A stretch of DNA of 64,000 nt, from assembly GCA_021295655.1 (NCBI GenBank), contig JAGWBX010000047.1, positions 26,779 through 90,778 on the forward strand, given 5' to 3'. This DNA is from Candidatus Latescibacterota bacterium. Its GTDB lineage: Bacteria > Latescibacterota > UBA2968 > GCA-2709665. How positions within the stretch are numbered: position 1 is the stretch's first letter; every line of letters starts with the position of its first letter. Shown in pieces: positions 1-64,000 of the stretch. A program made the position numbers and the translations under genes. Below the pieces are notes generated by a model. That model made no database searches. It was not told the DNA's origin and was given only the letters and a program-made list of their open reading frames with translations.

Positions 1-354
1 CGCTGCGACCGGTCGTGCATCCGTAGCATTTCCGGACCCACCTCGTTCCACCGCCCGCTCTCAAGCCACAACTCCGCGGGCTGCACAATCGGCATCAGCA
101 GTTCCACGCAGTTAATCGCCGCCATCTCCTCGCGAAATATCGCCTCGATTTTCCGCGCGACCCGGAGTCCCAGCGGCAGCGCGCTGAAAATGCCCGCCGC
201 CAGGGGACGGATCAGCCCCGCCCGAAGGGCGAGTTGGTGGCTGACCAGCTCCGCGTCGGCCGGCGCTTCACGAAGCGTCTGCGTAAACAGGCTGCTATAC
301 CGCATCCAGACTCCTTTCAATGCCTTTCGATCATCACCACCCGCGCCGCGTATT

Positions 355-1173
355 CTAGAAACTGAAGAGCCTCAGGGCGGTGCGGCCCATGATCCAATCA
401 AGCTCGTTTTCGGACAGAAACGTCCAGCGGCGGGGCATCTTTACCGCCATCTCGCAGGTCTCATGAAGACTCACGGGGGGGAAATCGCTCCCCCACATCA
501 TCCTCTCGGCGCCGAACCGCTCCAGCGCCCGTTGGATGAACGGCGTCGCTTCGTCGTAGGGATACCCCTTCCCGAATCCGTAGAATCCCGAAAGCATGAA
601 GACGGTGTTTTCGTAGCTCGCGTATCCCATCAGGCGCTCGTAGGCCGGCTCGTCCGGGGTCTTCTCCACGTCCGGGAACCATCCCATATGTTCGATCCGA
701 AACATCGCGTTCGGATACCGCTGAATCCGTTCCTCCATCCGCGGACGAAGCATGCCAGCCATGCCTCCGCTCAGACTGGCCATGATACCGAGTTCGCCAA
801 CGGTGTCCCAGACCGCCTCATTATCGACAGAAGCCGGTATCCGCAGGCCCGCGAGACCGAACTCGGCCACTTCGCGCCGGATACGGTCGGCCGCGTCTGC
901 GGCGTCATAGTCCACCGCGCCCAGAGACGCGAACCGGCCCGGATAGCGGTTCATACAGTCTTTCAGATAGGCGTTATCGTGACATCCGCCGTACTGCACA
1001 AGCAGGGCTTTGTCGATTCCGGCTGAATCCATCTGCGCCAGCAACACTTCAACAGCGACGTACTTGGTCAACCCCACGTGCACATGGCCGTCGACAATGA
1101 TCATTCCGTCCCTCCTCGCCGGTTCATTAGAGATTCCCTCTGTCTGCCGCTCGTTGCGGCCGAAGACGTTCAT
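355..1173 (-). CDS. Amidohydrolase-family metal-dependent hydrolase (TIM barrel)
   Basis: 272-aa ORF with the N-terminal [10 protein letters not shown] metal-binding motif typical of amidohydrolase_2 proteins. Its ATG overlaps the upstream gene's stop as ATGA. Confidence 0.75.
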
Positions 1174-1994
1174 CCAATCTCAACAACCAGCCCGTCCTCC
1201 GCCACGAGCACCTCGCCGCCGAAGACGCCCCTGATCTGTTCCGCCATCTGGTAGGGGGAGGATGGGTCTCCCGTAATGTCTTCAATCACCAGGTGTTTGA
1301 TCATAACGCGTTTCACCTCCGCCTTCCGCGCGATATCGGCAATATCCGCCGGCGTAATGTGCCAGGCGCCCCACGGCTGCGTCTCCAGGAATTCCGGCGT
1401 TCCGGAACACTCGATGGCGAGGAGGTCCGCGCCCTTGCAGAATGCCGGAAAGTCCTCATCGGGGGTGCCGTCTCCGGTTATGATGACCCGACGATCGCCC
1501 GCATCCACCCGGTAGGCCAGGGTCGGAATATTCCCGTGGTCGGTAAAAACGGCGGAAATCCGGTAGTCTTCCCGCTCCAGAAAACAGTGATTTCCATCCA
1601 CTTCGATCACCTCGGGATCGAGCGGATGAATGTCCTTTCCGTGACTCAGCCGGCTGCTGATGTCCTGTTGAAAGGGCGGCCGGATGATACGCTCCACGAA
1701 ATCCCGTGTACCATCGGGTCCATAGATTTTCAGTCGACGATTCCGCACCTTTACCCATCCTGCGAAAACCAGATAGGGCACATCCACAATGTGATCGAAA
1801 TGCAGATGCGTCAGAAACAAACGGTCGACCTCCTCGCAGCCCACACCCGCGCGCGCCAGATTCGTAGAGGCGCTCCGCCCGCAGTCGAACATCAACACCT
1901 CGCTGCCGATCCGGAGCATCTGCGCCGGGCCGCCCCGCCCCGGGTTGTCCCGGACCGCGCCGCTGCCCAGCATCACGAACGTCATTTCGGCCAT
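1170..1994 (-). CDS. MBL-fold metallo-hydrolase
   Basis: 274-aa ORF with the LTHLHFDHIVD (HxHxDH) metallo-beta-lactamase signature. It is translationally coupled to the downstream amidohydrolase. Confidence 0.8.
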   Translation of the reverse strand: MAEMTFVMLGSGAVRDNPGRGGPAQMLRIGSEVLMFDCGRSASTNLARAGVGCEEVDRLFLTHLHFDHIVDVPYLVFAGWVKVRNRRLKIYGPDGTRDFVERIIRPPFQQDISSRLSHGKDIHPLDPEVIEVDGNHCFLEREDYRISAVFTDHGNIPTLAYRVDAGDRRVIITGDGTPDEDFPAFCKGADLLAIECSGTPEFLETQPWGAWHITPADIADIARKAEVKRVMIKHLVIEDITGDPSSPYQMAEQIRGVFGGEVLVAEDGLVVEIG

Positions 1995-2147
1995 GTCTTC
2001 TGCTTTCTAACGAAAACAGGAACTTACATGGATGGACAGGATGAACAGGAAAAAGACACGAATGCCGTAAGTATGTTCACCTGGTACACAGGAAGCGACG
2101 GCCCCGCGAATGGAACGCAAACTGCCAGTTTGCGGCACGAAAACCGG

Positions 2148-3224
2148 TTAATCAGGCGTGCGGGGTTCATGTTGATACGCCTCCAGGGTCTTTTCCGCAA
2201 TTGACGCCCACGATAACGCCTTCGCCCGCTGAAACGCGCTTTCCGAGCAGGCCGACATGTCGCGCTCCCGGATTTCCTCCATGGCCCGCTCCAGACCATT
2301 TCTGTTACTTGCGTCGTATATGATCCCGGAGTTTTCGTCCAGCAGTTCCGGAAGGCAGCCGATGCCGGGGGCAATAACCGGCCGCGCGAAAGACATCGCC
2401 GTGATCGCCGAACCGGAAGTCAGCATATCCACGAAAGGCAGCACCATGACGTCTGCCGCGTTAAAGAAAAGCTGAAGCTCCTCGTCAGGGAAAAATTCGG
2501 CCGTATGCATAAGAATCCTTGGATCGCCGGCCTGCGCCCGGGCGACCACGTCCGCGCTGTATTCGCTGTTCACCTTGGCGGCGAGGAGCAATCTCAGATG
2601 TTCACCCTGCAGCCGTGAAAAAACCTCGAGCAGCCTCTCAACGCCCTTATACCGTTTCACGTTTCCGAAAAACAGATACACGAATCCGTCGGGGGCGATC
2701 CCCAATTCTCTCCTGGCGGCAACGCGCGATACCCTGTTCTCGTACACGTCTATGAAGTGGCCGTGTGGAACTGTAAATATGCCGTGTGTCCGGTGAAAGT
2801 GTTTCAACACCTGCACGCGTCCGTACTCGCAGTGCACGATCAGGGCCGTTGCAAGCTGCGTTATCGCGAGGCGCGCAAGGCGGTCCAGGCCCGGATGGGG
2901 GCGTTCGTGAGGATACAGGTTGTGGACGGTCCACACAACCCGGTATCCCAGGAACCGGGCAAGGGTCAGATGGCCGATGAGTTCCGCGCACTTCTTGACG
3001 CTCTGGCCGGCATCGTCCGTGTTGTACATATAGGAGGGCCAGTTCAGGTGCAAGACGTCCACGCGGCTCCGGTTTTCCATCAACCACGATTCGCTCAGAT
3101 CCTCGTCGTATCCGGCCTCCAGCGCCACCCCGATCCCCGCCATCGCCCGGGCGAGCAAGGGGCCGTAGGGGTTGTTCTTTTCGAAACCGAGCCCCGCCTT
3201 GCCCCAGTAGAATACCGCCCGCAT
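2148..3224 (-). CDS. Glycosyltransferase (GT1/GT4-like)
   Basis: 358-aa ORF. The C-terminal half has a GT-B like layout (FFGNVKRYKG..., PFVDMLTSGSAITAMSFARPVIAP, an E-x7-E like region). Confidence 0.65.
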   Translation of the reverse strand: MRAVFYWGKAGLGFEKNNPYGPLLARAMAGIGVALEAGYDEDLSESWLMENRSRVDVLHLNWPSYMYNTDDAGQSVKKCAELIGHLTLARFLGYRVVWTVHNLYPHERPHPGLDRLARLAITQLATALIVHCEYGRVQVLKHFHRTHGIFTVPHGHFIDVYENRVSRVAARRELGIAPDGFVYLFFGNVKRYKGVERLLEVFSRLQGEHLRLLLAAKVNSEYSADVVARAQAGDPRILMHTAEFFPDEELQLFFNAADVMVLPFVDMLTSGSAITAMSFARPVIAPGIGCLPELLDENSGIIYDASNRNGLERAMEEIRERDMSACSESAFQRAKALSWASIAEKTLEAYQHEPRTPD

Positions 3225-3286
3225 ACATGTCTCCCGGTGTCCTGTCCCGGAATTTGCAGCGTCGTTGAGAACCGGACGCCACGCCC

Positions 3287-5320
3287 CTACAACAACAGTC
3301 TCTTAACGGTCCGGCTCCACCGTTTCTGAAAGTACAGGTCTCCGTTCAAATATACGTTCAGTCCCAGGTTCATCACAAAACAATCCGCGTCGCTCGTGAG
3401 TGATCCGGTCGCTTCGGACCGCACTTCGCACCCCGGCCACGCCACCAACGCCGTCTTTTTCGAACGGGTCCAGGCCTCCGCGGGCGTTCGGTTGGACACC
3501 CCCATCTCGCCTTCGCCGCCGAACAGAACCAGGCGGTACCGGTCTTCCAGAACGTCGTGGACCACCTGCCAGGGCGTGTCGCCGGACCCGGTCGGCCTCG
3601 CGGCATGCGGTGACGGGAGGTACGAATATTCCGGATCGCGCCCCCCGTTCCAAACCGGCAATGTGATCTTCGACGGGAATGCCGGTCCCCAGTGAACCGT
3701 AATTTGACCCGACCGCGGCGTGGGCCATACGTTGGGGAAATCCGATCCGTTGATGCTGATCCCGATCCGGTGTCCCTTCGTGAATCTCCACGCCGTTGCT
3801 TCCATATGAAACGCGACCGGAGAAACTTCGCCCGGAGCCATGGGAACAGCCCGGTCCATTCCCTCCCGCCGGGTCGCGTTCAATATTCCCTTTGTCACGA
3901 GTACGCTGGTTCCGTCCGGCGCAATCTCCAATAGCCGGACGGCCACCGGGATCACCTCCGCGTCGGAACTGATACAGAGGCTGAACGCCGGCGTTCCCAG
4001 GATCGACATCGGCTCCGCAAGCGGCGGTGAAACAAAATTGATCGCCCGCGCCGAATCCTCCCGCTGGTCTCCCGGCAGCGTGAAGGGCGTCCCGCCGTCC
4101 CACAGTCCGCCGTGCCGGCATGCGGCCGGCAGATATGCTGCTGAAGCTGCGCCCACGTCTTCCGCCGGACCTCCCGCCACGTCTTCGCCGTGAAGAAAGA
4201 ACGTCTCCGGCGCCTGCCGGGGAAGGTCTTCTGCCATTCGCCATCCACCCGCTATCATGGTGCGATCCGTCACCGGTTCTTCATGTTCGCGCTGGTATAT
4301 CTGCACGGAAGGTTCTTCCGCAACGCCGTTGTCCATCTCCTTCAGCCAGCAGTCCCACCAGCGCAGCAATTCATAGAAGACGTCGATTCGGGGACCGCAG
4401 TGCGACTGGTCTCCGTACGAATGCGACCATGGCCCAATCAGAAGACGTCTGGGCGACCCAAGCGCCCGGTACACGCGCAACGGCGGCGTGGGGTACCCGT
4501 CGTGCCAGCCGCCAATCAACAGGGCCGCCGCGGAAATTCGATTGTAATGCCCGGAAATCGATCCCACCGCCCAATAGTCATCCTCCACCTGATGGGAAAT
4601 CCACTTCAGCAGATAGGGCTCGTTCTCCTCGAGCCGCTGTTGCCACAGTTCGCTCCACCGCTCGCCCACGGCTTCCCGGAACGGAGGCAGCCCGTTGCGG
4701 GCCACCATATTCAGACCGTAGGTCAACATGTCATAAAAGCCACGAAGGCAACCGCCCTTGTAGTGGCAGTCATCCGTGTATCTTCTGTCCGTAAAATAAG
4801 CCGGCGCGATCGCTTTCAGCGCAGGCGGCGCCATGGCGGCAACCTGCAGCGTCGTGAAACCGCTATAGGACGTACCCAGCATCCCCACCCGGCCGCTGCA
4901 CCACGGCTGATCCGCCAGCCAGGCGATGGCGTCGTATCCATCCCGCGTTTCCTCCACCATATACTCGTCCCTGCTCACCCCTTCCGAGTTTCCCGTCCCA
5001 CGTGCGTTCAAATAGACAAACGCGTACCCCCGCTCGGCGAAATAACGCGCAATGGGCGACGTGGATCCGTCCGAGCCCCCGCGGTACGGGTCGTACCACA
5101 CCAGCGCGGGAATCGCTTCATCGGCCAACGGCCGGGATATTGTCGCGCCCAGGGAGATTCCGTCACGCGTCAGGATGCGATATTGATTGCTCGTCTCGAA
5201 CCCGTAATCAGCCGCGGAACAGATTTGCCGCTTCGAGATGTCCACCGGTATTCCCTCACCTTTGTGTTGACAGGGCAATATGGATTGTTTACTTAAAAAC
5301 ACCGTGTATGAGTCTGTCAA
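3287..5320 (-). CDS. CocE/NonD family alpha/beta hydrolase (S15 X-Pro dipeptidyl-peptidase-like)
   Basis: 677-aa ORF with YDPYRGG, YLNARGTGNSEG and the nucleophile elbow GTSYSG, plus a long C-terminal beta-rich domain as in CocE/NonD proteins. Confidence 0.8.
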   Translation of the reverse strand: MTDSYTVFLSKQSILPCQHKGEGIPVDISKRQICSAADYGFETSNQYRILTRDGISLGATISRPLADEAIPALVWYDPYRGGSDGSTSPIARYFAERGYAFVYLNARGTGNSEGVSRDEYMVEETRDGYDAIAWLADQPWCSGRVGMLGTSYSGFTTLQVAAMAPPALKAIAPAYFTDRRYTDDCHYKGGCLRGFYDMLTYGLNMVARNGLPPFREAVGERWSELWQQRLEENEPYLLKWISHQVEDDYWAVGSISGHYNRISAAALLIGGWHDGYPTPPLRVYRALGSPRRLLIGPWSHSYGDQSHCGPRIDVFYELLRWWDCWLKEMDNGVAEEPSVQIYQREHEEPVTDRTMIAGGWRMAEDLPRQAPETFFLHGEDVAGGPAEDVGAASAAYLPAACRHGGLWDGGTPFTLPGDQREDSARAINFVSPPLAEPMSILGTPAFSLCISSDAEVIPVAVRLLEIAPDGTSVLVTKGILNATRREGMDRAVPMAPGEVSPVAFHMEATAWRFTKGHRIGISINGSDFPNVWPTPRSGQITVHWGPAFPSKITLPVWNGGRDPEYSYLPSPHAARPTGSGDTPWQVVHDVLEDRYRLVLFGGEGEMGVSNRTPAEAWTRSKKTALVAWPGCEVRSEATGSLTSDADCFVMNLGLNVYLNGDLYFQKRWSRTVKRLLL

Positions 5321-5473
5321 AGCAGTCAGAGCAAGTGTTAACAGAGATTACAATCGTTAACGCGCCTTCGTCAGTTCCAGCCGGGGCTTCGACAGGCCTG
5401 CTTCGGCGGTCAGGGCGTTACTTGCGGTATCCCGCGACGATTGATCCGCCGATCCGCTACAGTCGGGGAGACG

Positions 5474-7303
5474 ATGCGTTACAGGAGCATGCGCCACTGT
5501 GTCCAGGACCTGGAGAAAAACGGCCACCTCGTGCGGATCCGGGACGAAGTTGATCCGGACCTTGAAATGGCCGAGATTCACCGCCGCGTTTACCAGGCCC
5601 GCGGTCCGGCCCTTTTTTACGAAAACGTCAAGGGCAGCGCTTTTCCGGCCGTGTCGAACCTGTTCGGCACCCTGGAACGATCCCGCTTCATCTTCCGTTC
5701 CACGCTGAAGTGGGTGAGGCGTCTGATTGAAATCAAGGCCGACCCGCCGGCCTATCTGAAAGCGCCCTGGAAAGCCGCGGGCATCGCCAGCATTGCCCTG
5801 AACATCCCGCCCCGAAGGGTCACCTCCGGTCCCGTTCTTGGAGATACGACCACGATTGACCGGCTACCGCAGATCAAGTGCTGGCCGGACGACGGCGGCG
5901 CGTTCATCCTGCTCCCACAGGTCTACACCGAAGATCCTCTGAATCCCGGAATCCTCAGTTCCAACCTCGGGATGTACCGCATTCAAATGTCGGGCAATCA
6001 ATACGAGCCCGACAGAGCAGTCGGGCTGCATTACCAGATCCGGCGGGATATCGGCATCCACCATACGAATGCCATCGAGAGTGGCGAGCCCCTGCAGGTG
6101 AGCGTTTTCGTTGGCGGGCCGCCCGCGCACACGTTCGCCGCGGTTATGCCGCTTCCCGAAGGCCTGCCCGAAGTCGCATTCGCGGGCGGGCTGGCCGGCC
6201 GACGCTTCCGATATGCATCAAAAAACGGCTTCATGATATCCGCCGAAGCCGATTTCTGTATCACGGGGGAAGTCAACCCGGGCGAAACCCTTCCCGAAGG
6301 ACCCTTCGGCGACCACCTGGGATATTACAGCCTGGCGCACGAGTTTCCCGTGCTGCGCGTGGATACCGTCTATTGCCGCAAGGACGCTGTCTGGCCCTTC
6401 ACCGTTGTCGGCCGCCCGCCCCAGGAAGACACCGCCTTCGGCGAACTCATTCACGAATTGACGGGACCCATGGTCCCTGTGGAGCTTCCCGGCATGAAGG
6501 CCATCAACGCCGTAGACGCCGCCGGCGTTCACCCCCTGCTCCTGGCCATCGGGAGCGAGCGCTACGTTCCCTATCGCGAACGACAACCCCAGGAGATACT
6601 CACCATCGCCAACGCGCTGCTGGGGTTCGGCGCGTGCTCGCTCGCCAAGTATCTTTTAATCGTCGCGGGGGAAGATAATCCGGACCTGGACATTCACGAC
6701 ATTGCCGACTTTCTTCGCCATCTCCTCGAACGCGTGGATTGGACCCGCGACCTGCATTTTCAGACCCGCACGACCATTGATACCCTGGACTATTCCGGCA
6801 CCGGCCTGAACGAGGGTTCCAAGGTCGTGATCGCCGCGGCTGGCGCAAAAAAGCGGGATCTGCCTTCAAGAATCCCGGGCAATCTGATCCTGCCCGACGA
6901 ACTGAGGAATCCGAAGGTTGTGCTTCCGGGCATCCTCGCGGTTGAGGCGCCCCCCTTCAATGCTCCCACCGACGGAGAAGCGGCGCAGCGGCTGACCGCG
7001 GCCCTGGAGTCCGTGGAGAAGCTTCAGGGCTTTCCGTTGATTCTGCTTGTGGACGACGCCGACTTCACCGCGCGCACGCTGAACAATTTCCTCTGGGCTA
7101 CGTTTACCCGGTCCAATCCCTCGCATGATATCTACGGTATCGGGAGTTTCACCGAAAACAAACACTGGGGCTGTCACGGTCCCTTGATCATTGACGCCCG
7201 CTTGAAGCCCCACCATGCCCCGCCTCTGGTTGAAGACCCCCGAACCACACGGCAAGTCGATCGTCTGGGCGAGCGCAACGGTCCCCTGCACGGGATAATC
7301 TGA
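5474..7303 (+). CDS. UbiD-family (prenyl-FMN dependent) decarboxylase, long menaquinone-type form
   Basis: The N-terminus MRYRSMRHCVQDLEKNGHLVRIRDEVDPDLEMAEI is typical of UbiD proteins. The ORF opens at 5441; the internal ATG at 5474 is the preferred start. Confidence 0.85.
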   Translation: MRYRSMRHCVQDLEKNGHLVRIRDEVDPDLEMAEIHRRVYQARGPALFYENVKGSAFPAVSNLFGTLERSRFIFRSTLKWVRRLIEIKADPPAYLKAPWKAAGIASIALNIPPRRVTSGPVLGDTTTIDRLPQIKCWPDDGGAFILLPQVYTEDPLNPGILSSNLGMYRIQMSGNQYEPDRAVGLHYQIRRDIGIHHTNAIESGEPLQVSVFVGGPPAHTFAAVMPLPEGLPEVAFAGGLAGRRFRYASKNGFMISAEADFCITGEVNPGETLPEGPFGDHLGYYSLAHEFPVLRVDTVYCRKDAVWPFTVVGRPPQEDTAFGELIHELTGPMVPVELPGMKAINAVDAAGVHPLLLAIGSERYVPYRERQPQEILTIANALLGFGACSLAKYLLIVAGEDNPDLDIHDIADFLRHLLERVDWTRDLHFQTRTTIDTLDYSGTGLNEGSKVVIAAAGAKKRDLPSRIPGNLILPDELRNPKVVLPGILAVEAPPFNAPTDGEAAQRLTAALESVEKLQGFPLILLVDDADFTARTLNNFLWATFTRSNPSHDIYGIGSFTENKHWGCHGPLIIDARLKPHHAPPLVEDPRTTRQVDRLGERNGPLHGII

Positions 7304-7310
7304 AGGATTA

Positions 7311-8747
7311 TCAATACAAATCGTCGGCCGTCGTCACCGCACACCACCGTGCGGCGAACAATTCGTCGATCAACGCCTTCCGGGCCCTGGGCGTGCCAAT
7401 GCGCCTGAGCGCCAGCCCCGCATAAAACCGGTTGTAGCGATTTTCGTCCTCCAGCCCGTCAATCAGGTCATTCACCGCCGGGTCCCCTGCTTCTCCGACG
7501 TTACAAAGCACCAGCGCCGCATTTCGTCGAACGCGGTAGTCGGGGTCCTTTACCGCCGCGAATACTGCCGGCAGCACCTCCCCGGAATTTGCCCCGATCG
7601 AGCGCAACGCTTCCAGCGCATTGCGGCGGACCCACCAGTGATCGTCACCAACCTTCTCGACAAGGCTGAACATCGCGGCGTGCGCTGCCGGGCCCATCCG
7701 GCCAATCACGTCCGCCGCCATCGCGCGGACCCACCAGTGATCGTCTTCGAGCGCCTCCAGCAGCGCGTGTATGGCCGACGCGCCCATGGTTGACAGTGCG
7801 CGTGCAGCCGCTCCCGGCGTAGGATTGGTCCCATGCGCGTTGTCAGCCGTCTTTGCTGTTGTTTCCTCGAGGGCCGACAGCGTTTCCCTGCGCATCGCGT
7901 CCACGAGAAGCGGTATCGATGTTCTGTCGTTGGCCAGCGCATATGCCGTATTGATACGAACGCACTCGTCCTCGTCGAACAGGTCCTCTTCCTTCACGTC
8001 CGCGACCGCTTCCGAACCCCCGTTGACGGCCTCTCCCCGCATCCACCCCCAGACATCCCTGGAAACAGCCGGGTTGGCATCATCGTCCGGGGGCGTCCAG
8101 GCTTCTTCCCGGTGATTCCAGGCAGGACACAGCGGTTCCCGCAGTCGCGTAAACTGAAACTTCAGCATATAACGTTTGTTGGAGCTCACATTGGGCGTTG
8201 CCCGGTGCCAGGAGTCAAAATGCATCAACGTCACGATCCCTGCATCGCCGCAAATGGAATACCCCGGCTCGCGGGTCTCGTCCGGATTGGGATCTGAAAT
8301 GGTCTTATAGTTCTGCAGGCGCGGAATGACCCCTGAAGGCCCCATTTCTATTGTGGTATCCTGCGGATAATAGAAGGCCAGCACCCACTGAAAACGCGGG
8401 TGTCGGATATTGTGGTCGAAGACATAACAGTCCTTGTGCCAACTCTGCCCCCCGCTTCCCGGCGGATTCAGATGGCAGTGCCGGTGCGGATTCATGATAT
8501 AGTCGGGCCCGAGAAGGCTCGTCAACGCGCCGCGCACGACGGGCTGATCGAACACCTGCTGGATCCGGGGCACCCGAGGCAGAATATTGTTCCCGACGTT
8601 GCCTTCCTTTTCGAACACGGTTTCAATCTCGTCGTAGATCTTACCGTGCAAATCGGGGATTGCTTCCGTTTGTACGGTAATGAATCCATCCAGGATAAAG
8701 CGCTGGATCTGCTCATCCGTAAGAAGATGATTATTCTGCGTTGTCAT
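7311..8747 (-). CDS. Phytanoyl-CoA dioxygenase (PhyH)-like domain fused to C-terminal HEAT repeats
   Basis: The N-terminal ~250 aa look like a Fe(II)/2OG dioxygenase (HRHCHLNP..., WHKD, FDSWHRATPN). The C-terminal part has repeated DHWWVRxxAxxxxGxxG / DPDYRVRRNA HEAT (PBS-lyase type) motifs. Confidence 0.7.
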   Translation of the reverse strand: MTTQNNHLLTDEQIQRFILDGFITVQTEAIPDLHGKIYDEIETVFEKEGNVGNNILPRVPRIQQVFDQPVVRGALTSLLGPDYIMNPHRHCHLNPPGSGGQSWHKDCYVFDHNIRHPRFQWVLAFYYPQDTTIEMGPSGVIPRLQNYKTISDPNPDETREPGYSICGDAGIVTLMHFDSWHRATPNVSSNKRYMLKFQFTRLREPLCPAWNHREEAWTPPDDDANPAVSRDVWGWMRGEAVNGGSEAVADVKEEDLFDEDECVRINTAYALANDRTSIPLLVDAMRRETLSALEETTAKTADNAHGTNPTPGAAARALSTMGASAIHALLEALEDDHWWVRAMAADVIGRMGPAAHAAMFSLVEKVGDDHWWVRRNALEALRSIGANSGEVLPAVFAAVKDPDYRVRRNAALVLCNVGEAGDPAVNDLIDGLEDENRYNRFYAGLALRRIGTPRARKALIDELFAARWCAVTTADDLY

Positions 8748-10627
8748 TCAACCTCCTCGTACGACGGTAAGCCCCGCGTTTCGGAAAGCCCGCCCGCATG
8801 CATTCCCCGGGCCTGTCTGACGGCCGCCAGCACCTGATCAACCGTGTAAAAATCGCTTTTGAACACCTCCCGTCCATCCGGCGCATAGATGACCAGCAGC
8901 GGGATGGTCAACCGGCCGGTATCTCGCAGTTTCGCCTTGCCAACGGGGTTGTTGCCCGTTATATCCACCTTGACGGCGGCCACGTCGGGCGCCGCCAGCA
9001 ATTGCGCCACTTCTTGACTTTGCAGCACGTTATGCTCCAGCACTTTACAATTCAGGCACCACTCCGCGGTGAAATCCATCACCACAACCCGGTCTGCCTC
9101 CAGCGCCTCCTCGAACCGCGCGGGCGTGTAGTAAATCCAATCGATCGGCCCTTTATCCGTAAACCGGACGGCGCCCATTGCGGAGAAAACGACAAGCGCC
9201 GCGCCAAGAAGGCCGAAGACCGCACGCCGTCCGGTACGGGCGGTGATCCTAAGCGTTCCGTAGACCAGCCAGAAACCCGCGGCGGCGGCAAATGCCATTA
9301 CGGCCCACCAGTATTCCTTACCCGACGGATCAGGAGGTGTGACAACAAGCGCGCTAAGCCCGACGCCCACGAAATAGGCCGCCGCCGCCAGCATCAGCAG
9401 CCCCATCACCTGCTTGATCAATTCGCTGGCCGGGCCCGTGCGCGGCATCCGCTCCACCAGCGCAGGAAAGATCGAGAGCGCCATGTATGGCGCAGCCATC
9501 CCGGCGCCGATCGAGGCGAATGTCAGCAGCGTGGTTGCCGGATATTGTGTGGCCGCCCACGCCGCGGCCGCTCCCATGAAGGGCGCCGTACACGGTGTGG
9601 AAAGCACGGCCGTCATCATGCCGAAACCGAACGATCCCGCGAGGCTGTCCTGGCCGGGATTGAACCGGTATACCGCCTGCGGCAACCGGATGTAGAACAG
9701 ACCGCACATGCCTACCGCCATGGCGGCGATGACGATGCCGACGAGGATCGTAAACAAAGGATACTGAAACAACTGGTTGGTGGCCGTAAACCCGCTGACG
9801 CCGGCAATCATCGTACCCAGCGCCAGCCAGAAGGCGACCACACCCAGTGACATCGAGGCCCCAAGTACAAGACGCTGCGTCCGATTCTCCGACGCCTGCG
9901 CAAGTCCGATAATCTTGATGGGAATGACCGGAAGCACGCACGGCGTCAGATTCAGCAGCCCGCCGCCGAAGGCCGCCACAATCAGGAGCAGAACCAGCCC
10001 GCCGCCGGATGACGTATCGATAGAAAATGTCCAGCCGAACAGATCGAAGCGCACGCCGCCTGGCTCGGAAGCCGCGCCTGTCGCACTATACCCTTCGAAT
10101 AACGCTGAATTCAGGCTGTTTATGGATTGGCCGGCGTCCACAATCGGCAGCGACGCCTCCAGTTCGACCGTTTTCGGTATGAAACAAGTGTACGCGTCGC
10201 AAGCCTGGTACTCCACCTCGAGCTTAACCCGCTGAGGCCCCGGTTGCACCTCTTCCCCCACCTTGATGGGCAGGTAAAACACGGTTCGGCCCTCATATAC
10301 CAGGAGATCGCCATCGGCATAGTCGGCCTTTATCGGGTGCGGCTTCGGGAAGCGAACAGCTTCAAGGGTCAGACCGCTCGCCGCCTCAAGAATGCGGACG
10401 TCTGTCGGGTACGGTTCGAAATCGCCGACAGCCACCACCTGGGCCGGATCCGGGTTGATGTGAAATTCATCGTCGATATCCACCACGATGGCAAGCGCCA
10501 CGAGGTCGCCCGGACGCGCCGCGTCCGCAGGCCAGGCCGTGCTCACTTTGACTTTGTCCTGCGCGTGAGCCGGCGCCGCCGCGATGACAAACGCCACCGG
10601 CAGGATCCATTTATACAAGTCTCGCAT
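8744..10627 (-). CDS. DsbD-like thiol:disulfide interchange protein (protein-disulfide reductase)
   Basis: Signal peptide, an N-terminal DsbD-alpha-like domain, a polytopic core with the LTPCVLPVIP and STPCTAPF cysteine motifs, and a C-terminal thioredoxin fold with WCLNCK. Confidence 0.8.
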   Translation of the reverse strand: MRDLYKWILPVAFVIAAAPAHAQDKVKVSTAWPADAARPGDLVALAIVVDIDDEFHINPDPAQVVAVGDFEPYPTDVRILEAASGLTLEAVRFPKPHPIKADYADGDLLVYEGRTVFYLPIKVGEEVQPGPQRVKLEVEYQACDAYTCFIPKTVELEASLPIVDAGQSINSLNSALFEGYSATGAASEPGGVRFDLFGWTFSIDTSSGGGLVLLLIVAAFGGGLLNLTPCVLPVIPIKIIGLAQASENRTQRLVLGASMSLGVVAFWLALGTMIAGVSGFTATNQLFQYPLFTILVGIVIAAMAVGMCGLFYIRLPQAVYRFNPGQDSLAGSFGFGMMTAVLSTPCTAPFMGAAAAWAATQYPATTLLTFASIGAGMAAPYMALSIFPALVERMPRTGPASELIKQVMGLLMLAAAAYFVGVGLSALVVTPPDPSGKEYWWAVMAFAAAAGFWLVYGTLRITARTGRRAVFGLLGAALVVFSAMGAVRFTDKGPIDWIYYTPARFEEALEADRVVVMDFTAEWCLNCKVLEHNVLQSQEVAQLLAAPDVAAVKVDITGNNPVGKAKLRDTGRLTIPLLVIYAPDGREVFKSDFYTVDQVLAAVRQARGMHAGGLSETRGLPSYEEVE

Positions 10628-10828
10628 TGCAAGCGGCTCCTCAAAGGTACATCATTCCGAATACCTGCTCTTTCCCGTAAAGGAAGCGAAAAGACGTCGT
10701 GATGGCAACGCTTTTTTCTTTGGAAACAACGGGGACCGTTCTTAATTTAAGCCGCGAAATTCCCTTCCCGGCGACCATGTCGTGAAAGCCCGCTTTTCTG
10801 CTCTTAACCGCATTCGGGAATCCCTTCC

Positions 10829-11377
10829 TTGAATCTCCTTCGTGCCTACGTCGGCCTTGCGAATCGGCTGAACGAGCGTATTGGCGTTGCCGTTTCCTGG
10901 CTCACCACGGTCCTCGTGGCGGTTGTCTGTTACGACGTGTTCACGCGATACCTGCTGAAGAGCAGCCTGGTGGCGGTGCAGGAACTGCAATGGCATCTGT
11001 TTGCAGTGATTTTCCTCACGGGCGCCGCCTACACCCTGAAACATGGCAAGCATGTTCGGGTGGATGTCTTCTACAACCGCTTTTCGGAGAAAACGAGGGC
11101 GTGGGTGGACTTCGCCGGAAGTCTGGTCTTTCTCATACCGTTCTGCCTGGTCGCTATCTGGTGTTCTCACACGTTCGTCATCAACGCCTTCATGATCGGC
11201 GAAGGTTCGCCCGATCCTGGCGGACTGCCCGCGCGGTTCATTCTGAAAGCCATCATTCCCATCGGATTTTTCCTGCTGGCCATACAGGGCCTGGCGCTGG
11301 CTTTTGGCTCGCTGCTCAAGATCGCGGACAAACCGGCGATCGACCCTGAAACCGAAAACCAGGGGGCCGACGCATGA
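10829..11377 (+). CDS. TRAP transporter small permease (DctQ family)
   Basis: 182-aa, 4-TM ORF with a DctQ-type N-terminus (LANRLNERIGVAVSWLTTVLV). TTG start. Overlaps the large permease gene by 4 nt. Confidence 0.8.
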   Translation: MNLLRAYVGLANRLNERIGVAVSWLTTVLVAVVCYDVFTRYLLKSSLVAVQELQWHLFAVIFLTGAAYTLKHGKHVRVDVFYNRFSEKTRAWVDFAGSLVFLIPFCLVAIWCSHTFVINAFMIGEGSPDPGGLPARFILKAIIPIGFFLLAIQGLALAFGSLLKIADKPAIDPETENQGADA

Positions 11378-12693
11378 TCGAAGCCATGCCGCTCATCCTG
11401 TTCGGGGTCCTGTTTGTACTGCTTCTGTTCGGTTTCCCGGTGGCATTCACCCTGGGCGGCGTTTCGTTCATCCTCGGGTATCTCACGTTCGGCATCGATT
11501 TTTTCAATCTGCTCCCCCTGCGCATCTGGGGCGTGATGACCAATTACGTGCTCATCGCGGTCCCCCTGTTCGTCTATATGGGCGTGATGCTCGAGAAATC
11601 GGGGCTGGCGGAGGAACTGCTGGAAACGATGGCGCTGCTATTCGGCAAGTTGCGCGGCGGACTGGCCATTTCCGTGATTGTCGTGGGCGCCCTTTTGGGT
11701 GCATCCACAGGAATTGTCGGTGCTACCGTGGTCACCATGGGTCTGCTGAGCCTGCCCACCATGCTCAGACGCGGTTATCGCACAGAACTCGCCACCGGTA
11801 CCATCTCCGCGTCCGGCACGCTGGGTCAGATCATCCCGCCCAGCATCGTCCTGGTGCTGCTGGGCAGCATCCTGAATATCTCCATTGGCGACATGTTCAT
11901 CGCAGCGGTGATTCCGGGCATATGTCTGGTGGGTCTCTACCTGGCCTGGATCGTGATTGTCGCCATTGCGAAGCCGGAATCCGCGCCCGCCATGCCCAGA
12001 GAAGATCTGGACAGGTTTGTGGGCGCCGTCAGGATCAAACAGACCATTCACGCCTTCCTGCTGCCCGGTTTGCTCATAACCGCCGTCCTGGGATCCATCT
12101 TCGCCGGTGTCGCGTCTCCCACCGAAGCCGCCGCGGTGGGCGCCCTCGGCGCCACCGTCCTTACGGTGTGCAAGCGGAAGCTATCCCTCGATACCCTCAA
12201 GTCGGTCATGGCCGAGACCACCCACCTGACCTGCATGGTCTTCATCATACTGGTTGGCGCTACCGCCTTCGGTCTGGTCTTCAGGGGATTGCAGGGCGAC
12301 GCGTATCTCACCCGGCTGATCGTGGAAGCCAACCCGGGGCCACACGTTTTCCTCGCGCTCGTTATGGTCATTATTTTTGTGGCCGGATTCTTTATTGATT
12401 TCATCGAAATCACGTTTATTATCGTTCCGGTTGTCGCGCCGATTTTCGCACATCTGGGTGTGGACCTTCTCTGGGTGGGCATCCTCATTGCGATGAACCT
12501 GCAGACGTCGTTTCTGACGCCGCCGTTCGGATTTTCCCTGTTCTACCTGAAGGGCGTCGCGCCGCCCGAAGTCCGGACCGGCCATATCTATCGCGGCATC
12601 ATACCTTTTATCGTTGTCCAGCTGATCGGCCTGACCCTGGTTATCGTCTTTCCCGAAGCGGCCACGTGGCTGCCGCGGTACCTGGCGTCCTGA
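11374..12693 (+). CDS. TRAP transporter large permease (DctM family)
   Basis: 439-aa polytopic membrane ORF with a typical DctM layout, directly coupled to the small permease. Confidence 0.85.
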   Translation: MIEAMPLILFGVLFVLLLFGFPVAFTLGGVSFILGYLTFGIDFFNLLPLRIWGVMTNYVLIAVPLFVYMGVMLEKSGLAEELLETMALLFGKLRGGLAISVIVVGALLGASTGIVGATVVTMGLLSLPTMLRRGYRTELATGTISASGTLGQIIPPSIVLVLLGSILNISIGDMFIAAVIPGICLVGLYLAWIVIVAIAKPESAPAMPREDLDRFVGAVRIKQTIHAFLLPGLLITAVLGSIFAGVASPTEAAAVGALGATVLTVCKRKLSLDTLKSVMAETTHLTCMVFIILVGATAFGLVFRGLQGDAYLTRLIVEANPGPHVFLALVMVIIFVAGFFIDFIEITFIIVPVVAPIFAHLGVDLLWVGILIAMNLQTSFLTPPFGFSLFYLKGVAPPEVRTGHIYRGIIPFIVVQLIGLTLVIVFPEAATWLPRYLAS

Positions 12694-12768
12694 TGGTTCC
12701 GAAACAGGAAAGGGACGCGGTTTGCACGCGACCCTATAGAATACCACATCTGTCGTTAACGACCGCTG

Positions 12769-13890
12769 CTACCCGCCGATAGCGGAATAATACAGCTTCT
12801 CCGAAAGCGCCGCCCACGGATCGATTTTCTTCCGGAACGCGTCGAAAGAAGCATAGACCTTTTTGCTCATCGGATCGGCTTCAGCCACCTCGTTTTCAAC
12901 TTCCACGGAGAATCCGCGTAGCGTCTCGAGGACCTCGTCCGAAAACCTGCGCAACTCGACGTTGTGTTCTCTGGTGAGTTTTTCAAGATAGACGCTGTTT
13001 TTTGCCTCGAATTCAGAAAGGATCCAGGAGTTGGAGCGGGCGGCGGCCGTCTCCACCAACCGTTGCAGATCCGATGGCAGTTGTCCGAAAGCGGTTTTGT
13101 TGATGATCAGCTCCAGAGCGGTGCCCGGCTCGTGCCAGCCCGGATAGTAATAGTATTTCGCGGCCCTGAAGAATCCCATCAAAAAATCATGATAAGGTCC
13201 GATCCATTCGGTGGCGTCGATGACACCGCGTTCCAGGTTGGTGTAGATTTCGCCTCCGGCTGAAAGCACTGCGGACCCGCCGGCTTTGGCGATTACCTTT
13301 CCGCCCAGTCCCGGGATCCGCATTTTCAGGCCGTGAAAATCGTCGATACCGTTCATTTCACGATTATACCAGCCGCCCATCTGGACGCCGGTATTGCCCA
13401 CCGGCATCGCGACCAGATTGAACGGAGCATACAGTTCCTGCCAGAGTTCCAGCCCGCCGCCGCTGTAGATCCAGGCGTTGAGCTGCTGACCGTTCATGCC
13501 GAATGGAACCGCCGCGAAAAACTGCGTTGCCGGCGCTTTTCCGGCCCAGTAATACGCGGCGCCGTGGCACATCTCAACGGTTCCCTGGCTGACGGCATCG
13601 AAACCTTCGAGCGGTGGAATCAACTCGCCGCCGCCGTAGACCGTAATTTTCAATTGACCGCCGGACATCTCATCGATCCAACTGGCCAGCATGTCCGCGC
13701 CTTCGCCAAGAATGGGGAAATGCGGGGGCCAGGTGGTTACCATTTTCCACTCGAATTTCTTTCTGGTATGCACCGCGGGCGCGTCCGGTTTTTCGTTTGA
13801 GGCGGGGCTGCAGCCGCTCAGAGTCGCAACGCCCCCGGCAACCCCGACCGAAGCCTTTTTAAGAAAATCGCGTCGTTCGAACTTCTCCAT
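12769..13890 (-). CDS. TRAP transporter substrate-binding protein (DctP family) with Tat/lipoprotein signal
   Basis: 373-aa ORF with the twin-arginine motif RRDFLKKA followed by LSGC. The body resembles family-7 extracytoplasmic solute receptors. Convergent with the permease genes. Confidence 0.8.
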   Translation of the reverse strand: MEKFERRDFLKKASVGVAGGVATLSGCSPASNEKPDAPAVHTRKKFEWKMVTTWPPHFPILGEGADMLASWIDEMSGGQLKITVYGGGELIPPLEGFDAVSQGTVEMCHGAAYYWAGKAPATQFFAAVPFGMNGQQLNAWIYSGGGLELWQELYAPFNLVAMPVGNTGVQMGGWYNREMNGIDDFHGLKMRIPGLGGKVIAKAGGSAVLSAGGEIYTNLERGVIDATEWIGPYHDFLMGFFRAAKYYYYPGWHEPGTALELIINKTAFGQLPSDLQRLVETAAARSNSWILSEFEAKNSVYLEKLTREHNVELRRFSDEVLETLRGFSVEVENEVAEADPMSKKVYASFDAFRKKIDPWAALSEKLYYSAIGG

Positions 13891-14033
13891 TTAACGCCTC
13901 CACGGAATGATCTGTCGCGACTGGGGAAGGTTGTCAATCAACGGGACAAGGTAGGCCGCGCAGGCCCCTATCGCAAGAATAATGAGAACCCCCGTTCACC
14001 TCTTTTTCGGTGAGCCGGGGTCGGGAGAGCGCA

Positions 14034-16769
14034 ATGAGCAAAACCGACAGGAAGCTTTACCTGCTGGACGGAATGGCGCTGGTATACCGGGCCCATTTTT
14101 CCATGATCCGCAATCCGCGCATGTCCTCCACCGGCCTGAATACATCGACTGTATTCGTGCTCACCAACACCCTTCTGGACATTCTGAATAAGGCGGAACC
14201 CTCGCACATCGGTGTCGTTTTCGACACGCCCGAGCCGACCCACCGGCACAGGATGTTTCCCGAATACAAGGCCCAGCGAGAAGCCATGCCGGAGGATCTC
14301 AGCGCTGCGCTCCCGTACGTCTTCCGCCTGTGCGAGGCGTTCAACCTACCCGTTGTGAGGGTTCCCGGATGGGAAGCGGACGATGTGATCGGAACCCTTG
14401 CCAGACAGGCGGAGAACGCCGGCTTTACCACCTTTATGGTGACACCCGACAAGGACTACGGACAACTGGTCTCGGACCGCACCTTTGTCTGCAAACCGGG
14501 GCGCACCGGTGACGTGGAAGTCCAGGGCGTCAAGGAAATCCTGGAAAAGTGGCAGATCGAACGCGTGGACCAGGTGATAGACGTCCTGGGCCTGATGGGC
14601 GACAGTTCAGACAACGTGCCCGGAGTGCCGGGTGTGGGCGAAAAAACCGCCCAGAAACTCATTGGAAAGTACGGAAGCATTGAAAACCTGCTCGAGCACG
14701 TGGACGAACTCAAAGGAAAACAGAAGGAACGCGTTGAAGAGAACCGCGAACAGGCGTTACTCTCCAAAGAACTGGTCACGATAGACCGCGACGTGACGCT
14801 GGACGTTAAACCTGACGACCTGGCACGCGCGGACTGGAATGAAGAAAAACTGAAAGCTCTGTTTATCGAGCTCGAATTCAATACCCTGGGCCAGCGCCTG
14901 TTCGGTGAAGCGTTCACAGCGGGTCCCACGGCCGCGACCGACGATGACGGAGGTGACGTCCGCACCATCGACGACGTGGAACATGACTATAAACTGGTGG
15001 ATACCGCGGAATCCCGCCGGGAGCTGATTATCGCTCTGAGCGAACAGAACACGTTTTGTTTCGACATCGAAACCACGAGTCTGAATCCCAAGACCTGCGA
15101 CTTGATCGGCCTGGCCTTTTCTTACAAACCGCAGACCGGATTCTACGTGCCCCTGCCCCAGGGACCGGACGAAGCGCTCGCGGTTCTTGAAACGTTTCGG
15201 CCCGTTCTGGAGAATCCCGACGTCGAGAAAATCGGCCATCACCTGAAGTTCGATCTCAGCGTGTTGCGCTGGAAGGGCTTTCGAGTCAACGGCCCGCTGT
15301 TCGACACCATGCTCGCCGCGTATCTGGCGACACCGGACCTTCGCCGCTCCATGGACTATCTCTCCGAAGCGCTGCTGGGATACCGCCCCATTCCGATATC
15401 CGACCTCATCGGCGAAAAGGGCGAGGACCAGTTGAGCCTGACCGACGTCCCCCTGGACCGGGTAACCACGTACGCGGCGGAAGATGCGGACATCACGCTT
15501 CAGTTGAGCGAAATCCTGAGGTCCAGGCTGGAAGAAATGGGGCAGGTGCGGGTGTTCCGGGACGTGGAATGTCCACTTATCCCGGCCCTGGTCGAAATGG
15601 AATACGAAGGCATCCGGTGTGAAGCCGGCGTGCTTCGAGACCTGTCAGAAGGGCTTTCGGGTGAAATCGAACGTGCCAGGGAAAGTATCTTCCAACTGGC
15701 GGGAGAAAACTTCGATCTCAACTCGCCGAAGCAGTTGGGGGACATCCTCTTCGACAAGCTGAAACTCGATCCGAATGCGCGGCGCACAGCGAGGACCAAA
15801 CAGTACCAGACCACGGAGCAGGTTCTGCGGCGGCTGGCGTACAAACATGAGATCGTGGAACAGGTGATGTTCTACCGCATGTGCACGAAGTTGAAATCGA
15901 CCTACGTCGACCAGTTGCCCGGGTCGATCTTCAAACCCACGGGCCGAATACATACCAACTACGAAGCGGCGGTTGCCGCCACGGGCCGCCTGCAGTCTCA
16001 CGGTCCGAATATGCAGAATATTCCAATCCGAACCGAAATGGGCAGGGAAATCCGAAAAGCATTTGTGCCCAGAGACAGGAACCACGTCTTGCTTGCCGCC
16101 GACTACTCGCAGATCGAACTCCGGGTTGCCGCGGAACTCAGCGGGGACGCAGCCCTGACGGACGTCTTCCGGCAAGGAGGCGATATCCACAGCGCGACCG
16201 CTGAGAGAATCTATGGCATCGAAGGGGCAACCGAAGACATGCGACGCCACGCGAAAACCGTCAATTTCGGGATCATCTACGGGATCTCGGCGTTCGGCCT
16301 CGCCGATCGCCTGGACATTTCCCGAAAGCAGGCCGCGGACCTCATCGCCCATTATTTCGATCAGTTTCCCGGCATCCGGACTTACATGGACGAAACCATC
16401 GAGTTCGCCCGGGAAAACGGTTACGTGGAAACGGTCACCGGACGCCGCCGCTATCTGCGCGATATCAACTCCCGAAACGCCACCACACGGAAGGGAGAAG
16501 AGCGAAACGCCATCAACTCGCGCATCCAGGGCACGGCCGCGGATATGATTAAAATCGCGATGAGCCATATTCATCGCGAGATTCTGGAACGCGGTCTCAG
16601 ATCGCGAATGCTCCTGCAGGTACACGACGAACTGGTTTTCGATATGCACAAAGACGAAGCCGACGTCCTCCCGGGCATTGTGGAGAACGGGATGAAGACC
16701 GCCATTCCAATGCAGGTCCCCATCGTGGTGGAGATGGGCACGGGGACGAACTGGCTTGATGCGCACTGA
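14034..16769 (+). CDS. polA: DNA polymerase I
   Basis: 5'-nuclease N-terminus (KLYLLDGMALVYRAHF), a 3'-5' exonuclease region, and pol motifs (DYSQIELR, KTVNFGIIYG, QVHDELVF). The ORF opens at 14010; the ATG at 14034 is preferred. Confidence 0.95.
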   Translation: MSKTDRKLYLLDGMALVYRAHFSMIRNPRMSSTGLNTSTVFVLTNTLLDILNKAEPSHIGVVFDTPEPTHRHRMFPEYKAQREAMPEDLSAALPYVFRLCEAFNLPVVRVPGWEADDVIGTLARQAENAGFTTFMVTPDKDYGQLVSDRTFVCKPGRTGDVEVQGVKEILEKWQIERVDQVIDVLGLMGDSSDNVPGVPGVGEKTAQKLIGKYGSIENLLEHVDELKGKQKERVEENREQALLSKELVTIDRDVTLDVKPDDLARADWNEEKLKALFIELEFNTLGQRLFGEAFTAGPTAATDDDGGDVRTIDDVEHDYKLVDTAESRRELIIALSEQNTFCFDIETTSLNPKTCDLIGLAFSYKPQTGFYVPLPQGPDEALAVLETFRPVLENPDVEKIGHHLKFDLSVLRWKGFRVNGPLFDTMLAAYLATPDLRRSMDYLSEALLGYRPIPISDLIGEKGEDQLSLTDVPLDRVTTYAAEDADITLQLSEILRSRLEEMGQVRVFRDVECPLIPALVEMEYEGIRCEAGVLRDLSEGLSGEIERARESIFQLAGENFDLNSPKQLGDILFDKLKLDPNARRTARTKQYQTTEQVLRRLAYKHEIVEQVMFYRMCTKLKSTYVDQLPGSIFKPTGRIHTNYEAAVAATGRLQSHGPNMQNIPIRTEMGREIRKAFVPRDRNHVLLAADYSQIELRVAAELSGDAALTDVFRQGGDIHSATAERIYGIEGATEDMRRHAKTVNFGIIYGISAFGLADRLDISRKQAADLIAHYFDQFPGIRTYMDETIEFARENGYVETVTGRRRYLRDINSRNATTRKGEERNAINSRIQGTAADMIKIAMSHIHREILERGLRSRMLLQVHDELVFDMHKDEADVLPGIVENGMKTAIPMQVPIVVEMGTGTNWLDAH

Positions 16770-16848
16770 TTTGAGGCGCCTGCGATAATGGCCGCCATCT
16801 GACCCCATCGAGCAGATGCGCGCGGCGCCGGGTTTTACTGGTTGGCGG

Positions 16849-16876
16849 TTGACAGCAACCGATTTTGGATTAGATT
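16849..16876 (+). promoter_or_regulatory. Candidate sigma70-type promoter (TTGACA-N16-TAGATT)
   Basis: TTGACA at 16849-16854 and TAGATT at 16871-16876, about 100 nt upstream of the Cache-protein ATG. Confidence 0.35.
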
Positions 16877-16976
16877 TTTTTAGTGGGAAATGCGCGAAAA
16901 TGAAACGGCCTCGCCGCCGCCGGCCACGCAATTTGCGACGATCAGGGCGTATGTCGACTTGAGATCCGGAGATTCC

Positions 16977-18158
16977 ATGAAAACCATCATATGTATAGGC
17001 CTGTTGGGGTGCCTTCTGGGCGCCGCCAATGTCTTTACCGGTGCGGGCCCAGCCATAGCGCAGGAAACGGCGGCAACCGCCGGCGACGTCACGGACCCTG
17101 CATCTCTTCGGGCGTTCGTGGAATACGCGAAAACGCAACTGGATGACATCGCCGACGCCGCCGAACTGGCCGTCCTTTGGGGCAGCATGCGCCTCGAGGG
17201 AGACTGGAAGTCAGGGAATACGTACCTGATTATTCTCAACAGCCGGGGGTCGGTGCTGTTCCACGCCGATCAGCCCGACGCCGAGGGAAAGACCCTCCGG
17301 GGCATTGTCGACGCGAGGAGAGACAGCATTGGAAAGAATTTCCTGACGGAGGCGGCTGCCGGAGGCGGGTTCATCGGGTACTACTGGGACGATCCTGCGA
17401 TGGAGGGTGACGATAGCGGCCATCCCAAGGTGGCCTATGCCACGCAGTTTTTCTCGGAGGTAACGGACGAAGATTATATTCTGGTCGGTGGCTATTACCA
17501 GGACCTGTCGGATCTGCCCGCCGGTGATCCCGTTTCCGTACCCCGTCCAGACGTCACGGCGGGCGATGTGGTGGACCGCGAGACCCTGAAGGCCTTTGTC
17601 GAAAGCGCCCTCAAGGCCTTTTCCGTTGCGCTTGAGCGAATCGGACTGGAGAAGCTTACGACCATTCAGGAGGTCTTCAGAGTCGAAGGCGGGCACTGGA
17701 AGCACGGCTCGATCTATGCCTTCGTTTTTACAACCGGCGGGTATCTGGTCTTTCACGGGGCGGAACCCGAGCGCGAGGGGAGAGTCATCAACGTGGACGT
17801 TGAAGACGCCAACGGCGTAAAGATCGTACAGGAAATCATGAAGGCTGCGCGGGAAGGCGGTGGCTACGTCGAGTACGTGTGGGACGATCCGACGGTGGAC
17901 GAGGACGGAGACGGCGAGTTGCTGGGCGATACGGTGGGCTCATTCAAGGTGAGTTACGCGTTGCTCCACACCCATCTCGGCGAAGAATACATTATTGGCG
18001 CCGGCATCTATCGGCGCGGGCCCGACTTCGACGAGGACGGTGCGGTGAATTTCAGCGACTTTCTTCTGTATCTCGGCGACCATCCGGTATTCCCCGGCGC
18101 TGGTTGTCGAGTAAGGGCACAGGCCCACGCGCAGCGTTCGTTCAATATCGGCCCATGA
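16977..18158 (+). CDS. Secreted protein with two tandem single-Cache (sCache_2-like) domains and no output domain
   Basis: Signal peptide MKTIICIGLLGCLLGAANVFTGAGPAIAQ. Two repeats of the pattern GxW..G..Y.....GxxxFH......G......D..G......A..GGGxxxYxWDDP. The C-terminus has a dockerin/EF-hand-like DEDGAVNFSDFLLY motif. Confidence 0.65.
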   Translation: MKTIICIGLLGCLLGAANVFTGAGPAIAQETAATAGDVTDPASLRAFVEYAKTQLDDIADAAELAVLWGSMRLEGDWKSGNTYLIILNSRGSVLFHADQPDAEGKTLRGIVDARRDSIGKNFLTEAAAGGGFIGYYWDDPAMEGDDSGHPKVAYATQFFSEVTDEDYILVGGYYQDLSDLPAGDPVSVPRPDVTAGDVVDRETLKAFVESALKAFSVALERIGLEKLTTIQEVFRVEGGHWKHGSIYAFVFTTGGYLVFHGAEPEREGRVINVDVEDANGVKIVQEIMKAAREGGGYVEYVWDDPTVDEDGDGELLGDTVGSFKVSYALLHTHLGEEYIIGAGIYRRGPDFDEDGAVNFSDFLLYLGDHPVFPGAGCRVRAQAHAQRSFNIGP

Positions 18159-18342
18159 ATCGCCCTCTTTGCGCTGCCATTTGGACGTGTTTGTCGGTGA
18201 GCCAATTTGTCCTTTCCGTCCAGTTGTCTCCACCCGTCGACCTGTAAAGCGCCACCAGGGCGATGATTGCGACGAACAACGCCACCGCCACAGCGAAATA
18301 CCGGGTGGAACAACGTGAGGGCTGAATTCTCGATTCGGACAT
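18142..18342 (-). pseudogene. Possible remnant of a leucine-rich-repeat protein N-terminus
   Basis: 66-aa ORF with a TM/signal segment followed by ALVALYRSTGGDNWTERTNWLTD, the cap motif that normally precedes bacterial LRR arrays. It then stops, overlapping the convergent Cache gene end. Confidence 0.3.
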
Positions 18343-18784
18343 GGTTTCGATTCTCCGGATGCATTCTAATCGTTCTATTTTCTCACATCAAGGATTCCCC
18401 AGATTTCGACAAGGGTCCGGCGTCCCGTCCCGGAGGCATGTTGCCACGCGTCCGCCGAGTCAACCCGTCTCCGCCGCGTTGCATCCGTCCTTTGGACTCG
18501 CTTTGTCAAGACGTGGTCAATGGCTTGTCGGAAGGCCCCGGCACGACGACATTGCGTATGTCGCCTCGCAGAAGTCTTTGCAGGCGCGGCGCGTTTGCAG
18601 GGCGTACCAGGGTTTGGCCCCAACATTATCGACTCGTCAAATTATACAACAAAACTGTTGACAGCAGATCTGTTGTAGAATCGACCCGGTTGATCCAGGA
18701 CGTGTCCCGTAAGTCCTTTGTCGGTAGTCCTGCCCGCCTCGTTTTCGTCTGGCGCTGGCGGTCCGAGATGAGAGTGTAGCTGCT

Positions 18785-19099
18785 ATGAATGTGTTTTGCT
18801 CGGTGTATGCCTCATTGCCTTCTGACAGCGAAGTTGGATTGAACTGGATGATAAAGCTCGTGCCCAACCTGCTCGCAGCCGGGGCCTCAGAACAGGAGCT
18901 CGTTGCAGTTCTTCTGACCGATCCCTCGAAATCCCGTGCGTTGGCGCCGCTGATCGTCGCCCTTCGCGAGCGCCAGGGCGAGACGGTTCGCGCGCCAGCG
19001 GAAGTTCGGGAGGTAGCCGCTGACGTGAGAGAACGCATCGAAAAACGAGTAAGCCATTGGTCAAAAGCGACGGCGGGTTCCTGTGGAGGTGGATTATGA
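18785..19099 (+). CDS. Hypothetical protein (weak call)
   Basis: 104-aa ORF in an otherwise gene-poor 1-kb stretch. Non-repetitive composition but no recognisable motif. Confidence 0.2.
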   Translation: MNVFCSVYASLPSDSEVGLNWMIKLVPNLLAAGASEQELVAVLLTDPSKSRALAPLIVALRERQGETVRAPAEVREVAADVRERIEKRVSHWSKATAGSCGGGL

Positions 19100-19364
19100 G
19101 CGTTCGGGTCGGCGTATATCGGCAAATCTGCATTAAACGGAGTTGACAGGTACGGATTTGTGCAATAGATTTCGCATGCGATCTGAACTTGCACTCGACT
19201 TTTGAGCGATTCGAACGGTTCTCAGGCAGGCGGTTTCCTGGCGTCCAGGCGAATGATGTTCCTGAAATAAACCATGCCTGACGCTGCAGCGGGAAAGACG
19301 GGCCGCCCCGAACGTGAGGCGGCCCTTTCCGTTCCAATCGATCACCCAAGGGAAGGAAGTAAAC

Positions 19365-20270
19365 ATGCCCCGATTATGCGCAATTGCCCTGACGGTCCTG
19401 GCTGCGCTCGGATCCGTCCCGCCGGCGGTCGCGGAGACGCCGGACTTTTACGCGCACTGGGCGGACGGCAAGGCGGAAATCTCCAGCTATCGCGTGGAGC
19501 AGCCTCGTTACGGAGCGTCACGCGAGGGATACGGCGTTCTCATTTTCGTCACCGAAGACCTGAACCGGAACACCTACATCAAAGTCGAGTCGCCAACGCC
19601 GCCGGCGAAAAGAGTTTACGTTCTCAAACTGAACAACGTGTTGAAGTTCACCACCGGCATCTACGACTATTCGGTCATGACATCCGTCTTCAGCGCCGTT
19701 GAAGGTCTGGACGGTTCAAACCCGTTTGAACTGATAAAAGTGAATCTGAGTTCGCAGGAATGGTGCGGACATATTTTCGATGAAATTCGCGTGGATGAAG
19801 GCAAACTGCGCGGCGCCCTGAACAGTTATTTTGAACGCGAAGGCCTGCGTACATACAGTCTGGACATGCCCGAAGGTTTTCAGAGCGAAGACCATCTTCT
19901 CATACAGATCCGGGAGCTCAAAGGGCCCATGATGCAGACCGGCGAATCGCGGCCGGTCCGGCTTCTGCGCAGCCTCTGGTCATTCCGGACGCGCCACCGT
20001 CCCCACGCCCTGGTGGACGCACGGTTGAGCAAGGGACTGCCGCAGACGATCACCGTGTCGAACGAGAGCCACAGCGCCATTCCATGGCGCTGGGAAACAG
20101 ACGGGTGGAACACGACGGTCTGGGTGGAAACGGCGTACCCTCGCCGCATTTTGAAATGGGAGGACGGGGCGGGCGCCCGCGCGGAACTGATGGTGACAGT
20201 ACGCGAACCCTACTGGCGTCAAAAAGCGCTGAGCGACGAAGTCTACCGGAAGCGGTTGAGGATCCCCTGA
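19365..20270 (+). CDS. Hypothetical secreted protein
   Basis: The ATG at 19365 follows GGAAGGAAG. Signal peptide MPRLCAIALTVLAALGSVPPAVA. Coding-like composition, family not recognised. Confidence 0.6.
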   Translation: MPRLCAIALTVLAALGSVPPAVAETPDFYAHWADGKAEISSYRVEQPRYGASREGYGVLIFVTEDLNRNTYIKVESPTPPAKRVYVLKLNNVLKFTTGIYDYSVMTSVFSAVEGLDGSNPFELIKVNLSSQEWCGHIFDEIRVDEGKLRGALNSYFEREGLRTYSLDMPEGFQSEDHLLIQIRELKGPMMQTGESRPVRLLRSLWSFRTRHRPHALVDARLSKGLPQTITVSNESHSAIPWRWETDGWNTTVWVETAYPRRILKWEDGAGARAELMVTVREPYWRQKALSDEVYRKRLRIP

Positions 20271-20286
20271 ACCCCTGATTGGAGGA

Positions 20287-21030
20287 ATGAGAATGAAGCC
20301 GATCGAACAGGCGCGCGAAGCCATCGAACAGAGCGATATGGAAAGGCTGGAGGCGCTCATCGAGTCGCATCCGGACTTGCCCCACCTCAGGTCTGAAGAC
20401 AACGACCGCACGCTCCTGCATACGATTGCGGATTATCCCGGGCACAAACCGAAGGGCGTGGAGATGGCCAGGCTGGTCATTGAGGCGGGGGCGGACGTGA
20501 ATGCGCGTTTCCAGCATGGTCAGAATGAAGCGGTAAAGGAAACACCGCTGCACTGGGCGGCGAGCAACGACGACGTCGACCTGGCGGAACTGCTTCTGGA
20601 CGAAGGCGCGGATATCGATATTGACTGCGGCGTTATTGCCAACGGGACGCCGATATGGAATGCCGTTATTTTTCGATGTGTGAACGCCGCGCGGCTGTTG
20701 ATCGACCGTGGCGCGGCATCGAACCTCATGACAGCCGCCGGGGCCGGACGAAGAGACATGGTAGACCGGTTTTTTGACGAGGATGGAAACGTAACGGAAA
20801 GCGCTGGAGCCCTGCCCTGCTGGGATGAACCGAGGCCGCCGCAGACGGCCCTGGACAGCGCGTTCGGCCTGGCGTGTCGAAACGGCCATACGACGATCGC
20901 CAGAGTCCTTTACGAACGGGGCGCCGATCCGGACTGGGTCAACCCGGCCGGCGAAACCGCGTTTCTTCAGGCAAAGAGAGGCAATCACAAGATCGTTATC
21001 GACTGGATGAAGGCGCGCGGTGAATCCTGA
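20287..21030 (+). CDS. Ankyrin-repeat protein
   Basis: Several ANK consensus units (TLLHTIA..., TPLHWAASNDDVDLAELLLDEGADIDI, GHTTIARVLYERGADPD). Confidence 0.85.
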   Translation: MRMKPIEQAREAIEQSDMERLEALIESHPDLPHLRSEDNDRTLLHTIADYPGHKPKGVEMARLVIEAGADVNARFQHGQNEAVKETPLHWAASNDDVDLAELLLDEGADIDIDCGVIANGTPIWNAVIFRCVNAARLLIDRGAASNLMTAAGAGRRDMVDRFFDEDGNVTESAGALPCWDEPRPPQTALDSAFGLACRNGHTTIARVLYERGADPDWVNPAGETAFLQAKRGNHKIVIDWMKARGES

Positions 21031-21598
21031 GGAATCGCCAATTATCGTCCTGGGCAGCGATTCGCAGAGCGGGTGCTATATTTTAAGGGTTCGCCTGGCG
21101 GAGTATTCAGCGCTGGCATTCGGTGGATTCAAACGCGGAAAGATCATAGAGCTTCCGGCGGGAGAGTACGTCTACGTCGGGTCGGCGATGTCGAAGAAAG
21201 GCGCCGCGTCGCTGGCCAACCGCCTGGTCCGCCACGCCACCCGGAGCCACAAGAAGCGATCTCACAGAATCCGGGGCGAAATGCTCCGCCGATTCAACGC
21301 CATCGGACTGGGAAACGGAAGCCTCAAGCCCACCGTCCAAAAGAATCTGCACTGGAACATAGACCACCTGCTCGACCTGCCGGTAGCCGAACTGACCGGC
21401 GCGTGCATCCTTCGAACTCGGGAGCATCTCGAAGCGCGGCTGGGTCAATTTCTGGAGCGCGATCCCCATACCATCGTTGTTGAAAACGGCTTGGGCGCAA
21501 ACGACGTGCCGGGCAACACCCACCTCCTCCGCCTCGTAGCCCGAAATGCATGGTGGACGTCCCTCCCCGAACGACTCAGAAAGCGTTTTGATATCTGA
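21020..21598 (+). CDS. DUF123 / GIY-YIG-superfamily (Uri-like) nuclease-domain protein
   Basis: The pattern GCYILRVRL...G.YVYVGSA...L..R..RH...K.HWNIDHLL matches the DUF123 layout. GTG start overlapping the ankyrin gene end by 11 nt. Confidence 0.6.
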   Translation: MNPEESPIIVLGSDSQSGCYILRVRLAEYSALAFGGFKRGKIIELPAGEYVYVGSAMSKKGAASLANRLVRHATRSHKKRSHRIRGEMLRRFNAIGLGNGSLKPTVQKNLHWNIDHLLDLPVAELTGACILRTREHLEARLGQFLERDPHTIVVENGLGANDVPGNTHLLRLVARNAWWTSLPERLRKRFDI

Positions 21599-22037
21599 TA
21601 TCCGTGCTGTCATCGCGATAACGAATCGTAATCCGGATGACAGCAAATGGCTGTCCTCATCACTCAGACGCCAATCGGTCTACAAAGGTATTTCCCGACC
21701 GGAGGACGACCAGAGCAGCGCGCGCTGATCCGTCCAGCGACGCGGATGGATGTGCTTGCGCAGGTATCAGGGCAGTGGATTGGGTGCATTCCGTGAGGGG
21801 ATTCGCGCTGTGCATATGGCAGGCCCCGTGCACAGCGGCGACTATTCCAAAGGCGGTAAGAAGGAAGAGGGAAGCCGGTAGAAGAAATCCCTGCCCGCTA
21901 TTTTATTCTTTCTTGCCTCCGGCACGAGGGAAATCTCTACCCTCTCCCGTCTTGCGTCTTCCCGGTTTTAAGGAACCCGCCGGAGGCAGGGAATCTGGGG
22001 AGACGTGGATGTTGAATCTGATTTTCAACTTGATTCA

Positions 22038-22069
22038 AGCTGAATGTTTAAAGCTGATGGCTGCTTTTT
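22038..22069. repeat. Degenerate TCAGCNN heptamer array plus T-run
   Basis: AGCTGAATGTTTAAAGCTGATGGCTGC followed by TTTTT on the + strand. Read on the - strand it is TCAGCnn, about 35 nt 3' of the PfkB kinase stop. Confidence 0.5.
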
Positions 22070-22104
22070 GCTGCGTTTCGACAGCCGGGGGGAGAGGACC
22101 GTAC

Positions 22105-23127
22105 TCAGACTTCCTGAGGGGATTCTTCAAACCGCTGCAGCACCTGTGCGGGTGACGCCGTTCCCGTTGTCCCGATCTGCTGGATGGTGATGGACGACAC
22201 CAGCACGCCAACGCGTGCGGCATCGAGGCAGGAGGCGCCAGCGCAGAGCGCCGACACGATCCCCGCGGAAACGCTGTCCCCCGCGCCCACAATATCAATG
22301 GGATGGGGCACCGGGATACCGGGAACGCGGTCCGTCACCTCGCCGTCGGCGCAGAGGATACCCTCGGGACCAAGTGTAACGTAGACGGGCCGTCCGGTGC
22401 GTTCCATGAAAGACTGAACGGCGGCGTCCAGACACTTCCCCCCTTCCGTCCGGGAATTCCGGGAAACCGCCTTTAACGCCTCTTCGCGGTTGACCTTGAC
22501 CATCACATTCCGGAAAAGACCAATGTGCGAACGTGAATCCGCCAGAAACACGACATGCGGATACTCCGGCGCGAGGCGCGCAATGCCCGCGCGAACCCGA
22601 TCCGTAATGACGCCGCAATTTCGTTCCTGAACCTGGTCCAGCACGATCACACCATGAACCTCTTCCAACAGATTCTCCAGGGCGGTGAGGATATGGTCTT
22701 CAACGTCTCGCGGGAGTGGCGAGCGATTCTTGATATCCAATCGCTCCATCTCCTTCCCGGTTGTGATGAGAACGGGTTTGGTATAGGTTGGCGTGACACG
22801 GCCGGAGACCTCCATCAGGTCCCGCGTATCCACCCTGGATGCATGCAGTCCCGCCTTCAGATCGTACCCCTGTCCATCCTCGCCAATCACCCCGAGCGCC
22901 CGGATCTGCCCCACTTCAAGGGCATTCAGGTTACCGGTCACGGTTCCCGCCGCACCCGGCCGGTTTCGGACCCGTACGACCTGGCGGGCTTCCAGTCCGG
23001 TCTCCAGGGAGACTTCGGCGAGGCCGGGATCGACTTCGAGATAGCGATCCAGAAAAAAGTCCCCGATTACCAGGATAGCGAGATCCGAAAACGAACCCAG
23101 CAGCTCTTTCAGGTAGGAATGCGTCAT
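22105..23127 (-). CDS. PfkB-family sugar kinase (RfaE domain-I / heptose-7-phosphate kinase-like)
   Basis: N-terminal ILVIGDFFLDRY, GAAGTVTGNL, and the C-terminal PfkB signature DIVGAGDSVSAG. Confidence 0.8.
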   Translation of the reverse strand: MTHSYLKELLGSFSDLAILVIGDFFLDRYLEVDPGLAEVSLETGLEARQVVRVRNRPGAAGTVTGNLNALEVGQIRALGVIGEDGQGYDLKAGLHASRVDTRDLMEVSGRVTPTYTKPVLITTGKEMERLDIKNRSPLPRDVEDHILTALENLLEEVHGVIVLDQVQERNCGVITDRVRAGIARLAPEYPHVVFLADSRSHIGLFRNVMVKVNREEALKAVSRNSRTEGGKCLDAAVQSFMERTGRPVYVTLGPEGILCADGEVTDRVPGIPVPHPIDIVGAGDSVSAGIVSALCAGASCLDAARVGVLVSSITIQQIGTTGTASPAQVLQRFEESPQEV

Positions 23128-23171
23128 AAAAAAAACCGGGCCGCCCCCGGATTATCCGTGGCCGCTGAACA

Positions 23172-24026
23172 CTACGTGTAGAGAAGATAGTCCACGAGCA
23201 ACTCCTGGCTCCGAAAGTCCGGTACAATCAGATCCGCTCCAGCTTGAATCAGCCGTTCGCGTTTCCACGCATTCACGCCCTGGCGGCGGGCCTCGTCAGA
23301 CGCGACGCCCACGGCCGTTCCCCCCGCCGACTTGACGTTTTTGACCTCCACGTATCCATCGCCAAAGCCCAGCAACTGCGTGCCCTCGATCTCCTGCGAG
23401 GCAATCAGATCCCGGATTACTCTTTCTTTGGAAAAGTCCTGGTATCGGTCCAGCGCGCCGTACACGCGGTCTTCAAAGAAGGGCGTCAGCCCCAGAAGGT
23501 CGGCTTCCTCTCTAACGTAAACCTCGTCGGTGCCGCTTGCCAGGTACAGCGTCAGTCCCTGGCGTTCCAGGTTGCGCAGAAGATCCAGAGACCCGGGCAC
23601 CATCAGGTCTTCGGCCTGAACGGCGGCGGAACGCAGACCTTGAATGCGGTCCCTTATGTGGCGGTTGAGCCGTTCGTGATAACGGTGTTTGTAAGCGACC
23701 GGATCCGGAGGCGGGCCGCCGCGTATTCGCACTTCCTCGGCGAGCTGGATCATCTGGTAAATGGTCTGTCTGCCGGTAAGACGGTCGACAAAGTCAGTCA
23801 CAATCCGTGATAGTTGGGCCTCGGTTTCGCCCGTGCGGCATTCGCCAAGCGTTTCGACCATCATCGGTACCATGATTTCCCGCCAGCCCTCGCGAATCAG
23901 CGAAAGCGTTCCGTCGAAATCGAAAAGCACGGAGCGGTAGCTGCCCCGCGCAACCCGTGGGTTGACCTGCTCGATTTCGGCTTTTTTCATTGCAACGGAT
24001 CGCTTTTGTGAATTCACTATCGCCAC
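23172..24026 (-). CDS. HAD-superfamily hydrolase
   Basis: HAD motif I VLFDFDGTL, plus later SGT and GDG motifs. The start may be the internal MKKAEIEQ. Confidence 0.75.
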   Translation of the reverse strand: MAIVNSQKRSVAMKKAEIEQVNPRVARGSYRSVLFDFDGTLSLIREGWREIMVPMMVETLGECRTGETEAQLSRIVTDFVDRLTGRQTIYQMIQLAEEVRIRGGPPPDPVAYKHRYHERLNRHIRDRIQGLRSAAVQAEDLMVPGSLDLLRNLERQGLTLYLASGTDEVYVREEADLLGLTPFFEDRVYGALDRYQDFSKERVIRDLIASQEIEGTQLLGFGDGYVEVKNVKSAGGTAVGVASDEARRQGVNAWKRERLIQAGADLIVPDFRSQELLVDYLLYT

Positions 24027-24182
24027 CTTCTTTTACCATCGAGGACCTGTCGATCGGTGCTGTGTCAGATGGCGCAATCTAAATGTGCATCCGAAATTGT
24101 CAAGGTGTTTAACCCGTCAGAGCCTTAAATTCCGGGTTCAAATCTGCTTGTTAAATTTCAATTCTACATTATCTTTATATGC

Positions 24183-24908
24183 GTGTCTGTCTTGTCACCG
24201 ATAGTGGGGGTGGTTGAACGGACGTTTCAGGGTCTGGCTATGGATCGGCGGGTTGTGCAGCGTTCGTCCACCAGAACGGGTGAATTGCAGCTTGCGTCCG
24301 TTCAAGCCGGCACGGTCACTCATTTCGAACTCATCGTCAACGGTGTCTTCCTGATGGCCACCTACAATGCGTTGTCCAATCGCGCATTGATCGACACGGT
24401 CATGGAAACATCGAAATCCGGCAGGCACATCAACCTGCTTATCGGTGGTTTGGGAATGGGGATTTCCCTCCGACAGGCGCTCGCCTATTCAAATGTGCGT
24501 TCCGTGTGTGTGGTGGAGTTCGAATCACGCATAATAAACTGGAACCGCGAATATCTGGACAACGCCGACGTTCTTGACGATGTTCGAACGGAAGTGGTGG
24601 TCGGCGATTTTTACGAATACGTGCAGGGAAATCCCCGAAGCTATCACGGCATCGTGCTGGATATCGACAACGGTCCCGACCGGGTGGTTCGGCCGGAAAA
24701 CCGTCGCGCCTACAGCGTTTCTGCGCTTCAGACGCTAAGGACACGGTTGCGCCCGGATGGAACCCTCGCGATCTGGAGCCATGCTGTCAACCGTTCGTAC
24801 GAACGCGCGCTGGACCGTGTTTTCGGCGGGGTGACTCGACAACAAACGTGCGACCATAGCCTGACCGGAAAACCGCTCGAGGGTGTAATTTATGCGGTTC
24901 GGGCCTGA
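24183..24908 (+). CDS. Spermidine-synthase-like SAM-dependent methyltransferase-fold protein
   Basis: Rossmann motif LLIGGLGMGISLRQAL with an acidic residue after beta-2 (VVEFE) and DIDNGPD. Start uncertain (the ATG at 24240 is possible). Confidence 0.55.
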   Translation: MSVLSPIVGVVERTFQGLAMDRRVVQRSSTRTGELQLASVQAGTVTHFELIVNGVFLMATYNALSNRALIDTVMETSKSGRHINLLIGGLGMGISLRQALAYSNVRSVCVVEFESRIINWNREYLDNADVLDDVRTEVVVGDFYEYVQGNPRSYHGIVLDIDNGPDRVVRPENRRAYSVSALQTLRTRLRPDGTLAIWSHAVNRSYERALDRVFGGVTRQQTCDHSLTGKPLEGVIYAVRA

Positions 24909-24944
24909 CTCGCAGGGGAAGACCATTGGAAAGGAATTTTGTGG

Positions 24945-26249
24945 ATGAATAAAGACTCACTTAGCATTACGGATAATCGCACCGGCAAGACATACGATGT
25001 TCCCATTCTTTATGGCACGTACCCCGAATACGGCGCCGCCATTCGAACAGCCGATTTGAAGCAGATAAAAGTCTCGAAGGACGATTTCGGACTTCTCGGG
25101 TACGATCCGTCGTACCTGAATACCGGATCCTGCCAGAGTTCCGTGACGTTCATCGACGGAGAGAAAGGCATTCTCCGGTATCGTGGATATCCGATCGAGC
25201 AACTTGCGGAGAGCAGCACCTACCTCGAAACCTCATATCTGCTGTTATACGGGGAACTGCCCGGTCAGGCGGAGCTGGATGCATGGAACGAGTCGGTGAT
25301 GACGTACGTGAGGGCCGAACCGAAGTTGAACGAATTGGTGAACGGTTTCCGAAAGGGCTCCCACGCAATGGGGATGATGGTGGGGGTGTTGGGATCCTTG
25401 TCTACCTTCTACGAAAACGCGAGAGAGATCGCAACCGAAGAAGCTCAGGAACAGCATATCCGGCGGTTGATCGGTATGGCTTCAATGGGTGCGGCGGCGG
25501 TGTACCGCCGAAGCCAGGGGTTGGCTTATGTCGACCCGGATCCGTCATTGGGGTTTTGCGGCAACTATCTGAAAATGCTGTTTGGTGGAACGAGCGCATA
25601 CACGCCCGACCCAGCGCTGGAACGGGCGCTCGAAGTCCTTTTGATTCTGCACGCCGACCACGAACAGAACTGCAGCGCCAGCACGATGCGCGGCGTTGGC
25701 AGCAGCGGGGCAGACCCGTATTCGGCCGCCGCCGGGGCCGCCGCCGCACTGTACGGACCGGCGCACGGGGGCGCAAATGAAGCCGTGCTGAAGATGCTGA
25801 ACGAGATCGGGTCGGTTGACAATATCCCGTCCTACATCGAGCGGGTCTATAACAGGGAAGTACTCCTGCAGGGCTTTGGGCACAGGGTATACAAGAACTA
25901 CGATCCCAGAGCAGCGATCATCAAGAAGACCGCCGAGGAGGTGTTCGAAGTTACCGGAAAGAATCCGCTCATCGACATCGCGGTGGAACTTGAGCGCATC
26001 GCGCTTGAAGAAGAATTTTTCGTATCTCGCAGACTCTATCCGAACGTGGATTTCTATTCGGGCATTATCTACCAGGCGATGGGCCTGCCAACGGACATGA
26101 TGACGGTTATGTTCGCGGTGGGCAGAATGCCTGGCTGGCTGGCGCAATGGAAAGAGTTGATGCACGATCCGGAGCAGCGCATCGCACGTCCGCGGCAGAT
26201 CTACATGGGTGAAGACGTCCGGGACTATACGCCGATGGGACAGAGGTAG
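24945..26249 (+). CDS. gltA: Citrate synthase
   Basis: Signature GFGHRVYKNYDPRA, HADHEQNCS, and the SITDNRTGKTYDVPI N-terminus. The ATG at 24945 lies after GGAAAGGAA. Confidence 0.95.
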   Translation: MNKDSLSITDNRTGKTYDVPILYGTYPEYGAAIRTADLKQIKVSKDDFGLLGYDPSYLNTGSCQSSVTFIDGEKGILRYRGYPIEQLAESSTYLETSYLLLYGELPGQAELDAWNESVMTYVRAEPKLNELVNGFRKGSHAMGMMVGVLGSLSTFYENAREIATEEAQEQHIRRLIGMASMGAAAVYRRSQGLAYVDPDPSLGFCGNYLKMLFGGTSAYTPDPALERALEVLLILHADHEQNCSASTMRGVGSSGADPYSAAAGAAAALYGPAHGGANEAVLKMLNEIGSVDNIPSYIERVYNREVLLQGFGHRVYKNYDPRAAIIKKTAEEVFEVTGKNPLIDIAVELERIALEEEFFVSRRLYPNVDFYSGIIYQAMGLPTDMMTVMFAVGRMPGWLAQWKELMHDPEQRIARPRQIYMGEDVRDYTPMGQR

Positions 26250-26344
26250 GAGACGGATCGTAAGCGACACAGTACCGAGAAGACAAGCGCGCAAACTTTG
26301 GCTGTTGGCAGGGAAGTTCAGAAGGGTAAGAACCCCGTATATTG

Positions 26345-26635
26345 CTAATTCAATGGATGTGCATCCATGTACTCGCGCACGGCATTCTTGATGACAGTCT
26401 GAATCCCTCCACCGTGTTTCCTGCAGTATTCAAAGGTTTCCCGGTCAATTGGAATCTGCGCCAGCATGTCGGTCTTTTTCCAATCTTCACCGCTCATGAA
26501 AGGTGGTGCGTCCGGGTCGGAAAGCGCGGCCGCGTTCAATTCAGCTTCCGACAACCGCTTGACCCGACCCCAGTCTGTCCGTGAATCTACAGGCAGGTTA
26601 TCACGGGAATATCTCACGATATTTTCGTCGTTCAT
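26345..26635 (-). CDS. brnA: BrnA-type antitoxin (DUF4415-like)
   Basis: Small ORF directly downstream of, and overlapping, brnT. DWGRVKRLSEAELNAAALSDPDAPP is typical of BrnA/DUF4415. The internal ATG at 26635 is preferred over the ORF opening at 26695. Confidence 0.6.
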   Translation of the reverse strand: MNDENIVRYSRDNLPVDSRTDWGRVKRLSEAELNAAALSDPDAPPFMSGEDWKKTDMLAQIPIDRETFEYCRKHGGGIQTVIKNAVREYMDAHPLN

Positions 26636-26918
26636 TTCGATTGGCTCTCCGTGCGGAAATGATTCGAAGGCGTCTGTTGCGAACGGCGTATACAACGTAA
26701 AGTTCGGTTACTTCAACCTTGCCAATAGATATGTACCTGATTTCTCCGTAATCTTTCCTATTTTCGATAACCGTGAATACGGGTCCATCAAACACGCGCG
26801 CAGCGGACAAAAAGCTTACCCCGTGTTTCTGGATATTCAATTCATTCCTGGGTTCGTCCCACTCGAATTCCACAGCCTGTTTGCAGTCAAAGATATGGGA
26901 TTGGGATTGCGTCGTCAA
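26601..26918 (-). CDS. brnT: BrnT-type toxin (DUF497 ribonuclease)
   Basis: FEWDEPRNELNIQKHGVSFLSAARVF...GEIRYISIG...LYVVYAVRNRRLRIISARRANRNERRKY matches the DUF497/BrnT pattern. Confidence 0.8.
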   Translation of the reverse strand: MTTQSQSHIFDCKQAVEFEWDEPRNELNIQKHGVSFLSAARVFDGPVFTVIENRKDYGEIRYISIGKVEVTELYVVYAVRNRRLRIISARRANRNERRKYREIFP

Positions 26919-26928
26919 GGTTCGGCGG

Positions 26929-27696
26929 TCACTCGCCGTAGAGTTTCAATGGTGAAAGCGTGATGAGGGAGGGTTCGTCGTTGAGGACGCGGGAGACGTG
27001 TTCGAGGGTGCGAACGACTCGGAAGGCCTGCCAGACAGAGGGCCCAACGCAAACCTGGCTGACGAGGCCGGCGGATTTTACGCGTTCGCCCATAACGCTG
27101 AAGTTGAAGCCGGGCCACATGCGCGGGTTGCTGGTGTTGGCGTGATTTCGCTCGACCCATAAAGCCTGGTTGTAGTGGAAGATCGAACAGACGTTGAAGC
27201 CAACGCCCATGAGCAGGTAGAGGGCGTTGCGTTCCACCAGCCAGTCCCATGGCGAGCCATGACCGAACGCCTTTTCGTCCCACGGGCTATATCGCGGTCC
27301 GGCGTGCCGGTGCCCCCCCATCGCCGCCTCTGCGTCGGCCCCGATGGCGGCCAGGGAGTCGCAACAGTGGTCGCTGCGTACGGCTTCGGGGCGCTGGCGG
27401 AAGACCTCGGTGATATATCCCACGTCAGAGGGCGACGAGTGGATGTTCCACGCTTCCAGGCGCGTCCGGTAGGTGGCGGATTCGCCGTTGACTTTCTGGA
27501 CGAAGGCAGGAACGACCACGGTACCCGACTCGCCAACGGAATCGATTGCCCCGTCGATAACTGTATCGGCGCCGCCTTCAACGAATCCGAAACTCTTGAG
27601 GGAACTGTGAAAGAGAAGCGCATCGCCTTTCCGTAGACCGAGCGCGGCGAAGCCTTGAAGGAGGTCTTCCTTGTGAATGGAATTCCGGTTTGCCAT
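26929..27696 (-). CDS. AAC(3)-family (Antibiotic_NAT) N-acetyltransferase-like protein
   Basis: The N-terminus LLQGFAALGLRKGDALLFHSSLKSFGFVEGGADTVIDGAIDSVGESGTVVVPAF is characteristic of aminoglycoside 3-N-acetyltransferase folds. Substrate unknown. Confidence 0.7.
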   Translation of the reverse strand: MANRNSIHKEDLLQGFAALGLRKGDALLFHSSLKSFGFVEGGADTVIDGAIDSVGESGTVVVPAFVQKVNGESATYRTRLEAWNIHSSPSDVGYITEVFRQRPEAVRSDHCCDSLAAIGADAEAAMGGHRHAGPRYSPWDEKAFGHGSPWDWLVERNALYLLMGVGFNVCSIFHYNQALWVERNHANTSNPRMWPGFNFSVMGERVKSAGLVSQVCVGPSVWQAFRVVRTLEHVSRVLNDEPSLITLSPLKLYGE

Positions 27697-27895
27697 TGAA
27701 TTTGGTGGAATCCGATCGACGACTATTGCTTCGCCAGACCTAAAAGAAAAAATAAACCGGCGATATTACTTCAAACCGCCGAGGCTGAAAGACACTTATA
27801 AGCCTTCACGAACTACAGAATACAGAAACTTTCTGTCTGATCAGCCTCCGGCGTGAATTGTTGGCGGGTCATATCAATGAATATGAGATTTCAAA

Positions 27896-28111
27896 TCAGA
27901 GCTTGGACTGTATGCGCACTTTCTTGATCTCATTGACGATCTCGTCCAATGTCATATCCTCGAAGATCCGCTCCCGCTCCTGGGTATAATCTCCGTAACC
28001 CATCGTAAATTGATTGATGAAACGTATCGTGTTCGCGATACCGATCTCTTTGGAAAGCACTTCAATGGCTTCCCTGGTAATTTCGCTTAATGCTTTTTCC
28101 TGAACTGTCAT
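27896..28111 (-). CDS. Small hypothetical protein (71 aa), divergent from the darG-like gene
   Basis: Clean ATG ORF in the low-GC island with helical, charged composition (…TLDEIVNEIKKV…). Family not recognised. Confidence 0.45.
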   Translation of the reverse strand: MTVQEKALSEITREAIEVLSKEIGIANTIRFINQFTMGYGDYTQERERIFEDMTLDEIVNEIKKVRIQSKL

Positions 28112-28289
28112 TTTTCATTCTCCGGTACGAGTTCGGCGGGAGAAACAGACTAAGCCCAGTAGTCTCCCGATGCATCTGCTTGACTAAGCAATCTTCAATC
28201 ACGGGAGAAGAAAGTGCGATGTTTTACAAGTCATTGATTTTGTTGGCTTTTTCTGACTCCGATGGTCTCTCATTTTGAGAATTTCTATT

Positions 28290-28318
28290 TTGACACATGA
28301 ACAAATGTATAGTATATT
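28290..28318 (+). promoter_or_regulatory. Consensus-like sigma70 promoter (TTGACA-N17-TATATT)
   Basis: TTGACA at 28290-28295, a 17-nt spacer, and TATATT at 28313-28318, upstream of the macrodomain gene. Confidence 0.55.
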
Positions 28319-28385
28319 AACAAGGTTAATCTATCTCAGTCAATTTAACTCTTTTTTGCCGCTGAATGGTCCCTGACAAAAGGAA

Positions 28386-28415
28386 TTGACCGGTTTTTGC
28401 ATTGAGCGCTATACT
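28386..28415 (+). promoter_or_regulatory. Second candidate promoter (TTGACC-N18-TATACT)
   Basis: TTGACC at 28386-28391 and TATACT at 28410-28415, about 45 nt upstream of the ATG at 28462 with the RBS AAAGGA. Confidence 0.45.
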
Positions 28416-28461
28416 ACATTCAGGTATCTACAAACGCACATTCCCGAAAGGACAAAGGATA

Positions 28462-29391
28462 ATGATTACCTATGTTGTAGGGGATTTGTTCGAATCCCCG
28501 GCTCGGGTTCTTGTGAATACGGTTAATACCGTAGGGGTCATGGGCAAAGGAATCGCGAAGAATTTCAAGCGGATATACCCAGAGATGTTTCGCGAATATC
28601 AAAAGCATTGTGAAACGAAACGGCTTACGGTGGGTAAGCTCTGGCTATATAAGACTTCAAACAAATGGATCCTTAATTTTCCAACCAAGACAACCTGGCG
28701 CAAAGCTTCGGAAATTCAATACATCAAAAGTGGCTTAAACACATTCGTAAGAGAATATGCGAAACGAGGTATAACTAGCATAGCCTTTCCACCGTTAGGA
28801 TGCGGTAACGGTGAATTAGACTGGGATCGACAGGTGCAACCACTGATGGAAAATTACCTGGGAAAGCTTCCTATTGACATTTTTATTCATCTGTACAGAC
28901 AGGATCCGCAAGTTCCTGAACACAGAGACATAGAAGACGTGGCGAGTTGGTTACGGTCCGATCTCGAATCTCTGGGTTATGTCGAGGTTTGGAAGGATTT
29001 GACTGAATTGATCGGTTCAGGGTTAGATTTACGAACATCATTTGATCACCAAAACTTCCACGTTAAGGTTATTTCTGAACTCGATGAGCAGGGAATCTGT
29101 TTTTATATGGACGACAAGAAAACCTTCATCCCGGAAGAGGAACTGGTCGAATTGTGGACTACTGTACGAAATTGCGGTTTTGCAATTCCCGCGATAATGC
29201 CCGCAGGATTAGAAATAATCTCGAATCAGTTAGTGGCACTTTTTTCGGAATTGCCTTATTGTCGGTCGGTATCAGCAAGTAATGACTATTTGGCATTGAG
29301 TTCAGGCCACAGCATTGGCCTTCAAATAGTACCTCAAGCAGCTCCTCCCAAGATTTTCGAGAAGTTCCCGTTTGAGTTTAAACCGGTATGA
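28462..29391 (+). CDS. darG: DarG-like macrodomain protein (putative ADP-ribosyl-DNA glycohydrolase antitoxin) with ~160-aa C-terminal domain
   Basis: The N-terminus MITYVVGDLFESPARVLVNTVNTVGVMGKGIAKNFKRIYPEMF...NFPTKTTWRKAS...IAFPPLGCGNGELDW closely follows the DarG-type macrodomain pattern as I recall it. The ATG at 28462 has an RBS; the ORF opens at a TTG at 28402. Confidence 0.85.
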   Translation: MITYVVGDLFESPARVLVNTVNTVGVMGKGIAKNFKRIYPEMFREYQKHCETKRLTVGKLWLYKTSNKWILNFPTKTTWRKASEIQYIKSGLNTFVREYAKRGITSIAFPPLGCGNGELDWDRQVQPLMENYLGKLPIDIFIHLYRQDPQVPEHRDIEDVASWLRSDLESLGYVEVWKDLTELIGSGLDLRTSFDHQNFHVKVISELDEQGICFYMDDKKTFIPEEELVELWTTVRNCGFAIPAIMPAGLEIISNQLVALFSELPYCRSVSASNDYLALSSGHSIGLQIVPQAAPPKIFEKFPFEFKPV

Positions 29392-30395
29392 CGAAGTCGA
29401 AAAAACGAGATGCAGAGAAAATCGTCGCTCATTTTCGGTCAATCAAGGAGCGGCCATGGTTACCGGAGTCACAACGTTGGTGGCCAGGCCACCTTTTTCA
29501 CTTTACGGATTTAACCAATGCTGTGAAGATTCTCGGCGACGGCAAATTGGTGTCCCGTTCCGAATTAGAACGAACTGGGGGATTAGTTACTGACATTGCA
29601 AGCCCGGAAGTCATATCAACTACAAGTTCAAGGTGGAAAGAGTATGTGCGTCTGTATTTTCGTCCGCGGACACCTACGCAGTACAGAAATGAGGGTTTCC
29701 GACCAGTTGGTCAGCGCGAAATGAACGCTCACTGCCCCGTACCCGTTAGTTTCATTTTTAATGCCGACGCAATTCTGACGAGCCAGCCAACGATGTTTAG
29801 CGATGGCAATCTGGCTGCTGGGGCAGAGCCAGGGAACACCGCTGAATACTTCCTGTCGCTCCCCTTTGATAAGATTTACCATGATCGTAGCTTGCCGAAA
29901 ATGGATGACACCGAGAAGCGTAATATCATTTTTCATCGACATGCTGAAGTTATATTTCCAAACGCTGTTGAACTTTCCAGCTTAAGATTGATCGGTTGTC
30001 GGTCCGAAGCCGAATTTCAGACACTCATTCATTTGCTTCCGATTGATGTGTATCTAAAATGGTCGAAGCGAATAGCGGTCAGCAGGAGATTTGGGCTGTT
30101 CTTTGGACGTTGGCCCTTTATTGAAAAAGTTAATCTAAGTATCTCGACGATCTCATTCGAGTTTAACCCATCGGTGTATGGTCGGTCAGGTCCATTTCAC
30201 GCGGAAATAGAACTAATCGAGACCAAGACCGAAACGATCCATAGATGGGAAGAGGATAACTTTTTTGCTAAGGACAGTTTGTCTTTCAATCTCTCAAATT
30301 TAAACAGCCCCGAAAATTATGTCGTGAAATTTTCGCTGGATGGACATTTGGCTTACGAAAACCGCTATTTGGATGATTCAGCGTTACCCTTTTAA
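29388..30395 (+). CDS. darT: DarT-like (DUF4433) ADP-ribosyltransferase toxin with ~125-aa C-terminal extension
   Basis: HLFHFTDLTNAVKILGDGKL, YVRLYFRPRTPTQY, MFSDGN and RHAEVIFP match, in order, the DarT motifs (Y/F-H-x-T, YVPFYFxPRSP, F-T/S-D-x-x, AE-x-L/I). The ATG overlaps the macrodomain stop as ATGA. Confidence 0.75.
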   Translation: MTKSKKRDAEKIVAHFRSIKERPWLPESQRWWPGHLFHFTDLTNAVKILGDGKLVSRSELERTGGLVTDIASPEVISTTSSRWKEYVRLYFRPRTPTQYRNEGFRPVGQREMNAHCPVPVSFIFNADAILTSQPTMFSDGNLAAGAEPGNTAEYFLSLPFDKIYHDRSLPKMDDTEKRNIIFHRHAEVIFPNAVELSSLRLIGCRSEAEFQTLIHLLPIDVYLKWSKRIAVSRRFGLFFGRWPFIEKVNLSISTISFEFNPSVYGRSGPFHAEIELIETKTETIHRWEEDNFFAKDSLSFNLSNLNSPENYVVKFSLDGHLAYENRYLDDSALPF

Positions 30396-30424
30396 CCCAT
30401 CTCATGTCACTCGATTTTGGTTTG

Positions 30425-30456
30425 ATGGCGGCCTGGACGGCCGCCATATTTATTTT
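30425..30456 (+). terminator. Rho-independent terminator after the darT-like gene
   Basis: 9-bp GC-rich stem ATGGCGGCC / GGCCGCCAT with loop TGGAC, followed by ATTTATTTT. Confidence 0.7.
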
Positions 30457-30726
30457 GGAGTCTCGTAAAGCTCTCGTACTGACAGACATGCAATACCGGC
30501 AACACTGACCTGAATTGCGAATTTTCGAATATTCCGGTTCGGGTTGGCAAGGAGCGAGAATAGATTCAGAGATCCGACCTGCGCTGATACCGTCACCCAC
30601 CGAAATCCGCTCACTTCGAACAATTGACGAATACGGCATTTTCGCCCCCGAAATGCAGGAATTGGACGAGAATGTGACCGAACGGAACCCATACTCGATT
30701 GACTGATGAATTGTCGGATCGGCCTC

Positions 30727-32073
30727 TTACTTGCGCGTTCGAAGCGCGTCGTCGACGGCGGAGGCCAGTTGATCGGCGTGCCGGATTTCCATAGGTAACG
30801 AGACGTTGCCGCCGAGTTTCCAGTAGATACCCCGGTTGAGGAGGGCGAAGAACAGCCACCGGTGAAAAAGCTGGTTGTCGCGAGCCGCTTCGCGGTAGTT
30901 TCGGGGACGCTCAGGTAGGAAATGGACGCGGAACAGGGAGCCGGCCGTTGTGACCCGCGCCTGAAGGGCGGCATCCCTGAAGACCTGTCCCAGCCGGCCG
31001 GCGAGGCGCCGTGTCAGTGAATCCAGCTTTTCATAGGCTTCTGCACTGAGCAGGCGGAGGGTGGTGAGGCCCGCGACGATGGCGATCGGGTTGGCGTTAT
31101 ACGTGCCGGAGTGAGGGATGTCCGGCGCGCCTCCGGCGGGGTTGTAGAGGTCCAGGACGTCGGCGCGGCCGCCGACAACGGCGCCGGGAGTGCCGCCGGC
31201 AACGACTTTGCCGAGACAGGTGAGGTCAGGACGCACGCCATACGTTTCCTGGGCGCCGCCACGGGAAATACGGAAGCTGACGATTTCGTCGAAGATGAGC
31301 AGGACGCCGGCGCGTTCCGTCATTTCACGGAGTCGCGAAAGAAAACCGTTCACCGGAAGGGTGAAGCCGGCTGCCGTTGAAAGCGGGTCGACAATTACCG
31401 CGGCCAGATCGTCCCGGTGCTCGTTGATTATTGCATCGCAGCTATCGGCGTCATTGAACGGGAGGACGACCACGTTTTCAATGGCCTGCGGGGTGAGGCC
31501 TCGCGAGGAAGGCACGGATTCGGGCCGATCGGGCGGTCCCAGATTCCCGTCCAGTGGAGGGACGTGGCTGACCATTACGTATTCGTCCATCCCGTGGTAT
31601 GCCCCTTCGAATTTGGCAATTCTGTTTCTGCCGGTGAAGGCGCGGGCGGCGCGGATGGCATTCAGGATGGCTTCGGTGCCCGAGCTGCAGAAGCGTACCG
31701 TTTCAAATGAACCGACGCGGTCCTTCAGAAATTCGGCCATTTCCACTTCGAGGCCCAGCGGACGCGAGAAGCCGGTGCCGTGGGCAATCCGCTCCTGGAG
31801 GGCGGCGACGACTTCGGGATGCGCGTGGCCCAGGATGAGGGCCGTGTTGTTGTTTACGAAATCAAGAAGGCGGTGGCCGTCCAGATCGATGAGATGGACG
31901 CCTGCGCCGCGGTCGGCGTATACCGGGTACGGGTCGAAGTGGACGCCGGTTCGCGTGTTTCCGCCGGGAAGAGACGCCTGGGCACGCCTGAACATCTCCC
32001 GTGAACGCGGGTGGTTGTCCATGTATTCTGCAATCTGCCTATCCAGGGATGCCCGCAGGTTTCCGGGTTCCAT
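30727..32073 (-). CDS. Class-III (GSA-aminomutase-like) PLP-dependent aminotransferase
   Basis: GGNTRTGVHFDPYPVY..., CSSGTEA, FDEIVSFR and GKVVAGGTPGA(V)GG are typical of the glutamate-1-semialdehyde aminomutase-like family. The ATG at 32073 is preferred over the ORF opening at 32184. Confidence 0.85.
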   Translation of the reverse strand: MEPGNLRASLDRQIAEYMDNHPRSREMFRRAQASLPGGNTRTGVHFDPYPVYADRGAGVHLIDLDGHRLLDFVNNNTALILGHAHPEVVAALQERIAHGTGFSRPLGLEVEMAEFLKDRVGSFETVRFCSSGTEAILNAIRAARAFTGRNRIAKFEGAYHGMDEYVMVSHVPPLDGNLGPPDRPESVPSSRGLTPQAIENVVVLPFNDADSCDAIINEHRDDLAAVIVDPLSTAAGFTLPVNGFLSRLREMTERAGVLLIFDEIVSFRISRGGAQETYGVRPDLTCLGKVVAGGTPGAVVGGRADVLDLYNPAGGAPDIPHSGTYNANPIAIVAGLTTLRLLSAEAYEKLDSLTRRLAGRLGQVFRDAALQARVTTAGSLFRVHFLPERPRNYREAARDNQLFHRWLFFALLNRGIYWKLGGNVSLPMEIRHADQLASAVDDALRTRK

Positions 32074-32349
32074 GCAGTCCTCGCCGCGGTGAAGGTGGTG
32101 GCCGGGATGGTGATGCAAACCAGTTCTGGCGCGTCGCATCGTTTGATTCGTTTCAAAATACCGAAAAGCAAGGCCGGATTTCAACTGCTGATTGCAGCCT
32201 CGGGCAATGGATACGCCTCAGCAGTCCCCATGGACGCTTCCAACGGGCTGGCGGGCAGAAGAGGTTGACTTGCCCGGGGTACGGGCGTAGCATATAGTGG
32301 GTGTTTCAGAGAGGCGGACTTGATTTCGACGAATGACGGAGGAGCAGTT

Positions 32350-33366
32350 ATGGCAGGCCTGGAAGTCGATGGATTGCCGCAGGTTTCCGGAGACCTGGAG
32401 GTGGCGAAGTCAAATGTCGAGAGGTACGGATATTGTCTGCTGAAGGACGCGTTGAGCCAGGATCAGGTTGCGACCCTGCGGAAAAGGTTGGTGGAGCAGG
32501 CGGCGGCGGAAAGGCAACTGGGCGCGGCGTACGAAGACGGGGGCCCGAACCAGAACTGGGGATCATTCCGGGACGAAAGTGGCCGGGTGCGGACCGATGC
32601 CTTCACGGCTGGCCGCGGGGGCGTCAACCAGAGGCTGTGGATGTTGATCAACAAAGGGCGGGTATTCCATCAGGTATTGTTTCAGGAACGGGTGCGGGAG
32701 GTGATTGGCCAGGTTCTGGGCGAGGAGTACCTGCTTTCGAGCTTTACCGCGAATATCGCCAATCCAGGCGGGGTGGAGATGGACCTGCATACCGACCAGT
32801 GGTGGATGCCTTCGCCCACGCGTGCTGGCCGGAAGGGATTGCCGGTGGGCTCGATCACCCGGGAACGGTCTGATACGGACGTGGACGATGCGCCACCGAT
32901 GATCGCACCGGCGGCAGCGGTGAACGTACTCTGGATGCTCGTGGACTTCACCGCCGGAAACGGGGGAACGCGCGTCGTGCCGGGAAGCCACCTGTTCGGG
33001 CGGCAGCCGGACAGGACGTCCAATATGAAGGCGGTTGCCGCGGAGGGTCCGGCGGGTACGGCCCTGATCATCGACGCGCGGGTCTGGCATGGAACGGGGG
33101 CCAACGTGACCGGCGGTCAACGGCTGGCGCTGCTCACCACGTTCTGCGGTCCCCAGTTCCGGCCCCAGGAGAATTTCACCGTGGGCACGTCGCAGGAGGT
33201 GTTGCGGGAAGCCGCTCCCGAGTTGCTTGCGCTGCTGGGGTTCAAGGTGTGGCACGCATACGGTCGCATTGAAAACCCTGCAGTGGAATTCATCTCCCCT
33301 CGCGAGCCGTCGCTGGGAGAACTGCGTCCGGAGTCGTGCGATGGCATCCAGAAACCGGGTCGATAG
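32350..33366 (+). CDS. Phytanoyl-CoA dioxygenase (PhyH) family protein
   Basis: GYCLLKDALSQDQVATLR at the N-terminus, then the HTDQWW and WHGTGAN Fe/2OG motifs. The ATG at 32350 follows GGAGG. Confidence 0.8.
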   Translation: MAGLEVDGLPQVSGDLEVAKSNVERYGYCLLKDALSQDQVATLRKRLVEQAAAERQLGAAYEDGGPNQNWGSFRDESGRVRTDAFTAGRGGVNQRLWMLINKGRVFHQVLFQERVREVIGQVLGEEYLLSSFTANIANPGGVEMDLHTDQWWMPSPTRAGRKGLPVGSITRERSDTDVDDAPPMIAPAAAVNVLWMLVDFTAGNGGTRVVPGSHLFGRQPDRTSNMKAVAAEGPAGTALIIDARVWHGTGANVTGGQRLALLTTFCGPQFRPQENFTVGTSQEVLREAAPELLALLGFKVWHAYGRIENPAVEFISPREPSLGELRPESCDGIQKPGR

Positions 33367-33604
33367 ACGGACCATAGCGATCCACTGTGCCGGATGCCGG
33401 ACGCTGCTTTACAAATATCTAAAAGGCGGAAGGGGCGGCCTGGTCAAGTGTTTCGTGGAACGGATCGTGAGTGATTTCACCCGCGGAGACCTGAAGTGTC
33501 CGGAGTGCGGGCAGACATTTGCGCGTGAACGGGTAATCAGCGGGCGGCCCGTCCACAAGATCATCCAGGGCAAGGTGTATACCAGGGGGATGTCGAGAAA
33601 GTAA
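33341..33604 (+). CDS. Small zinc-ribbon protein (two CxxC pairs)
   Basis: 87-aa ORF with CAGC...CPEC. It overlaps the PhyH gene end by 26 nt. No family recognised. Confidence 0.4.
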   Translation: MASRNRVDRRTIAIHCAGCRTLLYKYLKGGRGGLVKCFVERIVSDFTRGDLKCPECGQTFARERVISGRPVHKIIQGKVYTRGMSRK

Positions 33605-33652
33605 TCTTGATTCGGTATTTTTCCGGGACGTAAAATCGAATATAGGCAGGCG

Positions 33653-33803
33653 GATAAAGGCGATTTGACGGCTGATTACCAGGATACACCAGGTCCACTG
33701 GACGTGAGCTGAAAAAACGTCCTTTTTTAACGACCGTTTCGCCCCGTTTCAGGGATCTTCGTTGCGTTGCCGAGTTGCTGTTGTTTATCGAATTGGGGGT
33801 AAT
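33653..33803 (+). repeat. ~150-nt conserved leader-like element, copy 1 (upstream of msrA)
   Basis: Near-identical to 62333-62478. Contains the hairpin GGACGT-N11-ACGTCC followed by a T-run. Ends 19 nt before the msrA ATG. Confidence 0.7.
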
Positions 33804-33821
33804 ATCAGTCAGGAGACGAAA

Positions 33822-34361
33822 ATGGCCGAAGAACGCGCGACGTTCGGAGGGGGATGTTTCTGGTGCGTGGAGGCGATTTATCAGGACCTGTCGGGGGTAT
33901 TGGAGGTGGTTTCCGGTTATGCGGGGGGGTCCGTTCCGAATCCGACCTATCAGGAGGTGTGTCATGAAACCACGGGGCATGCCGAGGTGGTGCAGATCCG
34001 ATTCGAACCGGAGACGGTTTCCTACAGGGACATGCTGGACGTGTTCTGGCGCACCCATGATCGGACGACACTGAACCGCCAGGGTGCGGACGTGGGCACG
34101 CAGTACAGGTCCGTGATTTTCTATCACAATGAGCAACAGCGGGCTGAGGCGACACAATCCCTGGCCGAGACGGATGCGTCGGCATTGTGGGCGGATCCTA
34201 TCGTTACCGAGATTACGCCCCTGACCGAGTTCTACCGGGCCGAGGATTACCATCAGAACTACTATCGTTCGAATCGCGCCCAACCCTACTGCATCTTTGT
34301 GATCGACCCGAAGATGCAGGGGTTCAGGGAGGCATTTCAGGGACGATTGAAGACCGGGTAA
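33822..34361 (+). CDS. msrA: Peptide-methionine (S)-S-oxide reductase
   Basis: Active-site motif FGGGCFWC and GHAEVVQI. The ATG at 33822 follows AGGAG. Confidence 0.95.
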   Translation: MAEERATFGGGCFWCVEAIYQDLSGVLEVVSGYAGGSVPNPTYQEVCHETTGHAEVVQIRFEPETVSYRDMLDVFWRTHDRTTLNRQGADVGTQYRSVIFYHNEQQRAEATQSLAETDASALWADPIVTEITPLTEFYRAEDYHQNYYRSNRAQPYCIFVIDPKMQGFREAFQGRLKTG

Positions 34362-34365
34362 CGGG

Positions 34366-36591
34366 ATGGCTGGCGTTCGATATGGATTCAAGCTGCAGGT
34401 GACGTCGGCGCTGCCCGCGGATCTCGGGCGTATTCCGTTGTCGGTGGAGATGGATTTCGGTCGAATGGTTAATGAGGTTGAGGCCGTGGGAGTGTTCGAT
34501 CCGAATTCCATCGAAGTTGTGGATCTGGTCTCGGATAGGCCGGTCGCGTTCGCCCGGACCGAGGATTTCGCCTATGGAGACAGGGGCAGAATCGAATGGG
34601 TGGTTGAAGATCCCGAACACACGGATTATGAAATCCGGTTTGGCACGTTGCCTGAGAGACCGGCTTTGCACCCGCAGGAATACACCCCCATGATCGGCGT
34701 TGGAGATCTCCTGCGGTACAACGCGGGGGTCCCGCGGCCGATTGTGCTCGCGCATTCGATGCAACTCGCGGACGTGACCGGCGACGGACGCGCCGATCTG
34801 GTGGGTTGCTGGAACTACTATTATCGACCGGGGTCGCCGGCGAGCGGAATTGTGTGTTATCCGCGCGTGGGACGGGTCGAGGACTTCACGTTCGGCGATC
34901 TTGCCCGGTTGCGGTACGTTGAGGATCGAACGTCGCGCGACCTCAAGCACTTCCCGGACGTGTACGCCGAAGCGGATTTCGCGGATCTGAACGGAAACGG
35001 GCTGACCGATATTGTATACGCGGGAATGTCGGATATTGCGGTGACGGCCTACCTCAATACCGGGGAACGTGATGAGGGCGGGCTGCCCGTCTTTGCAAAG
35101 GACGTTGAGATTCCGGCGCCGGTTGCTCAAAACGCGGGGATCCACGTCGTCGACTTAAGCGGGAACGGCGCGCCGGACCTGGTGGTCAACGGACACTATA
35201 TCCGGAATCTGAATCCGGACGGCTGGCCGTTCAGGGCCGCCGATGCGGTGGTTCTCGCGGTTGGAAAACAACTCACGTTTATGGACCTGGACGGTGACGG
35301 CCTGCCGGACGTGATGGCGATGCCGGTGGGCGGGTGCGGCCATACGCTGACGTGGCGGAAGAATCTGGGTGGAGACCCGCCCCGGTTCGGTCCGGAGCAG
35401 AAGCTGGGAGGCGTGGAACTGGACCATTGCAGCAGGCTTAACGCGGTCAGCGACGGAAATAAAAGAGGGATTCTCGTGCAGCACAATATGTACCAGAATC
35501 TCTCTTTTGTCGAACTTGCCGGAACGCGAGACGGCCGGCCACGTTTCGAAAACCGGGGAAGGGCCCTTTCCGTATCTTCGGTGATGTCATTCAGCGATCA
35601 GGCGTGGCCGTGTTCGTGCGACTGGAACGGCGACGGCGTCAACGATCTCGTTATCGGAGGCGGTTACGGGTGGCCGCGCGTGGTCATCAATCGTGGGAGC
35701 AATGAGCGACCGGCCTGGAAAGAGCCGGAATTGATCTTTTCCGAAGGACAACCGGTTCGTGTGTTGCGCGACGAGATCCTGCACAGCAGCCACTGGCACA
35801 ATATGGGGTATCCCTATCCCGTATTTGTGGATTGGGACGGGGACGGCCTGCCGGACCTGATGCTCCCCAATGAAACGAACCGGATTGTCTGGTATCGAAA
35901 TATTGGAACGCTCGAAGAACCGAAGTTCGGGCCTCGCAGATTCCTCGAAGTGGATGGATTCCCGGATTCCGAAGGCCTGCGGGCGGAGTCCGGAGAGGCA
36001 GCCTCCGACGAGACCCTGCCCGACAGTCCCTATCCCTGCGATGCGCGATCCCCGTTTTTCTGGCGGACCGGCGCGGCGTTTGCGGACTGGAACGGCGACG
36101 GAATGATGGATTTTATCGCGCACGACCATACGCGAAAGGCAACGCTTTTCCTTCAATACAGGGATGGCGACGGTCGTCGCAGGCTTAGGCACGGCCACTA
36201 CGTGCGGCTGGTGGATGGCCGTGAAATCAACGATTCCATCGTGGGCCGGGCAAAGCACTGGACCGAGTCTTTCCGTGCCGTGGATTGGGACGGGGATGGA
36301 TTGATCGATCTGGTGTATAACCTTGCGGGGACAGGCAAGGTCTACTTGCTGCGCAACGTGGGTTCGTCGGATACACCTGTTTTCGACCTGCCGAGAGCGT
36401 TCAGGTGTTACGGTGAGGAGATCGCGTTTACGGTTCACGGACCGAACGCGTGGCCAGGGGATTTCAACGGCGACGGGAAGCCCGATCTGCTGGGGTGTGT
36501 GGAGTGGAGCGTATACCCGTTTTACTGTCACGCGGCCCTGGAAATGGAGCTCCATCCAACGTACCGTTTCGGGCCTGTGCAGACTTTTTAG
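34366..36591 (+). CDS. FG-GAP/VCBS-repeat protein
   Basis: At least nine DxNGDGxxDLV-type calcium-binding repeat cores (DVTGDGRADLV, DLNGNGLTDIV, DWDGDGLPDLM and others) spread along 741 aa. Confidence 0.8.
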   Translation: MAGVRYGFKLQVTSALPADLGRIPLSVEMDFGRMVNEVEAVGVFDPNSIEVVDLVSDRPVAFARTEDFAYGDRGRIEWVVEDPEHTDYEIRFGTLPERPALHPQEYTPMIGVGDLLRYNAGVPRPIVLAHSMQLADVTGDGRADLVGCWNYYYRPGSPASGIVCYPRVGRVEDFTFGDLARLRYVEDRTSRDLKHFPDVYAEADFADLNGNGLTDIVYAGMSDIAVTAYLNTGERDEGGLPVFAKDVEIPAPVAQNAGIHVVDLSGNGAPDLVVNGHYIRNLNPDGWPFRAADAVVLAVGKQLTFMDLDGDGLPDVMAMPVGGCGHTLTWRKNLGGDPPRFGPEQKLGGVELDHCSRLNAVSDGNKRGILVQHNMYQNLSFVELAGTRDGRPRFENRGRALSVSSVMSFSDQAWPCSCDWNGDGVNDLVIGGGYGWPRVVINRGSNERPAWKEPELIFSEGQPVRVLRDEILHSSHWHNMGYPYPVFVDWDGDGLPDLMLPNETNRIVWYRNIGTLEEPKFGPRRFLEVDGFPDSEGLRAESGEAASDETLPDSPYPCDARSPFFWRTGAAFADWNGDGMMDFIAHDHTRKATLFLQYRDGDGRRRLRHGHYVRLVDGREINDSIVGRAKHWTESFRAVDWDGDGLIDLVYNLAGTGKVYLLRNVGSSDTPVFDLPRAFRCYGEEIAFTVHGPNAWPGDFNGDGKPDLLGCVEWSVYPFYCHAALEMELHPTYRFGPVQTF

Positions 36592-36635
36592 TTCCCGGCG
36601 CACCGGCTTTCCGGTGACCCGATGCTCTCCACGGC

Positions 36636-37487
36636 TCAATCCCTGGTCGACGATTCGCTGATGGCCTGTTGGCGGGCCGACGAAAGCGCGCGGTAGCAGG
36701 ATTTCGCGGCGCGCCACGGGTCGTATCCTGGCCGGCCCCAGATCATGGCGCTGACTTCCGCGCCAACGGGCACTTCGGTTCCGGCCTCGAGCAGGGTCTT
36801 GAAGTATTCGATAAGGTCAAGGCTGCCTTCGCCCGGCAACAGGAAGGTCACGGCGCCGTCTTTCATATGCCCGTCCTTGATGTGAATGTGGACGGTGTCG
36901 GGCAGGCAGAGACCGGCGGCGTGCCTGAGGTCAATGCCCTGCACGTGAAAGTGGCTGTGGTCGAAGTGGATCTTCAGGTTGGGATGACGGGTGTTTTCCA
37001 TGAGCCACGCCGCTTTTTCGGGCGTGTCGAAGATTGCGCCCACGTGCGGTTCCACGGCCAGGATCGCGTGATGCCCGGCTGCAATATTGGCAAGTTCGAT
37101 CAGGTCTGCAGCGACGGGCTCCCTGTCGTTTTCCCAGTCTGTGAGGGGACCGCTCACCGTGGTGGTAATGACGCCGGGGTCGCCGCCGAAATTCAGGTCT
37201 TCGGTAAGGATGCAATTCTGAATGAATCCGGCCCGCATCGTCTGCCGTTCGCTGCCCCGGGCGCACGTGGAAACCGGGCCGAAGAGCGCCGGCGGAGGGA
37301 AGCCCAGATCGCGCAACGTCCCGGCAAGTCTTCGCCGTGCGTTCCGATTCAGCTTCCCGGGCGCGGTGGGCCAAGCGTCGCCGATGGCGATTTCAACCGC
37401 GTCGTAGCCGATCTCGCGGATTCTCGGCAGGGCCTCAAAGACGTCTACCCTCTGTGTGGCGTAGGTGCTGAACCCGATGGGGATCAT
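36636..37487 (-). CDS. Sugar-phosphate isomerase/epimerase (xylose-isomerase-like TIM barrel)
   Basis: 283-aa ORF with typical family features (IGFSTYA..., YDAVEI, EPH..., HIHIKD). Confidence 0.8.
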   Translation of the reverse strand: MIPIGFSTYATQRVDVFEALPRIREIGYDAVEIAIGDAWPTAPGKLNRNARRRLAGTLRDLGFPPPALFGPVSTCARGSERQTMRAGFIQNCILTEDLNFGGDPGVITTTVSGPLTDWENDREPVAADLIELANIAAGHHAILAVEPHVGAIFDTPEKAAWLMENTRHPNLKIHFDHSHFHVQGIDLRHAAGLCLPDTVHIHIKDGHMKDGAVTFLLPGEGSLDLIEYFKTLLEAGTEVPVGAEVSAMIWGRPGYDPWRAAKSCYRALSSARQQAISESSTRD

Positions 37488-37560
37488 TGGACTTTTGCTC
37501 CTGGCAGAAGCAAGGAAAGGATGAAGATGAATGAAGGGTCTTGCGACGAGTAAGTCCGAT

Positions 37561-37785
37561 TATTTCTCGTAAATAACTTATTTTTATATTATTTACGCCC
37601 TTTTTCTTTCTCGCCAAAGAAAAAGGGCCAAAAAGAACGGCACCTCTCGGCGCGGGGCCGGTTTTTCCGTGAACCACCTCAGAGGCGCAAGTTGAAATCG
37701 GGTGTCCTGTCGCCATACCAGCCCATCCAAAATGATGTCGCTGGACGGAATAGCACGGAAAAACCCCCCGTTCAACCACCGTGCG
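37561..37785 (+). repeat. ~225-nt structured-looking intergenic element, copy A
   Basis: Collinear and indel-free with 48008-48232. It contains a 12-bp hairpin (37598-37609 / 37616-37627) and a 12-bp long-range helix GGTTTTTCCGTG (37660-37671) / CACGGAAAAACC (37754-37765). Confidence 0.7.
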
Positions 37786-37982
37786 GGTGGGGAAGAATCC
37801 CGTAAGGACCCCCGCGCGGTCTGGCGTGTTCCCGCTGTTTGGTGCTTGCCTGGTTCTGCTCCCCCTCTCCCCTCGGGAGAGGGGGAGAGGTCCCCGTATC
37901 GAGGTCCAAGAAAAACGTACATGGCCCATGTGTCAAGCGGCGATGAAGCAGGCGCGCCGGGAGAATTGAGAAAGAGACAGAA

Positions 37983-39221
37983 ATGGAACGGATCAACCTG
38001 GCATTGGTGGGGTGCGGCGGAATGGGAACGCGACACCTGTATGGGTTGCGGACGCTCGCCCGGACGCCGTTCAACAGGATTGACTTGAAGGCGTTGTGCG
38101 ACATCAATCCGGAGAATGCCAGGATGGCGGCGGCGGAGGCGGGAAAGCTGCTGGGGGTGGAGCCCGCGATCTTTACGGACCTGGAGGCAATGGCCGCTGC
38201 GATGCCGGAACTGAATGCCGTCGACGTGGTGACCGATCCCGCGGTACACCACGAGGTTTCCTGCAAGGCACTGGATCTCGGGCTGCACGTGATGGTGGAA
38301 AAACCGATGGCGATTACCGTTCGCGCCTGTCTGATGATGATCCAGGCGGCCCGGCGGAACGGACGCGTGTTATCCGTGGCGGAGAACTACCGGCGGGACC
38401 CCTCGGCCCGACTGGCGCACCACATGGTAACCAGCGGCGCAATCGGGACGCCGTACATGGGTCTGTTTCACGACGTAAGCGAGGGGGACAGAATCTTCAT
38501 TACCCCATGGCGCCACCTCAAGAATCGTGGCGGGCCCCTGGTGGACATGGGGGTGCACTTTGCCGATCTGATCCGCTATCAGTTGGGGGAAATCCACGAG
38601 GTGTACGGCGACGTGAGGCTGGTGGAGCCGGTGCGGCGAAAGGCCGATACGATGTGGAGACCCTATGAGTATTACCAAAAGCAATACGAAGACATGGCGC
38701 CTGTTGTCACGGCAGACGCGGAGGATTCCTCGGTGGCGGTGTTTCGCATGGTTGGCGGCGCCACGGTGAGCTGGGTGGTTGGATTGGGAGGACACGGGGG
38801 TTGCAGTACTCAGTTGATTCTGGGTACGGAGGGGTGCATCGAGGGCTATGGGACCCGCGGCGGCCGGGTTCGGATGCGCCGGGGGCGCGGTGATTTCCAG
38901 GAACAGGAAGAAATGCTGGCACAGGCCGAGGGATTCGAACAGGATGCCGTGTCCGCCCATTTCTTCCCGACCGGGCTGACGGCGGCGGATCGCGAGGTTG
39001 ACTGGAAGCTTCTCGCCATGGAGTATTGCGAGTTTGGCGAGGCCATCGCCGAGGGGAGGGAAGTGGAGGTGGACGGAAAGGAGGGGATGAAGGACGTGGC
39101 GGCAGTCTACGCGGTATTCGAGTCGGCCATGACAGGTGGGGCGGTACGGATGGCCGAGGTAGAAAGCGGCGAAATTGACGCCTATCAGGCGGAGATAGAC
39201 GCGGCGCTGGGTATTTTGTGA
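37983..39221 (+). CDS. Gfo/Idh/MocA-family oxidoreductase
   Basis: N-terminal Rossmann motif INLALVGCGGMGTRH and an EKP motif (VMVEKPMA). Confidence 0.85.
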   Translation: MERINLALVGCGGMGTRHLYGLRTLARTPFNRIDLKALCDINPENARMAAAEAGKLLGVEPAIFTDLEAMAAAMPELNAVDVVTDPAVHHEVSCKALDLGLHVMVEKPMAITVRACLMMIQAARRNGRVLSVAENYRRDPSARLAHHMVTSGAIGTPYMGLFHDVSEGDRIFITPWRHLKNRGGPLVDMGVHFADLIRYQLGEIHEVYGDVRLVEPVRRKADTMWRPYEYYQKQYEDMAPVVTADAEDSSVAVFRMVGGATVSWVVGLGGHGGCSTQLILGTEGCIEGYGTRGGRVRMRRGRGDFQEQEEMLAQAEGFEQDAVSAHFFPTGLTAADREVDWKLLAMEYCEFGEAIAEGREVEVDGKEGMKDVAAVYAVFESAMTGGAVRMAEVESGEIDAYQAEIDAALGIL

Positions 39222-39233
39222 AAGGAGTGTCAG

Positions 39234-40682
39234 ATGTCGGAAGAGCGGCCAAACGTGGTGTTGATCATGACCGATCAGCAGCGAGGGGATTGCGTGGGCA
39301 TGGATCCCGGCGCGCCGGAGGTCCTGCAGACGCCCAACCTTGACTGGCTGGGCAACTCGGGCGCGTTTTTCGGGCGCGGTTACTCTGAGTGTCCCAGCTG
39401 TATCCCCGCAAGGCGTTCCCTGATGACCGGCACGGCGCCGGCGTCGAATGGTGTGGTGGGTTTTCAGGGAACGGAATGGCATCCGCAGCATACCCTTGCC
39501 GGAGAACTGTCCAGGGCGGGATATCAGACGGAAATGATTGGGAAGCTGCACCTGTCGCCCTCGCGCAAGCGATACGGATTCGACCATATGCAGCTTGCGG
39601 ACGGTACGCGGGGACGGGAGAACGACTATGTGGACTGGCTGTGCGAACGACACGGACGCATGGAGATGGATCCTGGGATGGCTCACGGCATCTCGTCCAA
39701 CGGATGGGTGGGGCGGCCGCACCATTTGCCCGAAGAGCAAATGCATACGTTCTGGTGCGTGGACCGGGCGATGGCGTTTCTTCAGAAGCGGGATCCGTCG
39801 GCGCCCTTCTTTCTCAATCTCTCCTTCATCGATCCGCATCCGCCGTTGACGCCGCCAGGGGTGTACTATGACCGCTATATAAATCGCACATTGCCGGAAC
39901 CGGTCATCGGAGATTGGGCTGCACAGTTCGATGCGTCGCCGAAGGGGCAGAATCCGGATGCATCGGAGATCTGTCTGGGTCCGCACGATATGCAGTGCGC
40001 GCGTGCGGCGTACTACGGAATGGTGAATTTCATCGACGACCAGATCGGGCGGTTAATCCAATTTGCGCGGGGCATCCTGAACGAGAGTCTGATCATCTTC
40101 ACGTCGGACCACGGAGAGATGCTCGGGGATCACCACCTGTTCCGGAAAACGTGGCCCTACGAGGCGTCGGCACGGGTGCCGTATCTGATTCGGGCGCCGC
40201 AAAGCTGGGGAACGCCGGAGTCGGTGACGTGCCGGACGCCGGTGGGGCTGCAGGATATCATGCCCACAATACTGGATGCGTGCGGCCTCGACGTGCCGGA
40301 AACGTGCACGGGCAAGAGCCTGATGCCCGTGGTGCGCGGCGAAACGGACGGCGTACGCGACGTGTTGCACGGCGAACATTCGGGGTGCTACGCTTACGAG
40401 CATGGAAATCACTATGTGACGGACGGACGTCACAAATACATCTGGTTCACCCAGACGGGCAGGGAACACCTGTTCGACCTGGATGAAGATCCGCTGGAAT
40501 TGAACGATCTGGCGATGGGCGACGGCGCGGAGGACCGGTTGGATCCGTGGCGAAAGCGGTTGGTGGGGTTCCTCAGGGACAGACCGGAGGGGTTCACCGA
40601 CGGAGAGACGTTGATTGCCGGCCGTGAACATGGGTCTGTGATGCCGGGGTACGAGCCGGCAGAGATGTTTCCTTTCCTGTAA
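39234..40682 (+). CDS. Sulfatase (formylglycine-dependent)
   Basis: NVVLIMTDQQRGD and the C-x-P-x-R signature CIPARRSLMTG, plus SDHGEMLGDH. Confidence 0.9.
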   Translation: MSEERPNVVLIMTDQQRGDCVGMDPGAPEVLQTPNLDWLGNSGAFFGRGYSECPSCIPARRSLMTGTAPASNGVVGFQGTEWHPQHTLAGELSRAGYQTEMIGKLHLSPSRKRYGFDHMQLADGTRGRENDYVDWLCERHGRMEMDPGMAHGISSNGWVGRPHHLPEEQMHTFWCVDRAMAFLQKRDPSAPFFLNLSFIDPHPPLTPPGVYYDRYINRTLPEPVIGDWAAQFDASPKGQNPDASEICLGPHDMQCARAAYYGMVNFIDDQIGRLIQFARGILNESLIIFTSDHGEMLGDHHLFRKTWPYEASARVPYLIRAPQSWGTPESVTCRTPVGLQDIMPTILDACGLDVPETCTGKSLMPVVRGETDGVRDVLHGEHSGCYAYEHGNHYVTDGRHKYIWFTQTGREHLFDLDEDPLELNDLAMGDGAEDRLDPWRKRLVGFLRDRPEGFTDGETLIAGREHGSVMPGYEPAEMFPFL

Positions 40683-40845
40683 CCTCTTTCCCAGCCATTA
40701 CGGGCGTGGAGGGATTTGTTTGTTGACGTCGCCGGTGCCTGCTATATTTCGATGGATGTCTGTACCTTTTCATCGCGCGTTGCCGGATGTGTGCATTTCG
40801 TGTGGTTCCGTCGGTTAAACGTACCAGAGGAAGGAGATACATCCA

Positions 40846-41277
40846 ATGGAGTCTTTCAAGCGTATCGTTGGTGTCTATCTGATCCTCGTGGCTGCCGTGG
40901 TTGCCATCCACACGGTCGTCGAACCGCTGTATTATACGTCCACCGAAGCCAGTCCGTACAGCCCGCACTGGAGCAAGATTAACGCGCTTATGGTGCTGGC
41001 GATCGTATTGGGTCTGGTTTTCGGCTGCATGCGCAAGCGGAGCATTGGCGGCGACGATGGAAGCGCGGTTACCCGGGAGTACCTGGAAGCACATGTCCTG
41101 TTCTACGGCCTTCTGTTTGTGGGCATCCTGTTTTTCTGGAATTTCTTCAACCTGCACAGTCCCGGCTTTACGGCAATTGCGCCGGAGACCGTATCGGCAG
41201 TGTGGATTGTGATCGATGCCGCCCTGCCGTTAATCCTGGGTGCAATGGGCGCCTCTCTGCTCAGATCCCGGGGGTAA
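40846..41277 (+). CDS. Hypothetical membrane protein (4 TM)
   Basis: 143-aa hydrophobic ORF with an ATG after GGAAGGAG. Family not recognised. Confidence 0.5.
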   Translation: MESFKRIVGVYLILVAAVVAIHTVVEPLYYTSTEASPYSPHWSKINALMVLAIVLGLVFGCMRKRSIGGDDGSAVTREYLEAHVLFYGLLFVGILFFWNFFNLHSPGFTAIAPETVSAVWIVIDAALPLILGAMGASLLRSRG

Positions 41278-41415
41278 ATCCGGGTCAGTCCAGGCGCATG
41301 CCCGGTGAATCGGCGAGGTGTATGACAAAGCCGTCAGTTGAACTGAAGCCCGGTCTGACGGCTTTGCCATTACATGTGCTGCGATTGCCGGATCGCGTCA
41401 TTCAATGTCGCCGGT

Positions 41416-41811
41416 TCAACGCTTTCTGTCACGCGCGATCAGCAAATCCGCAGGGATGCCCAGGTACTCCGTGAGGGATGCGATCTGACGAATGGACAGG
41501 CTTCGCCTGCCGCTGAAGAATTCGGAGACGCGGCTTCTGCCACCGAGCCACTCGGCTAGATCGGATCGCGAGAGCCCTTTCTGTTCCAGCATAAACGCCA
41601 CGATCTCCCGGGGATCCATGGTATCATCCAGGGGAAACCTGACGTCCTCGTACGCCTGTACCAGAACGGATAGAAACTCCAGCCGTTCGAAAGCTTCCGA
41701 ACCCGGTTCAGGGTCGGCGTCCAGCAGACTGTCGATTTCGCTCACGGCCGCGTCGTATTCCGCTTCGTTTCGTAAGACGTGAGGTCTCGTGAAGTCCAGC
41801 AATCTGGTCAT
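41416..41811 (-). CDS. higA: HigA-family antitoxin (HTH)
   Basis: The N-terminal part is LRNEAEYDAAVSEIDSLLD. The C-terminal HTH is LSRSDLAEWLGGRSRVSEFFSGRRSLSIRQIASL. It lies 22 nt downstream of higB. The ATG at 41811 is preferred. Confidence 0.75.
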   Translation of the reverse strand: MTRLLDFTRPHVLRNEAEYDAAVSEIDSLLDADPEPGSEAFERLEFLSVLVQAYEDVRFPLDDTMDPREIVAFMLEQKGLSRSDLAEWLGGRSRVSEFFSGRRSLSIRQIASLTEYLGIPADLLIARDRKR

Positions 41812-41833
41812 ATAAAATGCCTTTGCAGATTGT

Positions 41834-42130
41834 TCATAAGTCGCCGCTTCGAGTACGTCTGTTGTATTCTTTGTGGGTAAGCACGTGTCGGATGTAAATC
41901 CTTCCAAGGTCGTACCTTATATCGACAATCAGCCTGTGTTTGTTGCCTCCAATGTTGAAAATCGTCCGCCATCTTCCGAGGAAACTCGCAGAGGGAAAAT
42001 CACGTCGAACTTCGTAGGGGCTGAAATAGCTTCTTGATCTTACGATGGCCAGCCAGGCTCTAAGGGGCGGCTGGGAATCCGAATGCTTTCGCCAGAATTC
42101 CAGTAGTCTCTTACGGGTTATTACGTGCAT
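41834..42130 (-). CDS. higB: HigB-family toxin (mRNA interferase)
   Basis: MHVITRKRLLEFWRKHSDSQPPLRAWLAIV...NIGGNKHRLIVDIRYDLGRIYIRHVLTHKEY is the classic HigB_toxin pattern. Confidence 0.85.
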   Translation of the reverse strand: MHVITRKRLLEFWRKHSDSQPPLRAWLAIVRSRSYFSPYEVRRDFPSASFLGRWRTIFNIGGNKHRLIVDIRYDLGRIYIRHVLTHKEYNRRTRSGDL

Positions 42131-42213
42131 AGGGAATTACCTGAATTTGCAAGGCTTGCGTTCCCAATATGGTAACTTTATGATGAAATGTCAAGGGATC
42201 ATTCCTGATTTTT

Positions 42214-43098
42214 TCACTTCGATCGCTTGCCGGTCCGCTGGATCAGCAGGCCGACGACAATGAGGACAAGGCCGATCGGGGTGGAGGGTAGAATTTCTTC
42301 ACCAACCAGGAAGTGGATGAAGAACAGGGAGACGAATGGAGAGATGAAGATCAGGTTGGCGACTCTGGCCGTTGTTTCCGAGAGCCGTAAAGCGATAAGC
42401 CAGAAGACGAAGGCGATGCCCATCTCGACCACGCCCACGTACGCGGCGCCCATCAGGCCGTAGAGACTGGAAACGCGGAAATCCGAGAAGAGCAGGCAGA
42501 GGATGAAGATAGACGGCATCGCGAACGTGAAGTTCAGGAAAAGGCCCACAACCGCGTCCCGGTTGTGCCGCGCGTTGTAGATCCAGTACAGTGCCCATAC
42601 AATCGTGCTGGCGAGGGCGAGCGTTACGCCGAGAGGGTCCGATAGGCGGAAGTCCAGCACGTTGCCTCTGGTGGAGATCACCAGCACGCCGGCATAACAC
42701 ACGAACCCGGCAAGGATCTCCTGCAGTCTGATGCGCTGTTTCAATAAAGGAATGGACAGGAGCGAGAGCGTTATCGCCCAGGTGTAGTTCAGGGGCTGGG
42801 CTTCCTGAGCGGGAAGAAGATCGTAAGCCTTGAACAGGATCACATAATAGAGGCACGGGTTGAGGAGGCCGAGCAGGAGGGATTTCAGATATTGTTGTTT
42901 CGAGTACGACAGAGCGAGACGCAGTTTGCCCTGGATGATGACAGTGAGCGCCAGGGTAGACGTTGACGCCAGGCTCGCGTAGAGAAGAAGCTGCAGGGGG
43001 TCCAGGTATCGGAGGGTGATCTTGAAGGCGGAGGCGACGGTGGACCAGAGAAGAACCGTGGCAAAGGCGTAGAGGTAGGCTTTATTCTGGTCGCGCAT
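42214..43098 (-). CDS. EamA/DMT-family transporter
   Basis: 294-aa, 10-TM ORF with duplicated EamA-like halves. Confidence 0.8.
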   Translation of the reverse strand: MRDQNKAYLYAFATVLLWSTVASAFKITLRYLDPLQLLLYASLASTSTLALTVIIQGKLRLALSYSKQQYLKSLLLGLLNPCLYYVILFKAYDLLPAQEAQPLNYTWAITLSLLSIPLLKQRIRLQEILAGFVCYAGVLVISTRGNVLDFRLSDPLGVTLALASTIVWALYWIYNARHNRDAVVGLFLNFTFAMPSIFILCLLFSDFRVSSLYGLMGAAYVGVVEMGIAFVFWLIALRLSETTARVANLIFISPFVSLFFIHFLVGEEILPSTPIGLVLIVVGLLIQRTGKRSK

Positions 43099-43264
43099 CG
43101 AAGGGAAGGAAAAATAGCGTTTCCATAGTGCAGTGAAGGGATTGGAGGTATTCTAATCACCCCCGGACCATTCGGGCGATCGCAGGGGCGTCCCTTGTGG
43201 TTGCCCGGATAATGGCGCCGGCAACCGTGAATTGATATTGTCAGGCCCAGCCGCTAACCTGGTT

Positions 43265-43368
43265 TAGCTGACGGCTTACGCCTGATAGCTGATAGCTCTG
43301 TCCGAGGGGGGCCGGGGGGAGAGGTCCCGCTTTTGGCTGACAGCTGACGACTGATAGCCGATCGCTGG
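43265..43368. repeat. Two TCAGCNN heptamer arrays separated by a GGGGAGAGGTCCC motif
   Basis: On the + strand: AGCTGAC GGCTTAC GCCTGAT AGCTGAT AGCTCTG (43265-43300) and GGCTGAC AGCTGAC GACTGAT AGCCGAT CGCTGG (43335-43368) plus a T-run. They sit immediately 3' of the - strand gene ending at 43374. Confidence 0.7.
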
Positions 43369-43373
43369 TTTTT

Positions 43374-44309
43374 TTATTCCTTTTCGACTTTGTCCAGTTT
43401 ACGTTCGTAGGAAAGGTCGATTTCAGCACGGATGTTGTCCACGGGTTTCCTGTGGTCTACGCGCCTTACTTCCGGACGTGTAAGGTTCGACCGCACTTTG
43501 TGGGAGATGACAATGCCGCGGGTGGCGTCGATAACCCAGGTGCCTTTTCCTTCTCCGGTCCCGTCGACGACCAGCTGAAGCGAGCCAATATTGACGGGCG
43601 CTCTGAAACGGACTTTTCTGTCTTCCTCGAATGTGACGATTTTATTTCCCTTCTTGGTGGCGATATTCTTCACCTTGTATGTGCTCTTGAGCTCCACAAT
43701 GGCTTCGTCATCGATCATCATAACCGGCGTTTTGAAATTCACTTCGCCGGACCAGGTGTCGCCGGGGCCAACCGGGTTTTCAGGAAGGACCGGTTTGAGT
43801 TCGGGTGTCCAGATCTGCCAAAGGTCCGTCAGGACGTCGGGTCGGTTGAGGTCTCGCGCGGAATTGTTGCTTGTTTGACGCTGAACCGCGCCGTCTGACG
43901 AGAGAAACCATGTGAATTCCCAGTCGTCCAACTGCTCCAGCGTATAGGGAAACTGGTCGTGCGTAAGGCGTTTGTTCTCGAAGAAAAATCCGTTGACGGC
44001 CTTGTTCAGGGTTGCGACGAGGCGCGTGGCCTGTGCGTTGGATTCGCCGTCCGTGCCGGCGTGGATGACTTCCCGGCTTCGCCATTCGCCTCTGATCTCG
44101 CCCGAGGTAAATCCCCGTTGCGTGCGTCCGGGCACGATCACTTCCGCGCGGTCGCTCTTGAAGGCGAATGAATATTTATGCTTATATTTGATGGTGCGTC
44201 CGTCCGGATAGGTGACCTGAAGGGATACTTTCTCCCTGGCATGGATGGAAGCGCCTATCGACAGAAGAACGGCGAGACACAGGAACGAGAACGTGCGTGC
44301 AGACTTCAT
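43374..44309 (-). CDS. Hypothetical secreted protein
   Basis: The ATG at 44309 follows GGGAGG. Signal peptide MKSARTFSFLCLAVLLSIGASIHA. The ORF opens further upstream at 44483, but that part overlaps the next gene's 3' end. Confidence 0.6.
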   Translation of the reverse strand: MKSARTFSFLCLAVLLSIGASIHAREKVSLQVTYPDGRTIKYKHKYSFAFKSDRAEVIVPGRTQRGFTSGEIRGEWRSREVIHAGTDGESNAQATRLVATLNKAVNGFFFENKRLTHDQFPYTLEQLDDWEFTWFLSSDGAVQRQTSNNSARDLNRPDVLTDLWQIWTPELKPVLPENPVGPGDTWSGEVNFKTPVMMIDDEAIVELKSTYKVKNIATKKGNKIVTFEEDRKVRFRAPVNIGSLQLVVDGTGEGKGTWVIDATRGIVISHKVRSNLTRPEVRRVDHRKPVDNIRAEIDLSYERKLDKVEKE

Positions 44310-44338
44310 GCTGAGTCCTCCCTGGTGAATGATCGGTT

Positions 44339-45646
44339 TCACTTGAAAAGTAACCCGAGATAGAAAAGCGGGCTGAACAGTTTCTTCTTGGGAACGGCGT
44401 TGGCAATCATTCCGGTGATGAGATCGCTGATCTGCTGATTCTGTGCGGCCTTTTGAATCACGAGATTGAGCAGGGGCCGCCACCGGCCCAGGTCCTGAAG
44501 GCGCTTGCTGGTTCTGAGTTCGTCGCCGATTGCATCCCAGAGGCGGTCTTCGTAACGTTTCAAAAAGCCTTCGCTGTAGTCATTCGCCGATCTGGCCTCG
44601 GCGGCGGTTTCCGCCGCGAAACGTGCGGCGTAGAGGGCATTGCCAATGCCCTCTCCCGTGAAGGGGTCGATCAGCCCGGCGGCGTCACCCAGAAGCATGA
44701 ATCCGTTGCCATAGCTTTTTCTTCGGATGCTGCCGATGGGCAGATTCCATCCAATGGGTTCTTCCATCGCGCGCGCATTGGCGAACCGCCGGTCGAATGG
44801 CGGGCGGCTGATCACCGTATGAAGCGCGTCTTTCAAGTTGACTTTGCGGCGCTTCAGGCTGCTGTGCAGCATGCCGATGCCGACGTTCGCATAGCCGTTC
44901 TCAAGGGGGAAGGCCCAGAAATATCCGGGCAGAACTTCGTTGACGAAGTGCAGTTCGATCTGGTCCTTCAGGCCCGCCACGTTCTCGTAATAGCAACGCA
45001 GAGCCACAACCCAGTGCCGGCCGTCGTGGCGATATTGCCCGGTTCGGCGTGCGACGATGGAGTTGAAGCCGTCGCAGCCCAGGACCAGGTTGGCGCGGTA
45101 GGTCTGCTGTTGTCCGTTGGCGCTGCCCGTTACACCAGTGACGATTCCGTTTTTCCGGACCAGGTCTTTAACCGCAAATCCCTCGATACATGCGTCGACG
45201 CTGTTTCGGGCCTCACGGAAGAGGAAGGCGTCAAGAACCGCCCGGCGGATGACGAATCCCTCCATCGGGATATTCCGACCGGTACCGATGTCGTGAAGGG
45301 TATGCCGCTCCAGATCGATCCAGGCATCCACGTGATCCGGGCTGCTGAAGACGATTTTGTTGATGAGGGCGCCGGGAAGATCCCGAATCTTGTCGAGCAG
45401 GCCGAGTTCAAGCAGTATGGCAACGGCTTTTCCCGACAGGGCGTCGCCACAGATTTTGTCTCTGGGGAATGTGGACTTGTCCAGGAGAAGGGTCTTGAGA
45501 CCGTGTCGCGACGCGTACAGAGCGGCGGCGGCGCCTGCCGGCCCCGCGCCGACGATTATCACGTCATAGGTGGTTCGTTGAGGGTCCGGCATAAAGTCTC
45601 TGAAGCGCAACGGCGGTAGATTCATCAATGCGGTACGTTTTAACAT
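44339..45646 (-). CDS. Geranylgeranyl reductase-family FAD-dependent oxidoreductase
   Basis: YDVIIVGAGPAGAAAALYASRHGLKTLLLDK dinucleotide fold, FPRDKICGDAL, and GDAAGLIDPFTGEGI. Start uncertain (ATGs at 45646, 45625 and 45592). Confidence 0.85.
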   Translation of the reverse strand: MLKRTALMNLPPLRFRDFMPDPQRTTYDVIIVGAGPAGAAAALYASRHGLKTLLLDKSTFPRDKICGDALSGKAVAILLELGLLDKIRDLPGALINKIVFSSPDHVDAWIDLERHTLHDIGTGRNIPMEGFVIRRAVLDAFLFREARNSVDACIEGFAVKDLVRKNGIVTGVTGSANGQQQTYRANLVLGCDGFNSIVARRTGQYRHDGRHWVVALRCYYENVAGLKDQIELHFVNEVLPGYFWAFPLENGYANVGIGMLHSSLKRRKVNLKDALHTVISRPPFDRRFANARAMEEPIGWNLPIGSIRRKSYGNGFMLLGDAAGLIDPFTGEGIGNALYAARFAAETAAEARSANDYSEGFLKRYEDRLWDAIGDELRTSKRLQDLGRWRPLLNLVIQKAAQNQQISDLITGMIANAVPKKKLFSPLFYLGLLFK

Positions 45647-45710
45647 ATCCTTATCGGGTGCACACGTCAAGCGAGAAAACCGCACAGCACACAGCAGGAA
45701 GGGCCGGGAA

Positions 45711-47885
45711 TTGAGCCGGAGACAAGCCCGAAAATTAAATCGGCAACGCCACGCCGGCGTCCGGAAACCCGAGACCGTCGCAGCCGCGTTCCTGGGTCTC
45801 CACGTCCTTCTCGCCTTCTGGCGCCCCAATCCTTTCTGGGGCGCGGACCTTCTTTATTATTATCCGGATTCTCTGCGGATTGTATTCATCCTGCTTGCGA
45901 TACTCGTTCTTGTTCCCCGCGTGCGGGCCCGGGTTCACCCCCTTTTTGCCGGCCTTTCCGCTGCACTCCGGGGCAACGGCGTGCGCCCCTGGATTGTTCG
46001 TATTCTGCTTATTCTCGTTGCTCTTGCCGGATTCATTGCGCTGCAGTCGGCGCGACACCTCCTGGGCGACGGGTACCTCTATTTGCGGGAACTGGACGCC
46101 GGCATCACACAGCGCGTCGACCGGGCGCCGCTTACCTTCGCTCTGATTCGATTCGTGCATGAAGCAGGCGCGTCGCTCTGGCAAACCGCAGAAAACACGT
46201 ACCGCGTCTACAGCTACGCCTCCGGACTTCTCTTTCTGCTGCTGGCCCTGGCCACGGCCGGCGCCCTTGGAAGGACCGACCGTGAAAAAACCGTGGTGTT
46301 CGCCTTCCTGGTCACCGCCGGATACGTGCAACTCTTTTTCGGATACGTGGAGAACTATGCCTTCTATATGCCGGCCACTCTGCTCTACCTGCTGGCGGGT
46401 CTTCGGAGTCTGGAAAACCGGGCGCCCCTCTACGTGCCCGCGCTGGTGCTGGGACTGCTCGTTCCGTTTCATTTTCTGTTTGTTCTCTTTGCGCCATCCC
46501 TGATCATCCTTGGCTACTACCGGTATCGGCGCCAGGAGACGTCGATGCCTAAATGGAAGAATGTCGCGGACAAACTGGCCGCGTTTTGCACCGCGCCGCT
46601 GGCCGCCGTGCTCGTCTTCTGGATCGCCGGTTTCGACTTCGGCGCCTTTCTGGAACGGACAGGCGGAAAACACCACATTCTCCCGCTGTTTTCCGAACCG
46701 GGCTTTCATGTGCCCTACCGCATCGTCTCCCTCTCCCATCTGCTCGATTTTGTGAATCTGCAGGTCCTCTCGGCCCCCGCAGCGGTGATGGCGGTGTTTC
46801 TCTTTGGCGGAAAAGACTATCGTCACCATCCGTTTCTGCTTTCTGCCGCCGCAGTCCCGCTCTTCTTCACGTTTCTTGCAAACCCTGAAATCGGCGCCTT
46901 CAGAGACTGGGACATCCTGGCGCTTCCGGCCCTGCCGCTCACACTCTGGGCCGCCTCGGCGCTGCTGGAACGGCGTCGTCAGGATGAACGGGACCACCGG
47001 AGCGTCTCTGTCATTTGCGCGGCTGCCGCCCTGCACACCATGCTGTGGATTGGCCTGAACGCCAACCCCGCTGCCGCGGAAGCGCGTTATGTGCACCTCA
47101 TGGGCAGGCTGAACGGGCATGCCGCATCCTACGGATGGGAAACACTTGGAACGTATTACCGGCTGCGTGGGAAAACAGTCCCCGCGCTGAACGCCTATAA
47201 ACGGGCGCTCGATGCGAATCCGCAAAATCCCCGCCACTGGTTGTCTGTCGGCATCATCTATTGCGACCTTGGCCGGCCGGAGCGCGGGATCGACCACCTC
47301 AGGAGAGCAACGGAGATCCAGCCCGACCTCGCTGAGGCGCATATCAATCTGGGTGCTGCGTACCTGGGGACGGGTCGGCACGGTGTTGCGATAGACCACC
47401 TCAGGAAAGCCACTGAACTTCAGCCGGAAACAGCGCTCACGTATGTCAACCTCGGCGCCGCCTACAACGAGACGGACAGGCACAGCGAAGCGCTGGACGT
47501 TCTCAATAAAGCCCTTGAAATACAACCGGAGCACCCGGGCGCGCACGTCAATCTCGGCGCCTCCTACCATGGCCTGGGCCGGTACGAGGAGGCCGTTGAG
47601 CACCTGAAGACCGCGCTTGAGCTGCAACCCGCCCTGGCCAATGCGCAGACGTACCTGAACATTGGCGGGACCTACCACAGTATGGGCCGGTTTGAAGAGG
47701 CGATTCCGTACCTTCAGAAAGCCATACAGATCAATCCCCGGTTCACAAATGCCTATTTCAACCTGGGCCTGGCCTACGGCGCGCTGAATCGCATGGAGGA
47801 AGCACGAGCCAACCTTCGAAAGGTGCTGGAACTGAATCCCGACGATCCCCAGGCGCCCGTTATCAGGCAATTGCTAAGAGAGTAA
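45711..47885 (+). CDS. Polytopic membrane protein with C-terminal TPR repeats
   Basis: About 430 aa of TM helices are followed by at least seven 34-aa TPR units (…A.INLGAAY...G.....AI..L.KA.E.QP…). TTG start, uncertain. Confidence 0.75.
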   Translation: MSRRQARKLNRQRHAGVRKPETVAAAFLGLHVLLAFWRPNPFWGADLLYYYPDSLRIVFILLAILVLVPRVRARVHPLFAGLSAALRGNGVRPWIVRILLILVALAGFIALQSARHLLGDGYLYLRELDAGITQRVDRAPLTFALIRFVHEAGASLWQTAENTYRVYSYASGLLFLLLALATAGALGRTDREKTVVFAFLVTAGYVQLFFGYVENYAFYMPATLLYLLAGLRSLENRAPLYVPALVLGLLVPFHFLFVLFAPSLIILGYYRYRRQETSMPKWKNVADKLAAFCTAPLAAVLVFWIAGFDFGAFLERTGGKHHILPLFSEPGFHVPYRIVSLSHLLDFVNLQVLSAPAAVMAVFLFGGKDYRHHPFLLSAAAVPLFFTFLANPEIGAFRDWDILALPALPLTLWAASALLERRRQDERDHRSVSVICAAAALHTMLWIGLNANPAAAEARYVHLMGRLNGHAASYGWETLGTYYRLRGKTVPALNAYKRALDANPQNPRHWLSVGIIYCDLGRPERGIDHLRRATEIQPDLAEAHINLGAAYLGTGRHGVAIDHLRKATELQPETALTYVNLGAAYNETDRHSEALDVLNKALEIQPEHPGAHVNLGASYHGLGRYEEAVEHLKTALELQPALANAQTYLNIGGTYHSMGRFEEAIPYLQKAIQINPRFTNAYFNLGLAYGALNRMEEARANLRKVLELNPDDPQAPVIRQLLRE

Positions 47886-47918
47886 GCTGTCAGCCTTCAG
47901 CAATCAGCGGTCAGCTAA
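47886..47918. repeat. TCAGCNN heptamer array directly after the TPR-protein stop
   Basis: GCTGTCA GCCTTCA GCAATCA GCGGTCA GCT on the + strand, beginning 1 nt after the TAA. Confidence 0.65.
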
Positions 47919-48007
47919 AGACACAATCCGAAAACCGACCTGCGAGGCACGTAAAAGGTGAATTATAAGGCAAGTTGGATGATTGGATTTGCTATTGACT
48001 TGTCTGT

Positions 48008-48232
48008 ATATTTCGATAAACCATTTATTTTTATATTATTTACGCCATTTTTCTTGTCCGCCGAAGAAAAAGGGCCAAAACTAACGGCGCCGCTGGGCGC
48101 GGGGCCGGTTTTTCCGTGAACTACCTCAGTGGCGCAAAAGGGAATCGGTTGTCCTGTCACCGGAACAGGCCATCCCTGGCAACGTTGCCGGACGGAATGG
48201 CACGGAAAAACCCCCCTCTCTACCACCGTACG
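48008..48232 (+). repeat. ~225-nt structured-looking intergenic element, copy B
   Basis: Same order and spacing of conserved blocks as copy A, with the long-range helix at 48107-48118 / 48201-48212. Confidence 0.7.
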
Positions 48233-48426
48233 CTTGACCGTACTGCGCGACGTTTAATGCATTTGCAATATTGACGATGAAGGAAGGGGGAACCGGGATC
48301 CTATTTCGTGACCCGTTTTTCCCTTTCCTTCAGGAAAGGGTGCCTGCCGCCAGGCAGGCGGGATAGGTTCTGCGAGGGAGCCGGGTGGAGGGGTTGCTCT
48401 TGACGTTGCCTTTCGCCGTTGCTCTT

Positions 48427-48459
48427 AGCTGACGGCTGAGGGCTGATAGCTGCTTTTTT
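48427..48459. repeat. Heptamer array (AGCTGAC GGCTGAG GGCTGAT AGCTGC) plus T-run
   Basis: Opposite orientation to the array at 47886. Sits just upstream of the lpxH-like gene. Confidence 0.65.
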
Positions 48460-48465
48460 CCAAGG

Positions 48466-49291
48466 GTGACGACATTGGAAAAAATCTATTTCATATCTGA
48501 CGTGCACATAGGATCGCCGGGAATGGGAGACGCAACCCGGGAGCGGGAAGACGTCCTGATCGACTTCCTGAAGGCCATCCGTCGCGATGCGCGGGCGCTA
48601 TACATCGTCGGCGATCTCTCGCACGACGATCCCTTCGAGCGGCGCACGGGTCCTGTTCGAACTGTACAACCTGGTTGAGTCCGGTGTTCGCGTGATATAC
48701 CTGCCGGGGAATCACGACCTGTGGCCGGGCGAATACTTCTCGGGCCAACTCGGCGTTGAACTGCCGGGCGGGCCGATCACGGTCAACCATCAGGGACTGA
48801 GGATCCACATTGCCCACGGAGACGAAATCCGGACCGACTGGCGATTCCGCCTCAGCCGCGGCATTCTGAAAAACCGGTTCTGCGTTGGCCTGTTCCGCCT
48901 GCTTCACCCGGACCTCGGAGCCATCCTCGCCAGGTATACCTCCCGGCTGTCCGAGTACCGAATCCGGAGGCGGGGTTCCGGTAACCGGGATATACTCTAC
49001 AGGGCCGCCAGAGAAAAAATCGCCCATGGCGCCGACATCGTAATCCACGGCCACTACCACTTCACACTCCACGCCCGTGTGGGGGGTTCGCCCGGCGATC
49101 AGGCTGTCACCAGGATGCGTACCGGTGACCGTGCGGATGCCGGATCTGAACGCACCGGTGAACTGGTCGTCCTGGGCGACTGGATTCAGCAATGCACTTA
49201 TGCTGTACTGGAAAACGGCGGAATTCGGCTGGATAAATGGAATGAAGGCACATTGTCCGAGCCGGTGGCCCGGATGGAAGAAGACGGATAG
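48466..49291 (+). pseudogene. lpxH: LpxH-like UDP-2,3-diacylglucosamine diphosphatase, split by a frameshift
   Basis: Frame 1 encodes IYFISDVHIG...ALYIVGDL and stops at 48678. A second frame continues with RVLFELYNLVESGVRVIYLPGNHDLW...IAHGDEI...IHGHYH. A single indel near 48630-48655 would join them. Confidence 0.7.
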
Positions 49292-49354
49292 GGAGAAAAC
49301 GATGCGCCAACGACCCATCCGGACACCATTGCGGGATCCGCGCCGGGCGTCCCT

Positions 49355-50845
49355 ATGATTCTCTCAATCGACCAGGGCACGACGGGTACAACCGTACTCG
49401 TCATCAACCGCACGGGCGATATCGTGGGCCGCGCCTACGCGGAGTTCAGCCAGATCTTCCCGCAACCCGGCTGGGTTTCTCACAATGCGGATGAAATCTG
49501 GCGCTCCACCTGCGCCGTGATCGCAGACGCGATCCGGGATTCGGGCATCCGCCCGTCGGACCTCGCGGGCATCGGGATCGCCAATCAACGGGAAACCACT
49601 GTCATATGGGACCGGCGCACCGGGGAACCGGTGCACGACGCCATTGTGTGGCAGTGCCGCCGGACCGCGGACCTCTGCCGGCATTACCGGGAGCAGGGAC
49701 TGGAAGAGATGGTTAAAGAAAAGACCGGTCTCGTCATAGACGCCTACTTTTCAGCAACCAAGATCGTCTGGCTTCTGGATAACGTCCCCGGGCTCCGTCG
49801 CCGGGCGGAGGCCGGCGAGGTCTGCTTCGGCACGATCGACACCTGCCTCCTTCACCGGCTCACCGGCGGCGCCGTTCACGCGACCGACCTGACCAATGCC
49901 TCACGCACCATGTGTTTCAATATCCACACGCGCGAGTGGGACCCGGACTTGCTACAGGGGTTCGACGTCCCGAGGGCCATATTCCCGGAGGTCCATCGCT
50001 CAGCCCATGTGTTCGGAAGCACCCGTGGCGGGGGTCCACTGCCGGAGGGTATCCCGATAGCCGGCATTGCTGGAGACCAGCAGGCGGCGCTCTTCGGGCA
50101 GCGCGGCGTATCCGAGGGCGACGTCAAAAACACCTACGGCACCGGCTGCTTCGCCCTGTTCCATACGGGTTCGAAAGCGTTTCCCTCGCGGAACGGCCTG
50201 CTCACCACGCTTGCCTGCGATTCCCGTGGCGGTCCCGCTTTCGCCCTGGAAGGCTCCGTCTTCAGCGCCGGCTCGGCCGTCCAGTGGCTGCGCGACGGTC
50301 TGGGTCTGATCGCGAACGCGTCCGATACGGAAGCGCTCGCCAGATCGGTACCGGACAATGGCGGTGTTTATCTCGTCCCCGCCTTTACGGGCCTTGGCGC
50401 GCCGTATTGGGATCCGGATGCCCGCGGGACGGTGGTCGGCATCAACCGGGGCACGCAACGCGCCCACTTTGCGCGTGCCGCCCTCGAATCCATTTCCTAC
50501 CAGAGCGCCGCGCTTGTGGATGCCATGGCCGCCGACACCGGGCGTCCCGTCACCGGTATGCGCGTGGACGGCGGCGCCTCGGCCAACGACTTCCTCATGC
50601 AGTTCCAGGCCGACATCCTCGATGTGCCGGTCATCCGTCCACGCCATTCGGAGACCACCGCCCTGGGCGCTGCCATGCTCGCGGGCCTCGCGACCGGTTT
50701 CTGGACGGGACCCGATGCGCTTTCGGACCTGAACCCTCCCGAACGCACGTTCAAACCCTCCATGCCGAAAAAAAAGCGCGACGCCCTGCTCAAACGTTGG
50801 CGCCGCGCCGTACAAACCGCCAGATTCCACGGTAATCAGAAATAA
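49355..50845 (+). CDS. glpK: Glycerol kinase
   Basis: ILSIDQGTTGTTV, GIANQRETTVIWD, IAGDQQAALFGQ and GAAMLAG are hallmark FGGY/GlpK motifs. Confidence 0.95.
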   Translation: MILSIDQGTTGTTVLVINRTGDIVGRAYAEFSQIFPQPGWVSHNADEIWRSTCAVIADAIRDSGIRPSDLAGIGIANQRETTVIWDRRTGEPVHDAIVWQCRRTADLCRHYREQGLEEMVKEKTGLVIDAYFSATKIVWLLDNVPGLRRRAEAGEVCFGTIDTCLLHRLTGGAVHATDLTNASRTMCFNIHTREWDPDLLQGFDVPRAIFPEVHRSAHVFGSTRGGGPLPEGIPIAGIAGDQQAALFGQRGVSEGDVKNTYGTGCFALFHTGSKAFPSRNGLLTTLACDSRGGPAFALEGSVFSAGSAVQWLRDGLGLIANASDTEALARSVPDNGGVYLVPAFTGLGAPYWDPDARGTVVGINRGTQRAHFARAALESISYQSAALVDAMAADTGRPVTGMRVDGGASANDFLMQFQADILDVPVIRPRHSETTALGAAMLAGLATGFWTGPDALSDLNPPERTFKPSMPKKKRDALLKRWRRAVQTARFHGNQK

Positions 50846-50946
50846 GAAAAGCGATCACATGGATCGCCAGGAGCGGTAGGAGGGGGAGGGACGACGTCTC
50901 CCTGGGAGCGAGGGAATCTTGCCCTCGACGCGCCGTGGTTGCGGTT

Positions 50947-50974
50947 GTAGGGGCGACCCATGGGTCGCCCCTAC
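50947..50974. repeat. Perfect 28-nt GC-rich palindrome
   Basis: GTAGGGGCGACCCATGGGTCGCCCCTAC followed by AAAAAA, lying between convergent glpK and the GWxTD gene. Confidence 0.7.
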
Positions 50975-51181
50975 AAAAAACCAGGCATCCGCGGGATAAT
51001 ATCGCCAGGCCGTATGTATGTCCGGCGGGGTTCGGTGCGGTCCTCTTACTTTCACCACCAAACGGCTCTCAGGAACTGGTTTCCGGGTCAACACAGTCTC
51101 GTCCTCTTACAAAAGCCGGCTATTGCTTGTCCCTCACTAAATGCGCGGTTCAGGCCGGCGGCCAGCCGCGGGTTGCGACTC

Positions 51182-53221
51182 TCAGTACCACATTACCCTG
51201 AAGCGCGTCTCCGCCGAAACTCTTCGGCCGGTGTGAAGGTCCACGACCACCACTCTGAACACCCTCAGCCCCGGCGATGCGCCATCCATATCTACGCGCA
51301 GGTGGCAGGGCTCCCAAGTCCGGCCGCCCGTAGACGAGTAAGAAACGGCCGTCGTCCAGTCGGCTAGGGGGGTGCCCGCGTCCCCCTCAGTAAGTGTCTG
51401 TATGTGATAACTTATGCGGTAGTTTGTGGTACCGTTCTCGTCGTGAGAAAGATTGTAGATCTCGAAATAGAACCATGCCCGTCCATGCCTACGGCACACC
51501 TGCAAAGGATTCGGAAGCACTGCGAACTTGTCACGGCCGTTTGGCGCATTTTCACGCATCTGAATGCGCCGCGCCAACAACAGACTGCTGATCTCAATTG
51601 AGTCCCGTCCGAAGGTTCTAATCCGCAATCGATTTCGAAACGTGCCCACCCGCTTCGTGGCCCGATCTTCTACTTCGCCAGCCAGAAAATACATCCCCGG
51701 GTTAAGGATCATGTGTTCCGATGCCAGCAGGAAGCCGTCTTCTGTAGGTCCATACGTGACACGTGGCATCCGATCCACACTAACTACGTTGTGTCGAACG
51801 GTATCCCACTCGGAATCGAAAAGAAAAAGCGCCTGCCTAACGTCCACTGCTGCAATCCCATTTCCGCTAGAAACCACGTGTTCGACTTTTTCATCCAGAA
51901 ACGCGTAATACAATTCAACACGCGTATTGCCGTCGTGATGTCGGAACTGCGCGGTCTGGAATTGCACATCAAACTGTGATGGATGCTGATAGATGTCAGG
52001 TATCTCCTCAATCAGTTGTTCGAGTGTCAATCGCTTATTGCCCATCGTGGCGGTACCGAACTGCCAGGAGTCCCAGGAGACTGCATTGCCAAATATCACG
52101 GTAAATTGGTCATAGCCCCATACTTCCTTACGTCCACTAACGGGATTTCTTATGTACCTAACGAGCGGGTCTCCGTATCGGATGTAGATCTGCCCCTTGT
52201 CGGTCTGCCAGCCCTCCTGAACATGAATGGGATCGGAAAAGCGCAGGTTCGCGTATGCCACACGCCGCCATTGTTCCAGCAAGCGTTCGTTGTCCGATGT
52301 CAGGTAGATCGGGTCCTTTCCTGTCCAGAACTTGCGGATTTCCTCGTCGCTGGGGGGTGGTTCAACGTCTTCATCAGCAGGGTTTCGGATGAGAAAAATC
52401 GACTGCATGAACCTGCGGGACGTATCGGTCATAAGATTCAGCCCGTCCCCGTACGCCCGAAAGGCCGCTTCTAGGTCGCCCTTCATCTGATAGCCCAGGC
52501 CCACGAAAAAGTGCGCGTTCCAATTCCCAGGACGCCTTTTTCGATAGGCCTCAAAGAGCTCGATCAGTGGCCCAAACATCTCGGCCGCGTAGTAGGACAG
52601 CCCGAGATACTGGTACGACGGCCAGTGGTCTGGGTCCACGCTGATAGCGCGGGTCAGGTACGCGATTCCACGGTCTATACCCAGATTCCAGTATTCGACG
52701 TCTGTCAGCGTTTTTCCACCGTCGAACGAATATCTCCGGAGCGTTCCCTCGGTTTGACCCTTAGGTATATCCGTAAAATAGGTTGTCTCCCAGGACCAGA
52801 CGGCGAAACGCCCTGCCCAAAACAGGCCCTCTAAATTGTCTGGATCCAACTCAAGCATCTTGAGCGCTTTCCGGTAGGTATTCGGGCGTTGCGATGTCGA
52901 CCAATGCAACTCGGCGGAAGTTGCGAGATAATCGAGGTTATCGCGCTCCCGTACCAGCGCGCGCAGCAGCCACCTGGCCGCCGTCTGACGGGATACTGGC
53001 GTCCACTTTGCCATGTAGAGTCGCGCCAGGGCGTGCATCGACTTGCCTGATGGGTCATGCCTCAGCGCACGTTTCATCAGGGCTTCGCGCTGGTTATAAT
53101 CGAGTAGCGTATCGCCCGCAGCGGCCAGCAGGGAGTCCACCCTCGCAGGATCGGATCGTCCGGCATCGACGCGGCTGGTACTCAAAGCGACCAAGATAAT
53201 CGTAATCGTGATCCCAATCAT
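51182..53221 (-). CDS. GWxTD-domain protein with N-terminal TPR-like region
   Basis: Signal-anchor N-terminus and the diagnostic motif WRRVAYANLRF...GWQTDKGQIYIRYGDP. Confidence 0.8.
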   Translation of the reverse strand: MIGITITIILVALSTSRVDAGRSDPARVDSLLAAAGDTLLDYNQREALMKRALRHDPSGKSMHALARLYMAKWTPVSRQTAARWLLRALVRERDNLDYLATSAELHWSTSQRPNTYRKALKMLELDPDNLEGLFWAGRFAVWSWETTYFTDIPKGQTEGTLRRYSFDGGKTLTDVEYWNLGIDRGIAYLTRAISVDPDHWPSYQYLGLSYYAAEMFGPLIELFEAYRKRRPGNWNAHFFVGLGYQMKGDLEAAFRAYGDGLNLMTDTSRRFMQSIFLIRNPADEDVEPPPSDEEIRKFWTGKDPIYLTSDNERLLEQWRRVAYANLRFSDPIHVQEGWQTDKGQIYIRYGDPLVRYIRNPVSGRKEVWGYDQFTVIFGNAVSWDSWQFGTATMGNKRLTLEQLIEEIPDIYQHPSQFDVQFQTAQFRHHDGNTRVELYYAFLDEKVEHVVSSGNGIAAVDVRQALFLFDSEWDTVRHNVVSVDRMPRVTYGPTEDGFLLASEHMILNPGMYFLAGEVEDRATKRVGTFRNRLRIRTFGRDSIEISSLLLARRIQMRENAPNGRDKFAVLPNPLQVCRRHGRAWFYFEIYNLSHDENGTTNYRISYHIQTLTEGDAGTPLADWTTAVSYSSTGGRTWEPCHLRVDMDGASPGLRVFRVVVVDLHTGRRVSAETRFRVMWY

Positions 53222-53663
53222 TCGCGGAACTCCCTGCTGTGCTTGAACAGAACGCTAAAGTTGTGGGATGTGCATTATGCATGTGATGACCGCAAAGCCG
53301 TGACAAGAAAACAGACGCTGCCGCCTGCCACTGGGATTCTGTTTGCTCCCTTTACAGGAGGTAAGACACACCTTGCGAAGTTCGAGTTCAATAAATCAAG
53401 AGACGATCAGTTTAATCCATTAAGCAAATACGCCCCAGAACCCGGGACGTTCGCTCTTTTTTGTTCCCAACGTGCTACGTTCCGCAGCATCCCGCCACAA
53501 AAGGGCAGTTGGCGTGCGGTAAGTTTTTGAACGAATTTCTGCTGAATGGGAACTGCCTCGCTCAAATGGACGGCTTTAGGCGTGAATCTCAATGCCTCGC
53601 CTCACTACCCCCGACGATAACCCTCGCGTGGTTGAACTTTATCCAAGGTTTGCGGATCCACGG

Positions 53664-54375
53664 TCAGTCCAGATTTGGTTCAGTTGGAGAAAGATTGCAC
53701 GTAGATACGGGAAATTCGAATGCAAATCGGGTTCCAGTTTTACAACCTGCCAATGTTGTACAACCAGAAAAAACGCTGAGTAGGTACACCCTCGCAGAAC
53801 AATCCGTACATTCGCATTTTCCTATCGTAAATGCGTTCGTTGAAACCGTAGATAATTCGCTTGAATGTCTGCCGGGTGGGAAGGCAACAATGACTCGTTT
53901 TTGTGGATGGCGCGCAATTACTGCCGTTACCGGGGGAGAAAGATCACTGTCACCTGAGACGACTATTGCGGTGTCAAACCTGTCATCCTGCGCGTCACAG
54001 AGCAACTCAACGGCAATGGTGACATCTGTCTTCTTCTCTTCGGCATCGTGCCAGGTTGCTCCACATCGCCGGCAACGAACAGACTTATCGATATAATGAC
54101 CGTAGTAGAACGTAACGTCACCAATGGCTATCAATGCTTCAAGGTATGTATTCTGGCGTTTCCATTTTCCCCAATTTCCGGGTCTTTGAGATACACGTGA
54201 AGTAAAATACTTGACCATTTCCAACTTTTGAGAATTCTTATGCAGGGATTGAGACAATCGCGTTAAATCGAGCCAAAGATAGCGATTATTCCACTTTTCT
54301 TTTATTCCATGAGTAAAGGTTGAATCCGTCGACGTATACAACAACCCGATTTTTATAACGCATTTCTCGTGCCAT
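53664..54375 (-). pseudogene. NYN-domain (LabA-like, PIN-related) protein, apparently frameshifted near the 5' end
   Basis: The ATG at 54375 encodes MAREMRYKNRVVVYVDGFNLY, then stops. The main ORF (a different frame, 53664-54344) carries YLWLDL and DVTIAVELL...FDTAIVVSGDSDLSPPV. The shift lies in an A-rich run at about 54290-54315. Confidence 0.65.
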
Positions 54376-54527
54376 TGGTTTTTTTGACAATTTCCTTAGT
54401 GAATGGTATATTTTTAGCGTGCTATGGCATTTGTGCCCCTCGGAGGATAGTATTCTCCGGCCTGACGCCCACTGTCTTTTACGTAGGCGTTTCTTTTTTG
54501 TTTTGACGCCTTCCGCTGCAGGCAGGC

Positions 54528-54615
54528 CGGGGGAGAGGTCCCCTCGACCGCGAATTGATATCGCTTGGCCATATCGATTACCGGTTGACGGGGTGTGGTC
54601 CTCTCCCGTCTCACC
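54528..54615 (+). repeat. ~90-nt repeat with core CCGCGAATTGATATCGC...TATCGAT, copy 1
   Basis: Flanked by GGGGGAGAGGTCC and GGTCCTCTCCCGTCTC. A second copy in the same orientation is at 56741-56860. Confidence 0.65.
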
Positions 54616-54719
54616 GCTTCTGAGGGGCTGGCGGGTGGAAGGTCTGCGTTCCGTCCACTTCTTCTACGTGGCGACGCTGAAATCGACGGGTTGTTTTTTT
54701 GACTTTCGCTTATGATTCA

Positions 54720-54758
54720 AGCTGACAGCTGTCGGCTGATAACTGATGGCTGCTTTTT
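54720..54758. repeat. Heptamer array (AGCTGAC AGCTGTC GGCTGAT AACTGAT GGCTGC) plus T-run
   Basis: Immediately 3' of the ilvD stop. It reads TCAGCnn in the ilvD sense direction. Confidence 0.7.
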
Positions 54759-54770
54759 CCTCTCCCGCTT

Positions 54771-56444
54771 TTATTCGTCCGTCACGCAACCCTCGGACGC
54801 TGTGGTCACGGTCTTGATATATTTGTAGAGCGTCCCCTGCGAGGCTTTGTAAGGGGGCGCGGTCCAGGCCGCGCGCCGCTTCGCCAGTTCCTCGTCGCTC
54901 AGGTCCACGCTGATCTCGTTGGTTTCCGCGTCGATTGTGATCACGTCTCCATTTTCAACCACGGCGATCGTGCCGCCCTCCTGCGCTTCCGGCGTGATGT
55001 GCCCAACGACGAACCCGTGCGATCCGCCGGAGAACCGTCCATCTGTAATCAGGGCAACGTCCTTGCCCAGGCCCGCGCCCATAATCACCGACGTGGGCGT
55101 GAGCATCTCCGGCATGCCCGGTCCGCCCGTAGGTCCCTCGTAACGGATGACCACCACACATCCCTTCTTGACTTCGTTTCGCTCCACCGCACCCAGCAGG
55201 TCCTCCTCCCGGTCGAACACCGCCGCGGGCCCTGAGAACCGCAGCCCTTCCTTCCCCGTGATCTTGGCCACCGCGCCTTCCGACGCCAGGTTTCCGCGCA
55301 AGATGCGCAAATGCCCGGTGGTCTTGATCGGCCGGTCCATGGGCCGAACCACCTCCTGACCCTCGTCCAGTCCGGGCAACGCCGCGAGGTTCTCCGCAAT
55401 CGTGCGACCCGTCACGGTCAGGCATTCTCCATTCAACAGGCCGTGCTCCAGAAGATACTTCATCACGCCAGGCGTTCCGCCAACGTTGTGCAGATCCTCC
55501 ATCACGAACAGCCCACTGGGCTTGAAGTCCGCCAACAATGGCACCCGGTCGCTCACCGACTGGAAGTCGTCGATGGTCAACGGCACGCCAACGGACTTTG
55601 CGATTGCGATCATGTGCAGCACCGCGTTGGTCGATCCGCCAAGGGCCATCACCACAACCATCGCGTTTTCGAACGCCTCGCGCGTCATAATGTCCCGGGG
55701 CTTGATATCCCGCTCCAGCAGGTTCCGGATGGCCGCGCCGGACTGGAAGCACTCCTCCAGCTTGCCCTTGTCCACGGCCGGCGTCGAAGAACTGTAGGGC
55801 AGCGACATCCCCATCGCTTCAATGGCGGACGCCATCGTATTCGCGGTGTACATCCCCCCGCACGCGCCGGCGCCCGGGCAGGCGTGCTGCACAACTCCCT
55901 TCCACCCCTCTTCGTCCAGTTCGCCCGCCAGGTATTCTCCGTAACTCTGAAAGGCCGACACGATATCGAGTTTCTTGTGGTCCCGAAATCCGGGCTTGAT
56001 CGTGCCTCCGTAAATCATCAACGACGGCCGGTTCAACCGCCCCATGGCCATCACGCACCCCGGCATGTTCTTGTCGCAGCCCGGCAGGGATATGTTGGCG
56101 TCGTACCACTGCGCACCCATCACCGTCTCGATTGAATCGGCGATGAGGTCCCGCGACTGAAGCGAAAAGCTCATGCCCTCCGTTCCCATCGATATCCCGT
56201 CGCTCACGCCAATGGTGTTGAATCGCATGCCCAGCAGACCGGCCGCGTTCACGCCCTGCTTCACCTTCGCAGAAAGATCCAGCAGGTGCATATTGCAGGT
56301 ATTGCCCTCGTACCACATGCTGGCGATGCCAACCTGCGCCTTGTCCATATCCGCTTCCGTCATTCCCGTTCCGTACAACATCGCCTGGGACGCGCCCTGG
56401 GATTTCACCTGCGTAATCCGGGAGCTGTACTTGTTCAGCGCCAT
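54771..56444 (-). CDS. ilvD: Dihydroxy-acid dehydratase
   Basis: 557-aa ORF with [19 protein letters not shown] and [11 protein letters not shown] signatures. Confidence 0.95.
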
Positions 56445-56577
56445 GGTGTTCCTTTCCTGGTTGTCGCCCAGAAACCGTATTGTCCGCGGTTCCGTGTCAA
56501 TTCCATTTTGTATCCGTTCAATCGAGATTTAATTTAATCGAATGCACCAGATCCGTCAACTTCAGGAAGACAAGCGG

Positions 56578-56605
56578 TCAGCCATCAGCGGTCAGCTTTC
56601 AGCTC
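56578..56605. repeat. Heptamer array (TCAGCCA TCAGCGG TCAGCTT TCAGCTC)
   Basis: Upstream of ilvD, inverted relative to the array at 54720. Confidence 0.65.
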
Positions 56606-56740
56606 AAAACCAAGAGCGAAAACCACACTGCAAGATATCTGTACCGACGTGATCTCCGCGCGGGGCGGACCTACCCCCTAACCCCCTTCCTGAAGGAAGG
56701 GGGAACTGTCGTCGACTGATGAACGTCTTGCTCTTGCTTC

Positions 56741-56860
56741 CCCTCTCCCGTTGGGAGAGGGGGTTCGGGGGTGAGGGCGCAATCCGCGAATTGATATCGC
56801 CAGTCCGTATCGATAACCCCTGAGCGACGAGTGGTCCTCTACCGTCTCCCCTCTCCCGCC
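56741..56860 (+). repeat. ~90-nt repeat with core CCGCGAATTGATATCGC, copy 2, plus GC-rich palindrome
   Basis: CCCCTCTCCCGTTGGGAGAGGGG palindrome, then CCGCGAATTGATATCGCCAGTCCGTATCGATAACC...GTGGTCCTCTACCGTCTC. Confidence 0.65.
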
Positions 56861-56930
56861 TCCCCGAATCAACAGACCGTGAAGTGCGAGAAGGGCGAAT
56901 CGAGACGGTAGAAGAAGGACGAGACAAACC

Positions 56931-57527
56931 TTGAAGGATTTTTCTCTTCAGATCCGCATGAATATCTCCGCCGGGGCGATCAGGAAGTTGCCCGAACGGC
57001 CGTGCCCTCGAGGCTACCGTTTGCGGAAGCTGATACCCGGCGACGAGGATCATCTGCCCGGACTGATGGTGTCGGCCGGCGTGGGATGGACCCCTTTCGA
57101 CGCGCCGGGAATGGCGGAATACCTCGAGATGCTGGACCGGATCGACGGGTCGCACGTGGTGGAGGCTGGCGGGCAACTGACGGCGCTATGCTTCGCCACG
57201 CGGCGGGAAAATGTCGAACCGGCATGGGGTCAAGTCGACTACGTTTGCGTTCGTCCCGGCCACCGGGGCGCAGGACTCGGATTCAGCGTATGCGCCGCCG
57301 TTTTACAATATCAATATCGGCGCGGGTATCCCGACTCCACGCTGACAACGCTCCGGGTGACTCCCGACAATCTCCAACTCGCGGCGATCAAGACATATCT
57401 CACCCTGGGATTCCTTCCTGTGAATACCGAGCGCAATCAGAAGGTCTGTGAGACGGTGTACCGGGCGCTCGGTTTGCCGCTGCCGGTTAGCTGGTGGCCG
57501 GCGGATTCCCCATTTGCGCCCGTTTGA
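56931..57527 (+). CDS. GNAT-family N-acetyltransferase
   Basis: Acetyl-CoA binding motif VCVRPGHRGAGLG. The ORF opens at a TTG at 56931; the ATG at 56958 is an alternative start. Confidence 0.7.
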   Translation: MKDFSLQIRMNISAGAIRKLPERPCPRGYRLRKLIPGDEDHLPGLMVSAGVGWTPFDAPGMAEYLEMLDRIDGSHVVEAGGQLTALCFATRRENVEPAWGQVDYVCVRPGHRGAGLGFSVCAAVLQYQYRRGYPDSTLTTLRVTPDNLQLAAIKTYLTLGFLPVNTERNQKVCETVYRALGLPLPVSWWPADSPFAPV

Positions 57528-57574
57528 CAGTGATAGGCGGGCGTTACCCCGTCCATAACGACTCAAGCAACATC

Positions 57575-57614
57575 ATGCCTGTCCGGATCTGCAATCCGGA
57601 CAGGCATTTTTCTT
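57575..57614 (+). terminator. Rho-independent terminator after the GNAT gene
   Basis: 13-bp perfect stem ATGCCTGTCCGGA / TCCGGACAGGCAT with loop TCTGCAA, followed by TTTTCTT. Confidence 0.8.
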
Positions 57615-57682
57615 GCTGAAATCCGCGTTTCCCGCATCACGCCGGCTGCACTCCCAACCTTCTCGTATCTCAATCTAACAGA

Positions 57683-60166
57683 ATGTTCGAGAGGACTCTC
57701 AATCATCGGACGCCGGGGGAAACGGAGTCGCATGTGAGGCGGATTGTGTTATTGGTTTCATGCGTGTTGGCCATGAGTGTCAGCACACAGGTTCTTGGAA
57801 AGGGTACGGTCCGGGGAACCGTACGCGATGCGACGAACGGTGAGACATTGGCGCACGCCAATGTTGTCGTCGACAGTTTACGCATTGGCGTATCTACGGA
57901 CAAGACCGGCTATTTCGTCATCGTGAATCTGCCGCCGGGTCCGCACAGGGTTACAGCCAGCTACATCGGGTACGACAGTCGATCTGTCCCCGTCACGATT
58001 GAGTCGGTTGAGACCCGGCGGATCGTCATCGAACTCGATCCGGTTGAATTGACGGGCGAAGCCATCGAGGTTATAGGCGATCCGGTGGCGCCGACCGAGG
58101 TGACACCGGTGAGCGCGTTCGGCACGCGCGTAACCGAACTGGCGCGCATTCCAACCGTGGGACAGCCCGATCTTCTGCGGGGCATTCAACTCCTCCCGGG
58201 CGTTCAGGCGGGGAGTGAGAATTCCGCAGGACTGTACGTGCGGGGCGGCACGCCCGGACAGAATCTGATTCTGCTGGACGACGTGGTTGTATATAACCCG
58301 AATCACCTGTTCGGGTTCTTCAGCACGTTCAATCCCGACGCATTGAAGGACGTGACGCTGATCAAGGGAACATTTCCCGCGCGGTATGGGGACCGCCTGT
58401 CGAGCGTGCTGGATATAACAAACCTGGACGGCAACCGGAAAGCGCTCGATGCACGTGGCTCCCTGGACCTGATCAGCGCGGGACTGACGGTGGGCGGGCC
58501 GGTGGGCGATCTCGGGTCCTGGATGCTGTCGGGGCGACGTACGTATCAGGAGGTATTGGAATCGCCCCTGTTCAGTCACCTGGTTGACGAGATGTTCAGC
58601 ACCCGAATCGGAACCATTGCCGCGAGCCCAGGGGCCGCCGGAGGTTCGCCCGGATTCGGCGGCCGGTTGGGCGGAGGAAGGTTCGGAGGGACGCGGTTCA
58701 ATTTCCAGCAACAGACCGGCGATTTCGATCAGGACTACGGATTCTACGACGCGAATTTCAAGCTGAACCTGGATGCATCTGAAAACGACCGGATTTCGAT
58801 TAGCGGCTACCTTGGCAGCGATGCACTCGATCTATCCCTGCCCTCGTTCCGGGAGCAGACCCGCGATCAACTCATGGATTGGGGCAATCAGATCGCGCGG
58901 TTCAAGTGGATGCGCATCCATACCGACAATCTTATTGGCAACGTGCAGATATCGGCAAGCCGGTACAGATCGAACTTCGACGTCGCCACCAATCAGAACG
59001 CCGATGGGAGCGGGCAGGTAGGCGAGGGCCGGCAGGGACGCGGATTCGGACTGAATCGCAACAACGAACTGAACGACCTGACGGCAAAGGCGACATTTGA
59101 CTTCTATTCCGGGCCGTTTCACACCACGCGAATGGGCGCCCAGCTTACGGCCTACGACGCATTCTACAGGCAGGGCGTGGGCGATTCGGTCCGTACGGGA
59201 ATCAATACCTCATCGCTGTATCAGACCGGTTTCCTGGAGCACGGTATGCGCCTGGGTCGCCTGGAACTGACGCCTGGAATCCGCGTGAGCCATTTCAATA
59301 GCGGAAACTACACCCGGTGGTCGCCGCGTGCGACGGGACTGTTCCAATTCGATGAGAATATCGCGTTCAAGGGCGGTTGGGGCATTTACCACCAGTTCGT
59401 CAACCTGATTTCGATAGAGGCCAACACGTATACGACGGATATGTGGCTACCGGTGGACGAAACCCTGACGCCGGGCAAAGCCGTTCACAGCGCGTTCGGC
59501 CTTATGTTGACGCCGAACGACGGATGGCAGGTCGATCTGGAGTTTTATCACAAGGACCTCAAAGACCTCGTGGAGTTTCAATCACAGGTGCGCCTGGACG
59601 ATTCAACCCCGCTCTCGGACCTGTTTGTAACCGGATCGGGCACATCCTACGGCGGAGAGGTCCTGCTTCGGAAGACGGAAGGGCGTCTGAAGGGATGGAT
59701 TGGATATACATTGAGCAAGACGGAACACACCTTCGCTGAATTGAACCAGGGCGACCCGTTTTCGCCGAAGTACGATCGGCGTCATGACCTTTCCCTGGTA
59801 ACCGACTATTACCTGGGCAGAGGCTGGAACCTGAACGCTAACTGGGTCTACGGTACGGGACAGGCCTACACGATTCCGGAGGCGCGCTATGAGGTGCAGC
59901 AGCCGACGGGCCAGACCATACCCTACGTCCATGTTTCGGAAAAGAACGCGTACCGCCTGCCGGCCTATCATCGGCTGGATCTCGGAATCACGCGAGCAAT
60001 TCACCTGGGTGGCGTCGATGGAGAACTGGTTTTCAGCGTGTTCAACGCCTACAACCGGCGCAACGTCTGGTATCGCTCGTTTGATGCCACCGAGCCGGAA
60101 ATCCTGGTGCAGGATGTGTTATTGCAGCCCATATTGCCGAGTGTCGGTCTACGATTCAACATGTAG
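57683..60166 (+). CDS. TonB-dependent receptor with CarboxypepD_reg-like N-terminal domain
   Basis: GTVRGTVRDATNGETLAHANVVV...TDKTGYFVIVNLPPGPHRV (carboxypeptidase-regulatory fold), a plug region, a long beta-barrel, and a C-terminal aromatic-ending segment. Confidence 0.85.
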   Translation: MFERTLNHRTPGETESHVRRIVLLVSCVLAMSVSTQVLGKGTVRGTVRDATNGETLAHANVVVDSLRIGVSTDKTGYFVIVNLPPGPHRVTASYIGYDSRSVPVTIESVETRRIVIELDPVELTGEAIEVIGDPVAPTEVTPVSAFGTRVTELARIPTVGQPDLLRGIQLLPGVQAGSENSAGLYVRGGTPGQNLILLDDVVVYNPNHLFGFFSTFNPDALKDVTLIKGTFPARYGDRLSSVLDITNLDGNRKALDARGSLDLISAGLTVGGPVGDLGSWMLSGRRTYQEVLESPLFSHLVDEMFSTRIGTIAASPGAAGGSPGFGGRLGGGRFGGTRFNFQQQTGDFDQDYGFYDANFKLNLDASENDRISISGYLGSDALDLSLPSFREQTRDQLMDWGNQIARFKWMRIHTDNLIGNVQISASRYRSNFDVATNQNADGSGQVGEGRQGRGFGLNRNNELNDLTAKATFDFYSGPFHTTRMGAQLTAYDAFYRQGVGDSVRTGINTSSLYQTGFLEHGMRLGRLELTPGIRVSHFNSGNYTRWSPRATGLFQFDENIAFKGGWGIYHQFVNLISIEANTYTTDMWLPVDETLTPGKAVHSAFGLMLTPNDGWQVDLEFYHKDLKDLVEFQSQVRLDDSTPLSDLFVTGSGTSYGGEVLLRKTEGRLKGWIGYTLSKTEHTFAELNQGDPFSPKYDRRHDLSLVTDYYLGRGWNLNANWVYGTGQAYTIPEARYEVQQPTGQTIPYVHVSEKNAYRLPAYHRLDLGITRAIHLGGVDGELVFSVFNAYNRRNVWYRSFDATEPEILVQDVLLQPILPSVGLRFNM

Positions 60167-60189
60167 GACGGCCGGCGGAGGAAATATCC

Positions 60190-61026
60190 ATGATCAAATT
60201 GCGATTGATTTATTGTCTGGCCATAGTTCTTGGATCCGGTGCGTGCAGTACGGCGCCCACAGAGTCTCTGGGGGAGTTTCGGGAGACGGTTCTTATCGAG
60301 GGCTATCTTCAAGCGGGAAGCCACGTCTCCAACATATTCGTAGGCACGACGATGCCGCTTTCGAGCGAATACGATCGTGATGCCAGCGCGCTTTCCGATG
60401 CAAGCGTCGCGATAACGGTGGACGGTGCAACGCATACCCTATCGCCGGCACCGGACAAGCCCGGTACGTACATTCAACCGGACCTGATCGTCGAATCCGG
60501 CAAGACATACCATCTTTCGGTTACGACCGGATTGGGGACGGCGACCGCACAGACAACCGTGCCGTATCCGCCCCGGGCGTCGGGGGCGGCAGTGCTGTAC
60601 GTCGGCGGGGACCCTTACCGGGTGACGTGGGAAGGTGGGACAAACGGCGGTTACGTGACCTCAAGGCAGGTCGTGGAACTTCTGGAGCGAATTCCGCCGG
60701 AGAACCAGTTCGGCGGCGGGCGATTTGGCGGCGGTTTTGGCGGGACGATTGACACCACGGGATTTGGCGCGCTTCGGGACAGCATTGCCCGTGCGGATCA
60801 GTGGCGGTTCCTGCAAGGGCAATCCCAGACCCTGAATCCCATTCAGTTTTCATATTATGGAACCTATTCGCTACTGGTCTTCGCTCTAGACGAGAACTAT
60901 GGGGATTTTCTGATATCGAGCCAGCAGGATGAGGCAACCCTGGACGAGCCCCGATTTCACGTGAAGGGCGGAATCGGGGTGTTTGCTTCCATGGCCGCGG
61001 ATTCCGTCGTATTCCAGGTGGAATGA
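60190..61026 (+). CDS. DUF4249-like lipoprotein
   Basis: Lipobox LGSGAC. The position immediately after a CarboxypepD_reg TonB receptor, the size (278 aa) and beta-rich sequence fit DUF4249. This is an inference from context. Confidence 0.55.
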   Translation: MIKLRLIYCLAIVLGSGACSTAPTESLGEFRETVLIEGYLQAGSHVSNIFVGTTMPLSSEYDRDASALSDASVAITVDGATHTLSPAPDKPGTYIQPDLIVESGKTYHLSVTTGLGTATAQTTVPYPPRASGAAVLYVGGDPYRVTWEGGTNGGYVTSRQVVELLERIPPENQFGGGRFGGGFGGTIDTTGFGALRDSIARADQWRFLQGQSQTLNPIQFSYYGTYSLLVFALDENYGDFLISSQQDEATLDEPRFHVKGGIGVFASMAADSVVFQVE

Positions 61027-61099
61027 CCCGGCGGGCGATCGTCAAGCCCTTGAGATTCCTTCAACGTTCCACGCCGAGTAGCCCGGAAAATCCGCCCGC

Positions 61100-61128
61100 T
61101 TGACAGGGAAAGCCTATCGGGCTATATT
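61100..61128 (+). promoter_or_regulatory. Sigma70-type promoter (TTGACA-N17-TATATT), module copy 1
   Basis: TTGACA at 61100-61105 and TATATT at 61123-61128, embedded in the inverted repeat TAGCCCG...CGGGCTA. About 95 nt upstream of the small ORF at 61225. Confidence 0.6.
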
Positions 61129-61224
61129 TCGAACGGTTGGGCGACATCATCTGCCGCAACCTTGAATTTGAAAACGTATATTTCCTCTCCCGTTCAGTAT
61201 TGGTGCTGTTGAAAAGGATACAAG

Positions 61225-61437
61225 ATGAACGAAGTGGAAACCAGAGTTACGGATCTTGACAGTCGCCAGGCCAGACTGGAAGGCGTCATCGAGCAGGTCA
61301 ATGAACGCCTGAATAGCATAGACAGACGTTTGGATGGACAGCAACAATGGTTGCGATGGATTGTCGGGATCCAGATCACGTCTTTCGTTACACTGGGCAG
61401 TCTCACTATGACCGTCGTTTTGAAGCTCTTTTCGTGA
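61225..61437 (+). CDS. Small coiled-coil protein with C-terminal TM helix (70 aa)
   Basis: ATG after AAAGGA. Heptad-like N-terminal half and the hydrophobic tail WIVGIQITSFVTLGSLTMTVVLKLF. Has a strong upstream promoter. Confidence 0.45.
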   Translation: MNEVETRVTDLDSRQARLEGVIEQVNERLNSIDRRLDGQQQWLRWIVGIQITSFVTLGSLTMTVVLKLFS

Positions 61438-61607
61438 CCGTTCCCCCAGGCTTTGGGTGATTCCAGACCGGCCATCGATTGCCTCTTCAAGTTTTCCACC
61501 ATACGAATATTCACCGTCCGTATTCCCGCACGCTTTCAGACTGAAGTACCGGGACCGTTTACCATCTGTGTCTTTGCCCGCTGTATAGCCCGGAAACGCC
61601 GCCCCGC

Positions 61608-61636
61608 TTGACAGGGACAGGCTGCCGGGCTATATT
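61608..61636 (+). promoter_or_regulatory. Sigma70-type promoter (TTGACA-N17-TATATT), module copy 2, driving ssrA
   Basis: TTGACA at 61608-61613 and TATATT at 61631-61636, within the 10-nt inverted repeat TATAGCCCGG / CCGGGCTATA. About 48 nt upstream of the mature tmRNA 5' end. Confidence 0.65.
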
Positions 61637-61684
61637 TTCACCGGCTCGGGCGGCCAGGCGGCCCGGGACAGATCAAAACCGTGT

Positions 61685-62044
61685 GGGGGCGACCTGGATT
61701 CGACGGGGGTGGAGAGGCGATGGCTGCGTGTCGAGGTCCCATGTCCTCGTTAAACTGTGGGAACACGATATAATTGCGGACGATACGTACGCAATGGCTG
61801 CGTAACTAAAACGCAGTCCGTTCTGACGGGCTTCGCCTGCAGGGCCCGACCGGAGCGCCGACTTATGCGGGCTGGCTCGTGGACCTCCGTTCGAGGGTCC
61901 GTGAGCGAGAGCTTATCGAACTGGCGCGTTGGCAACCCCGTTTACCGGGGCGCCCGCGCGTGAGATTCAAAAGGTAAACTACACACGTAGACGCTGTCGT
62001 TGATTTGCTTTCGGACGCGGGTTCGATTCCCGCCGCCTCCACCA
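61685..62044 (+). ncRNA. ssrA: tmRNA (SsrA)
   Basis: The 5' end GGGGGCGACCTGGATTCGACGGGG and the 3' end GGACGCGGGTTCGATTCCCGCCGCCTCCACCA form the tRNA-like domain. The internal tag ORF GCG GAC GAT ACG TAC GCA ATG GCT GCG TAA encodes ADDTYAMAA. Confidence 0.95.
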
Positions 62045-62332
62045 ATTGAAGGAACCCGATCCGGGCCACTCTCCCGCGATGAGAGGGGAGGCGAGGAAGT
62101 GGCCGTGCAAACACCTTCCTGCACCGGCTTTGGTCGTATGGGAAACACCCTCTCGTCGCTTGCCAGGCGCCCCTCGCCGGCAAATCACGGTCATTTGTTC
62201 GAATCTTTCCCTCCATCGATACACCCCTATCCAGTCCGGCCGTTTATCTGCCGATTCGAGAATGCCGTGCATCGTGCGGATTCGCCTCTACCCTATGCGC
62301 CGATTCCGTCGCGTGGACCAGATCCACGGGTA

Positions 62333-62478
62333 GATAAAGGCGATTTAACTTCTGGTTACCAGGATACACCAGGTCACCGGACGTGAACTGAAAAAACGTC
62401 CTTTTGGACGACCGTTACGCCCCGCTTCAGGGGTTTTCCTCGCGTCGCCGAGTTGCTGTTTTTCGAATTGGGGTTAAT
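62333..62478 (+). repeat. ~150-nt conserved leader-like element, copy 2 (upstream of octaheme cytochrome gene)
   Basis: Collinear with 33653-33803 (GATAAAGGCGATTT...TTACCAGGATACACCAGGTC...GGACGTGA.CTGAAAAAACGTCCTTTT...GCCGAGTTGCTGTT...CGAATTGGGG.TAAT). Confidence 0.7.
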
Positions 62479-62535
62479 CTGCGACGATCAACCCGGTCGG
62501 TTGAAAATGCGGATACCCCCGGCGGAGAAATCAAC

Positions 62536-63912
62536 ATGAAAACGGGTCTGATTGCAGCGTTAAAAGTCACCCGCGCCATTTGCTCGAGACGCGGACGGAG
62601 CGACCCCCGCTGTCCGGGGGCCTTGCGGCGGCTTCGAACGTATGGATGGGTGGTGCTGGCCCTCGCTGCCGTTAGCGGGTGCCGCACCGAGGATAACGCA
62701 TCCGTAGCCACTACGTCCGAGTGCGTGTCCTGCCATCGTGAAGTCACGCCAAGTATCGTCAAGGACTGGGAATTGAGCCAGCACCGCGTAAGGGGCGTGG
62801 ACTGTGCCATGTGTCATGGCTCCGGGCATCGTTCTGCAGAGGACGTTGGGCTTGTCAAGACCGCCACGCCCGAGGTCTGCGGGACCTGTCACCCGGTGCA
62901 GACCGACCAGTTCAAGGCAGGCAAGCACGCGTTGGCCTGGGCCAGCATGGAGGCCATGCCCACGACCCACTGGCTGCCCATGGCGCTCACCGGCGGGATG
63001 AAGGGCTGTGGCGGATGCCATCAGGTCGGGATCAAGAGCGAGGAGGAGATTCGTCGGTTGAAGGATGAAGGCATCCGGTTTGGTCTGGCATCCTGCGACG
63101 CCTGTCACACCAGGCACCTCTTCTCCGTCAAGGAAGCGCGGGAGCCTCAGGCTTGCCGGACCTGCCATATGGGGATGGACCATCCCCAGTGGGAGATGTA
63201 TTCTTCGTCGAAGCACGGTGTCAGGCATGCCCTCAAACAGAGCGGAACGCTGCCCGCAGAAGCCGCGGCGCCAACCTGCCAGACGTGCCACATGCCCAAA
63301 GGGGACCACGAAGTGCGGACGGCCTGGGGGTTTCTCGCCGTCCGGCTGCCCTTGCCGGAGGACGAACAGTGGGCGGCAGACCGCGCGACCATTCTAACGG
63401 CCCTTGGCGTGTTGGACCCGCAGGGAAATCCAACGGCGCGGCTCGACGTTGTGAGGAAGGCCGACGTCGCCCGGCTCACCCAGGAGGACTGGCAACGGGA
63501 GAGGGACCGGATGGCCAGGATCTGTGAGCAGTGTCACTCTGCCAATCTCGTCAAGGCCGAGTTGAAGAAGGGCGACGAGATGATCCGCGAGTCGGACCGG
63601 CTGCTGGCCGAGGCAATTCGCATCATCGCTGGTTTGTACAGCGACGGGATCCTGCGCAAGCCCGGCCACTACGCGTTCGACTATCCGGACCTGCTGGCAT
63701 TCCATGACGCGCCAACGGTCATTGAACAGAGACTCTTCAAGATGCACCTGGAACACCGGATGAGGGCATTTCAGGGGACGTTCCACAACAACCCCGACTA
63801 CGCGCTCTGGTACGGCTGGAGCGAGATGCTTCAGGATCTGACCGAGATCAGGACGCTGGCGGAAGAGATGCGCAGAAACCACCATCGGATGCCCCGGGAC
63901 CCATCTGAGTGA
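62536..63912 (+). CDS. Octaheme c-type cytochrome, hydroxylamine-oxidoreductase (HAO) family
   Basis: Eight CxxCH motifs (CVSCH, CAMCH, CGTCH, CGGCH, CDACH, CRTCH, CQTCH, CEQCH). HAO-like blocks CDACHTRHLFS...ACRTCHMGMDHPQWEMYSSSKHG and FHNNPDYALWYGW. The ATG at 62536 follows GGAG. Lipoprotein-like signal LAAVSGC. Confidence 0.85.
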   Translation: MKTGLIAALKVTRAICSRRGRSDPRCPGALRRLRTYGWVVLALAAVSGCRTEDNASVATTSECVSCHREVTPSIVKDWELSQHRVRGVDCAMCHGSGHRSAEDVGLVKTATPEVCGTCHPVQTDQFKAGKHALAWASMEAMPTTHWLPMALTGGMKGCGGCHQVGIKSEEEIRRLKDEGIRFGLASCDACHTRHLFSVKEAREPQACRTCHMGMDHPQWEMYSSSKHGVRHALKQSGTLPAEAAAPTCQTCHMPKGDHEVRTAWGFLAVRLPLPEDEQWAADRATILTALGVLDPQGNPTARLDVVRKADVARLTQEDWQRERDRMARICEQCHSANLVKAELKKGDEMIRESDRLLAEAIRIIAGLYSDGILRKPGHYAFDYPDLLAFHDAPTVIEQRLFKMHLEHRMRAFQGTFHNNPDYALWYGWSEMLQDLTEIRTLAEEMRRNHHRMPRDPSE

Positions 63913-64000
63913 CCGATTTCACCATCATCCTGAGCATCCTTGTCCTCGCGACTCTCGGCGTGATCGCCTTTGTCATTCGACGTCCCGAACTGACGTCCAA
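63909..64000 (+). CDS. Partial ORF, possible small membrane partner of the cytochrome
   Basis: The GTG overlaps the cytochrome stop (GTGA). It encodes the hydrophobic VTDFTIILSILVLATLGVIAFVI... and runs off the window. Confidence 0.25.
   Translation, partial: MTDFTIILSILVLATLGVIAFVIRRPELTS

Follow-up and report, generated by a model that had tools for sequence, protein, structure and literature searches.

A repeat found ahead of both msrA and a multi-haem cytochrome gene in an uncultured Latescibacterota genome very probably belongs to an abundant, genus-wide MITE family

In the stretch of 64,000 nucleotides of a Candidatus Latescibacterota genome that was analysed here (the window), the regions upstream of msrA and of a multi-haem cytochrome gene share a sequence that is very probably a MITE, a non-autonomous DNA transposon, and the two loci hold two of its about 135 copies. 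The shared sequence is ordinary selfish DNA and defines no msrA-cytochrome regulon. The repeat family, its terminal inverted repeats (TIRs), the target-site duplication (TSD), the empty site and the random orientation of the copies were all observed in the genomes of the genus. The element encodes nothing, indicating that it must be moved in trans.

The two window copies, at 33653-33803 and 62333-62478, lie on the same strand and are collinear and about 85% identical (BLAST E = 1e-41), a similarity far above chance, and the shared stretch on which the original prediction was built is therefore real. The parts that it had listed are present in both copies, namely the tandem ACCAGG..ACCAGG block, the GGACGT-N11-ACGTCC hairpin followed by a T-run, the CCCC/GGGG hairpin, and the tail GCCGAGTTGCTGTT...CGAATTGGGG. 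The spacing to the start codons had also been given correctly: the msrA ATG (33822) is 19 nt away, and that of the cytochrome gene (62536) about 58 nt. The extent of copy 1 needed revision: the stretch itself stood, but a start at 33653 was too late, as homology to the family begins about 50 nt further 5ʹ, at 33605. The left end of this copy is TCTTGATTCG (consensus CCTTGATTCG) and its right end is CGAATTGGGG, and the ribosome-binding site of msrA, AGGAG, lies downstream of the right GTAA copy. Copy 2 is without the first ~50 nt of the element (the 5ʹ module), and its left target-site copy is lost together with this truncated 5ʹ part. The coordinates of the features are collected in Table 1. 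A third copy is located about 1.5 kb past the end of the window (C37:92345-92522).

Table 1. Coordinates of the element copies in the window and of the features around them
Feature	Position	Strand	Basis or remark
Conserved upstream ORF, 125 aa	33227-33604	+	No Pfam family
Left target-site duplication, GTAA	33601..33604	+	Single GTAA (or GTGA/GTAG) in empty-site relatives
MITE copy 1, full-length core, 194 bp	33605..33798	+	nhmmer profile positions 7-211, E = 1.4e-60
ACCAGGATACACCAGG, within the most conserved block of the family	33678..33693	+	Per-column conservation, 177 copies
GGACGT-N11-ACGTCC hairpin and T-run; terminator-like on the + strand only	33700..33728	+	Sequence; rejected by the terminator scan
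Right target-site duplication, GTAA	33799..33802	+	19 nt before the msrA ATG (33822)
MITE copy 2, 5ʹ-truncated, right end CGAATTGGGG intact	~62326..62473	+	nhmmer ~51-211, E = 2.3e-53
TTAA, right target-site copy of MITE copy 2	62474..62477	+	Sequence; family-wide TSD pattern

A search of the whole genome showed that the similarity extends well beyond the msrA and cytochrome loci. The window's own genome (G000) is a 4.61-Mb draft in 104 contigs. An initial search of it yielded 41 scored copies among 120 candidates, BLAST gave 115 matches, and an nhmmer profile made from 75 flanked copies gave 135 matches, 79 of which were full-length. Several copies were found at contig ends of the draft assembly, indicating that the true copy number is above this count. 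In four sponge metagenome or holobiont runs, the summed word depth increased within the element from ~14 to ~1,100, and contigs ran into the element from both unique flanks. The rise in word depth is compatible with roughly 80-100 MITE copies per genome.

When the 75 flanked copies were aligned, column conservation dropped to background beyond a block of about 200 nt. The full element has a core of about 190 bp, with a modal length of 190-191 bp, and this core is non-coding, as no conserved ORF was found across the copies. The core starts with CCTTGATTCG and finishes with CGAATTGGGG, forming imperfect 10-bp TIRs in which 7 of the 10 positions make Watson-Crick pairs as DNA and all 10 pair when G-T pairs are permitted. 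Both ends are about 90% conserved across copies. The flanking tetramers co-varied between copies and were identical in 35 of 72 pairs, whereas shuffled sets averaged 16 and never exceeded 23; no duplication signal was detected in the 72 copies at lengths other than 4 bp. Matching pairs were TTAA/TTAA (19) and CTAA/CTAA (7), followed by TCAA, TTAG, and TTGA, with CTGA/CTGA, TTCA/TTCA, TAGA/TAGA, and GTAA/GTAA as rare cases. The element is accordingly bounded by a 4-bp TSD, with a target preference of TTAA > CTAA > other YTAR-like tetramers.

The ~50-nt 5ʹ module was also found alone or in tandem elsewhere in the genome. The solo 5ʹ modules and the copies without the module, window copy 2 included, indicate that the element is modular. 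In G000, solo modules of about 70 nt were seen directly upstream of full copies, and there was also a tandem layout in which two full copies have one TTAA in common; the tandem sites are C53:10722-11116, C20:9460-9531, C2:133385-133456, C33:11006-11077, and C80:54671-54743.

Conservation within the element is uneven. The central block GATTACCAGGATACACCAGGTCACTGGACGTG (window 33670-33705, core positions 70-100) had a column identity of about 96%, compared to an element mean of 85.5% over 177 copies, and it was more conserved than the TIRs. In the window's own genome, the copies had a median identity of 91% to the consensus and of 85% to each other, and the best pair reached 97.4%; judged by this divergence, they are middle-aged. 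Near-identical pairs (99.5%) were present in some relatives. Two of these results weigh on the MITE reading: the median and best-pair identities do not imply current activity in G000, and a central block that is better conserved than the termini is not accounted for by simple neutral decay among dead copies.

We looked for the msrA locus in each of the other 14 congeneric genomes and then aligned the junctions. An exact empty site was found in eight relatives (G002, G004, G006, G007, G008, G009, G010, and G011), in which the junction reads ...gatgtcgagaaaGTAAtatcagtcaggag...ATG(msrA) (also given as ...gagaaaGTAAtatcag...), whereas the occupied junction in the window and in G003 reads ...gagaaaGTAA[element]GTAAtatcagtc.... 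Comparison of the empty and occupied junctions indicates that the insertion was exact and is bounded by a duplicated tetramer. The ribosome-binding site of msrA is the same in the eight relatives without the element. In G014, a diverged copy was present at the orthologous site, and it had decayed within the ACCAGG block. The tetramer of the relatives is GTAA, GTGA, or GTAG and is in frame with the conserved upstream ORF, indicating that it is the stop codon of this ORF and has been kept by the duplication; in the window, the TAA of the left GTAA is this stop codon. The ORF carries a CPECG zinc-ribbon-like motif, lies directly upstream of msrA genus-wide, and may be an operon partner of msrA, the product of which gave a PMSR match (E = 9e-67). 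The gap between the ORF and msrA is 17 nt in the empty genomes and 217 nt with the element. Copy 1 thus landed on the stop codon of the upstream ORF, splitting the operon-like junction of the relatives.

Window copy 2 lies in the spacer between the tmRNA gene (61685-62044) and the multi-haem cytochrome gene and is missing from the corresponding spacer of G003, G004, G005, and G009. A clean empty site was not obtained for this copy, as the tmRNA-cytochrome spacer is too variable among the relatives. Copy 2 is thus a 5ʹ-truncated copy within a fast-evolving spacer. The sequence downstream of the tmRNA gene (window 62045-62325) was unalignable between species of the genus. The locus fits a picture in which the 3ʹ end of the tmRNA is a hotspot of insertion and turnover.

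Across the genome, in which genes were called with a rough codon-model caller, about 90% of the MITE matches were intergenic. Their orientation was random, with 42 sense and 41 antisense copies in co-directional spacers, and convergent and divergent spacers held 14 and 13 copies, respectively, so further copies do not always stand before genes in the sense orientation. The element abutted a gene stop codon with its 5ʹ end in 14 cases and with its 3ʹ end in 12. Although the gene calls were crude, a called stop codon was found at an end of 24 of the 72 full copies, compared to 11% of the YTAR sites outside gene bodies (binomial P = 7e-7). The target contains TAA, TAG, or TGA, which the duplication regenerates. 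Since the TSD rebuilds the stop, an insertion exactly on a stop codon leaves the gene intact.

The original prediction had offered three readings, of which two were regulatory: a leader acting in cis as a riboswitch or attenuator, and an operator or promoter common to both genes, either of which would define a small regulon of msrA and the cytochrome gene. Both window copies do precede a gene in sense orientation, with the hairpin and U-run on that strand, but the 135 genome-wide matches, with sense and antisense copies nearly equal in number, and the eight relatives that have msrA and its ribosome-binding site without the element argue against any such regulon. The RNA evidence points the same way. 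A search of the whole window against Rfam at the gathering threshold returned only the tmRNA, and a search with the element at E <= 1 returned nothing. The consensus folded no better than shuffles (z = -0.9 for sense and 0.0 for antisense), and RNAalifold gave no consensus structure. Among 177 distinct copies from the own genome and the relatives, compensatory changes in the GGACGT-N11-ACGTCC hairpin, the CCCC/GGGG hairpin, and the terminal stem did not rise above shuffle level, and a single pair of the CCCC/GGGG hairpin was disrupted in 83 of these copies. A manual helix test detected no covariation of the GGCGAT/GTCGCC helix, and the helix of the 5ʹ module gave a weak signal (8 compensatory cells vs 2.2) that may be one inherited change. 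A terminator scan of 33400-34000 found no terminator-like site; the GGACGT hairpin, which has a stem of 6 bp, was rejected on account of its 11-nt loop. The search for a multi-copy insert interrupting copies at this hairpin met with heterogeneous breakpoints and unrelated junctions, and there were no split copies in this assembly. With copies scattered in random orientation in the manner of a MITE, which speaks against a leader or operator, we consider a shared msrA and cytochrome regulon extremely improbable. The third reading, a small mobile element, was borne out by the TIRs, the 4-bp TSD, the precise empty site in eight relatives, and the MITE-like distribution. Another way to account for an intergenic, abundant, and hairpin-containing element with a modular architecture, in which the 5ʹ module occurs alone or in tandem, would be a host-maintained palindromic repeat of the REP/BIME type, which recombination or a Y1 transposase of the RAYT type would move or maintain, as opposed to a DDE MITE. 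REP elements, however, have no TIRs with TSDs, in contrast to the 4-bp duplication and precise empty site observed here, and they measure 20-40 bp against ~190 bp, which leaves this account with next to no probability. It is conceivable, if unlikely, that the element is a MITE with some co-opted, Correia-like copies, with msrA uncoupled by the sense hairpin and U-run or re-driven by a weak promoter-like site, and with the ACCAGG-N5-ACCAGG block as a putative protein-binding site. The insertion splits the 17-nt junction of two co-oriented genes, the occupied state is common to G000, G003, and (diverged) G014, a promoter-like site (TTGATT-18-TAAAAT, 33607-33636) is the sole such match and lies within the 5ʹ end of copy 1, and the central block is exceptionally conserved. 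Nevertheless, the copies show no orientation bias and the hairpins no covariation, the orthologous copy of G014 has decayed in the very block that would bind the protein, and constraints on a master copy alone can yield uneven conservation. Side effects of copy 1 on msrA transcription are possible.

An autonomous element with identical ends was not found in this draft genome, which counts against the MITE reading in part, and the MITE-like end pairs 0.3-4 kb apart in the own genome were all chance pairs across ordinary genes. The CC-initial ends and the 4-bp duplication led us to consider the IS1380 family, transposases of which (NF033539) occur in 12 of the 15 congeneric genomes and reach 36 matches in a single genome. 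Upon defining the ends and duplications of these elements by comparing copy pairs, we found that all eight subgroups make 4-bp TTAG/CTAA/TTAA/CTAG duplications. The subgroup with transposases of 495-511 aa has the ends CCTCAATGCGAAAATAATG and CCTCAATGTGAAATAAATC, the former of which is identical to the reverse-complemented right end of the MITE, CCCCAATTCGAAAAAAACAG, at 14 of 20 positions (P ~3e-4 with random CC-initial 20-mers and 9e-4 with shuffling), and the same subgroup is also the best match to the left end of the MITE (11/20). An IS1380 IS of the 495-aa type was present at five contig ends of G000 (C29:1-558, C10:1-181, C79:1-155, C95:1-81, and C60:107566-107647); it is a multi-copy IS collapsed at contig ends, and the draft assembly under-represents ISs. 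ISEcp1 mobilises adjacent DNA via loosely matching alternative ends. As IS1380-family elements more generally use such ends when mobilising adjacent DNA (TMos, PMC3281130), cross-mobilisation of the MITE is plausible. From the likeness of the ends, we lean towards an IS1380-family transposase as the best candidate for the mobilising enzyme. Against it, the likeness covers the outermost 17-20 nt only: when the 100-nt ends were aligned locally, scores past the last ~17 nt did not exceed those of shuffles. Moreover, the copy number of IS1380 does not track MITE abundance across genomes: MITEs are numerous in G008, G010, and G014, where no IS1380 match was found, whereas G007 has 36 IS1380 matches and few MITEs. 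Both points speak against a simple parent-offspring relation, and the first gives no sign that the MITE arose from such an IS by internal deletion. BLAST of the MITE against the IS1380 loci was uninformative. The same MITE might instead be moved by an IS5-group or IS1182-type transposase (DUF772 + DDE). A 4-bp YTAR duplication is the classical signature of the IS5 group, the TSD of the MITE is of this type, and DUF772-type transposases occur in 10 of the 15 genomes, G000 included. However, the ends of these ISs in the genus (GAGCCTGTCGGA..., GAGTCTGCGCC..., and CAGCCTGTTGAAAAAG...) are unlike CCTTGATTCG or CCCCAATTCG, and one of them, CAGCCTGTTGAAAAAG, corresponds instead to a second palindromic repeat family of ~90 nt. 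The IS1380 elements of the genus, in turn, demonstrably leave 4-bp duplications (TTAG/CTAA/TTAA), and their CC-initial ends agree with those of the MITE at up to 14/20 positions. We therefore regard an IS5-type partner as unlikely.

The second repeat family is ~90 nt long, palindromic, and TTAA-bounded, and reads TTAACAGYCCGTTGAWAAAG...CTTTTTCAACGGGCTGTTAA (G000, C30 ~18880-18978). It often has a TTAA in common with the 190-bp MITE, abutting MITEs at C64:24548, C1:127145, and C103:70067 and adjoining C103:20614, and its ends match those of an IS5-type (DUF772) IS in G001 that has the ends CAGCCTGTTGAAAAAG.

The MITE family is present in every one of the other 14 congeneric genomes, with 12 to 189 candidates each, and it was detected in none of 26 genomes outside the genus (other genera of the family and order). 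When exact words were sought in a single genome of each species, nearly all matches were to uncultured Candidatus Latescibacterota MAGs, some of them deposited as 'Gemmatimonadota' RHO bins, and the sequencing runs that contain the locus were sponge and reef metagenomes. Single occurrences of the 18-mer TACCAGGATACACCAGGT were also seen in a few genomes of Streptococcus infantis/mitis and Prolixibacteraceae (loci L114, L125, L127, and L140), and these matches are probably due to chance.

The element resembles the known bacterial MITEs, such as Correia/NEMIS of Neisseria, RUP of Streptococcus pneumoniae, and Nezha of cyanobacteria, which are likewise short (about 100-300 bp) and non-coding, have TIRs and a short TSD of fixed length, are present in tens to hundreds of intergenic copies with insertion polymorphism among relatives, and contain internal hairpins that may resemble terminators. 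It differs from them in that it is unrelated in sequence, a third of its copies lie exactly on stop codons, and its host is an uncultured Latescibacterota genus, for which we found no MITE literature. The target is a YTAR tetranucleotide here, whereas that of Correia elements is TA. With the IS1380 family (IS1380, IS1247, and ISEcp1), the MITE has in common the CC-initial ends, short imperfect inverted repeats, and a duplication of 4-5 bp; IS1247, for example, is 1,672 bp long with IR 16/13 and a DR of 5 bp (PMC3281130). Unlike these ISs, however, the MITE carries no transposase, and the sequence that it has in common with the IS is limited to the last 17-20 nt. No literature linking a MITE family to IS1380 was found in the papers searchable here. 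ISs of the IS5 group and their MITEs likewise duplicate 4 bp of YTAR-type targets, but the IS5/IS1182-type ends in the genus are unlike those of the element. That all the suggested parts hold jointly, so that this would be the first recognised MITE driven by IS1380, preferring stop codons, with sense copies that insulate or re-drive transcription in a Correia-like manner and with ACCAGG-N5-ACCAGG as a putative site for a host or transposase protein, we judge to be improbable.

These results remove a false lead from the annotation, as there is no msrA-cytochrome regulon and no new riboswitch here. They document a MITE family that is abundant throughout a genus of uncultured, sponge-associated Latescibacterota, a lineage in which apparently no mobile-element biology had been described before, and the family explains assembly breaks, many copies lying at contig ends. 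With its YTAR target and duplication, the element is an example of how selfish DNA can persist in compact genomes by settling on stop codons without harm to the genes. If the link to IS1380 is confirmed, the element would be a MITE partner for a family whose best-known role is the mobilisation of resistance genes by loose recognition of ends.

Follow-up and report, generated by a model that had tools for sequence, protein, structure and literature searches.

A candidate mosaic, MITE-like structured repeat in the intergenic DNA of Latescibacterota-type genomes

The general properties of bacterial intergenic mosaic repeats have been reviewed (PMC3184786). The closest analogues of the element described here are found among these repeats: BIME/REP of E. 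coli, RIME of Rhizobium, ERIC/IRU, BOX of pneumococcus and Correia/CREE of Neisseria. The element occurs as two copies, A and B, in the window, by which we mean the whole stretch of 64,000 nucleotides of Latescibacterota DNA that was analysed. Like the mosaic repeats, it has many intergenic copies in either orientation, is modular, forms hairpins and contains no ORF. It is also present or absent between relatives, and other repeats nest inside it. Its unit is larger than theirs, from 225 nt to more than 450 nt. It further differs from them in combining a loop-downstream pairing with a variable domain closed by a long-range helix, and in having a fold that is kept compensatorily across two diverged sister families. 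Unlike REP, the element has no GTAG-type palindrome of 20-40 nt; it spans at least 225 nt and its main hairpins are AU-rich. Unlike Correia elements, it is without uniform terminal inverted repeats. Hairpins of the GTAG type are found in related genomes as a separate repeat.

A second group of analogues is formed by MITEs and the palindrome-associated elements derived from IS200/IS605, which are likewise non-autonomous, short, multi-copy and rich in hairpins. The element is short, non-coding and present in many copies per genome, which is how MITEs are classically recognised. Insertions of the IS200/IS605 family leave no target-site duplication, and the one clean indel of the element has none either. 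Unlike MITEs, however, the element has non-uniform ends, no autonomous parent or transposase was found for it, and its 12-bp inverted repeat is internal to the mobile unit rather than terminal.

Copies A and B had been noticed in a sequence-only reading of the window, which proposed that 37561-37785 and 48008-48232 align without indels and that blocks of perfect identity alternate with diverged ones. The alignment is indeed free of indels, with 179 of 225 positions identical (79.6%), and long identical blocks do alternate with diverged ones. The three longest shared blocks occur at only these two sites in the window, where shuffled sequences give an expectation of 0. The segment is thus real, but it is only part of the shared unit: homology to other members reaches upstream to at least ~37500 in copy A and ~47990 in copy B. 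The modules of both copies are listed in Table 1. The spacer of copy B, CAAAACTAAC, differs from that of copy A at two positions. Copy B sits in a composite of ~560 nt that is bounded by the two 28-nt inverted arrays of GCTGANN heptads, a motif over-represented in the window, with 19 matches where 3.1 are expected. The 3' modules of copy B are also found 3' of family-A copies at two other loci (L129 and L152). Small 3' hairpins of different sequence had been described at the same position in the two copies. They are present (CCACC..GGTGG at 37776-37790 in copy A; GTACG..CGTAC in copy B) but are not conserved in the wider family.

Table 1. Coordinates of the element copies and their modules in the window
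Feature	Position	Strand	Description
Family B copy	~21640..22075	-	core domain 21721-21807; 5' hairpin interrupted by another repeat at ~21827-21965
Copy A upstream module, U1 type	37500..37596	+	ends in AT-rich TTATTTTTATATTATTTAC; common to U1-type copies at unrelated loci
Copy A HP1	37597..37628	+	13-bp hairpin GCCCTTTTTCTTT / AAAGAAAAAGGGC, loop CTCGCC
Copy A HP1 arms	37597-37609/37616-37628	+	13 bp, perfect
Copy A spacer and pseudoknot 3' strand	37629..37642	+	A-rich CAAAAAGAAC, then GGCA, partner of the HP1 loop
Copy A hp2'	37643..37655	+	small hairpin CCTC TCGGC GCGG; one U·C mismatch
Copy A long helix, 5' strand	37656..37671	+	GG, CC bulge, GGTTTTTCCGTG; pairs with 37754-37767
Copy A interior	37672..37753	+	82 nt; conserved blocks GAAC, CCTCAG, GYCCTG, GGACGGAAT; without conserved helices
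Copy A long helix, 3' strand	37754..37769	+	CACGGAAAAACC, then CCCC
Copy A 12-bp long-range helix	37660-37671/37754-37765
Copy A variable 3' modules	37770..37905	+	include hairpin CTCCCCCTCTCCC/GGGAGAGGGGGAG at 37859-37887
Left inverted array of GCTGANN heptads	47891..47918	-	28 nt, 82% complementary to 48425-48452
Copy B	48008..48232	+	parts of copy A at +10447
Copy B HP1	48044-48075	+
Copy B spacer and pseudoknot partner	48076-48089	+
Copy B hp2'	48090-48102	+
Copy B long helix	48103-48118 with 48201-48216	+
Copy B 12-bp long-range helix	48107-48118/48201-48212
Copy B 3' modules	48233..48461	+	hairpin with nested CCTGCC..GGCAGG repeat, right GCTGANN array (48425-48452), T-run

The pattern of identity had been taken to fit an RNA or other element better than a protein, and we found no coding signal. 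The differences between copies A and B fall on the three codon positions in the ratio 15/16/15. Only one frame stays open through copies A and B, and it is broken by stops in half of 30 relatives; these relatives measure 174-179 nt, lengths that are not kept to multiples of three. The even spread over codon positions and the lack of a family-wide open frame indicate that the segment is non-coding. A short ORF noticed by eye opposite another type of upstream module, U2, is not conserved and was dropped.

We then determined how well the fold is supported, counting pairs in 30 full-length copies over a 5' hairpin of 13 bp (HP1), a 4-bp pseudoknot, a 4-bp hairpin (hp2') and a long helix of 2+12 bp. 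Together these four features are 97.4% paired, and eight pairs have changed on both sides. Their covariation score is 0.157, compared with 0.071 in shuffled alignments, and none of 500 shuffles reached the observed value. When the partners were slid by 1-3 columns as a control, the score was at most 0.05. Two of the features had been claimed from the window copies. The 5' hairpin is perfect in copy A and carries two mismatches in copy B, as described, but it is 13 bp long and not 12 bp. The description of the long-range helix GGTTTTTCCGTG/CACGGAAAAACC stands in full: it has 12 bp, encloses exactly 82 nt in both copies and is extended in both by GGGG/CCCC across a CC bulge. Elsewhere in the family, compensatory changes preserve the hairpin and the long-range helix alike. 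The other two covarying features, the pairing of the HP1 loop with a downstream segment and hp2', were absent from the earlier description.

HP1 is 99% paired among the 30 members; its central ten pairs are invariant, and covariation is seen at pairs 2-32 (UA in 17, CG in 13) and 13-21 (GC in 16, AU in 10, UA in 2). In the pseudoknot, the loop end CGCC is matched by a downstream GGCG in 31 of 31 copies, two of which have a mismatch elsewhere in the pairing, and the loop end CGCG is matched by CGCG in 11 of 11; pair 20-44 is CG in 19 copies and GC in 10. Copy A has one C·A mismatch in this pairing. The variants of hp2' (CCGC/GCGG, CCGU/ACGG, CCCC/GGGG and CCCU/AGGG) are all paired, with covariation at pairs 50-61 and 51-60. 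This 4-bp register replaced a GC hairpin in the register GCGCC/GGCGC, which was 78% paired and showed no covariation. The long helix is 95-97% paired and has compensatory changes at three positions in four loci, as GCUUUUCCGCG/CGCGGAAAAGC in L081, L089 and L137 and as ..CCACG/CGUGG.. in L105. Compensatory substitutions, the general mark of a structured RNA, are therefore found in HP1, the pseudoknot, hp2' and the long helix, but not in the interior. The outer helices are the fold of a single strand that has been kept by compensatory mutation, a signal that is the same for RNA and for single-stranded DNA.

The 82-nt interior behaves differently. Candidate helices in it, including those of a three-way junction that was proposed by eye and then rejected, are 63-81% paired, with covariation no higher than in shuffles. 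The interiors of orthologous copies can differ by 40-50% between genomes, yet interiors at unrelated loci can be 94-98% identical, and interior types track the genome rather than the locus. Interiors that are alike across unrelated loci but diverged between orthologues indicate replacement or gene conversion.

The sequence-only reading had presented the segment as a duplicated element and a candidate novel structured RNA. Searching one-genome-per-species bacterial and archaeal assemblies for the exact 19-mer GGCCGGTTTTTCCGTGAAC gave 52 loci, 42 with the whole element and ten chance matches. Nearly all whole-element loci are in metagenome-assembled genomes (MAGs) of Candidatus Latescibacterota, with a few contigs labelled Gemmatimonadota or 'uncultured bacterium'. 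One 5.87-Mb chromosome (OZ241917.1) holds at least 16 copies. A metagenome scan with the hairpin-plus-spacer sequence added ten full copies with different long-helix sequences, and with a covariance model trained on 51 copies we picked up more, both complete and truncated. The window belongs with the organisms that carry the element, since the Gfo/Idh/MocA protein adjoining copy A is 85-89% identical to proteins of Latescibacterota-type MAGs and gene order is conserved. Scans of viral contigs returned only chance matches in coding sequence, and a phage origin was set aside. Instead of a discrete RNA gene in two copies, we thus see a dispersed family with dozens of copies per genome, presence or absence at orthologous sites, truncated copies and nested insertions.

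No described family accounts for the element. The window copies have no match at gathering score in Rfam, in line with the earlier failure to recognise a known RNA. With the gathering scores of Rfam 15, the window together with 18 Latescibacterota and 20 metagenome loci yielded tmRNA and tRNA and nothing else. In a permissive search with both copies, the best match was Phe_leader at 21.6 bits (threshold 55), and no E-value fell below 0.29. Full-text searches of the literature for the core sequences returned no paper containing them, and keyword searches returned nothing specific to Latescibacterota. The proposal of a novel structured RNA therefore survives in part: the element is non-coding, matches nothing in Rfam and has covarying outer helices, but it is not a private two-copy gene.

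A sister family, B, came to light through weak matches to the model that lie 270-500 nt beyond many family-A copies, downstream and on the other strand. Family B is multi-copy, and along its own sense strand the features follow one another as in family A. Its hairpin is GGUUCCUUUUG/CAAAAGGAACC, and the loop GCGAC pairs with GUCGC past an A-rich spacer. A small hairpin follows (CCGC/GCGG, variant CCAC/GUGG), then GGGGCC and a GC-rich closing helix whose sequence is unrelated to that of family A. The unpaired blocks are as in family A (GAAUC, CCUCA, GCCCUG and GCUGGACGGA). The feature order is the same and the helix sequences differ; the architecture has thus been kept while the helices diverged. 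The family-B copy in the window scores 30.3 bits with the family-A covariance model in a local search (E=2.5e-7) and aligns with 14 other family-B copies.

We next looked at how the copies behave in genomes. Copy A lies between AP_endonuc_2-type and Gfo/Idh/MocA genes. In four syntenic relatives (85-89% protein identity), this site is without the element and holds other repeats instead, and the 3' stretch of copy A (37770..37905) is missing from the orthologous intergenic region of these four as well. Copy B is found at the same site in an orthologous locus (L005), where the remaining intergenic region is unalignable. Another pair of orthologous loci, L016 and L049, shows the sharp presence or absence of a 455-nt family-B unit. 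This unit has no inverted ends, and no target-site duplication was found at its junctions, which read GGTCTGCGGC on one side and CGAATTC on the other in this single clean family-B pair. The one clean insertion or deletion that supports mobility is thus of family B, not family A. The long helix had also been considered as a terminal inverted repeat; this was rejected, as the indel delimits a mobile unit that reaches far past the helix. At L016, the family-A hairpin has been replaced by another repeat, and in many OZ241917.1 copies hp2 carries an inserted CCTGCC..GGCAGG hairpin. The ends of the composite units are not uniform: copy B has the 28-nt inverted heptad arrays and the L016 unit is without them.

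The reading we prefer, to which we assign about an even probability, is that the element is an undescribed, dispersed and modular non-coding repeat of Latescibacterota-type genomes, structured, probably transcribed and of the intergenic mosaic or MITE-like kind. The repeat would spread, or be exchanged, as DNA between intergenic regions in composite units of a few hundred bases. As it encodes no protein, it would depend on functions supplied in trans. The covariation shows that one folded strand is under selection, comprising the 13-bp U5/A5 hairpin HP1, the pseudoknot past a spacer of 11 nt and hp2', with the 12+2-bp helix closing a fast-evolving interior of 82 nt. The fold may form in read-through transcripts, or in single-stranded DNA while the element moves, and could serve as a transcript-end or stability structure or as a recognition structure for propagation. 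Mutation patterns without helix-preserving covariation, as in a decaying MITE or duplication, had been named in advance as evidence against a structured RNA. The interior and the genomic behaviour conform to such a history, but the outer helices do not. Several points count against our reading. No transposase, recombinase or RAYT partner was found at the loci analysed, the units lack uniform ends, and mobility has a single clean indel behind it. An elaborate fold kept across two diverged families also goes beyond most selfish repeats and points to a function at the RNA level. If our reading is correct, the uncultured phylum Latescibacterota carries rich and dynamic repeats that fill whole intergenic regions, and genome annotation and RNA-motif searches must separate such repeats from true regulatory RNAs. 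A selfish-looking repeat with a compensatory fold in two sister families also raises the question of what recognises the fold.

Families of small RNA genes with multiple members have been reported in other bacteria, and the copies could instead be paralogous genes of this type, a possible but rather unlikely origin. They would be transcribed independently into trans-acting or protein-binding RNAs of ~200-450 nt and would have multiplied by duplication and gene conversion rather than by transposition. The bearing of the promoter evidence is mixed. U1-type copies, and only these, are preceded by a conserved block that contains -35/-10-like hexamers (TTGCAA or TTGACT, 16 nt, then TAACTT or TAAATC), which favours such genes. 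The U2, U3 and family-B types, which make up most copies, are without a recognisable promoter, and a promoter scan found no sigma-70-type promoter on the plus strand of either window copy. The minus strand of copy A has one weak promoter-like match (TTGGCG-18-AATAAT, 37617-37588), which points away from the element. For comparison, the organism has a canonical promoter, TTGACA-17-TATATT, upstream of its tmRNA gene. No canonical terminator follows the fold on the plus strand, which also counts against sRNA genes. A terminator-like hairpin with a U-tract is found only on the minus strand, where a GC hairpin is followed by CGUUCUUUUUGG; the 3' modules of copy B contain another terminator-like site at 48433-48452.

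The fold itself speaks for sRNA genes, as it is supported by covariation across two diverged families, and the conserved unpaired blocks (GAAC, CCUCAG and GGACGGAAU) suggest specific recognition. The element has also been retained at an orthologous site in two species amid unalignable intergenic DNA, and an orientation independent of the neighbours is expected of a stand-alone gene. Less easily explained in this way are the presence of 16 or more copies in a single genome, the truncated and interrupted copies, the lack of copy A in four close relatives, and an interior that evolves without structural constraint. Two hints favour the minus strand as the transcribed one. Counts of G·U versus A·C tell nothing about strand, since one arm of a helix was set by the search pattern; in the helices free of that constraint there are three C·A cells and no G·U cells, too few for a strand call.

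Downstream of each window copy is a gene in the same orientation, a Gfo/Idh/MocA oxidoreductase at 37983 for copy A and an LpxH-like gene at ~48478 for copy B. This would suit a cis-regulatory leader, riboswitch-like or an attenuator, in which the closed domain senses a ligand or protein and acts via the hairpin and U-tract. A GC hairpin does stand beside a U-tract, and conserved junction sequences do lie in a domain closed by a long helix. On the plus strand, however, the U-tract is 8 nt from the hairpin and is itself one strand of the long helix, and the putative sensing interior is the least conserved part of the element. With a crude gene caller, we counted 15 copies flanked by ++ genes, 15 by --, nine by divergent (-+) and two by convergent (+-) pairs, so that a copy is as often opposed to its downstream gene as co-oriented with it. 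The genes neighbouring other copies, whose inspection had been recommended, include no recurrent flanking family but 39 singleton flanking proteins. The genes closest to the copies are metabolic or otherwise unrelated in function, with Gfo/Idh/MocA, LpxH-like, enolase-superfamily and AAA ATPase genes as examples, which speaks against a leader. The operon downstream of copy A, moreover, exists without the element in four relatives. Orientation and gene content thus largely refute a cis-regulatory leader, which we give only the slimmest chance of being correct. A role as a terminator between genes was rejected on orientation too, since convergent pairs are depleted (two of 41) and not enriched.

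Many copies and a complex pseudoknotted fold marked the HEARO and omega-RNAs, as well as several ribozyme classes, before their functions were known. Like HEARO and the omega-RNA of IscB, our element is a multi-copy, complex and pseudoknotted non-coding structure tied to mobile DNA. It could then be a mobile RNA with an activity of its own, whether as a self-cleaving ribozyme, as a non-autonomous retroelement, or as a guide or scaffold that serves a nuclease or recombinase whose gene lies elsewhere, comparable to stand-alone copies of omega-RNA or bridge RNA. Interiors that tend to be alike within a genome and to differ at orthologous loci between genomes agree with this, as does presence or absence without target duplication. 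Against it, no match to a ribozyme, to HEARO or to any other Rfam 15 family was obtained, and we identified no conserved candidate catalytic core or guide segment. The omega-RNAs of HEARO, IscB and TnpB and the bridge RNA of IS110 differ from the element in having an adjacent nuclease or recombinase gene: beside ~50 copies we found no nuclease, reverse transcriptase or recombinase gene. We therefore regard such an activity as very improbable.

Triple-helix RNAs include the ENE with its A-rich tract (MALAT1 and PAN) and the H-type pseudoknots of telomerase RNA and the SAM-II riboswitch. On the minus strand, the spacer of copy A, GUUCUUUUUG, is the parallel image of the purine arm of the hairpin, AAGAAAAA. 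Spacer and hairpin 5' arm together form a pyrimidine mirror repeat, UUCUUUUU and UUUUUCUU on either side of GGUCC, and AAGAAAAA is the hairpin 3' arm. From this sequence arrangement, the spacer GUUCUUUUUGG could act as a third strand in the major groove of the hairpin, with U·A-U and C+·G-C triples. The mirror repeat would let the spacer lie parallel to the purine arm in seven U·A-U triples and one C+·G-C triple. The 5' end of the spacer joins the strand that pairs with the loop, which would give the geometry of a triple-helix H-type pseudoknot. Such a triple helix would also explain why the central ten pairs of HP1 and the spacer are invariant while the flanks covary. As in the known triple-helix RNAs, the minus strand has two U-rich tracts with one C and an A-rich tract with one G, and their polarity suits U·A-U and C+·G-C triples. 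At the loop end, the candidate third strand is anchored by a pseudoknot helix, and the three strands are invariant while flanking pairs covary. Unlike in the ENE, the U-rich tracts are adjacent, as a mirror repeat, and do not face each other across an internal loop; unlike all of these RNAs, the putative triple helix sits in a bacterial dispersed repeat. H-DNA, or alternative ordinary hairpins, could equally well underlie the mirror-repeat sequences.

We examined 294 hairpins whose 3' arm is purine; in 119 of them, a pyrimidine tract lying upstream mirrors that arm over at least 8 nt, compared with 0-4 in controls. HP1 and spacer sequence without the core was found at ~50 metagenome loci, in a search whose pattern included the HP1 spacer; within Latescibacterota, the three strands are invariant. 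These coreless loci are probably from Firmicutes, and one of their contigs encodes a class-3 fructose-bisphosphatase-like protein. In them, the hairpin-plus-spacer lies within a repeat of 175 nt that has a central and a second hairpin. The second hairpin of this Firmicutes-type repeat lay outside the search pattern and shows the same relation, on one strand only. Its third, Watson-Crick and purine strands change together in five variants.

These observations are consistent with a bolder reading, which we nevertheless consider improbable. The element would represent a new class of mobile structured RNA whose minus-strand transcript ends in an ENE-like triple-helix pseudoknot, for protection or recognition of the 3' end. 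This structure would be shared, with three-way covariation, by Latescibacterota and Firmicutes-type repeats, and the closed domain would be active or bind a trans-acting protein for spread. A mirror-repeat hairpin with coordinated changes in three strands makes a testable bacterial candidate for a triple helix, in RNA or as H-DNA. Family B has a shorter version of the arrangement (UUUU, GGUUCC and UUUU, with AAAA), and the sequence is compatible with a third strand over eight positions in family A and four in family B.

The 5' hairpin of the dispersed structured non-coding repeat called family A (HP1, 13 bp), together with the A-rich spacer downstream of it, occurs as an exact sequence in both the Latescibacterota element and a 175-nt repeat on metagenome contigs, which are probably from Firmicutes. 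On the 3' side of this shared segment, the 175-nt repeat carries a long central hairpin followed by a second hairpin, and a pyrimidine tract upstream of the second hairpin mirrors that hairpin's arm. One locus (L113) holds three tandem units. No locus of the 175-nt repeat had a match in Rfam.

The same hairpin was also found directly after stop codons in other metagenome contigs, where the next sequence is a conserved stretch (..AAGTTCGAGACTG..GCTGYTGTTCC..GCCCGGTRACGG..). This stretch appears to be a conserved non-coding element in its own right. Rfam matches were found at none of the four tested loci of this type.

Repeats and genes in the window and in metagenome contigs
Feature	Position or loci	Strand	Remark
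175-nt repeat	L059, L061, L067, L076, L079, L108, L112, L113, L116, L128, L130, L147, L148, L156, L160, L168, L170		metagenome
Hairpin after stop codon	L064, L068, L069, L114, L119, L125, L131, L163		other metagenome contigs
Family-B copy	21640-22075, core 21721-21807	-	sister family of family A
GCTGANN arrays	22038-22072, 43267-43376, 47883-47918 (-), 48425-48461, 54721-54761, 56578-56603 (-)		3-5 heptads each
Duplicated non-coding stretch, ~130 nt	33653-33785, 62333-62463		79-94% identical
TTGACA-17-TATATT, canonical promoter-like	61095-61141, 61603-61649		two 47-nt copies
tmRNA gene	61685-62044		tag peptide ADDTYAMAA

The 5' hairpin of the window family-B copy is split by an insertion of about 140 nt (~21827-21965), which belongs to a third repeat type (GGTAAGAAGGAAGAGGG..CTACCCTCTCCCGTCTTGCG). 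This same repeat type replaces the family-A hairpin at loci L016 and L052. GTAG-type palindromes (GTAGGGGCGACCGGCCGGTCGCCCCTAC and GTAGGGGCAACCCTTGTGGTTGCCC) form a separate repeat family, resembling classical REP sequences, in the genomes of L003, L021, L038 and of L181, L184 and L185, the last three being orthologous to the intergenic region that holds copy A.

The GCTGANN heptad pattern had 19 matches in the window versus 3.1 expected. The arrays are located at intergenic margins and usually end in GCTGC and a T-run. Two of them, inverted relative to each other, flank copy B of family A. In other genomes, family-B units terminate in such arrays. Downstream of copy B, an LpxH-like metallophosphoesterase gene (48466-49291) is divided over two reading frames (48466-48678 and 48587-49291), which suggests a frameshift or sequencing error.

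The ~130-nt duplicate has one copy upstream of an msrA-like ORF and another that follows the tmRNA gene at a distance of about 290 nt; the tmRNA gene is itself immediately preceded by the second promoter-like copy. Finally, GC content drops to 0.42-0.50 at 28001-31000, compared with about 0.58-0.62 elsewhere. This stretch includes an ORF (29388-30395) and may have been acquired horizontally.
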